Assembly: GCA_028278955.1 (NCBI GenBank) | Contig: JAPYOC010000184.1 | Location: forward strand, 6,683 to 30,682 | Length of the DNA: 24,000 nucleotides | Direction: 5' to 3' | DNA from: Candidatus Poriferisocius aerobius | GTDB taxonomy: Bacteria > Actinomycetota > Acidimicrobiia > Acidimicrobiales > Bin134 | In this document: positions 1-24,000 of the stretch, one piece after another | How positions within the stretch are numbered: the stretch's first letter is position 1 | Layout of the letters: each line of letters starts with the position of its first letter | Program-made: the position numbers and the translations under genes | The notes under the pieces: model-generated | Databases searched by the model: none | Told to the model about the DNA's origin: nothing | The model's input: the letters and a program-made list of their open reading frames with translations, nothing else

Positions 1-801
1 GATGTCCATGTGCGGTCGCCGGTGGAGGCGGTGGCCGGCGGCCCCCGGGTCATGGCCGAGGGCCGTCGGATCGACGCCGACGCGGTGATAGTGGCCGTGC
101 CCCACGACGCCGTGGACGCCCTGTTGCCCTCCGGCGCCGTTGCCGGGCAGTCCGAACTGGCCGAATTGGGGAGCTCGCCTATCGTCAACGTGCATTTCGT
201 GTTCGACCGCCCGATCATGGATGTGGCGTTCGCCGCGGCCTTGGACTCCCCGGTGCAATTCGTGTTCGACCGGACCGAGGCCGCCAACTGGTCGCAGGAG
301 CAGTCGAGGCCCCCCGAGCCCGCTGCGGGCTGCCCGGCGAGCAAGTCGGTGCCGGCGCCAGCCAGCGCCGGCGAGCAGGTGGTGGCGGTGTCGCAGTCGG
401 CGGCCTTCGACGAGATCGGCAGCCGGCCAGCTGATTTGATCGCCCGCTACCGGTCGGCCCTTGAGGAGCTGTTCCCGCTTGCGGCCGAGGCCACGGTGAT
501 CGACGCGGTGGTGACCCGAGAGCACCGGGCCACGTTCGCCGGCCGTCCCGGCACCCGAAGGCTCCGCGCCGGCCCGACCACCGCCATCGACGGGCTGTTC
601 CTGGCCGGGGCGTGGACCGACACCGGCTGGCCCGCCACCATGGAGGGTGCGGTGCGCTCCGGCAACCTCGCCGCCCGCTTGGCCCTCGATCACTGCCGGG
701 GGGCAGCCGAATCCCCGCTGGTCCCATCGTCCGACGGTGCCCCGAGCCGGCGTCTGGGCTCAGAGGCCTCCGCGCCCGGGCGGGAGAGGCTGAGCGCATG
801 A
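1..801 (+). CDS. hpnE: Squalene-associated FAD-dependent desaturase (HpnE-like), 5'-partial
   Basis: Frame 1 is open from base 1 with no stop before the GTG at 10, so the gene starts upstream of the window. The C-terminal stretch FAGRPGTRRLRAGPTTAIDGLFLAGAWTDTGWPATMEGAVRSGNLAA is the typical C-terminal FAD-binding signature of phytoene-desaturase/amine-oxidase-type flavoenzymes. It lies directly upstream of polyprenyl synthase-shc-hpnG-hpnH, as in Streptomyces-type hopanoid clusters. Its stop TGA (799-801) overlaps the next ATG (798-800). Confidence 0.75.
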   Translation, partial: DVHVRSPVEAVAGGPRVMAEGRRIDADAVIVAVPHDAVDALLPSGAVAGQSELAELGSSPIVNVHFVFDRPIMDVAFAAALDSPVQFVFDRTEAANWSQEQSRPPEPAAGCPASKSVPAPASAGEQVVAVSQSAAFDEIGSRPADLIARYRSALEELFPLAAEATVIDAVVTREHRATFAGRPGTRRLRAGPTTAIDGLFLAGAWTDTGWPATMEGAVRSGNLAARLALDHCRGAAESPLVPSSDGAPSRRLGSEASAPGRERLSA

Positions 802-1787
802 GCGGGTCGCCGGGCGTTCTGGATCGGGCCAGGGAACTGGTCGACCCGGCCATCGCCGCCGCTCTTGGCGGGCTGGGCCATGAGCTGAGGGCGCCCGCCG
901 AATACCACTTCTCGGGCCGGGGCAAGGGAACCCGTCCCGCACTGGCCATCTTGTCGGCCGAGGTCGTGGGGGCACCGCCGGCCACCGGCGTGCCCGGTGC
1001 GGTGGCCATAGAGATGATCCACGACTTCTCGCTCATCCACGACGACATCATCGACAACGACGTCGAGCGCCGGCACCGGCCCACGGTGTGGGCCAAATTC
1101 GGCACCGGCGTCGGCGTGGTGGTCGGAGACGCCCTCCACGCCCTGGCCTTCGAGCTGCTGCTGAGCGACCCCAGCCCGCCCCGGGTCAGAGCGGCCAAGA
1201 GCCTGGCCGGGGCGGTGGCCGCCATGATCGCCGGCCAGAGCATGGACATGGCCTTCGAGGAAAGGTCGGATGTCGCCTTGGAGGAGTGCCTGGCCATGGA
1301 GCAGGGCAAAACCGGGGCGCTGTTGTCCTTTGCCTCTTCGGTGGGGGCGATGCTGGCCGAGGCGGACGACGCGGTCATCGACGGGCTGGCCGAATACGGT
1401 GACCATCTGGGGTTGGCGTTCCAGGCGGTGGACGATCTGCTGGGCATCTGGGGCGACCCCGAGCGAACCGGGAAGCCCGCGGGGGCCGACCTGCGGGAGC
1501 GGAAGAAGTCAGTTCCGGTGGTGATCGCCCTCAACAGCGGCACGCCGGCGGCCGAAGAACTGGCCCAACTCTACGCCCGGTCGCACTTGCCGGCCGCAGA
1601 GCTCGATGCCGCCCGGGCCCTGGTGGAGGCGGGGGGCGGTCGCGACGAGACCCAGGCACTGGCCCGCACTCACTACCGCAAGGCCGTCTCAGCCCTTGAT
1701 TCGGTGGCACAAAACGGGGAGGTCGTCGGCGAAGCGGTGGAGGAAATGCGGTTGCTGGCCGAGTTCATCGTGGGCAGGGATTTCTGA
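798..1787 (+). CDS. Polyprenyl diphosphate synthase (trans-isoprenyl diphosphate synthase family; FPP/GGPP synthase-like)
   Basis: Both aspartate-rich motifs are present: FSLIHDDIIDNDVERRHRPT (first DDxxD region) and FQAVDDLLGIWGD (second DDxxG/D). I chose the ATG at 798 (MSGSPGVLDRAREL...) because of the ATGA overlap with the hpnE stop and a GGGAGAGG purine box at 782-789. The upstream part of the ORF-track ORF (612-797) overlaps hpnE and reads as Arg/Pro-rich out-of-frame text. Confidence 0.9.
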   Translation: MSGSPGVLDRARELVDPAIAAALGGLGHELRAPAEYHFSGRGKGTRPALAILSAEVVGAPPATGVPGAVAIEMIHDFSLIHDDIIDNDVERRHRPTVWAKFGTGVGVVVGDALHALAFELLLSDPSPPRVRAAKSLAGAVAAMIAGQSMDMAFEERSDVALEECLAMEQGKTGALLSFASSVGAMLAEADDAVIDGLAEYGDHLGLAFQAVDDLLGIWGDPERTGKPAGADLRERKKSVPVVIALNSGTPAAEELAQLYARSHLPAAELDAARALVEAGGGRDETQALARTHYRKAVSALDSVAQNGEVVGEAVEEMRLLAEFIVGRDF

Positions 1788-3679
1788 TGGGGGCGGAGCA
1801 GTGCCTGGCCCGGGCCCGAGATCGGCTCTTGAGCCTCCAGAACATCGAGGGGTGGTGGAAGGAAGAGCTCGAGACCAACGTGTCCATCGAAGCCGAGGAT
1901 CTGTTCCTGCGGGAGTTCTTGGGCATCGCGGAGCCCGAGATCACCCGGCAGACCGCAAACTGGATCCGCCACAGCCAGCGGGCGGACGGCACCTGGTCGA
2001 CCTACTACCAAGGCTCGGCCGATTTGTCGGTGACGGTGGAGGCCTACTGGGCCCTGCGCTATGCAGGCGACCCCGTGGACGCTGACCACATGGCCAAAGC
2101 GGCCGCCTACATTCGCAGCGAGGGCGGCTTGGAGCGCAGCCGGGTGTTCACTCGAATCTGGATGGCGTTGTTCGGCCTGTGGCGGTGGGAAGACCTGCCC
2201 GCACTGCCGCCCGAGGTGATCCTTCTGCCCAAGCAGGCGCCGTTGAACATCTACGACTTCGCCTGCTGGGCCCGTCAGACCATAGTGGCGCTGACCGTGG
2301 TGGGGGCTCACCGGCCGGTGCGGTCTATGGGGATCGGCTTGGACGAGATCCGCACCGGGGCCGCTCCCCCGGAAAGAGAGCCGGCCCCGGTCGGATCGGC
2401 AGCCAGGCGGTTCCAGCGCCTCGACCGGGTGCTGCACCGCTACGAGAACCGCCCGCACCGGCGGTTGCGGGAATGGTCGCTGCGGAGGGCCGAGCAGTGG
2501 ATCGTGGCCCGCCAAGAGGCCGACGGCTGCTGGGGCGGGATACAGCCCCCCTGGGTGTACTCGCTGCTGGCCCTGTACCTGCGGGGCTACTCCCTGAAAC
2601 ACCCGATCCTGGCCAAAGGGCTTGAGGGCTTCGACGCCTGGACCATCGTCGAAGACGACATGCGGCGCCTGGAGTGCTGCCAGTCGCCGGTGTGGGACAG
2701 CTGTCTGGCCCTGGCGGCGCTGGCCGATGCCGGCCTCGACCCAGACAACCCGCAGATGGTGGCCGGGGCCGGGTGGCTGCTCGATCAAGAGGTGCAAGTG
2801 GTGGGCGACTGGGCCGAGCAGCGACCGCACCTGGCGCCCGGAGGCTGGGCGTTCGAATTCGAGAACAGCCTCTACCCCGACCTCGACGACACGGCCGAGG
2901 TGGCCCTGGCCCTGCGTCGCATACGCCACCCCGACTCCCGACGGGTGCGAAAGGCGCTGGAGCGGGCGGTGGTGTGGATCCAGGGGATGCAGTGCTCGGA
3001 CGGGGGGTGGGCGGCATTCGATGCCGACAACTGCTCGCCGCTGGTGGCCGAGCTGCCGTTCTGCGACTTCGGCGAGGTCGTCGATCCGCCGTCGGCCGAC
3101 GTGACCGCCCACGTCATCGAGATGCTGTGCGAGCTAGACCGTGACGGGCGGGGGCTGAAGGTGGACCAGCAGGCCGTGAGCCGCGGGGTTCGGTGGCTCA
3201 GCGACGAGCAGGAGGACGACGGCTCCTGGTACGGCAGATGGGGTGCCAACCACCTCTACGGAACCGGCGCGGCGATCCCCGCGTTGATCAGCGCCGGGGT
3301 GCCCGCCGACGACGAGCGGGTGGTGCGAGCCTGCCAGTGGCTGGAGTCGGTGCAGAACGCCGACGGCGGCTGGGGCGAGGACATGCGCTCGTACACCGAT
3401 CACCAGTGGCGGGGCCGAGGAGAGTCCACCCCGTCGCAAACCGCGTGGGCGCTGCTGGCGCTGGTGGCCGCCGGCCGGGCCGACAGCCCGCCGGCCCGTC
3501 GGGGCGTGGCCTGGCTGGTGGAGAACCAGCGCCCAGACGGCGACTGGGATGAGCCCTGGTACACCGGCACCGGCTTCTCCGGAGACTTCTACATCCGGTA
3601 CCACCTGTACCGCCTGGTGTTCCCGGTGATGGCCCTGGGCCGCTGGGTGCGGGCTGTGCAGGACCAGACGTGGGCCTGA
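1787..3679 (+). CDS. shc: Squalene-hopene cyclase
   Basis: 630 aa. The catalytic DxDDTA motif is present (YPDLDDTAEV, nt ~2879-2896). There are multiple QW-type repeats (e.g. QNADGGWGE, QRPDGDWDE, QCSDGGWAAF, QEADGCWGG, QRADGTWSTYY). TGATG overlap with the upstream gene (1785-1789). Confidence 0.95.
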   Translation: MGAEQCLARARDRLLSLQNIEGWWKEELETNVSIEAEDLFLREFLGIAEPEITRQTANWIRHSQRADGTWSTYYQGSADLSVTVEAYWALRYAGDPVDADHMAKAAAYIRSEGGLERSRVFTRIWMALFGLWRWEDLPALPPEVILLPKQAPLNIYDFACWARQTIVALTVVGAHRPVRSMGIGLDEIRTGAAPPEREPAPVGSAARRFQRLDRVLHRYENRPHRRLREWSLRRAEQWIVARQEADGCWGGIQPPWVYSLLALYLRGYSLKHPILAKGLEGFDAWTIVEDDMRRLECCQSPVWDSCLALAALADAGLDPDNPQMVAGAGWLLDQEVQVVGDWAEQRPHLAPGGWAFEFENSLYPDLDDTAEVALALRRIRHPDSRRVRKALERAVVWIQGMQCSDGGWAAFDADNCSPLVAELPFCDFGEVVDPPSADVTAHVIEMLCELDRDGRGLKVDQQAVSRGVRWLSDEQEDDGSWYGRWGANHLYGTGAAIPALISAGVPADDERVVRACQWLESVQNADGGWGEDMRSYTDHQWRGRGESTPSQTAWALLALVAAGRADSPPARRGVAWLVENQRPDGDWDEPWYTGTGFSGDFYIRYHLYRLVFPVMALGRWVRAVQDQTWA

Positions 3680-4218
3680 CCGTGCTGTGCCCGCTGGCTA
3701 TGGAGGCCCGCGCGGCTCGGCGGGGAGTTCGGGGAGGGGCGCGGGTGGTGCGAACCGGCATGGGCCCAGACCGCAGCCGCCGGGTCGAGCGAAGGCGCGG
3801 TCCGGTGGCCGTGGTGGGCATCGCCGGGGCCGTGGCGGGCGGCATCGAGCCGGGCGACGTCGTGGTGGCCACCGAGGTGTCGGCCGAGGATGTGCCGCCG
3901 ATCAGCCTGCCGCGGGCCGAGGCGGTGGCCACCAGCCTGGAGGCGGCCGGGTTTACCGTGCATACCGGCCCGGTGGCCAGCGCGGCGAAGCCGGCGCTCG
4001 GCGCCCGCCGACAGGAGCTGGCCGACCGGGGGGCGGTGGCGGTCGATATGGAGTCGGCCTGGCTGTTGGAGCATCATAGCGGTCCTGCGTACGTGGTGCG
4101 GGTGGTGACCGACACCTCTGTCCGCGAGCTGTGGACGGCGGCCGCGGTGGCAAGGATCTATCGAGCGCTGCGCACCATTCGACGGTTGACGCCGGTGCTG
4201 GCGAAGGAGGTTGGCTGA
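3670..4218 (+). CDS. hpnG: Hopanoid-associated nucleosidase/phosphorylase (HpnG-like, PNP/UDP phosphorylase superfamily)
   Basis: 182 aa, with a GTG start overlapping the end of shc (stop at 3677-3679). N-terminal LTVLCPLAMEARAA, a glycine-rich GIAGAVAGGIEPGDVVVATEV and AVAVDMESAWL are characteristic of the MTA/SAH-nucleosidase-like fold. Its position between shc and hpnH matches hpnG. It is short for the family. Confidence 0.7.
   Translation: MGLTVLCPLAMEARAARRGVRGGARVVRTGMGPDRSRRVERRRGPVAVVGIAGAVAGGIEPGDVVVATEVSAEDVPPISLPRAEAVATSLEAAGFTVHTGPVASAAKPALGARRQELADRGAVAVDMESAWLLEHHSGPAYVVRVVTDTSVRELWTAAAVARIYRALRTIRRLTPVLAKEVG
4204..4211 (+). promoter_or_regulatory. Shine-Dalgarno sequence for hpnH
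   Basis: GAAGGAGG at 4204-4211, 8 nt upstream of the ATG at 4220. This favours 4220 over the TTG at 4211 given by the ORF track. Confidence 0.6.
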
Positions 4219-4219
4219 T

Positions 4220-5227
4220 ATGCCCATTCCGTTGAGACAAGCGGCGAAGGTTGGCGCCTACGTGTTCAAGAACAAGCTGCGCCGTCGCGAGAAGTTCCCG
4301 CTGATTGTGGAGCTCGAGCCCCTGTTCGCCTGCAACTTGGAGTGCCCGGGCTGCGGCAAGATCCAATACCCCACCGAGGTGCTGCGCAAGCGGGTCAGTG
4401 TGGAGGAAGCCCTGGGCGCGATGGAGGAGTGCGGCGCCCCGATGGTGTCCATCGCCGGGGGCGAGCCGCTGCTGCACCCCCAGATGCCAGAGATGGTGGA
4501 AGAGCTCATCAAGCGCAAGAAGTTCGTGTATCTGTGTACCAACGCGGTGCTGCTGCGCCGCAAGATCGACAAGTTCAAGCCGTCGCCCTACTTCTCGTTC
4601 GTGGTCCACGTGGACGGGCTCGGGGAGCGACACGACTTGGCCGTGGCCCGCGAGGGGGTGTTCGACGAGATCGTGGCGGCCATCAGCGAGGCCAAGGAGA
4701 AAGGGTTCCGGGTCACCACCAACAGCACCTTCTTCAGCACCGACAGCCCTGAGGACGTGCGCGGCGTGCTCGACTTCCTCAACGACGACCTCGAGGTCGA
4801 CTCCATGATGATCTCGCCGGGCTACGCCTATGAGAAGGCCCCCGACCAGGAGCACTTCCTGCCCACCGAGCAGACGAAGAGCCTTTTCCGCACGGCCTTC
4901 TCAGAGGGCAGGCGCAAGAAGTGGCGGCTGAACCACACGCCGCTGTTCTTGGATTTTCTGGAGGGCAAGGTGGACTACGAGTGCACTGCCTGGGGTATCC
5001 CGAGCTACTCGGTGTTCGGCTGGCAGCGGCCCTGCTACCTGATGGCCGACGGCTATGCCGAGACCTACCGGGAGCTGGTCGACACCACCGACTGGGACAG
5101 CTACGGCCGGGGCAAGGACCCCCGCTGCGAGAACTGCATGGCCCACTGCGGTTATGAGCCCACCGCGGTCTTCGCCACCATGAAGTCGCTCAAGGAGTCG
5201 GTCAGAGCGGCGGTCGGGACCAACTAG
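4220..5227 (+). CDS. hpnH: Radical SAM adenosylhopane synthase (HpnH)
   Basis: CxxxCxxC radical-SAM cluster motif FACNLECPGCG (Cys codons at 4331, 4343, 4352). Also the SAM-binding GGEPLLHP and a C-terminal Cys-rich region (CENCMAHCGYEP). Located directly after hpnG. Confidence 0.9.
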   Translation: MPIPLRQAAKVGAYVFKNKLRRREKFPLIVELEPLFACNLECPGCGKIQYPTEVLRKRVSVEEALGAMEECGAPMVSIAGGEPLLHPQMPEMVEELIKRKKFVYLCTNAVLLRRKIDKFKPSPYFSFVVHVDGLGERHDLAVAREGVFDEIVAAISEAKEKGFRVTTNSTFFSTDSPEDVRGVLDFLNDDLEVDSMMISPGYAYEKAPDQEHFLPTEQTKSLFRTAFSEGRRKKWRLNHTPLFLDFLEGKVDYECTAWGIPSYSVFGWQRPCYLMADGYAETYRELVDTTDWDSYGRGKDPRCENCMAHCGYEPTAVFATMKSLKESVRAAVGTN

Positions 5228-7734
5228 CCCAGAGCCTCCCGCACTCGTCTGCGAAGGCGCACGTTTATCCTCTGGCGCTCGAGGTGCTGAGCGACGATGA
5301 GGGCGCCTTGGGGCACGGGATGGGCTTCGAGGAAACCCTCCACTTCGGCGGCCAGCTCGGGGGTGGACAGGGCGCTGATGCCGCCGAGCATTCTCGGGAT
5401 GCTGGTGGAGGGGAGGCGCTGGCCTATTTCGTGCCAGTTCTCGGCCACGAACGCCCAGGCCCGGGGGCCCAGGCCGCGGTTCTCCAGGCAGCCCCGCAGC
5501 ACGAACCCGGCGTCTTGGCTCCGCACGGTGCCGTCGAGGGCGGCTGTCAGGGTGCGGTCCATGAGCCCGGGGCGGTCGAAGCCGGTGAGCGCCATCAGGT
5601 AGCGCAACTCGAGCTGCGGGGTGGGGGCCTCTTCGAATCGCCGGCACATCTCCTCGTAGTCGGATTCATCGCCGGTGGCGGCCACCACCGCGACGGCCGC
5701 CGCAGCCAGTGCGGGATCGACGGGTGCTGCCCCCATCAGCTCCCGGCATCGGGCAATGGCCTCGGCGTCGTTCCCCTCCACCGCGAGGGTGCGGGCCAGC
5801 AGGCCCCGCAGCTCGGCGGTGCGCTCGCTCTCGCCGCCGGTCGGCGCCCAGCCCACCCGGTACCAGGCCGGTTTGGCCATGTCCCTCACCCGGGCCTGAA
5901 GCCCGGCGCGCCCGTTGTCGGGAACCAGGTGGTCGAGGGCGCCCAGCGTGGCGGCCAGTCGCCGCCACACCGCCAGGTCGTCCTCGGAGGCGGCCATGCG
6001 CTCGGCGAAGGCCAGATACTCGGCCACCCCTAATCGGTCGGCCACCGCCAGGGCCCATTGGTCGTCCACCAGCACGTACCGCTGGAGCGGGTCCAGGCTG
6101 GGGCCGTCGTCCAGCAGCCGGTCGAGCAGCCCGCCCTCGTAGGCCACCCGGTAGAAGCCGGCCGCAGTCGGGTTGACCATGGCCCAGGCGGGGTTGTCGG
6201 CGCTCAGAGCGGCCGGGCCGTCCAGCACCAGCCGCTCGGTGCGCCCCCCGGAAGCGGTGCCCACCGCGGCCACCACCGGCACCCTCCAGCGGGAGTCGTC
6301 GGGCTGGCTGTCGTAGCGGAACCGGCGCTGGCTGAGCTTGATCGCGCCGTCGGGGGCGGCCGCTGCGGTCACCACCGGGTGTCCGCCCTGGAAGATCCAC
6401 GATTCCATCACGTCTCGGACCGGCTCGCCGGTGGACTCGGCGAGGGCGTCCCACAGGTCGTGGGTCTCGGTGTTGGCGTAGGAGTGACGCCGCAGGTAGT
6501 GGCGGACCCCGTCGCGGAACTCGCCCGCGCCCAGATACTGCTCCAGCATGCGCACCACGGCCGCCCCCTTCTCGTAGGTGAGCAGGTCGTACATGCCTTC
6601 GGCGTCGGCCGGGGAGACCACCGGGTACTCGATGGGCCGGGTGGCGGCGAGGGCGTCTACATCGAAGGCCGCGGCCCGCGACAGGCCGAAGGCCAGCCAG
6701 CGCTTCCAGTCGGGGCGGTAGGCGTCCACCGCCAGCATCTCGCAGAAGGTGGCGAACGCCTCCTTGAGCCAGATGCCGTTCCACCATTTCATGGTCACCA
6801 GGTTCCCGAACCACATGTGGGCCAGCTCATGGGCGATCACGTCCACCGCGGTCTGGCGCTCCTGCTGGGTGGATGTGTCGGGGTCCAACAACAGCAGGAT
6901 CTCTCGAAAGGTGACGCAGCCCATGTTCTCCATAGCCCCGAAGGCGAAGTCGGGGATGGCCACCAAGTCGAGCTTGTCGCCGGGGTAGCCGATGGCGAAG
7001 TAGCCCTCGAAGAAGCCGAGGCAGTAGGCCCCGGCGTCGAGGGCGTACTCGGTGAGGTGGCCCTTGCCGATGGGGTGCACGATGCGCATCGGGGTGCCGT
7101 TCACCTCTACCGGCTCGGTGGCCTCCAGCGGCCCGACGACGAAGGCCAGAAGATAGGTGGACATCTCCATGGTGGGGGCGAACGACACCTCCCGGCGCCC
7201 ATCGTCGGTGGGCCGAGCGCCGACCTCGGCCCCCGACGACACCGCCATCAGGTTTTCAGGCACCACCAGCGTCACCTCGAAGGTCGCCTTGAGGTCGGGC
7301 TCGTCCCAGCACGGAAAGGCTCGTCGGGCGTTGGTGGACTCGAACTGGGTGGCGGCGATCACCCGCTGGTGGCCGTCATCATCGGTGAACGTGGAGCGGT
7401 AGAACCCCCGGAGCTGGTCGTTGAGCGTGCCGGAGAAGCTCAAGTGCAGCCGAGCCGGCCCCGCAGCGGCGGGCTCGCCCAGCCGCAGCACCGCCCGCTC
7501 GTGCTCTTCGTCGCAGGCGACGCCCGCCAGCGCCACGCCGTCCAGGTCGCCCCCGCTGATGTCCAGCTCGGCCGCGTTGAGCACGATCTCGTCCACCGGC
7601 GCTTGCACCTCTATGTCCACCGCCATTGCCCCGGCAAAGGTGAACGCCTCCAGATCAGGCTCCAACCGCAGCTCATAGCGCCGCGGCACAACGTCTCGCG
7701 GCAGCCGATAGGGGTTCGAGGAGTTATCGGCCAT
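5224..7734 (-). CDS. pepN: Aminopeptidase N (M1 family zinc metallopeptidase)
   Basis: 836 aa. It has the GAMEN exopeptidase motif (FGAMENMG) and the zinc site HELAHMWFGNLVTMKWWNGIWLKEAF (HExxH-x18-E; nt ~6760-6835 on the minus strand). ATG at 7732-7734. Confidence 0.95.
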   Translation of the reverse strand: MADNSSNPYRLPRDVVPRRYELRLEPDLEAFTFAGAMAVDIEVQAPVDEIVLNAAELDISGGDLDGVALAGVACDEEHERAVLRLGEPAAAGPARLHLSFSGTLNDQLRGFYRSTFTDDDGHQRVIAATQFESTNARRAFPCWDEPDLKATFEVTLVVPENLMAVSSGAEVGARPTDDGRREVSFAPTMEMSTYLLAFVVGPLEATEPVEVNGTPMRIVHPIGKGHLTEYALDAGAYCLGFFEGYFAIGYPGDKLDLVAIPDFAFGAMENMGCVTFREILLLLDPDTSTQQERQTAVDVIAHELAHMWFGNLVTMKWWNGIWLKEAFATFCEMLAVDAYRPDWKRWLAFGLSRAAAFDVDALAATRPIEYPVVSPADAEGMYDLLTYEKGAAVVRMLEQYLGAGEFRDGVRHYLRRHSYANTETHDLWDALAESTGEPVRDVMESWIFQGGHPVVTAAAAPDGAIKLSQRRFRYDSQPDDSRWRVPVVAAVGTASGGRTERLVLDGPAALSADNPAWAMVNPTAAGFYRVAYEGGLLDRLLDDGPSLDPLQRYVLVDDQWALAVADRLGVAEYLAFAERMAASEDDLAVWRRLAATLGALDHLVPDNGRAGLQARVRDMAKPAWYRVGWAPTGGESERTAELRGLLARTLAVEGNDAEAIARCRELMGAAPVDPALAAAAVAVVAATGDESDYEEMCRRFEEAPTPQLELRYLMALTGFDRPGLMDRTLTAALDGTVRSQDAGFVLRGCLENRGLGPRAWAFVAENWHEIGQRLPSTSIPRMLGGISALSTPELAAEVEGFLEAHPVPQGALIVAQHLERQRINVRLRRRVREALG

Positions 7735-7846
7735 CGGCTGAGATTAGGGGCTCTTCGCGTCCAAGCTGGGACCGGAGGCATCCAATGTGAGGTGATCGTC
7801 CCGCCCCGGTAGCCTGCGGGCTGCCGTTGAGTTGCGGGAGGCAAGA

Positions 7847-8845
7847 GTGGGCGAGTTGGCCGTGGTTGGCATCGGCAACGCCATTGTCGATGTGATCAGC
7901 GCCGAGGACCACGACTTCATCGATATCCACGGCTTGGTCAAGGGCGCCATGACGCTGGTCGACGCCAACCGGGCCGAGCAGCTCTACGGCGCCATGGCCC
8001 CGGCCATGGAGACGTCGGGGGGCTCGGCGGCCAACACGGTGGCCGGCGTGGCCTCGTTCGGCGGGCGCGTGGGCTACATAGGCAAAGTGCGCGATGACCA
8101 GCTCGGGGAGGTGTTCGCCCACGACATCGGAGCGCTGGGGGTGCGCTTCGAGGTGGCGCCGGCCACCGCGGGCCCGCCCACTGCCCGATGCCTCATCATC
8201 GTCACCCCCGACGCGGCCCGCACCATGAACACCTACCTGGGGGCCAGCACCGAGCTGCACCCCGACGACATCGACCCAGATCTGGTGGGCGCAGCCCAAG
8301 TGCTGTACTGCGAGGGCTACATCTGGGACGTGGAGATCACCAAGGAGGCCATCCGCAGGGCCATCTCCCTCTGCTCGGCGGCGGGGGGGACCATCTCGTT
8401 CACGCTGTCGGACAGCTTCTGCGTGGAGCGCCACCACCAGGAGTGGCTCGATTTGGTGGACGGACCCATCGACCTGCTGTTCGGCAACGAGCACGAGATA
8501 TGCACCCTGTACGAGACCGGCGATGATTTCGAAGCCGCCATTGCCGCTGTGCAGGGGCGGTGCGCGGTGGCCGCCCTGACCCGAGGGGCGGCCGGCTCGG
8601 TGCTGGTCACCCCCGATGAGGTCATCAAGGTGCCGGCTGCCCCTGCCTCAGAGGTGGTGGACACCACCGGGGCGGGCGACCTGTACGCCTCGGGCTTCCT
8701 CTATGGATGGACCCAGGGGATGGATTTGGCCCGGTGCGGGCGGCTGGGGTCGCTGGCCGCCACCGAGGTCATCAGCCAGTTCGGCGCCCGCCCTGGCGGG
8801 TCGCTGGCCCGTTTGGCGGGCTCTCCTCCTAGCATCGGGGTATGA
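7847..8845 (+). CDS. PfkB-family carbohydrate/nucleoside kinase, adenosine-kinase-like
   Basis: N-terminal VVGIGNAIVDVI and SGGSAANT, plus the C-terminal PfkB signature DTTGAGDLYASGFLYG. I chose the GTG at 7847 because GGGAGG (7836-7841) lies 5 nt upstream; the in-frame TTG at 7832 is the ORF-track alternative. Its stop overlaps the next ATG (ATGA at 8842-8845). Confidence 0.85.
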   Translation: MGELAVVGIGNAIVDVISAEDHDFIDIHGLVKGAMTLVDANRAEQLYGAMAPAMETSGGSAANTVAGVASFGGRVGYIGKVRDDQLGEVFAHDIGALGVRFEVAPATAGPPTARCLIIVTPDAARTMNTYLGASTELHPDDIDPDLVGAAQVLYCEGYIWDVEITKEAIRRAISLCSAAGGTISFTLSDSFCVERHHQEWLDLVDGPIDLLFGNEHEICTLYETGDDFEAAIAAVQGRCAVAALTRGAAGSVLVTPDEVIKVPAAPASEVVDTTGAGDLYASGFLYGWTQGMDLARCGRLGSLAATEVISQFGARPGGSLARLAGSPPSIGV

Positions 8846-9651
8846 ACCCTTTCGAGCGGGCGGAACAGGCCGGGGCAGAGCTGGTTGGGCGGCTGGGCGG
8901 AAGCTTTGAGGCCGCGGTGGTTCTGGGATCGGGCTGGGCCGAGGCGGCCGGGGGCCTCGGGTCTGTGGAGGCCGAGGTGGCCGCCGAGACCGTCACCGGG
9001 TTCCATCCGCCGTTGGTCCCCGGCCACGGCGCAACGCTGCGGGCCATGACCGTGGAAGGCCGCAGGGTGCTGGTCATGGCGGGACGGGTCCACCTGTACG
9101 AAGGCCATCCGCCGGCCGACGTTGTCCACGGCGTGCGGGCCGCGGTGAGCGCGGGGTGCTCCGCAGTGGTGCTGACCAACGCGGCCGGTGGCATGAATCC
9201 GGCGTTCGGGGTGGGTCAGCCGGTGCTGATCAGCGACCACATAAACCTCACCGGGCAGTCCCCGCTGTCGGGCCCCGCCCCGCCCGACGGCTATGCCATC
9301 AGATTCACCGACCTGACCGATCTCTACTCGCCTCGGATCCGCCAGGCCATCCGCCAAGACACGCCATCGGTGGGCGAGGGGGTGTACGCCGGACTGGCGG
9401 GGCCCCACTTCGAGACCCCGGCGGAGATCACGATGCTGGCCCGAATGGGCGCCGACTTGGTGGGCATGTCCACCGTGTTGGAGGCCATTGCCGTGCGCCA
9501 TCTGGGCGCTGAGGTGGCCGGCGTGTCGCTGGTCACCAACCCGGCCGCCGGAAGGGGCGGAGCACTCGACCACCAAGAGGTGCTCGACGCCGGCCAGGCT
9601 GCCCAGGGCCAGCTCGCACAGGTGCTGAGCAGCGTCATCAACGTGCTGTGA
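8842..9651 (+). CDS. punA: Purine nucleoside phosphorylase (trimeric PNP-I type)
   Basis: Family motifs are present: GRVHLYEGH, VLTNAAGG, GPHFETPAEITMLARMGADLVGMSTVLEAI. It is translationally coupled on both sides (ATGA at 8842, GTGA at 9648). Confidence 0.9.
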   Translation: MNPFERAEQAGAELVGRLGGSFEAAVVLGSGWAEAAGGLGSVEAEVAAETVTGFHPPLVPGHGATLRAMTVEGRRVLVMAGRVHLYEGHPPADVVHGVRAAVSAGCSAVVLTNAAGGMNPAFGVGQPVLISDHINLTGQSPLSGPAPPDGYAIRFTDLTDLYSPRIRQAIRQDTPSVGEGVYAGLAGPHFETPAEITMLARMGADLVGMSTVLEAIAVRHLGAEVAGVSLVTNPAAGRGGALDHQEVLDAGQAAQGQLAQVLSSVINVL

Positions 9652-11282
9652 GCGCCACGCCCCAGCAGTGGCTGGCCGCCGACCCCGACCCGGCTACCCG
9701 GGCCGAACTGGAATCGCTCATCCAAGCCGGCGATCAGCGAAGCATCGACGATCGGTTCGGCGGACGTCTCCGGTTCGGCACCGCCGGTATCCGAGGCCCG
9801 ATGGGCGCGGGCCCCAACCGCATGAACCGGGTGGTGGTCCGCCAGTTCGCCGCCGGGCTGGCTGAATGGCTCGGCTTTTGCGGCGGGGTGGTGATCGCCC
9901 ACGATGCCCGGGAGCGCTCCGATGTTTTCGCCGAGGATGTCGCCGAGGTGCTCGCCGTTGCGGGGTGCTGGCCGGTGACGCTGCCTGCCGACACGCCGAC
10001 GCCTGTCTTGGCGTTCGCCGTCACCTGCCTCGGGTGCGCGGCGGGGGTGATGGTCACTGCCAGCCACAATCCCGTTGGCGACAACGGGCTCAAGCTGTAC
10101 CTCGCCGACGGCGCCCAAGTGATCCCGCCCCACGACCGGGCCATCGAAGCGGCCATGGCCGCTCAGCCCCTGCCCCCTCGAGAGCTGCCCGACCGGGGTC
10201 CGGACCCGGAGTGGCCGAAAAAGGTCTCAGTCGAAGTGGAATACGCCGCCGCCATCTTGGCCAATGTGCCCCACGTGGACTCCTTCCACCCGCTGGCGTA
10301 CACCCCCCTTCAGGGCGTGGGGCTGCGCTACGTGAGCTTCGCGCTCACCCAGATGGACAACGGCGAGCCCTTCGTCGTGGAAGACGAGGCCGAGCCTGAC
10401 CCGCTGTTGCGCAACGTGGTCTCCCCGAACCCCGAGGACCACGACACCCTGGCCAAGGTGATCGGCCGAGCCGTGCAAATCGACAGCCCCCTGGCCATTG
10501 CGAACGACCCCGACGCCGACCGGATGGCCGCTGCGGTGTGGGCCTACGAGAACGAGTGGCGCGTCCTGACCGGCGATGAGATCGGCGCCTTGCTGTGCGA
10601 CTGGATCTTGGGGTTGAGGGTCGAGTCGGGCGGCGACGAGCGGGTGGTAGCCAGCAGCATCGTGTCGGGCAGGCTGGTCGGGCGCATTGCCGAGGCTCGG
10701 GGGGCCACCCATGTGGAGACGCTGACCGGCTTTAAATGGATCGCTCGGGCCGCCGACAGCCTTGAGCCCCGGCCCGGCCATCTGCCCTGGAGGTTTGTTT
10801 TCGGCTATGAGGAGGCGCTTGGCTTCGCCTGCAACAACCGGGTGAGGGACAAGGACGGCATCAGTGCCGCGGTCCACTTCACCATGATGTGCCGGTGGCT
10901 GGCCTGCGAGCTCGGTCTCACTCCCATCGAGCGGCTGGGGGAGCTGATGGACGAGTTCGGCCTGCACCGCACCGATCAGGTCGGTGTGGAGTTAGACGGT
11001 CGCGCTAGATCAGAGGTCATGGGGATCGTCCGGGCCGCCCCGCCCGTGCGCTTCGGCAGCATCGACGTGGCCCGGACAACCGACTATCGAGACGGAATCG
11101 GGGGGCTCCACCCCGCCGATGTGCTCCGGTTCGATCTGGCCGACGGCAGCCGGGTGTCGCTTCGCCCCAGCGGCACCGAGCCCCTCATCAAGGGCTACAT
11201 CGAGGTGGTCGGCGAGCTTCGGATTCCCGATCCGCTCGTCGCTCTGAGCGGGGCGGTGGAAGAGATGATCCTCGGGCTATGA
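9648..11282 (+). CDS. Phospho-sugar mutase (alpha-D-phosphohexomutase superfamily; PmmB/phosphopentomutase-like)
   Basis: Active-site serine loop VTASHNPVGDNGLKLY (Ser codon at 10062-10064), metal-binding loop ANDPDADR, and C-terminal RPSGTEP. Its position directly after PNP mirrors the deoD-pmmB arrangement known in mycobacteria. Confidence 0.9.
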   Translation: MSATPQQWLAADPDPATRAELESLIQAGDQRSIDDRFGGRLRFGTAGIRGPMGAGPNRMNRVVVRQFAAGLAEWLGFCGGVVIAHDARERSDVFAEDVAEVLAVAGCWPVTLPADTPTPVLAFAVTCLGCAAGVMVTASHNPVGDNGLKLYLADGAQVIPPHDRAIEAAMAAQPLPPRELPDRGPDPEWPKKVSVEVEYAAAILANVPHVDSFHPLAYTPLQGVGLRYVSFALTQMDNGEPFVVEDEAEPDPLLRNVVSPNPEDHDTLAKVIGRAVQIDSPLAIANDPDADRMAAAVWAYENEWRVLTGDEIGALLCDWILGLRVESGGDERVVASSIVSGRLVGRIAEARGATHVETLTGFKWIARAADSLEPRPGHLPWRFVFGYEEALGFACNNRVRDKDGISAAVHFTMMCRWLACELGLTPIERLGELMDEFGLHRTDQVGVELDGRARSEVMGIVRAAPPVRFGSIDVARTTDYRDGIGGLHPADVLRFDLADGSRVSLRPSGTEPLIKGYIEVVGELRIPDPLVALSGAVEEMILGL

Positions 11283-12209
11283 GGCCAGAGCGGCGATCTC
11301 AGACCGCTGGTCGGGGCCCATGGACCAAGAGGCTGCGGCCACATTGGAGTCGACCTGCGACGGCTTGGTGGCACCGCAGATCACGGTGGCCACCGCCGGG
11401 TTGGACACCAGCCAGCCGATGGCCAGTTCCAAGAGGCTGCGGCCGTGGCCTTCGGCGTAGCGGGTGAGGCGGTCTGTGGCGGCCAGCTTCTCCTCGCTCA
11501 AGAACATGTCCCGCATCTCGCCCTTCCATATCGACAGGCGGGTTCCCTCAGGAGGGCTGCTTCCCGAGTACTTGCCGGTGAGCAGGCCGGACTCCAGCGG
11601 GAAGTAGGGAACCACCGCCATTCCCGCGCGCTCGCAGGCTTCGATAACCCCGCCATCCTCCACGTCGCGGGTCAACACCGAGTAGTAGTTCTGCACGCTG
11701 GCATAGCTGCCTACACCGGCTTGTACCGCGGCGTCGGCCGCTTCGTCGATCTGGGCCGCGCTGAAGTTGGAGCAGCCGATCTCCACCACTTTCCCCTCAT
11801 CCACCAGCTCTTGAAGCGCGCCGATCGTCTCGGCTTGGGGGGTGTCGGAGTCGGGCATGTGAAGCTGGTAGTGGTCGATCCGGTCGGTGTTCAGCCGGGT
11901 GAGGCTGGCTTCGGCGGCTTGGCGAATCCAGGCCGGGTCGCCGCCCTTTTGCCCTTCGGGCAGAGTGCCGGGGTGGCCGAACTTGGTGGCCACGATCACC
12001 TGGTCGCGCCGGCGGCCGAGGGCGGTGCCGAGGAACTCCTCAGACGTGCCCCGGCCGTAGAGGTCGGCGGTGTCGAAGTAGCTGATCCCGGCGTCGATCG
12101 CTGCGTCGACCACCTTGTGGGCGGCGTCGGCGTCGATGGCCATGCCGAAGTTGTTGCACCCCAGCCCGACGACCGATGTCGTCAGGCTTCCAATGCGGCG
12201 CGTCTGCAT
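11277..12209 (-). CDS. Aldo/keto reductase family oxidoreductase
   Basis: MQTRRIGSLTTSVVGLGCNNFG, then FDTADLYG (catalytic Asp/Tyr region), and later IDHYQLH and GCSNF. I prefer the ATG at 12207-12209 over the in-frame GTG at 12215, since this family typically begins M-x-x-R-x-L-G. It forms an operon with the upstream minus-strand gene (stop at 12221). Confidence 0.9.
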   Translation of the reverse strand: MQTRRIGSLTTSVVGLGCNNFGMAIDADAAHKVVDAAIDAGISYFDTADLYGRGTSEEFLGTALGRRRDQVIVATKFGHPGTLPEGQKGGDPAWIRQAAEASLTRLNTDRIDHYQLHMPDSDTPQAETIGALQELVDEGKVVEIGCSNFSAAQIDEAADAAVQAGVGSYASVQNYYSVLTRDVEDGGVIEACERAGMAVVPYFPLESGLLTGKYSGSSPPEGTRLSIWKGEMRDMFLSEEKLAATDRLTRYAEGHGRSLLELAIGWLVSNPAVATVICGATKPSQVDSNVAAASWSMGPDQRSEIAALAS

Positions 12210-12220
12210 GAGCACGCACC

Positions 12221-13225
12221 CTACAAGGGGAAGCGGTGGGCGGCCTGTTCGTAGACGTCGGGGGCGAGGTCGCCCTGGAGCCGGCCGGAGCGGACCACCG
12301 CCACCTCGTCGACGGCCACTGTGGCTTTCCTCAAGCAGCAGGCGATGCCGACGGTGGGGAACTGGCCGGTGGCGATCACCACATGGCCGTGGTGGTCGCC
12401 AACCCCGAAGGCTTCAGCGAAGCCCGGTTCGAAGAGGGCCGGCGGCCGGGGGCGGTCGATCCACAGCAGGCCGATCTCGACTGCGTCGAAGCGATAGACC
12501 GAGGCTGAGCCCACCGAGGCCAAGTGGGCTCGGATGGCGTCGGTCTCGCTCGGCGGGCCCTCGATGCGCGCCATTCGCCCGCCATCGAACGTCAACATCA
12601 CCGGCGAGCGGGCGTACCAGCCCATCGGGAGCCAGACATCGCCCGGCGACACCACCACCGTGCCGTGGGCGGTTCCCGCCCCCGGGGCCGAACCGATCAT
12701 CCCCCGGGGCCACTGGGCCGTTTGGCCGGGCGCCGTCGCCAATCCGTCGTGCATCCAGCGGCGGGCGTCCCTCAAGCCGATCCGCAGGTTCGTGCCCCTG
12801 TCGTCGCCCACATGCAGTTCCTGCCCGGCGTCCAGCAGGGCCAAGCCCCGCTTGACTCGACGGCTCAGTCCGGCGTGGGGCACGACGCCGCGCAGCTCGC
12901 CGGCAGTGCGGGCGACCACCGACAAGACCCGGGTGTTGGGGGGGGCCAGGGCCTCCGGCGCGCCGGCGGGGCCGTTGATCAGGTTGACCACGATGTCGGG
13001 CCTTGTCGGGGTCCCGACGAGGCCTTCTGCGGGAGGATCGTCGACGCACACCGGGGTGGGCAAAGCGTCGACCTGCTCTAGGGCCAGCACGGCGGCCTCG
13101 ACCAGAGCCGGGTCGCAAGCGCTGTCGAACAGCACCGTCGCCGGGCGGCCCGGCACCGCCCGGCACAGTTCCAGCTGGCGGGCCAGGACGTCAACAGCTC
13201 GACGGTCGACTGCTCCTGCTCTCAT
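12221..13225 (-). CDS. Conserved hypothetical protein, possibly aminopeptidase-T (M29)/NicX-like fold
   Basis: 334-aa ORF with strong G/C third-position bias. ATG at 13223-13225 is preceded by AGGTGAG. The function is only a weak recollection of COG2309-like proteins (ends in ...FGVGDHHGHVVIATG...); no definitive motif was recognised. Confidence 0.7.
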   Translation of the reverse strand: MRAGAVDRRAVDVLARQLELCRAVPGRPATVLFDSACDPALVEAAVLALEQVDALPTPVCVDDPPAEGLVGTPTRPDIVVNLINGPAGAPEALAPPNTRVLSVVARTAGELRGVVPHAGLSRRVKRGLALLDAGQELHVGDDRGTNLRIGLRDARRWMHDGLATAPGQTAQWPRGMIGSAPGAGTAHGTVVVSPGDVWLPMGWYARSPVMLTFDGGRMARIEGPPSETDAIRAHLASVGSASVYRFDAVEIGLLWIDRPRPPALFEPGFAEAFGVGDHHGHVVIATGQFPTVGIACCLRKATVAVDEVAVVRSGRLQGDLAPDVYEQAAHRFPL

Positions 13226-13298
13226 CTGCTCACCTATCTACCGCCGCCCGATGAGGCGGTGCAACCGGGGTATCCGTTAATTCCGGTTTTGACGAGAG

Positions 13299-13304
13299 TA
13301 TTTT
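13299..13304 (+). promoter_or_regulatory. Candidate -10 element (TANNNT) for a leaderless DUF3499 transcript
   Basis: TATTTT at 13299-13304 ends 7 nt before the GTG at 13311. No SD lies in between. This geometry is typical of actinobacterial leaderless mRNAs. No convincing -35 element. Confidence 0.35.
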
Positions 13305-13310
13305 TTGGGG

Positions 13311-13688
13311 GTGCGGCAAAAGTTCTGCGCTCGAGCGACGTGCGGCGAGCGGGCGACGGCTGTCTTGTTGATCAACGCCCGAGAGCTGTCGGTGCAGATA
13401 GTGGACATCCGAGAAGACCCCGGCGTTGTCGGCGTGGCACTCTGCTGTGCCCATGCCGGTGGGACCGTGGCGCCCCTGGGTTGGACTCTGGCCGATTTGC
13501 GCTCCCCCGCTGAGGCGTTCGAATGCGAGCCCGAGTTGGTGCTGGTTGAGGCCGCCCCTTCTGAGCCGCCGGAGGCCCGCAGGCTTCCCGAAAGGGGCGA
13601 GGCGGTGCCCGAGGATATGGAAGACGCCGCAGTGGGGGAGGTGCCTCCGCTGCTCAGCCGGGCATTCCGGGCCGCTGGGCTGGATTGA
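13311..13688 (+). CDS. DUF3499 domain protein (actinobacterial zinc-ribbon-like protein)
   Basis: N-terminal RQKFCARATCGERATAVL (C-x4-C) and downstream GVALCCAHAG...APLGWTL match the conserved Cys/His pattern and layout of DUF3499 proteins. The start is either GTG 13311 or TTG 13305 (same frame). Confidence 0.8.
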   Translation: MRQKFCARATCGERATAVLLINARELSVQIVDIREDPGVVGVALCCAHAGGTVAPLGWTLADLRSPAEAFECEPELVLVEAAPSEPPEARRLPERGEAVPEDMEDAAVGEVPPLLSRAFRAAGLD

Positions 13689-13767
13689 GCCCGCCGGTTG
13701 GCGCGCAAAGCGCGTTCGAGCCCACCGGGTTCTCGCACCGGTTGTCTAAGGGCCGTAGGCTTCGGCC

Positions 13768-14988
13768 ATGACCATCGTCGATATCCACGAGAAGCCCAGC
13801 GAGCGGCTGCTTCCCGATCCCGAGCCCCAACGCCTCCGCTACACGCTCATTTCGGTGGACGACCACCTGGTAGAGCCTCCCTGGCTCTTCGAGGGGCGGC
13901 TGTCGGCCCGTTTCGCCGACCGGGCCCCAAAAGTGGTCGAAGGCGATGACGGCGGCCAGCACTGGGAATTCGACGGGCAGATCTACGCCCAGCTGGGATT
14001 GAACGCCCTGGTGGGCCGGGCCGACCGCAACGATTTCACCGTGGAGCCAGCTCGTTTTTCCGACATGCGCCGGGGCTCCTGGGACATCGAGGCCCGCATC
14101 CACGACATGGACCTGGGCGGCATCTGGGCGTCGATCTGCTTTCCCAGCCAGATCACCGGGTTCTGCGGCCGAGTGTACTCGGACTGCTCCGATCCCGAGC
14201 TGGGCCTGGAGGTCACCCGGGCGTTCAACGACTGGGTGTACGAGGAGTGGTGGGGCGCCTATCCCGAGCGCATCATCCCCATGGGCATCACCTGGCTCAA
14301 GGACGCTGCACTGGCCGCAGCCGAGATCCGCCGCAACGCGGAGCGGGGGTTTGTGGCGGTCACGCTGCCCGAGATACCCCACAACCTCGGTCTGCCGTCC
14401 ATCCACAGCCAGTGGTGGGATCCGCTGTGGCAGGCGTGTCAGGACACCGACACCGTGGTGTGCCTGCACGTCGCGTCCTCGGGCCAAGTCATACCCGCCG
14501 ACCCCGGCGGACCGCCCATCGGCGTGGGGGCCACCATGTTCCAGATGCATGCCTATGCCGCCGCGGCCGACTGGGTGTGGTCGGGCATTCCCGTGCGCTA
14601 TCCCGACATCAAGATCGCCATGTCGGAGGGGGGCTGCGGCTGGGTGCCCATCATGTACGACCGCCTCAAGCACCAGATCGATATCTCCGGCCATGGGCGG
14701 AGCCTGTGGCCCGGCGGCGCCGACATCGGCCCCCACGAGGTGCTGATGCGCAACTTCTACTACTGCACCATCAACGACCCCTCGTCAATCGACGCGGTGA
14801 TCGCCATGAACCTCGACCACACCATGGTGGAGACCGACTATCCCCACGCTGACTCCACTTGGCCCAACTGCCAGGACACGCTGGAGTCAAAGCTGGGCCA
14901 CCTGAGCGACGAGGTGATCCGCAAGCTCACCCACGAGAACGCGGCCCGCCTGTTCCGCCATCCGCTTCCCGACGTCTGCCTGCCGTAG
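13768..14988 (+). CDS. Amidohydrolase family protein (amidohydrolase_2 / ACMSD-like metal-dependent hydrolase)
   Basis: 406 aa. YTLISVDDHLVEPPWLF near the N-terminus (the D-H metal-ligand region of this subfamily), ICFPS..., and C-terminal VETDYPHADSTWP. This resembles the amidohydrolases abundant in mycobacteria. Substrate unknown. Confidence 0.85.
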   Translation: MTIVDIHEKPSERLLPDPEPQRLRYTLISVDDHLVEPPWLFEGRLSARFADRAPKVVEGDDGGQHWEFDGQIYAQLGLNALVGRADRNDFTVEPARFSDMRRGSWDIEARIHDMDLGGIWASICFPSQITGFCGRVYSDCSDPELGLEVTRAFNDWVYEEWWGAYPERIIPMGITWLKDAALAAAEIRRNAERGFVAVTLPEIPHNLGLPSIHSQWWDPLWQACQDTDTVVCLHVASSGQVIPADPGGPPIGVGATMFQMHAYAAAADWVWSGIPVRYPDIKIAMSEGGCGWVPIMYDRLKHQIDISGHGRSLWPGGADIGPHEVLMRNFYYCTINDPSSIDAVIAMNLDHTMVETDYPHADSTWPNCQDTLESKLGHLSDEVIRKLTHENAARLFRHPLPDVCLP

Positions 14989-15075
14989 ACCTCCGGGCAT
15001 TCGCGCCCGAAGGCCATCTTGGGTCGCCTCCGGCTATCAAACCCGATCTTGCCGCCTATACCGTGGGGGCTGATT

Positions 15076-15660
15076 ATGGCATTTGAACTTCCCCCCCTGC
15101 CCTACGGCCAGAGCGCACTCGAGCCCTACGTGAGTGCCGAGACCATGAGCTATCACTACGGGCGCCACCACGCCGGGTATGTGGCCAATCTGAACCGCCT
15201 GGCTGCCGGCACGCAATGGGAGGGCGCCGAGTTGGAAGCGCTGGCCCGGGGCGCCGAGGGTGCGATCTTCAACAATGCCGCCCAGATCTGGAACCACACC
15301 TTCTACTGGCAGTCGATGAGCCCCGACGGTGGCGGCGCGCCCGCCGGGGCGGTGGGCGCGGCCATCGATGCCGCCTTCGGCTCAGTAGACGAGTTCCGCC
15401 GCCAGTTCGCCGACGCGGCCGTGGGGTTGTTCGGCTCAGGCTGGACCTGGCTGGTGGCCGACGAAGGGGGCCTCGAGATCATGCAGACGGCCAACGCCGA
15501 CCTGCCCCTGCGCCACGATCGCCGCCCCCTTTTGGTTGTGGACGTGTGGGAGCACGCCTACTACCTCGACTACCAGAACGCCCGAGCTGCCTACGTAGAG
15601 GCATTCTTGGACAACTTGGTCAACTGGGAGTTCGCGGCTGAGAACCTCGCCGCTGGCTGA
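15076..15660 (+). CDS. sodB: Superoxide dismutase, Fe-type
   Basis: MAFELPPLPY...HYGRHHAGYV, FNNAAQIWNHTFYW (Fe-type Gln position), QTANADLPL (Ala rather than the Mn-type Gln), and DVWEHAYYLDYQN. The true ATG is at 15076; the ORF-track upstream extension from 15019 has no SOD-like sequence. Confidence 0.95.
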   Translation: MAFELPPLPYGQSALEPYVSAETMSYHYGRHHAGYVANLNRLAAGTQWEGAELEALARGAEGAIFNNAAQIWNHTFYWQSMSPDGGGAPAGAVGAAIDAAFGSVDEFRRQFADAAVGLFGSGWTWLVADEGGLEIMQTANADLPLRHDRRPLLVVDVWEHAYYLDYQNARAAYVEAFLDNLVNWEFAAENLAAG

Positions 15661-15682
15661 GGGGCAAATCGGGCAGAGCGAG

Positions 15683-15955
15683 TTGACTGCCCAGTCGAGC
15701 CCGGAATTCGAGCAGCTGGCCGCCGAGCTGGGCCAGCGCATCATGGCCGCCGGCCTTCGGGGCTTGGTCCTGCGTTTTGGCGATGAGACCCGCATCGTGG
15801 GCGTCGCCGACCGCATGCCCCCGGCGGCCACGCTCGAGGCGCCTTTGGATGAGCTGCACGCCGCGCTGTCGGGCCTGCGGAGCGCTGATGAGCTGGCGGA
15901 TCTGCGCTGGATCGGCGCCGCCGAGCCTTACATAGCTTTGCTGGGCGCCGACTGA
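15683..15955 (+). CDS. Hypothetical small protein
   Basis: 90-codon ORF with a TTG start; an internal ATG at codon 21 is an alternative. It has the high G/C third-position bias typical of real genes in this genome. No recognisable motif. Its stop abuts the stop of the convergent rpf-like gene. Confidence 0.45.
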   Translation: MTAQSSPEFEQLAAELGQRIMAAGLRGLVLRFGDETRIVGVADRMPPAATLEAPLDELHAALSGLRSADELADLRWIGAAEPYIALLGAD

Positions 15956-16579
15956 CTAGGACGACCGGAAGGCCGCGGTACACGCCGGCCAAGGCGCCCA
16001 TCCCCGCTCCTGGTAGAGAGCGTAGGCCATAAGGTACTGGTCGGCGGGAGAGGCGTCTCGAGGGTCTACGCCGGCCAGCCGGGGGTGGTTTCTGTTGGCC
16101 ACGCTGTTCCACGTGCTCTGGAGGAACTGGAAGGCGCCTAGGTACGGCCCGGCAGGGTTGTAGGCCCGGTAGTTGCCGTTGGACTCGCACTGGCGGAGCT
16201 GCTCCCACTGCCCCTCGGTGGTACCTGCGGGGATGGTTGCACCAGGCAGAGGGGCAGGTGTCGAAGCGGGTGCCGCGGTTGGAGGGGCCGTCGGTGTCGG
16301 AACAGGCTCAGGGCAGCCGTTGGGAACGAGCTGGGTATCTATGTCGAACAAGCACCGGTAGTCGTTCAACAGCGACTCTTGGGCATCTATCAACGTCTGC
16401 TGGTTTGCGATCAGCTCCTGCTGACTTTCGATGATGTCATCCCGAGAGTCGGGGTTCTGCCCGCCGACCGGTGCAGCTCCCACCCCCACGGCGAGGAGAA
16501 CAACTGCGGCCAGCACCGCGAGCCCTCGCCAAGGGCGATGTAGGCCCCTCGAGTAGCCCCAGCTCCAGCTTGGATGCAA
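15956..16579 (-). CDS. Secreted/membrane-anchored Rpf-like transglycosylase-domain protein
   Basis: N-terminal hydrophobic segment RGLAVLAAVVLLAVGVGAAPVGG, then a heptad-like segment DIIESQQELIANQQTLIDAQESLLNDY, then a Pro/Thr/Ala linker. The C-terminal domain WEQLRQCESNGNYRAYNPAGPYLGAFQFLQSTWNSVA...GWAPWPAC matches resuscitation-promoting-factor transglycosylase domains (the CES catalytic Glu context). TTG is the only available start. Confidence 0.85.
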   Translation of the reverse strand: MHPSWSWGYSRGLHRPWRGLAVLAAVVLLAVGVGAAPVGGQNPDSRDDIIESQQELIANQQTLIDAQESLLNDYRCLFDIDTQLVPNGCPEPVPTPTAPPTAAPASTPAPLPGATIPAGTTEGQWEQLRQCESNGNYRAYNPAGPYLGAFQFLQSTWNSVANRNHPRLAGVDPRDASPADQYLMAYALYQERGWAPWPACTAAFRSS

Positions 16580-16591
16580 AAGGAGTCCGGT

Positions 16592-18163
16592 CTAGCCGGT
16601 GTTTTCGCCTGCTGAGGCTTCCGCCAGAGCCTCAGATGCGCTTTTCAGCACCTCATTGGCGGCCTCGGCCTCGGCGACTGCTTCTTTCATGTCGGTGAGA
16701 GCCTGATCGGCCCGGCGCTTGGCCTTGTTCTGTGCTTTCTTGGCTTTCGCTGCTTCGGCCTCTCGTTCAGCCAGCGTGGCCGCGGTGCGGTCAACTGCGG
16801 CCGATGCCTTGTCGACGCGTTCTTGTGCTTTTGGTCCTTTGCCCACCGCGTTCGCAGCACGACGGTTGAACCTCTTGACGGCAGCCTGATGTGCTTTGTC
16901 AGCTTTGTCGCGTTTGTCGCTGGCCGCTTCGTAGGCGCGGTGGGCTTTCTGATAGCGCTCGACGAGCCGGGTGGCTTGAGCCTTCTTCTGCTCTGCCCGC
17001 TCATGTGCCGCTATGCCGTCCTGCACGGCTTGTTCGAGCCTGGCGAGAGCCGCAGCTTGGTCTGTTCCTGTGTCTGAGGGGTTCTCGTCGATATCGCCGC
17101 CGGTCTCGGTTGGGCCGTTCGGCAGTGTGCCTTCTGGCTCGGGCACTGGGTCTGGCTCGGGCGCTTTTACGCTGAACTCGGCAGCCAGAACTGTCATCGA
17201 CTCGTGGTAGCCGCCGTAATGCACGCCGTTTACGGCGGCGTGGCCCTTGATTTTCGGACGATTAAGGGCTAGAAGTCCCTGCTGTTGGTCTCCGGCTGGC
17301 ACGGTGAGGCAGTAGGTTGCCGCCGGGTAGCTGCCCCGTTTGCTCTCCCCGCTGGGCAGATAGCCGAAGATCACGCCCTGCTCAACGATGAGAACTCCGT
17401 TGGCGGTCTCGCCCTCAGAAGGCACAACACTTGGTTCATACGAGTCGACGGCAGCGGCGGCAAGGTCTGTGCTGCCCGCGTTGTGCGCCGTGAGTTCAAG
17501 CTGCACTTGGTGCGTAGCGCTGGGTGCAGCCCGGCGACAAGCAGACGTCAGCTCCACTTCGGCAACCGACGCGGTCACAGAGATGTTCTCCACGACAGGA
17601 TCTTTGGAGGGTGCGATATGGAAGGTGCCGCTCAGGGTGGGAACTTTATAGGTATTTTCTATCTTTACTGACCCATGTTCGTTCATGCCATATTCGGTCA
17701 TGTGGAGCTGGGCCTTGTCCATCGACCAGCTCGCAAGCCCGCCGGTCACCCCGCCCGGGCGAATGCTGATGTGCGCCACGCCGTCTGCGTAAGCGCTGTT
17801 CCAGCTTGACGACCTGAGATACCAGCTATAGCTCGCCCCGGTGGACATGCCCTTCGCCGCGCCGCCTAAAGAAGGCCATCCGCCGGGAATGAATCGCAGG
17901 CTGGGCAGGTCGAACCCGCGGACATCGATTCGCAGCCTGAGGCGCGACCCCGGAGTGAACGGATGCGACTCGGAGCCGTCCTGTGTCGCATCGCTCGGGT
18001 TGACCCATTGAGCAACAACGGTCAAGTCGCGGTAGCCGGCCCTGAACGCGGCGCTACCCTCAACCTGCGTACTAGCAGCGGCAGCGCTCGGCGCAGCCCA
18101 CAAGCTGGCGATCAAAAGCACCGCCAGCAATGCACCCAGCAAAGAACGAACTCGAAAAACCAT
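16592..18163 (-). CDS. Secreted protein of unknown function (signal peptide + beta-rich domain + acidic Pro-rich linker + long Lys/Ala-rich helical tail)
   Basis: I chose the ATG at 18161-18163 because it places MVFRVRSLLGALLAVLLIASLWAAPSAAAAS (a classic signal peptide with an AxA site) at the N-terminus. An in-frame ATG at 18265 would add 34 residues. About 330 aa have no recognised motif. Then comes PEPDPVPEPEGTLPNGPTETGGDIDENPSDTGTD, then about 150 aa of predicted helix (AHERAEQKKAQATRLVERYQKAHRAYEAASDKRDKADKAHQAAVKRF...EAEAAKAKKAQNKAKRRADQAL...). No LPXTG motif or C-terminal TM segment. The DNA is markedly AT-richer than the flanks. Confidence 0.8.
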   Translation of the reverse strand: MVFRVRSLLGALLAVLLIASLWAAPSAAAASTQVEGSAAFRAGYRDLTVVAQWVNPSDATQDGSESHPFTPGSRLRLRIDVRGFDLPSLRFIPGGWPSLGGAAKGMSTGASYSWYLRSSSWNSAYADGVAHISIRPGGVTGGLASWSMDKAQLHMTEYGMNEHGSVKIENTYKVPTLSGTFHIAPSKDPVVENISVTASVAEVELTSACRRAAPSATHQVQLELTAHNAGSTDLAAAAVDSYEPSVVPSEGETANGVLIVEQGVIFGYLPSGESKRGSYPAATYCLTVPAGDQQQGLLALNRPKIKGHAAVNGVHYGGYHESMTVLAAEFSVKAPEPDPVPEPEGTLPNGPTETGGDIDENPSDTGTDQAAALARLEQAVQDGIAAHERAEQKKAQATRLVERYQKAHRAYEAASDKRDKADKAHQAAVKRFNRRAANAVGKGPKAQERVDKASAAVDRTAATLAEREAEAAKAKKAQNKAKRRADQALTDMKEAVAEAEAANEVLKSASEALAEASAGENTG

Positions 18164-18295
18164 TTGCTTACCTTTTTTAGAACTCACCTCAGTAAGACTA
18201 GCATTTTCTCGGGGGAGGAGGGCAATGTTCTCCTGTGACAGGCCAACCAGCCATTCTTTTGCCATGGCATCACGGTTGACCTCCTCAGCGGGGCA

Positions 18296-18988
18296 TTGCC
18301 CGTGCTGACCCGCAAGCTGGTGGCCGAGGGTGTGGGCACGGCGCTCTTGCTGATCGGCGTGGTGGGCTCGGGGATCATGGCCGAGCGGCTGTCTCCCTCC
18401 GATGCGGGGTTACAGCTTTTTCAGAACGCGGCCGCCACCGCCGGCGTGCTGTACGCCGTCATCTTGATGTTCGGCCCGGTGTCGGGGGCCCACTTCAACC
18501 CGGCAGTGACGCTGGCCGACTGGGCGCTGGAGGGCTTCCCCCGCCGCCACATCGCCCCCTACATCGTAGCCCAGGTGGCCGGAGCAGTGGCCGGGGCGGT
18601 GCTGGCCAACCTGATGTTCGACCTCGACGCGGTGGACTGGTCCTCAAAAGACCGCTCGGCCGGGCATCTGTGGCTGGGCGAGGTGATCGCCACCGCGGGG
18701 CTGGTGGCTCTGATCTTCGCGCTGGTACGCACCGGACGGTACCGGTACGCGGCCGGAGGGGTGGCGGCCTACATCGGCGGGGCCTACTACTTCACCTCTT
18801 CCACCAGCTTCGCCAACCCGGCCGTGACCGTGGGGCGCATGTTCTCCGACAGCTTCGCCGGTATCGAGCCGTCGTCGGCGCCCATGTTCATTGTCATGCA
18901 GATTGCGGGGCTGGTGGCTGCGGTGGCGCTGATCCGGTTTATGTACCCCACGGGGCGGGAACGGGAAGGAGCTTCGGGCGAAAGATAA
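18296..18988 (+). CDS. MIP-family channel (aquaporin/aquaglyceroporin-like)
   Basis: Two NPA boxes: SGAHFNPAVTLA (nt 18497-18505) and SFANPAVTVGR (nt 18815-18823). Six hydrophobic segments. The start is TTG 18296 or GTG 18302 (same frame); neither has a good SD. Confidence 0.9.
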   Translation: MPVLTRKLVAEGVGTALLLIGVVGSGIMAERLSPSDAGLQLFQNAAATAGVLYAVILMFGPVSGAHFNPAVTLADWALEGFPRRHIAPYIVAQVAGAVAGAVLANLMFDLDAVDWSSKDRSAGHLWLGEVIATAGLVALIFALVRTGRYRYAAGGVAAYIGGAYYFTSSTSFANPAVTVGRMFSDSFAGIEPSSAPMFIVMQIAGLVAAVALIRFMYPTGREREGASGER

Positions 18989-18997
18989 TCTCGGCTT

Positions 18998-19873
18998 GTG
19001 GAGATAGCGCTCGACGGCCCGGTGCTGGCCGTGGATATCGGCGGCACCAAGGTGGCCGTCGGCGTCGTTGCCCCCGACGGGCGAGTGCTCTGCCAACGGC
19101 GGGGGCCGTCTCAGGCCGCTGACGAAGAAGCGCTGTTCGCCCTGGTTGTGGATCTGGCCCAGGCAGCCCTCGAAGATCACGGGCAGCCGGTAGCGGGCTG
19201 CGGCGTGGGCAGCGGCGGGCCGTCCCGGGACAACCACCGGCTGCTGTCGCCCCTCAACATCGCCGTGTGGCGAGACTTTCCCCTTCGAGACCGCCTGTCT
19301 GACGCCCTCGGACTGCCGGTGGCGGTGGACAACGACGCCAAAGCCCTGGCACTGGCCGAGGGCTGGGTGGGCGGCGCCGTCGGAGAGGAGAACTACCTGG
19401 CCATGGTGGTATCCACCGGGATCGGCGGTGGCATCGTGTTGAACGGGCGACTGCTCGACGGCGCTGACGGCAACGCCGGCCATATCGGCCACGTCTTCGT
19501 TATGGAGGGCGGACGGGCCGATGCCGCCGGGGCGGTGGGGCTGTTGGAGGGCCAGGCCTCGGGCACCGCCATCGCCGACCTGCTGGACGGCGCCGCCCCT
19601 GCTGATGCGCCGTTGGAGATGCGCCGTCGAGCGGGCACGTTGGTGGGCCGGGGAGTCGGCTCGGTGGCCAACCTGCTGGATGTGCGCCTGGCCGTGGCCG
19701 GCGGATCAGTGGCCCTGGGCTACGGTGGCGATTTCTTTGATGCTGCCCAAGCCGAGATCGACCGCATCTGCCGTCTAGCCCACTCGCGGGGCGCCCGAAT
19801 CATCCCCAGCCCCCTGGGTGCTGACGGCGGTCTCATCGGCGCCGCCGCCGTGGCCGGCCGGACACTGAGCTGA
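18998..19873 (+). CDS. ROK-family protein (putative sugar kinase), zinc-motif-less variant
   Basis: LAVDIGGTKVAVGVV (ATP-binding DxGxT), VDNDAKALALAEGW, VSTGIGGGIVLNGRLLDGADGNAGHIGH. The GTG start lies 9 nt after the MIP stop, indicating an operon. No N-terminal HTH domain, so it is kinase-type rather than repressor-type. Confidence 0.85.
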   Translation: MEIALDGPVLAVDIGGTKVAVGVVAPDGRVLCQRRGPSQAADEEALFALVVDLAQAALEDHGQPVAGCGVGSGGPSRDNHRLLSPLNIAVWRDFPLRDRLSDALGLPVAVDNDAKALALAEGWVGGAVGEENYLAMVVSTGIGGGIVLNGRLLDGADGNAGHIGHVFVMEGGRADAAGAVGLLEGQASGTAIADLLDGAAPADAPLEMRRRAGTLVGRGVGSVANLLDVRLAVAGGSVALGYGGDFFDAAQAEIDRICRLAHSRGARIIPSPLGADGGLIGAAAVAGRTLS

Positions 19874-19888
19874 GCTCTCCATCGGGGG

Positions 19889-21178
19889 TTAGCCCGCTCG
19901 CTTCGACCACAGGCAGTTCAAAGGGCGCAGGTAGAGGCGGTCGCCGATCTTGCCGTGCTGGTCGCCGGTGTGGAGCAGGATGCCGGCTCGGTAGCGGCCG
20001 GGGGCGACGACATCCAGTTTGTCTCGCAGCCAGGCAAGGTGGTTGAGCTGGGCCCGGCTGGGGGAGCGGGTGGCTTTGATCTCCACCGCGACCACGTCGC
20101 CGTTGGGGGCTTCGAGCACGAGGTCCACCTCGCGGCCCTGGTTGTCGCGGTAGTGCGAGAGGGTCAAGTCGTGCTCTGTGGCGGAGAGCTGACGGGCGAT
20201 CTCGTTCACGGCAAAGGTCTCGAGGAGCGGTCCGGCTGCCGGAGAGGTTGGCGGCATGAGGCCATCAGCGTCAAGCCCCAGGAGGCTGGCAGCGAGGCCG
20301 CTGTCGGTTATGTGGAACTTAGCCCGGCGCAGCGGCCGGGAGGGCAGGTTCCGTGACCAAGCCGGGAGTTCATGGACCAAGAACACTGTCTGCAGCCACT
20401 CGAAGTAGGAGCTGACTACCGGGCGGCTCACCTCCAGCTTTCTCGCAGCGTCTGACAGGTTGACGTGGCTGCTGGTGAGCCCGGCGGTCCAGCGCAGAAG
20501 CGCAGGTAGCGCCGCGGCTTTGCGAATGTCGACGAGCGAGGCGATGTCGCGCTGGGTAACCGTTTCGACGTAGCTGCGGAACCAGCTCCTTCTCCGATGG
20601 GGGGCTAGGCCCACGACCTCCGGGTAGCCGCCTCGGCAAACGAGTTCAAGGTACTCGCTTCGGACCATACCGTCAGCGGGGGGCAGCCGATGTTGGCCGT
20701 CGAACCAGCTCATGATCTCGTTGGGTTGCGAACCGGCCAATTCTGCTTCTGACAGCGGCCACAACCGGAAAATCTGAACCCGTCCCGCCAACGACTCGCT
20801 GATAGATGGAACGGTCAGGAAGTTTGTGGACCCGGTGAGCAGGAACCGGCCTGGTGTCGGCTCGGCGTCCACGAGCTGCTTCACTGCCCGGATGAGCCTG
20901 TTTCCGCCCAGCTGGGCTTCATCCACGACGAGGGGGTGGCGCTGGTTGTCCAGGTAGCTGACCGGGTCGGCTTCGGCCAGCTCTCGCTGCGCCTCATCGT
21001 CCAGGGAGACATAGGTTCCCCCCCGGTTTTCGGCGATTGCCTGGGCCAGGGTCGTTTTGCCGCACTGACGGGCCCCGTGCAGCAACACCACTCGGGACCA
21101 CTCCAAGGCGTCTTGCACTTGGGGCTGAATGTGCCGCCTGACGAACTCCACGCCCTGACTCCAATTGCTGATTGACAA
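19889..21178 (-). CDS. AAA_14/DUF4143-type ATPase with C-terminal PD-(D/E)xK-like segment (COG1373-like)
   Basis: Walker A LLHGARQCGKTTLA and Walker B PLVVDEAQ. The central region is typical of DUF4143 proteins (FRSYVETVTQRDI...LLRWTAGLTSSHVNLSDAARKLEVSRPVVSSYFEWLQ). The C-terminal GREVDLVLEAPNGDVVAVEIKAT resembles a D...E-x-K restriction-endonuclease-fold core. The TTG start lies inside the first of three 12-bp repeats. Confidence 0.85.
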   Translation of the reverse strand: MSISNWSQGVEFVRRHIQPQVQDALEWSRVVLLHGARQCGKTTLAQAIAENRGGTYVSLDDEAQRELAEADPVSYLDNQRHPLVVDEAQLGGNRLIRAVKQLVDAEPTPGRFLLTGSTNFLTVPSISESLAGRVQIFRLWPLSEAELAGSQPNEIMSWFDGQHRLPPADGMVRSEYLELVCRGGYPEVVGLAPHRRRSWFRSYVETVTQRDIASLVDIRKAAALPALLRWTAGLTSSHVNLSDAARKLEVSRPVVSSYFEWLQTVFLVHELPAWSRNLPSRPLRRAKFHITDSGLAASLLGLDADGLMPPTSPAAGPLLETFAVNEIARQLSATEHDLTLSHYRDNQGREVDLVLEAPNGDVVAVEIKATRSPSRAQLNHLAWLRDKLDVVAPGRYRAGILLHTGDQHGKIGDRLYLRPLNCLWSKRAG

Positions 21179-21225
21179 ACTGCATGCTATCTAATTTACA
21201 AAACGCAGTACCACTAATTGACAAA
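21168..21225. repeat. Three phased 12-bp direct repeats (23-bp period) at the 5' end of, and upstream of, the AAA_14/DUF4143 gene
   Basis: Plus strand: CTGATTGACAAA (21168-21179), CTAATTTACAAA (21191-21202), CTAATTGACAAA (21214-21225). Each copy has one mismatch to R3, the spacers are exactly 11 nt, and start-to-start spacing is 23 nt twice. On the coding (minus) strand the unit reads TTTGT(C/A)AAT(T/C)AG. The proximal copy contains the TTG start codon. The surrounding 60 nt (21181-21240) has 26/60 G+C by hand count. Confidence 0.85.
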
Positions 21226-21338
21226 TCGTCGGCCCTTCGCCAGCAGCCACGAAGCAGAGTTCGGCGTGCCTAAAGAACCCGAGTCGTGAACCCCTTTGCA
21301 CACCTTCCGGATTCCTTGGCTTGACCTGCTACACACCG

Positions 21339-23348
21339 CTAGCCCCAGTGGTCGGCTTGGTAGGCCATCATGTTGTCGCCGTGAAGCTGCTTGGTGGCGT
21401 TGCCAGTGCGGACCCAGAACTCAGAGGCTGGGCCTCCTCCTTCAGGTGCCCTGGCGAATACCGGTTTGGCCGAAGCTGAGGCTGTGACGATGCAAACGTC
21501 TGTTCCGGCGTGGCGCTCAAAGTGGATGCGCACTGTTGCCGCGGTTGGAGCGGACAGAGCATTGTCGAGAAGCTGGCGCAAGAAGAGTTCGTAGCCGTCT
21601 GAGTTTCCTTTGCTTCCCAGGGTTCGCATATCGTCGGCGAGCCCGATCGCGTTCGCGTCATCGTCCACTCCGATGAGCAGCTTGCCTCCCTCTGCGTTGA
21701 GGAACCCGCACACTGTCTTGGCGATCACATGCTCTAGCTTCTTATCCGGCCGGCCGGTGTGCAGGTTGAAGCGGGCGGTGGATTTGAATTCGACGGTCTG
21801 CGATTCACCGGCGTCTAGCAGGTCATCCAATGTGAAGGAGGAGTGGCCTTCGCCGGGGCGATCCCACAGGCGTTCAAAGCCACTCCGAGTCACTCTGGCC
21901 ATCAGCGCCCGGCGCTTCTCGAGAAATTCTGGGTATTCCAATTGCTCCCAGCCCACTGGCAGCGCATGCCACTCGATTTGCCGTTGGCGCTGGTCAGGAT
22001 TCAGGCGGCTGGATATTGCTGGCCAGTACTCCATGGGGTCGCTAGCTCCGACATCAGAGTTTTCTGGCCAGTCCAAGAAGGCCATGTTGGCGATGGCGTT
22101 GACCTGTCGAGTTTCGGTGATGCCTCCAGCCTTCAGATGAGCCTTTGGGAAGAGGTGATGGCGCTCGACTGAGCGAGTTGCGCTCTCGCCAGACCTTAGC
22201 AAGTCCCTCATCTTGAGGCTGCTGAACAGGAGTTCGGCATCGAGCAGGTTCAGAGCGGCCCAGTAGGCGCACAGAGCAGGGGATTTGGCTGATGATGTGT
22301 CGAGCCGTGTCGGGAGCGTGACATCCCAGTAGTCGTTTGTGAAGTTGGCTTTGATCTGCCGGTCGAGTTCAGCGCAGAACGCGTCAGGGTTGTTCGGCTC
22401 CAGAGAGCTTATACGGCCCAAGTCGGCATCTAAGGCGGTTTCGCTCGACCCTGTGTAGCGGCCTGTCGTGTGGGCCATGAAGAACCAACGGGCTATCACG
22501 CGCTGAAGAGCCGAGACGCTCAAACCAAAGTTTCGGCGGCCGATCAGCCAGATCACATAGCAGTAGATCAAGGCGGTATCGGATGTGACCATACGCCGCC
22601 CGCGGAAGCCAGCAAGAGTCAGGCACTTGAGGTACTCATGCCAGTTGGTCAGGTCAAGCACCTCGTCTTGGGCCGAGCGCAGCCGTTCAAACTGCTCATC
22701 TCGGCGAGCAGTTGACACTTCTCCGGTGCTGAGGTCCTTGCCTCTGAGAATGCTGTAGACATGCTGGAGGCGGGCTCGGCGGAACGCTAGCCCGACGCTC
22801 GCCCGAAGTAGCTGGTCGGGGCTCGGGTCAATGAAAGCGTTCTTTGGTGACGGGCCCTGCACAGAGGGGTCAACGGCGTCGCGGCTGAATTGCTCGAGTT
22901 CTCTTCGCCCCTTTTCTAGGTGAACTGACATCAGCGTGAGGATGAAGTCTGCTTGGTTGAGCTGCACCCCTTCTGAGTTGATCCGTACGAAGATGTCTGC
23001 GACCTGCTCCTCGTCGGCGTTCGCATTGAGTTGTATGACCTGGAAGCGAAAATCTCTGAGGTCGCGAACGCGATCTATTCTGCCTTCGAGTTCCTCATCC
23101 TCCTCTTCGAGAAGTTCTTTACCCCGGTTCTCGGCCAGCCTGGTCAAGAAGGAGCGCACCGTTGCTCGGTAGCGGTCCTTCCACAGCTCCGTGATGTCGG
23201 GAATGAACTCAGGGTCTTTTCTGATTGCTGCGTCGGCCACCTCGAAGGTTTCGTTGGAGGGGCAGAAGGCGATTTGGATTTGGGCGGCGAGTATAGAGGG
23301 CGCTGATTGTGCTATGCCCCAGAGGTGAATCCATTCTGCTGCTTGCAA
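21339..23348 (-). CDS. GmrSD-like protein: distal DUF262 segment + HH-type DUF1524-like nuclease motif + C-terminal AlbA_2/Schlafen-like domain. The canonical N-terminus is missing, so this may be a 5'-truncated remnant.
   Basis: EEQVADIFVRINSEGVQLNQADFILTLMSV (nt ~22939-23000) matches the conserved distal block of DUF262. RSVERHHLFPKAHL...VNAIANMAFLDWPENSDVGASDP (nt ~22135-22167 for ERHHLFPK) matches the His-His nuclease motif of the GmrSD C-terminal/DUF1524 type. ESQTVEFKSTARF...VIAKTVCGFLNAEGGKLLIGVDDDANAIGL...EFWVRTGNATKQL (nt ~21342-21810) is a textbook AlbA_2 (Schlafen-core-like) domain. No DGQQR or upstream QR motif occurs anywhere in the translation. The only start is a TTG at 23348 with no SD, 29 nt after the upstream gene's stop. 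Confidence 0.8.
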   Translation of the reverse strand: MQAAEWIHLWGIAQSAPSILAAQIQIAFCPSNETFEVADAAIRKDPEFIPDITELWKDRYRATVRSFLTRLAENRGKELLEEEDEELEGRIDRVRDLRDFRFQVIQLNANADEEQVADIFVRINSEGVQLNQADFILTLMSVHLEKGRRELEQFSRDAVDPSVQGPSPKNAFIDPSPDQLLRASVGLAFRRARLQHVYSILRGKDLSTGEVSTARRDEQFERLRSAQDEVLDLTNWHEYLKCLTLAGFRGRRMVTSDTALIYCYVIWLIGRRNFGLSVSALQRVIARWFFMAHTTGRYTGSSETALDADLGRISSLEPNNPDAFCAELDRQIKANFTNDYWDVTLPTRLDTSSAKSPALCAYWAALNLLDAELLFSSLKMRDLLRSGESATRSVERHHLFPKAHLKAGGITETRQVNAIANMAFLDWPENSDVGASDPMEYWPAISSRLNPDQRQRQIEWHALPVGWEQLEYPEFLEKRRALMARVTRSGFERLWDRPGEGHSSFTLDDLLDAGESQTVEFKSTARFNLHTGRPDKKLEHVIAKTVCGFLNAEGGKLLIGVDDDANAIGLADDMRTLGSKGNSDGYELFLRQLLDNALSAPTAATVRIHFERHAGTDVCIVTASASAKPVFARAPEGGGPASEFWVRTGNATKQLHGDNMMAYQADHWG

Positions 23349-23377
23349 GGCGACATGGCTTGGGTACCAGGCAGTCG

Positions 23378-24000
23378 TCAGTCGCTGAAGTTTTGAATTT
23401 TCAGGTGGCGGGACATGGCTGAGCCGGCGGGGCCGAGGAGCATCTGAGCCCGCAGGTGGCGTTTGTGGAACAGTGCGACGAGGGCCTCGTCGTAGCGGGC
23501 GGTGTCGGCGTTGGCCAGTACGAACCGCTCCAGCTCAGCCTCACCTGCCAGCCACGACTCGGGGCGATGGCCCAGCAGCTCGTGGAGGTCGTCAAGGTCG
23601 GCTTCGGAGACGGCGTCGCCGATCTCGTCGATGCGGGCGGCGTGGCGGGCCATGCGGAACATGGTGCGCAGCTTGTAGCGGAGGTATTCGTCTTCTATCT
23701 GTACGGTGCGCAGGTTTCGCACCAGGTGGTTGAGCACCACCTCGGCCCGGGACTCCCGGGGTTCGGGCAGCTCCACCTCGGGCAGCTCCACGTCGAGGAT
23801 CTCGGCGAGGGCCTCGGTGGCGAACAGGTTGGTCTCGTAGCACCACTGGAGGTTGGTCATCAGATCGGAGTCGGGGGCCGGCTGCCGCAGCGCTGCGCTG
23901 AACGGAAGCTGGTTGGAGAGGGTGAACATGAAGTGGTGGCGTTGGATGGCGTCTAGGTCCACCGGCTCTCCGGCCAGCTCTGCGTAGCGGTCGTACAGCT
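23378..24000 (-). CDS. Hypothetical protein, 3' portion (gene continues beyond the window); possibly a C-terminal helical region of a phosphotransferase (APH-like)/DUF6285-like protein
   Basis: The frame is open from the window edge (…LYDRYAELAGEP precedes the GTG at 23962), so this is 5'-partial. It has the high G/C third-position bias of the host genome. The functional guess rests only on a loose pattern resemblance (…Y..L.G.PVD.DAI… followed by a helical segment AEVVLNHLVRNLRTV…LRYKLRTMFRMARH…). Confidence 0.6.
   Translation of the reverse strand, partial: LYDRYAELAGEPVDLDAIQRHHFMFTLSNQLPFSAALRQPAPDSDLMTNLQWCYETNLFATEALAEILDVELPEVELPEPRESRAEVVLNHLVRNLRTVQIEDEYLRYKLRTMFRMARHAARIDEIGDAVSEADLDDLHELLGHRPESWLAGEAELERFVLANADTARYDEALVALFHKRHLRAQMLLGPAGSAMSRHLKIQNFSD

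What the first reader, a model, noticed from the sequence alone, without database searches (positions are those of the whole stretch)
19889..23348. Two-gene accessory module with three nuclease-like or nucleic-acid-sensing domains: candidate defence locus
Two co-oriented minus-strand genes sit between host-like high-GC genes (ROK kinase on one side, the 23378+ gene on the other). The first is the GmrSD-like/AlbA_2 protein. The second is an AAA_14/DUF4143 ATPase whose tail (EVDLVLE...VAVEIKAT) looks like a PD-(D/E)xK core. They are separated by a 160-nt AT-rich spacer holding a phased repeat array. An ATPase coupled to nuclease domains plus a putative nucleic-acid sensor is the typical parts list of anti-phage systems. 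As far as I know, COG1373-type DUF4143 ATPases have no assigned biological role. No integrase, tRNA or flanking direct repeat is visible, so the means of acquisition is unclear.
Basis: inference. Interest (0 to 1): 0.6.

Follow-up and report, generated by a model that had tools for sequence, protein, structure and literature searches.

The report
Broken restriction gene beside candidate ATPase
Between two housekeeping genes of a sponge-associated actinobacterium lie an intact gene of a very common but untested candidate phage-defence family and, next to it, the decaying remnant of a restriction-type defence gene; they are two independent tenants of a variable spot, not a new two-gene system.

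Summary
Both ORFs, their domains and the repeat-bearing spacer are real. The reading as one two-gene defence module is not supported.

**ATPase (19889-21151, minus strand).** It is intact and under purifying selection. It matches PADLOC candidate PDC-S01 (AAA_14 + DUF4143) at E=9.5e-143. The family is catalogued but untested.

**GmrSD-like/AlbA_2 ORF (21339-23348).**
- It is a 5'-deleted copy of a 758-aa family: a BrxU-like GmrSD core plus a Schlafen-type domain.
- That architecture is already validated as anti-phage (EcoSlfn7).
- It lacks about 110 residues, including both DUF262 NTPase motifs, and its own promoter.
- Every near-identical allele shares the junction. Three of eight carry a second break.

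**Independence of the two genes.**
- Congeners have the site empty, with the ATPase only, with the GmrSD gene only, or with both.
- No ATPase lies within 8 kb in 39 of 45 loci of the GmrSD family.
- GC3 is 0.44 versus 0.80.

**The repeat array.** The three 12-mers at 23-nt phasing belong to the ATPase gene. Orthologues carry 3-6 units. In this genome, 7 of 14 paralogues have their own 23-nt array, against 0 of 2140 control genes. Earlier notes of this scan report such arrays in many other genomes.

The two genes are new members of known kinds, of modest interest.

The parts
19889..21151 (-). Intact AAA_14/DUF4143 ATPase-nuclease gene (PADLOC candidate PDC-S01), 420 aa from GTG 21151.
   Evidence: Pfam. 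PADLOC PDLC04790 at E=9.5e-143. Start aligned to the orthologues' ATG and to the 420-aa public call. dN/dS 0.15-0.21 against orthologues. All 6 near-identical alleles are intact.
19922..20236 (-). C-terminal PD-(D/E)XK nuclease-like domain of the ATPase (residues about 306-410 of the 420-aa protein), with D343, E357 and K359.
   Evidence: These residues are invariant in 40 homologues. The AF2 model shows alpha-beta3-alpha-beta topology. Card1 and Can2 appear among the fold hits. Supported by PMC3424549 and PMC12988326.
21168..21225 (-). Array of three 12-mers (TTTGTCAATTAG, TTTGTAAATTAG, TTTGTCAATCAG on the minus strand) at exact 23-nt phasing, ending 16 nt upstream of GTG 21151. Likely an operator of the ATPase gene.
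   Evidence: Conserved with 3-6 units upstream of orthologues in G011, G017, G013, L027, L033 and G014, and left as an orphan in G015. Unique in the genome.
21152..21338 (-). Intergenic spacer (GC about 0.53) holding the ATPase leader, the repeat array and a GGAG Shine-Dalgarno 7 nt before GTG 21151.
   Evidence: No sigma-70 consensus promoter or terminator was found by the simple scan.
21339..23283 (-). Remnant of a GmrSD-Schlafen (DUF262-HNH-AlbA_2) gene, homologous to residues about 110-758 of full-length 758-aa relatives.
   Evidence: 87% nt identity to G015 over 21338-23283 only. GC3 0.44.
22059..22166 (-). His-Me finger (HNH-like) motif ERHHLFPK...N...N...N of the GmrSD core, retained in the remnant.
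   Evidence: E484, H486, H487, P490, N506, N510 and N519 are invariant in 37 full-length homologues and present in the window ORF. Pfam GmrSD_C was not detected. The full-length model aligns with BrxU over 673 columns.
21342..21806 (-). C-terminal AlbA_2/Schlafen-type domain with ESQTVEFK (the E-x4-E-x-K motif) and GVDDD.
   Evidence: Pfam SLFN_AlbA_2 at 5.9e-15. The family profile hits SLFN14, 8, 11 and 12. Fold hits to DIP2311 and SLFN13, 14 and 11. Motif as described in PMC13056530.
23284..23377 (-). Deletion junction: 94 nt not homologous to the GmrSD family. It supplies the TTG at 23348 and the first 21 codons of the ORF. The gene's own promoter, start and first ~110 codons (DIQRPFVW and DGQQR motifs) are missing.
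   Evidence: The syntenic locus L033 has the full-length gene 112 nt after the APH stop. All 8 near-identical alleles share the junction, and one has a frameshifted leader.
18998..19873 (+). ROK-family gene, the conserved left flank of the variable site.
   Evidence: Pfam ROK at 1.5e-41. Syntenic in G011, G015, G017, G020, G022 and L033.
23378..24000 (-). 3' part of an APH-family phosphotransferase-like gene (511 aa, runs beyond the window), the conserved right flank.
   Evidence: Pfam APH at 2.6e-08 on the full ORF in L072. 88-90% nt identity in G011, G017, G020 and L033.

Best explanation
The segment is a small variable spot between two convergent housekeeping genes (ROK and an APH-like gene) in a sponge-associated Acidimicrobiia genome. 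It holds two unrelated single-gene defence-type elements in different states.

1. **An intact, selected AAA+ / winged-helix / PD-(D/E)XK ATPase-nuclease of the PDC-S01 candidate family.** It comes with its own 23-nt-phased repeat array. By inference, this array is an operator bound by the protein's own winged helix for self-regulation. By inference from its parts, the protein oligomerises on DNA using ATP and cuts nucleic acid. Its target and trigger are unknown.

2. **The remnant of a GmrSD-Schlafen gene.** When intact, this is a BrxU-like type IV restriction core (DUF262 NTPase plus His-Me finger nuclease) fused to a Schlafen-type RNase domain. Here it has lost its promoter, its start and the NTPase motifs through a deletion of about 350 nt. 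It is most likely a non-functional pseudogene on the way out.

The adjacency is inherited from an ancestral arrangement at this site in part of the clade. It does not reflect functional coupling.
For: **Truncation (shown).**
- Full-length relatives are about 758 aa. The window copy begins at their residue ~110.
- The syntenic locus L033 has the order APH, full-length gene, array, ATPase, ROK, MIP.
- No N-terminal piece of this family lies elsewhere in the 92.85%-complete assembly.

**Decay (shown).** Eight alleles at 96% identity or more, recorded from several sources and contigs, share the junction. Three also break inside the AlbA_2 domain, and one has a frameshifted leader.

**DGQQR is essential (literature).** Q79A and R80A abolish HEC-06 defence.

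**Family identity (shown).** The model fits BrxU at E=2.8e-9 and then Schlafen and AlbA_2 structures. The family profile also hits Schlafens. The DUF262-Slfn fusion EcoSlfn7 reduces T7 plating about 540-fold.

**ATPase (shown).** PDC-S01 match at 9.5e-143. Walker A/B and D...ExK are invariant. The model has pLDDT 86.6, with fold hits to Orc1/Cdc6, RFC and RuvB. dN/dS is 0.15-0.21.

**Independence (shown).** See for presence and absence, for GC3 0.44 versus 0.80, and for dS 1.52 versus 0.38.

**The array belongs to the ATPase (shown).**
- It travels with the ATPase in G011 and G013, where no GmrSD gene is adjacent.
- 7 of 14 paralogues have a phased triple scoring at least 8 of 12 at period 23, against 0 of 2140 control ORFs.
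Against: - The remnant is still an open frame of 669 codons in 5 of 8 alleles, with both nuclease motif sets intact.
- Its dN/dS against the closest full-length relative (0.14) is only slightly above the family range of 0.05-0.12. The deletion is therefore recent, or some function persists.
- It could be transcribed by read-through from the co-oriented APH gene 30 nt upstream.
- The order GmrSD, array, ATPase recurs in the window, L033, L027 and G014, and as a relic in G015. That is more than copy number alone predicts, although these loci share ancestry.
- No defence phenotype has been shown for any PDC-S01 member.
- Binding of the array by the ATPase is inference only.
- Neighbouring cargo in relatives is mostly metabolic, so defence-island context is weak.
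Confidence: 0.7

Rival explanations
1. The two genes form one functional two-gene defence system in this clade. The ATPase would act as sensor or motor and the GmrSD-Schlafen protein as effector, or the reverse.
For: The genes share orientation and sit about 110-260 nt apart. The order GmrSD, array, ATPase recurs in the window, L033, L027 and G014, and as a relic in G015. Six of about 21 Acidimicrobiia loci have an ATPase within 8 kb, against roughly 1.4 expected from copy number (the expectation is my own estimate).
Against: - Intact GmrSD genes occur without the ATPase in G015, G017, G020 and G022. An intact ATPase occurs without GmrSD in G011.
- Outside the class, none of the loci has an ATPase within 8 kb.
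- The ATPase has its own leader and array in the spacer.
- GC3 and dS are discordant between the two genes.
- PADLOC models PDC-S01 as a single gene, and a DUF262-Slfn fusion works alone in E. coli.
- The positive loci share ancestry and are not independent.
Confidence: 0.08
2. The truncated 669-aa protein is still made and works as a stand-alone HNH plus Schlafen effector, or as a dominant partner of other DUF262 proteins, without its NTPase half.
For: The frame is open for 669 codons. The His-Me and E-x4-E-x-K/D motifs are intact. dN/dS is 0.14. The truncated allele is the only form found among near-identical alleles from several assemblies. Two other loci (L057, L063) are also 5'-truncated, at residue ~171.
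Against: - The remnant has no own promoter and no Shine-Dalgarno before TTG 23348.
- DGQQR is required in tested GmrSD-like proteins.
- Three of eight sister alleles have lost the C-terminal half of the Schlafen domain, and one has a frameshifted leader.
- Sister alleles carry E-to-K, Q-to-K and N-to-K changes inside the family's conserved INSEGVxLNQADF block.
Confidence: 0.15
3. The DUF4143 ATPase is not a defence gene. It would be a self-regulating, sequence-specific DNA-binding ATPase-nuclease with another role, such as a selfish or addiction-type element or a regulator. Its expansion in this genome would reflect its own proliferation.
For: - G000 has 22 DUF4143 matches in 2.48 Mb, against 0-11 in 80 other Actinomycetota genomes. 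Congeners have 1-31 matches to the ATPase.
- Many copies carry stops or are fragments, and several sit at contig ends.
- Each copy has a private array.
- Neighbours are mostly metabolic.
- No experimental defence phenotype has been reported.
Against: - No inverted copies of the array or other transposon-like ends were seen.
- No integrase was identified among the ORFs whose families I scanned near the segment; the window's other ORFs were not scanned.
- The gene has host-like GC3 (0.80) and is under purifying selection.
- The family was picked up by PADLOC's guilt-by-embedding approach.
Confidence: 0.25

Closest known systems
BrxU / GmrSD-family type IV restriction enzymes (PDB 7P9K; HEC-05 in PADLOC)
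   Same: Full-length relatives of the 21339-23348 gene share three features with BrxU: the DUF262 domain with DGQQR, a long helical linker, and a His-Me finger nuclease motif. The model aligns with BrxU over 673 columns at E=2.8e-9. The family profile matches at 5.1e-14, and HEC-05 at 9.3e-36.
   Different: The family carries an extra C-terminal Schlafen/AlbA_2 domain of about 170 aa. Pfam GmrSD_C is not detected. The window copy lacks the first ~110 residues, including the DIQRPFVW and DGQQR motifs.
Prokaryotic Schlafen fusions, DUF262-Slfn class (EcoSlfn7; Nat Microbiol 2026, PMC13056530)
   Same: The domain logic is the same: DUF262 fused to a Schlafen nuclease domain carrying the E-x4-(E/D)-x-K motif (here ESQTVEFK). 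That class is shown to protect E. coli against T7 and other phages.
   Different: The paper does not say whether EcoSlfn7 also carries the HNH core. The window copy is truncated and probably inactive.
PADLOC phage-defence candidate PDC-S01 (AAA_14 + DUF4143; COG1373)
   Same: The match covers the full length (residues 11-426 against model positions 10-420 of 422) at E=9.5e-143. The architecture is the same: an ATPase fused to a PD-(D/E)XK domain.
   Different: Nothing structural differs. The family itself is only a candidate with no published phenotype. This genome has an unusually large set of paralogues (22 DUF4143 matches).
Iteron arrays with their Rep initiators, and Orc1/Cdc6 with origin repeats (general knowledge; PDB 2QBY among the fold hits)
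   Same: Both are direct repeats phased at about two helical turns (22-23 bp) next to the gene of a winged-helix protein. The ATPase model resembles AAA+ plus winged-helix initiators.
   Different: No origin function is indicated. There are more than 20 copies per genome. The protein carries a nuclease domain. Binding has not been tested.

Membership tests
GmrSD / BrxU-type type IV restriction enzymes | N-terminal DUF262 (GmrSD_N) domain with the DGQQR NTPase motif | tested here: not met
   The window ORF matches only profile positions 103-195 of 199, at 31.5 bits against a 33.2-bit cut-off. DIQRPFVW and DGQQR are absent. Full-length relatives score 117 bits and have both motifs.
GmrSD / BrxU-type type IV restriction enzymes | C-terminal DUF1524-type His-Me finger (HNH) nuclease motif | tested here: inconclusive
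   ERHHLFPK...N...N is invariant in the family and present in the window. However, there is no Pfam GmrSD_C hit, the model has low confidence at residues 474-527, and the PDB profile alignment of this region to BrxU is not significant.
GmrSD / BrxU-type type IV restriction enzymes | Overall fold like a solved member | tested here: met
   For the full-length relative P0003, Foldseek gives BrxU 7p9k_A at E=2.8e-9 over 673 aligned columns. The window copy would lack the first third of DUF262.
Prokaryotic Schlafen (pSlfn) defence proteins, DUF262-Slfn class | Schlafen/AlbA_2 domain with the E-x4-(E/D)-x-K motif and a downstream acidic residue | tested here: met
   SLFN_AlbA_2 at 5.9e-15. ESQTVEFK and GVDDD are present, with E604, E609, K611 and D652 invariant. 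The profile hits SLFN14, 8, 11 and 12. Motif definition from PMC13056530.
Prokaryotic Schlafen (pSlfn) defence proteins, DUF262-Slfn class | Intact fused DUF262 sensor or regulator domain | tested here: not met
   The DUF262 domain is deleted up to family residue ~110 in the window copy. It is intact in relatives.
Prokaryotic Schlafen (pSlfn) defence proteins, DUF262-Slfn class | Protection against phage; tRNA cleavage | not testable with these tools
   This needs plaque assays and RNA analysis.
PADLOC PDC-S01 (AAA_14 + DUF4143 ATPase-nuclease) | Full-length match to the PDC-S01 HMM | tested here: met
   PDLC04790 at E=9.5e-143 and 473.9 bits, covering residues 11-426 against model positions 10-420 of 422.
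PADLOC PDC-S01 (AAA_14 + DUF4143 ATPase-nuclease) | P-loop ATPase with Walker A and B, followed by DUF4143 with the PD-(D/E)XK residues | tested here: met
   AAA_14 at 3.5e-22 and DUF4143 at 7.2e-36. G31, K32, T34, D77, E78, D343, E357 and K359 are invariant. Model topology is consistent.
PADLOC PDC-S01 (AAA_14 + DUF4143 ATPase-nuclease) | Embedding in, or clustering with, known defence systems | tested here: inconclusive
   Here the gene sits next to a degraded GmrSD-type gene. In relatives the neighbours are mostly metabolic, plus one PIN gene. Only a few neighbours were scanned.
PADLOC PDC-S01 (AAA_14 + DUF4143 ATPase-nuclease) | Anti-phage phenotype | not testable with these tools
   No validation of the family is reported in the papers read.

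The most novel reading that the evidence does not exclude
The ATPase, not the pair, is the interesting unit. Each of the 20 or so DUF4143 paralogues in this small genome carries a private array of boxes at exactly 23-nt phasing in front of its start codon.

This suggests that every paralogue is a sequence-specific, self-recognising AAA+ / winged-helix / nuclease protein that docks on its own iteron-like operator. The family would then be a diversified set of DNA-word readers whose specificity can be read off the genome.

I found no publication describing this in the papers searched. Earlier notes of this scan report the same feature in many other genomes.
Probability: 0.5. Interest if true: 0.7.

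Novelty: new member of a known kind. Interest (0 to 1): 0.3.

Why it matters
As a candidate new two-gene defence system, the finding does not hold. It resolves into a known candidate family and a degraded member of a validated one.

Three things remain useful:

1. It is a clean natural series of gain, loss and decay of defence-type genes at one chromosomal site in uncultivated sponge symbionts. The same site occurs empty, with one gene, with the other, with both, and with remnants.
2. The large GmrSD-Schlafen family (more than 7000 proteins at E ≤ 0.001, mostly about 758 aa) combines a BrxU-like core with a Schlafen domain, and so links two validated defence lineages.
3. The repeat array belongs to the PDC-S01 ATPase. 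It recurs with paralogue-specific sequence at fixed 23-nt phasing. This gives an experimental handle (binding and autoregulation assays) on one of the most abundant untested defence candidates.

Tried and rejected
- **Sequencing runs.** `look-up of sequencing runs` was not available. Expression of the truncated ORF and coverage across the junction could not be checked.
- **Sequence search of the ATPase against solved structures.** It gave only P-loop matches.
- **Rfam scan of 19500-24000.** Nothing meaningful.
- **Consensus promoter and terminator scan.** No promoter found, and one terminator-like site, which is below chance.
- **Flanking repeats as insertion scars.** A possible direct repeat flanking the GmrSD insert (GGGTTCAC-like words near 21290 and 23320) was considered. 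It is not supported by `repeat finder`.
- **Origin of the junction.** The 94-nt junction could not be aligned convincingly to the intergenic DNA of L033 or G011 beyond the APH stop. The deletion end-points are therefore approximate.
- **Transposon-end reading of the array.** Rejected: no inverted copies occur anywhere in the genome.
- **A split GmrS/GmrD arrangement, with the N-terminal piece encoded elsewhere.** Rejected for this assembly. The only other DUF262 match (C191) is itself broken by a TGA.
- **dN/dS among the truncated alleles.** This would date the decay, but it could not be computed.
- **Generality of the 22-23-nt arrays outside this clade.** Only partly supported: 4 of 29 loci score strongly. 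The feature is not universal with this simple statistic.

Full report
**1. What is there**

The window is G000:C95:6683-30682 of a 2.48-Mb metagenome-assembled genome (MAG), 92.85% complete, in 225 contigs. Its relatives are named as sponge-associated Acidimicrobiia (Ca. Poriferisodalis, Ca. Poriferisocius, Sva0996).

Two minus-strand ORFs lie between a ROK gene (18998-19873, +) and an APH-family phosphotransferase-like gene (from 23378, -):
- 19889-21178
- 21339-23348

GC falls to 0.555-0.60 across about 21000-23400, against 0.65-0.72 in the flanks. By gene:

| Gene | GC3 |
|---|---|
| GmrSD-like ORF | 0.44 |
| ATPase | 0.80 |
| ROK | 0.81 |
| APH-like | 0.87 |
| MIP | 0.87 |

Only 3.6% of 2-kb windows in the genome have GC as low as the GmrSD-like gene. 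There is no tRNA gene in the window and no convincing flanking repeat.

**2. The ATPase**

*Family.* Pfam gives AAA_14 and DUF4143. PADLOC gives a full-length match to candidate PDC-S01 at E=9.5e-143.

*Start codon.* The start is probably GTG 21151 (420 aa). It aligns with the ATG of the orthologues and equals the public gene call P0122. A GGAG lies 7 nt upstream.

*Conserved residues.* In 40 homologues, Walker A (G31, K32, T34), Walker B (D77, E78) and D343, E357, K359 are invariant.

*Structure.* An AlphaFold2 model (pLDDT 86.6, pTM 0.89) shows four parts:
- an AAA+ core
- a helical lid
- a winged helix at about residues 232-281
- an alpha-beta3-alpha-beta domain at 306-410, carrying D343 on strand 2 and E357-x-K359 on strand 3

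Foldseek finds Apaf-1, RFC, Orc1/Cdc6 bound to origin DNA, RuvB, and the CARF-nucleases Card1 and Can2.

*Literature.*
- DUF4143 is listed among the PD-(D/E)XK families with unknown function (PMC3424549).
- PDC-S01 is described as an ATPase fused to a PD-(D/E)XK domain. It is the fourth most common defence candidate in prokaryotes and has not been validated (PMC12988326).

*Selection.* The gene is under purifying selection, with dN/dS 0.15-0.21 against G011 and L033. All six near-identical alleles in public assemblies are intact.

**3. The GmrSD-like gene is a remnant**

*Size of the family.* More than 7000 homologues were found at E ≤ 0.001. Most of the best hits are about 758 aa and cover 97% of the window ORF.

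*What is missing.* The alignment shows that the window copy lacks the first ~110 residues, including the DIQRPFVW and DGQQRLTS motifs. Its first 21 residues are unrelated sequence. At DNA level, homology to every relative stops at 23283.

*The intact version of the same locus.* Locus L033 (OZ220703.1) is syntenic over more than 10 kb. It carries the full-length gene 112 nt after the APH stop, followed by the array, the ATPase, ROK and MIP. The window lineage therefore lost about 350 nt, comprising the promoter, the start and 110 codons.

*No N-terminal piece elsewhere.* None of this family exists elsewhere in the assembly. The only other DUF262 match is itself interrupted by a TGA.

*The deletion is real and inherited, not an assembly artefact.* Eight alleles at 96-100% identity, recorded under NCBI, JGI/IMG and Logan on contigs of differing length, all share the junction. 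Among them:
- three end prematurely inside the AlbA_2 domain
- one has a frameshifted leader
- several carry E-to-K, Q-to-K and N-to-K changes in the family's conserved INSEGVxLNQADF block

*Timing.* Against the closest full-length relative, dN/dS is 0.14, compared with 0.05-0.12 within the family. Most of the divergence therefore predates the deletion.

*Other truncated copies.* Two further loci (L057, L063) are truncated independently at residue ~171.

**4. What the intact family is**

- Full-length P0003 scores 117 bits on GmrSD_N and matches SLFN_AlbA_2 at 1e-15. It matches HEC-05 (BrxU type) at 9.3e-36.
- The family profile hits BrxU (7P9K) at 5.1e-14. It hits Schlafens 14, 8, 11 and 12 at 1e-5 to 2e-4.
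- The model (pLDDT 71, weak around the HNH region) fits BrxU over 673 columns. It then fits DIP2311, SLFN13/14/11/5 and the SAMD9 DNA-binding domain.
- Invariant residues include E484, H486, H487, P490, N506 and N510 (His-Me finger), and E604, E609, K611 and D652 (the Schlafen E-x4-E-x-K motif plus an acidic residue).
- Many plasmid homologues stop at residue ~583 and so lack the Schlafen domain.

*Published work.*
- DGQQR mutants of HEC-06 lose defence, and BrxU is a type IV enzyme (bioRxiv 2024.01.29.577857).
- DUF262-Slfn fusions make up 1.8% of prokaryotic Schlafens. One of them, EcoSlfn7, lowers T7 plating about 540-fold (PMC13056530).

The architecture is therefore known and validated. 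The window copy fails the DUF262 criterion.

**5. Are the two genes a module?**

*Presence and absence at the same site among congeners.*

| Genome | State of the site |
|---|---|
| G020 | ROK and APH 18 nt apart; site empty |
| G011 | array plus ATPase only |
| G015 | full-length GmrSD gene plus an orphan array, with the ATPase gone; a 64%-identical paralogue and a PIN gene lie upstream |
| G017 | APH next to ROK; an ATPase carrying a TAG stop lies beyond it; the GmrSD gene is about 8 kb away |
| G022 | GmrSD gene about 7 kb from ROK |
| L033 | both genes intact |
| L027 | GmrSD gene followed by an internally deleted ATPase |

*Frequency in the genus.* Only 5 of 24 sampled congeners have an orthologue of the GmrSD gene (at least 83% identity, E = 0 in the table). 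All 24 have ATPase paralogues, with 1 to 31 matches each.

*Across phyla.* Of 45 loci of the GmrSD-Schlafen family, six have a DUF4143 ATPase within 8 kb. All six are Acidimicrobiia.

*Different histories.* Between the window and L033, dS is 0.38 for the ATPase and 1.52 for the GmrSD gene. The GmrSD allele has been exchanged.

*Context.* Neighbours in relatives are mostly metabolic: xanthine-dehydrogenase-type, TauD, ABC-F and hydantoinase genes.

*Conclusion.* The adjacency is a clade-specific inheritance at a variable spot. Each gene is kept or lost on its own.

**6. The repeat array**

- Three 12-mers lie at 21168-21225 with exact 23-nt spacing. They are unique in the genome.
- Orthologues carry 3 to 6 units at the same phasing, with a conserved core (TTTGYMAAnTAG) and variable spacers. 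The arrays end about 15-30 nt before the start codon: G011 has 5 units, G017 has 5, G013 has 3 perfect units, L027 has 3, L033 has 6 and G014 has 4.
- The array stays with the ATPase where no GmrSD gene is adjacent (G011, G013). It survives as an orphan in G015. It therefore belongs to the ATPase unit.
- Divergent paralogues in G000 (30-35% identity) have their own, different arrays at the same 23-nt period.
- Statistic: identity across three phased copies, counted within a 12-nt window, for periods 18-29.
  - 7 of 14 paralogues score at least 8 of 12 at period 23.
  - 11 of 14 have 23 as their best period.
  - Of 2140 control ORFs, 26 reach 8, and none of those at period 23.
- In a wider sample, 4 of 29 loci score strongly at 22-23 nt. 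Two of them are plasmid genes of Novosphingobium and Spartinivicinus.
- Inference: the array is a self-operator read by the protein's winged helix.
- Earlier notes of this scan describe the same kind of array (periods 22, 23 and 33 nt) in many other genomes. That is not independent support, but it means the feature is not new to the scan.

**7. Verdict**

The locus is accessory and of defence type, but it is not a module.

Most likely reading (0.7): an intact PDC-S01 ATPase-nuclease with its own operator, next to a pseudogenised GmrSD-Schlafen restriction gene. The mechanisms of the ATPase (ATP-driven assembly on DNA, cleavage by the PD-(D/E)XK domain, autoregulation through the array) are inferred, not shown.

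Novelty: new members of known kinds. Interest is modest.

Noticed in passing
G000 contigs C79:3706-5109(-), C206:3429-4802(-), C27:2072-3421(+), C182:9487-12230, C23:3-1349(-): Divergent DUF4143 ATPase paralogues each carry a private array of 3-4 boxes at exactly 23-nt phasing just upstream of the start, for example TGCAAAGTGGAG x3 and ATAATATCGCGA x3. With the window gene and counting C182 as two genes, 7 of 14 paralogues score strongly, against 0 of 2140 control genes at that period.
   Followed up: partly
whole G000 assembly: G000 has 22 DUF4143 matches in 2.48 Mb, against 0-11 in 80 other Actinomycetota genomes sampled. Congeners have 1-31 matches to the ATPase. Several copies are fragments or carry stops, and about eight sit at contig ends, which suggests assembly breaks at variable or repeated regions.
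   Followed up: partly
G000:C95:31396-31680 (about 0.7 kb beyond the window end; L072:1494-1778): A 94-aa ORF matches only the last ~35 residues of the ATPase family, upstream of and overlapping the APH-like gene's 5' end. It may be a relic of another ATPase copy. In G017 an ATPase sits in that position.
   Followed up: partly
window 16592-18265 (-): A 557-aa ORF with GC 0.61 and no Pfam or PADLOC hit. No nucleotide homology was found in congeners, which carry other cargo (in three of them the GmrSD-Schlafen gene) between the homologues of ~16.4 kb and the MIP gene. This is a second variable spot.
   Followed up: partly
L057:7956-9761 and L063:7986-9755: Two further GmrSD-Schlafen genes, in an Acidimicrobiales MAG and an Alphaproteobacteria MAG, are 5'-truncated at almost the same residue (~171-172), with no N-terminal piece nearby. 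Loss of the DUF262 half seems recurrent.
   Followed up: partly
L025:8813-8998 (G011, between the APH stop and the ATPase array): One reading frame of this intergenic DNA looks like a fragment of an ion-channel transmembrane segment (WAIWGAFAVEYLYLLYLAP). This would be another gene relic at the same hotspot. The reading is by eye only.
   Followed up: no
G000:C191:294-791 (+): A second DUF262 (GmrSD_N, 76 bits) match in the genome is interrupted by a TGA, so it is another broken GmrSD-type gene.
   Followed up: no
L058:7121-7588 (G015): A PIN-domain (VapC-like) gene lies between the ATPase paralogue and the full-length GmrSD-Schlafen gene in G015. It is the only other defence- or toxin-type neighbour seen.
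   Followed up: no

What the first reader, a model, noticed from the sequence alone, without database searches (positions are those of the whole stretch)
21339..23348. GmrSD-like nuclease fused to an AlbA_2/Schlafen-like domain and lacking the DGQQR NTPase half
The 669-aa product combines three elements. (i) It has only the distal conserved block of DUF262 (IFVRINSEGVQLNQADFILTLM). (ii) It has an HH-type nuclease motif (ERHHLFPKAHL ... NAIANMAFL..ENSDVG) like the C-terminal nuclease domain of GmrSD/SspE-type type IV restriction and phosphorothioate-sensing enzymes. (iii) It has a complete C-terminal AlbA_2 domain, the Schlafen core fold usually seen at the N-terminus of putative nucleic-acid-binding ATPases. 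I know of no characterised GmrSD/SspE/BrxU-type enzyme with an AlbA_2 domain appended. In the canonical enzymes the DGQQR-containing N-terminal NTPase controls the nuclease. Here that part is absent: there is no DGQQR in the translation, the ORF starts at an SD-less TTG, and the 29 nt upstream run straight into the stop of a high-GC host-like gene. Two readings are possible. One is a new architecture in which an AlbA_2 sensor replaces NTPase control. The other is a recently 5'-truncated remnant with 669 still-intact codons. The gene is AT-richer than the flanks (hand counts 31/60 at 23041-23100 and 37/60 at 22261-22320, versus 47/60 at 3421-3480).
Basis: partly seen in the sequence, partly recalled or inferred. 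Interest (0 to 1): 0.72.

Follow-up and report, generated by a model that had tools for sequence, protein, structure and literature searches.

The report
Beheaded BrxU-like/Schlafen defence gene remnant
This 669-codon reading frame is what remains of a common 757-residue anti-phage gene (BrxU-like restriction enzyme fused to a Schlafen nuclease) after a small deletion removed its start codon and first 111 codons, so it is most likely a young pseudogene and not a new architecture.

Summary
The ORF, the motifs, the significant AlbA_2/Schlafen domain, the missing DGQQR, the TTG start and the GC counts all check out.

More than 100 close homologues are 752-770 aa, and all carry about 110 extra N-terminal residues with the DIQRPFVW and DGQQR motifs. 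Of 80 genomic loci, 75 encode the full length.

DNA alignment places the breakpoint at window 23282/23283. The native upstream region is kept up to the position of the old ATG. It includes a TATACT -10-like box with leaderless-type spacing. It is then joined to codon ~111 across a CCGCC(C)A microhomology. ORF codons 1-22 are therefore translated former promoter DNA.

Sister strains (99.8% nucleotide identity) share the junction and show decay:
- 8 nonsynonymous versus 1 synonymous SNP in the remnant, against 3 versus 9 in flanking genes.
- Substitutions at family-invariant D178/Q179.
- A 1-nt frame-shifting indel in the "leader".
- A further 394-nt deletion that removes the end of the Schlafen domain.

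The architecture itself is not new. DUF262-Schlafen fusions are a catalogued class (pSlfn7, 109 members), and one E. coli member has been shown to protect against phages. The full-length family folds like BrxU/SspE plus a Schlafen domain.

Verdict: a degraded member of a known kind, of low interest.

The parts
21339..23348 (-). Annotated 669-codon ORF (TTG start). It is the 5'-truncated remnant of a ~757-aa BrxU-like (DUF262 + HNH-like) - Schlafen fusion gene.
   Evidence: DNA homology to the full-length gene of L002 runs over window 23283..21338 = L002 8333..10278 at 87% identity. The L002 gene starts at 8001.
23283..23348 (-). ORF codons 1-22 (MQAAEWIHLWGIAQSAPSILAA). This is not ancestral coding sequence; it is the translated former upstream/promoter region of the gene.
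   Evidence: This stretch aligns to the untranslated upstream regions of L002, L043 and L012. No homologue protein aligns before query residue ~23. In sister strain L003 a 1-nt deletion puts it in another frame, with a different start (the ATG at window 23334-23332).
23281..23289 (-). Deletion junction. The sequence CGCCGCCC|A joins the position of the old start codon to codon ~111, across a CCGCC(C)A microhomology. About 332 nt of 5' coding sequence, including the ATG, are missing.
   Evidence: L002 reads ...TAGACTCTCCGCCC|ATGCC... at the start and ...GAGAACCGCC|AAATCCAAATC... at codon ~110. The window reads TATACTCGCCGCCC|AAATCCAAATC.
23290..23295 (-). Retained -10-like hexamer TATACT, 8 nt upstream of where the start codon used to be (leaderless-type layout; inferred).
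   Evidence: The 9 closest full-length relatives have TA[GA][GA]CT ending 7-9 nt before ATG/GTG and no Shine-Dalgarno. Overall 14/75 loci show this, against 1.2% at random positions.
23316..23327 (-). Conserved upstream motif CACCTCTGGGGC of unknown role. It may be a promoter element or an operator.
   Evidence: It is nearly invariant (one mismatch in L043) in window, L002, L043 and L012, while the surrounding sequence varies.
22938..23282 (-). Residual distal part of the DUF262/ParB-like NTPase domain (residues 23-137, including FVRINSEG). The QR and DGQQR blocks are gone.
   Evidence: Pfam GmrSD_N matches profile positions 103-195/199 only, at 31.5 bits, below the cutoff. Full-length P0002 covers profile positions 4-195 at E 1.4e-33. 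The A1 alignment shows the missing blocks.
22029..22196 (-). HNH/His-Me-finger-like core of the DUF1524-like nuclease domain (residues ~385-440; ERHH...N...N...N).
   Evidence: H397, H398, N417 and N421 are invariant in 112/112 relatives, and N430 in 111/112. The whole-length fold matches BrxU and SspE. GmrSD_C gives weak hits in 7/58 relatives.
21384..21806 (-). Complete Schlafen/AlbA_2 domain (residues 515-655) with the catalytic-type motif E515-x4-E520-x-K522.
   Evidence: Pfam E 5.9e-15 over the full profile. The family profile and model match SLFN11/12/13/14 and SAMD9. The motif definition comes from bioRxiv 10.1101/2025.07.24.666596. Invariance is shown.
21240..21633 (-). Segment deleted (394 nt) in sister-strain alleles L003/L004 (P0123-P0125). 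It covers the last ~98 codons of the Schlafen domain, the stop codon and part of the intergenic region.
23378..24000 (-). 3' part of the upstream APH-family phosphotransferase gene (host-like; runs off the window).
   Evidence: One search identifies PF01636, 454 aa. This part is 90% nucleotide-identical to L014, where the same gene precedes a full-length copy.
19889..21178 (-). Downstream neighbour: an AAA_14 + DUF4143 ATPase that matches the PADLOC defence candidate PDC-S01.
   Evidence: E 8.9e-143.

Best explanation
The ORF is a recent, probably non-functional 5'-truncated remnant of a horizontally mobile single-gene anti-phage system.

The intact form is about 757 aa. It has a BrxU/GmrSD-like type IV restriction core: an N-terminal DUF262/ParB-like NTPase carrying the QR and DGQQR motifs, a helical linker, and a DUF1524-like His-Me nuclease. 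A C-terminal Schlafen-type nuclease domain is appended to this core.

In this lineage a microhomology-mediated deletion between two CCGCC(C)A repeats removed about 332 nt. The deletion runs from the start codon to codon ~111. It left the gene's own upstream region, including a -10-like TATACT, fused to the middle of the DUF262 domain. The annotated TTG start and the first 22 codons are an accidental open frame through former promoter DNA.

The gene in this clade looks leaderless, so the retained promoter would produce an mRNA that begins at the junction without a start codon (inferred). Little or no protein is therefore expected. Any product would lack the nucleotide-binding core that controls BrxU-type enzymes. 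The remnant is now drifting: it is accumulating amino-acid changes, a frame-shifting indel and a second deletion in sister strains.

Shown here: the truncation, the junction, the family architecture and the population decay. Inferred: leaderless transcription and lack of expression or function.
For: Homologues are longer.
- More than 100 close homologues are 752-770 aa. They align only from query residue ~23 and all carry DIQRPFVW and DGQQRLTSL upstream.
- 75/80 genomic loci encode the full length.

Breakpoint and junction.
- The DNA breakpoint is at window 23282/23283.
- The 93 nt between the APH stop and the breakpoint align to the upstream regions of full-length genes right up to their ATG. 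The junction microhomology is CCGCC(C)A.
- No trace of the missing 111 codons lies elsewhere in the window or in 22 kb of the parent contig (tblastn E>=3.3).
- L014 keeps the ancestral order APH - full-length gene - AAA_14/DUF4143 - ROK.

Decay in sister strains.
- Sister contigs at 99.8% identity share the junction.
- Between L001 and L005, 9 of 25 SNPs fall in the remnant, which is 14% of the aligned length (binomial p 0.006).
- These are 8 nonsynonymous to 1 synonymous, against 3 to 9 in flanking genes (Fisher p 0.0075, or 0.043 when clustered SNPs are counted as single events).
- D178E and Q179R hit columns invariant in 111/112 and 112/112 relatives.
- L003/L004 add a 1-nt indel that shifts the 'leader' frame and a 394-nt deletion of the Schlafen C-terminus.
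- All 8 members of the 90%-identity cluster are truncated.

Promoter layout.
- The 9 closest relatives show a leaderless-type layout, TA[GA][GA]CT-N7-9-ATG/GTG with no Shine-Dalgarno.

Family identity.
- PADLOC HEC-05 (= BrxU) matches P0002 at E 9.3e-36.
- The PDB profile search hits BrxU at E 2.7e-13.
- Foldseek hits BrxU at 3.3e-12 over 656 columns and SspE at 3.8e-5, as well as Schlafen and SAMD9 domains.
Against: The remaining 647 homologous codons are intact in the window allele. All catalytic-type residues of the HNH-like and Schlafen domains are preserved. The window allele has 0 private changes at 126 otherwise-invariant columns. Decay is therefore seen in sister alleles, not in this one.

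The SNP sample is small (25 SNPs). Three of the nonsynonymous changes (E126K, Q129K, N131K) are states found in other family members and may be one conversion patch.

The gene lies 29 nt downstream of a same-strand gene, and no terminator-like site was found, so read-through transcripts containing the TTG or the internal GTG (codon 37) cannot be excluded. No expression data are available.

Independent 5'-truncated but otherwise intact copies exist in other lineages (L058, L083). This could mean that short forms are tolerated or used.
Confidence: 0.85

Rival explanations
1. The truncated gene is a functional variant. An HNH-like DNase plus a Schlafen RNase would be expressed without the DUF262 NTPase switch, from the TTG, from GTG37, or by read-through from the APH gene. 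It would act as an NTP-independent effector, or would be regulated in trans by another protein.
For: The 669-codon frame is intact and the catalytic-type residues are invariant. The window allele has no private changes at conserved columns. Both leader frames happen to offer a start codon. Independently 5'-truncated but otherwise intact ORFs of 557-561 aa exist in L058 and L083, and there are cluster representatives of 565-582 aa that start near the same point. No terminator-like site lies after APH.
Against: The start codon and the nucleotide-binding core are deleted by a simple microhomology event, not replaced by a new module. The N-terminus is not conserved in frame between strains that are 99.8% identical. 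Nonsynonymous changes are in excess, including at invariant positions. The Schlafen domain is deleted in sister alleles. Half of a ParB-like fold is left at the N-terminus. In L058 and L083 the homology extends about 26-28 codons upstream of the first possible start codon, as expected for remnants and not for designed short genes. From established knowledge of BrxU, SspE and GmrSD, the DUF262 NTPase is needed for regulated activity, and an unregulated nuclease would be toxic.
Confidence: 0.1
2. The truncation is an artefact of assembly or gene calling. On this view a chimeric contig or a sequencing error hides the real N-terminus.
For: The sequence comes from metagenome assemblies. The start is an unusual TTG with no Shine-Dalgarno.
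Against: The same junction is present in independent assemblies from three JGI samples and a Logan SRA assembly; the same truncated protein also occurs in NCBI records, whose DNA was not examined. The flanks on both sides are collinear with L014. No N-terminal coding remnant exists in any frame. The junction sequence is explained base by base by a deletion.
Confidence: 0.02
3. The protein is an ordinary full-length GmrSD whose QR/DGQQR blocks are present in degenerate form within residues 1-60.
For: None, beyond the weak GmrSD_N hit.
Against: Pfam covers only profile positions 103-195. Residues 1-22 derive from untranslated upstream DNA. Residues 23-60 align to family positions 112-149, downstream of DGQQR.
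Confidence: 0.01

Closest known systems
BrxU (PADLOC HEC-05), the BREX-associated GmrSD-family type IV restriction enzyme (PDB 7p9k/7p9m)
   Same: BrxU is the best match to the full-length relatives by every method used:
- PADLOC HEC-05, E 9.3e-36.
- PDB profile search, E 2.7e-13.
- Foldseek, E 3.3e-12 over 656 aligned columns.

The domain order is the same: DUF262 NTPase (QR, DGQQR), helical linker, then a DUF1524-like His-Me nuclease. Many relatives of 580-600 aa have no add-on and are the size of BrxU.
   Different: Sequence identity is only about 16%. Pfam GmrSD_C barely detects the nuclease domain. The family here carries an extra C-terminal Schlafen domain. The window copy lacks the first 111 residues, including both NTPase motifs. 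No BREX genes are nearby.
DUF262-Schlafen fusions (class pSlfn7 of Taboada et al., bioRxiv 10.1101/2025.07.24.666596), including the tested E. coli UC4224 protein WP_028985442.1
   Same: The Pfam-level composition is the same, GmrSD_N plus SLFN_AlbA_2 in the same order. Both carry the Schlafen E-x4-E-x-K motif. The class is reported as 109 proteins with a defence score of 0.76, and the E. coli member protects against T3, T7 and other phages.
   Different: The E. coli protein is 589 aa and shows only domain-level similarity to this family: 27% over 93 aa in DUF262 and 23% in the Schlafen domain. It shows no HH...N...N nuclease motif between the two domains (by eye). Its best PADLOC hits are NsnA and PD-T4-2, not HEC-05. 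I could not establish whether the three-domain actinobacterial family is among the 109 catalogued proteins. The window copy is truncated.
SspE and DndI (phosphorothioate-sensing DUF262-DUF1524 nucleases; PDB 6jiv, 9jfl)
   Same: The overall two-domain fold is similar (Foldseek E 3.8e-5 and 1.7e-2). There are weak PADLOC SspE hits to the N-terminal domain of P0002.
   Different: These are much more distant than BrxU. No ssp/dnd modification genes lie in the neighbourhood. They have no Schlafen domain.
Eukaryotic Schlafen and SAMD9 tRNase domains (SLFN11/12/13/14, SAMD9)
   Same: The C-terminal domain matches by sequence profile (E ~1e-3) and by fold. It keeps the catalytic-type acidic/lysine motif.
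   Different: It is a single ~140-aa domain appended to a restriction-enzyme core. No helicase or other Schlafen C-terminal domains are present. Activity is untested.

Membership tests
GmrSD/BrxU-type type IV restriction enzymes (DUF262 + DUF1524) | N-terminal DUF262/ParB-like NTPase domain with the QR and DGQQR motifs | tested here: not met
   In the window protein, Pfam GmrSD_N covers profile positions 103-195/199 only, at 31.5 bits, below the 33.2 cutoff, and there is no QR or DGQQR. The feature is met in the full-length relatives: P0002 covers profile positions 4-195 at E 1.4e-33, and D86, G87, Q88, Q89 and R90 are at least 90% conserved in 58 diverse members.
GmrSD/BrxU-type type IV restriction enzymes (DUF262 + DUF1524) | C-terminal DUF1524 His-Me (HNH-like) nuclease domain | tested here: inconclusive
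GmrSD/BrxU-type type IV restriction enzymes (DUF262 + DUF1524) | Nucleotide-dependent cleavage of modified phage DNA | not testable with these tools
   This needs biochemistry or phage assays.
Prokaryotic Schlafen defence proteins, class DUF262.pSlfn (pSlfn7) | Schlafen/AlbA_2 domain with the E-x4-(E/D)-x-K motif | tested here: met
   Pfam SLFN_AlbA_2 matches at E 5.9e-15 over the full profile. E515, E520 and K522 are present and invariant in 112/112 relatives. The motif is as defined in bioRxiv 10.1101/2025.07.24.666596.
Prokaryotic Schlafen defence proteins, class DUF262.pSlfn (pSlfn7) | DUF262 domain fused N-terminally to the Schlafen domain | tested here: inconclusive
   Only the distal half of DUF262 remains in the window protein, below the Pfam cutoff. 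The feature is fully met in the ancestral full-length form.
Prokaryotic Schlafen defence proteins, class DUF262.pSlfn (pSlfn7) | Orthology to the experimentally tested E. coli UC4224 member | tested here: not met
   BLASTP finds only two short domain-level segments, at 27% and 23% identity. The middle regions and the best PADLOC hits differ.
Functional protein-coding gene (as opposed to pseudogene) | Ancestral start codon and N-terminus retained, with a reading frame conserved among close strains | tested here: not met
   The start codon and 111 codons are deleted. The leader frame differs between strains that are 99.8% identical.
Functional protein-coding gene (as opposed to pseudogene) | Purifying selection (excess of synonymous over nonsynonymous polymorphism) | tested here: not met
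   The remnant has 8 nonsynonymous to 1 synonymous SNP, against 3 to 9 in the flanking genes. Fisher p is 0.0075, or 0.043 by events. The sample is small.

The most novel reading that the evidence does not exclude
The beheaded gene is still expressed, by read-through from APH or from the internal GTG at codon 37. Its product would be an NTPase-free HNH-Schlafen protein that retains a selectable role, for example a constitutively primed effector or a dominant partner of another defence protein. The independent 5' truncations of the same family at about residue 171 in other lineages (L058, L083, and several cluster representatives) would then reflect recurrent selection for short forms and not repeated decay.
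Probability: 0.07. Interest if true: 0.5.

Novelty: new member of a known kind. Interest (0 to 1): 0.15.

Why it matters
As a gene it matters little. It is a decaying copy of a defence gene whose domain composition is already catalogued and, for one distant member, experimentally validated.

It has three modest uses:
- It is a clean, base-resolved example of how single-gene defence systems are inactivated. A microhomology deletion removed the leaderless start, and further decay followed within one population.
- It warns that automatic annotation (669 aa, 633 aa, 587 aa and 582 aa calls for the same locus) can present pseudogene remnants as novel architectures.
- It points to a large, untested three-domain family (BrxU-like DNase core plus Schlafen RNase) that is widespread in sponge-associated Acidimicrobiia and other bacteria. 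The full-length members, not this copy, would be the ones to test.

Tried and rejected
- NCBIfam gave no hit for the ORF or for the upstream fragment.
- The promoter/terminator consensus scan found nothing in 21100-23600. This is uninformative for a high-GC actinobacterium.
- I looked for the missing N-terminus elsewhere in the window and in 22 kb of the contig. It is absent.
- I tested whether the window allele itself shows relaxed constraint, by counting private changes at otherwise-invariant columns. There are none, so evidence of decay comes from sister alleles only.
- blastn-short of the 96-nt junction segment against all loci gave only a 14-nt seed. A multiple alignment was needed to reveal that the segment is the native upstream region.
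- I searched the supplement of the Schlafen preprint for relatives of this family. None was found in the stored, cut part.
- The plasmid sequences in that supplement were truncated. I recovered the tested E. coli gene through a 312-nt fragment and the E. coli genome collection.
- Literature searches for 'DUF262 + AlbA_2' returned nothing. Machnicka et al. 2015 list the DUF4268, DUF4357 and DNA_binding_1 add-ons but not AlbA_2.
- I considered and rejected a link between the remnant and the neighbouring AAA_14/DUF4143 gene as an obligate two-gene system. A homologue is nearby in only 8 of 80 loci.
Full report
**1. Checking the observation**

The ORF at 21339..23348 on the minus strand exists. 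It has 669 codons and starts at TTG.

Pfam finds a complete, significant Schlafen/AlbA_2 domain: residues 515-655, profile positions 1-117 of 118, E 5.9e-15. It finds only the distal part of GmrSD_N/DUF262: profile positions 103-195 of 199, 31.5 bits, just under the 33.2-bit cutoff.

The upstream same-strand gene ends 29 nt before the TTG. It is an APH-family phosphotransferase.

The three hand GC counts are exact. The gene is 58.6% GC against 67.9% for the rest of the window.

One element is not backed by a profile hit. Pfam GmrSD_C/DUF1524 does not match this protein.

**2. What the homologues show**

A search of the large protein collection returned thousands of hits. The best 120 are 65-87% identical and almost all are 752-770 aa long. 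They cover the query only from residue ~23 onward.

In the alignment every homologue has about 110 additional N-terminal residues carrying DIQRPFVW and DGQQRLTSL.

In a scan of one genome per species, 105 stretches encode a relative. Of the best 80 loci, 75 encode the full length. Three are cut by contig ends, and two (L058, L083) are truncated elsewhere.

The family occurs mainly in Acidimicrobiia MAGs, many with sponge-symbiont names such as Ca. Poriferisocius, Poriferisodalis and Aldehydirespirator. It also occurs in Streptomyces, Mycobacterium, Microbacterium, Dokdonella, Gemmatimonadota and Alphaproteobacteria. It is AT-richer than its flanks in other genomes too. Both features are typical of a horizontally mobile defence gene.

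**3. The breakpoint, base by base**

blastn against the locus of the closest full-length relative (L002, a 3.5-Mb Acidimicrobiales chromosome) aligns window 23283..21338 to L002 8333..10278 at 87% identity. The L002 gene starts at 8001, so 332 nt of 5' coding sequence are missing.

Another genome, L014, keeps the same gene order as the window: APH, the gene, AAA_14/DUF4143, then ROK. It has a full-length copy. Its 445 nt between the APH stop and codon ~111 correspond to only 93 nt in the window.

Those 93 nt are not foreign DNA. In a multiple alignment they match the untranslated upstream regions of the full-length genes in L002, L043 and L012, right up to the position of their ATG. The match includes a nearly invariant CACCTCTGGGGC (one mismatch in L043) and a -10-like hexamer, TATACT in the window and TAGACT in the relatives, followed by 8 nt.

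- L002 reads TAGACTCTCCGCCC|ATGCC at the start and GAGAACCGCC|AAATCC at codon ~110.
- The window reads TATACTCGCCGCCC|AAATCC.

The event is therefore a simple deletion between two CCGCC(C)A microhomologies. It removed the start codon and the first ~111 codons and left the promoter region in place. Codons 1-22 of the annotated ORF are an accidental open frame through former upstream DNA.

tblastn finds no trace of the lost segment elsewhere in the window or in 22 kb of the parent contig.

**4. Likely loss of translation (inference)**

The nine closest full-length relatives all have TA[GA][GA]CT ending 7-9 nt before ATG or GTG, with no Shine-Dalgarno. More distant relatives have GGAGG-like sites instead. 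The hexamer layout occurs in 14/75 loci against 1.2% at random positions.

From established knowledge of actinobacterial promoters, this spacing is the layout of leaderless genes, in which transcription starts at the A of the start codon. If that holds here, the retained promoter would start the mRNA at about window 23281, with no start codon at its 5' end. The annotated TTG (23348) and the alternative ATG (23334) would both lie upstream of the transcript.

Read-through from APH cannot be excluded, because no terminator-like site was found. Gene callers disagree on the product. The same locus is called as 669, 633 (GTG at codon 37), 587 and 582 aa.

**5. Population evidence for decay**

The 90%-identity cluster of this protein has eight members from independent assemblies. 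All are truncated at the 5' end. Three sister contigs were retrieved. They are 99.7-99.9% identical to the window's contig over 14 kb and share the junction.

*L001 (window) against L005.* There are 25 SNPs in 14,010 nt.
- Nine lie in the 2,010-nt remnant (binomial p 0.006).
- Eight of those nine are nonsynonymous.
- The twelve SNPs in flanking genes are 3 nonsynonymous to 9 synonymous (Fisher p 0.0075).
- When the two tight SNP clusters are each counted as one event, the contrast is 5:1 against 3:9, p 0.043.
- D178E and Q179R replace residues invariant in 111/112 and 112/112 full-length relatives.
- E126K, Q129K and N131K are states seen in other family members and may be a conversion patch.

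*L003 and L004.* These carry a 1-nt deletion in the C-run at the junction. It shifts the 'leader' into another frame, giving the start MDSPLGHS... from the ATG. They also carry a 394-nt microhomology deletion (window 21633-21240) that removes the last ~98 codons of the Schlafen domain.

*The window allele.* This is the least decayed allele. It has no private change at 126 otherwise-invariant columns, so the truncation is recent.

**6. What the intact gene is**

Full-length P0002 matches GmrSD_N over the whole profile (E 1.4e-33) and SLFN_AlbA_2. Its other matches are:
- PADLOC HEC-05 at E 9.3e-36. This model is BrxU (bioRxiv 10.1101/2024.01.29.577857).
- BrxU 7p9k in a family-profile search of the PDB, E 2.7e-13, and Schlafen proteins at E ~1e-3.
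- In a Foldseek search with an AlphaFold2 model built from 58 diverse sequences (mean pLDDT 87.5): BrxU over 656 columns (E 3.3e-12), SspE (3.8e-5), DndI, and Schlafen, SAMD9 and DIP2311 domains for the C-terminus.

Across 58 diverse members, the conserved residues are the QR and DGQQR motifs, the RINS-G asparagine, and H486/H487, N506, N510 and N519 in P0002 numbering. These correspond to H397/H398, N417, N421 and N430 in the window protein. In the model they sit on strand-strand-helix elements, consistent with a His-Me finger. GmrSD_C is detected weakly in 7/58 members.

The Schlafen domain carries E-x4-E-x-K (E515, E520, K522), invariant in 112/112 relatives. This is the catalytic signature reported for prokaryotic Schlafens.

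An exhaustive representative search gives 690 clusters at E<=1e-30. Many are 580-600-aa proteins equal to residues 1-585 without the Schlafen add-on. Other members carry RAMA, DUF4268, DUF4357 or HEPN domains instead.

The intact protein is therefore best described as a BrxU-like type IV restriction core with a swappable C-terminal module, here a Schlafen nuclease. By analogy with BrxU and SspE (established knowledge), the DUF262 NTPase gates the His-Me DNase. The Schlafen domain would add RNA, probably tRNA, cleavage. This last point is inference.

**7. Comparison with what is known**

Taboada et al. (bioRxiv 10.1101/2025.07.24.666596) classify 5,930 prokaryotic Schlafen proteins. DUF262-Schlafen fusions make up 1.8% of them (class pSlfn7, 109 proteins, defence score 0.76). 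A DUF262-Slfn protein from E. coli UC4224 protects against T3, T7 and other phages.

I recovered that gene (WP_028985442.1, 589 aa), which sits next to the portal gene of a P2-like prophage. It shares only domain-level similarity with the family here. It appears to lack the HNH-like middle domain. Its best PADLOC hits are different.

The three-domain family is thus a distinct lineage of a known composition, and is itself untested. I could not determine whether it is among the catalogued 109 proteins. Machnicka et al. 2015 list other C-terminal add-ons of GmrSD proteins but not AlbA_2.

**8. Verdict**

The locus is a recent 5'-truncated remnant, most likely a pseudogene (confidence about 0.85), of a widespread BrxU-like-Schlafen defence gene. 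It is not a new architecture in which AlbA_2 replaces NTPase control.

The residual possibility is that the beheaded protein is made and used. This cannot be excluded without expression data. The population data argue against it. The only fact hinting at it is that independent 5' truncations of this family recur in other lineages. I score interest as low.

Noticed in passing
window 19889-21178 (-): The downstream neighbour is an intact AAA_14 + DUF4143 ATPase that matches the PADLOC defence candidate PDC-S01 at E 8.9e-143. A homologue lies within 6 kb of the BrxU-like-Schlafen gene in 8 of 80 loci, so the two often share small defence islets but are not an obligate pair.
   Followed up: partly
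L058 6001-7764 and L083 6001-7758 (also proteins P0129, P0156, P0206, P0150): Independent 5' truncations of the same family occur in unrelated lineages. All begin near family residue ~171-190, inside the acidic helical insertion of DUF262, and the ORFs of 557-582 aa are otherwise intact. L058 is 93% identical to a full-length (1004-aa) protein, so the truncations are separate events. It is unclear whether this is a deletion hotspot or a tolerated short form.
   Followed up: partly
window 23316-23327 (-), and the same position upstream of the genes in L002, L043 and L012: A CACCTCTGGGGC motif lies about 20 nt upstream of the -10-like hexamer. It is nearly invariant (one mismatch in L043) among relatives whose surrounding upstream sequence has diverged. 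It may be a promoter element or a regulator binding site.
   Followed up: no
window 18301-24000 compared with L014 and L002: The flanks (APH and AAA_14-ROK) are 84-90% identical to L014, but the remnant is only 76% identical to L014's gene and 87% identical to L002's gene, which sits in a different arrangement. The defence gene allele seems to have been exchanged by recombination independently of its flanks.
   Followed up: partly
window 21240-21633 (deleted in L003/L004): A second, 394-nt microhomology deletion in sister strains removes the end of the Schlafen domain and part of the intergenic region. It occurs with both leader frames and with both SNP haplotypes (P0123 versus P0124/P0125). 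This implies recombination among the alleles or recurrence of the deletion.
   Followed up: partly
family alignment A4 (58 diverse members): The C-terminal add-on of the BrxU-like core is modular: Schlafen in 24 members, RAMA in 6, DUF4268 in 2, DUF4357 in 1 and HEPN in 1-2. Many members have no add-on. Some relatives (P0101, P0116; 1004 aa) also have an N-terminal PF28530 extension.
   Followed up: no
L002 7121-7555 and 12152-12757: In the closest full-length locus, the gene is flanked by a PIN-domain gene and a Fic-domain gene, with the AAA_14/DUF4143 gene upstream. This looks like a small variable island next to the conserved ROK, transglycosylase and SOD genes.
   Followed up: no
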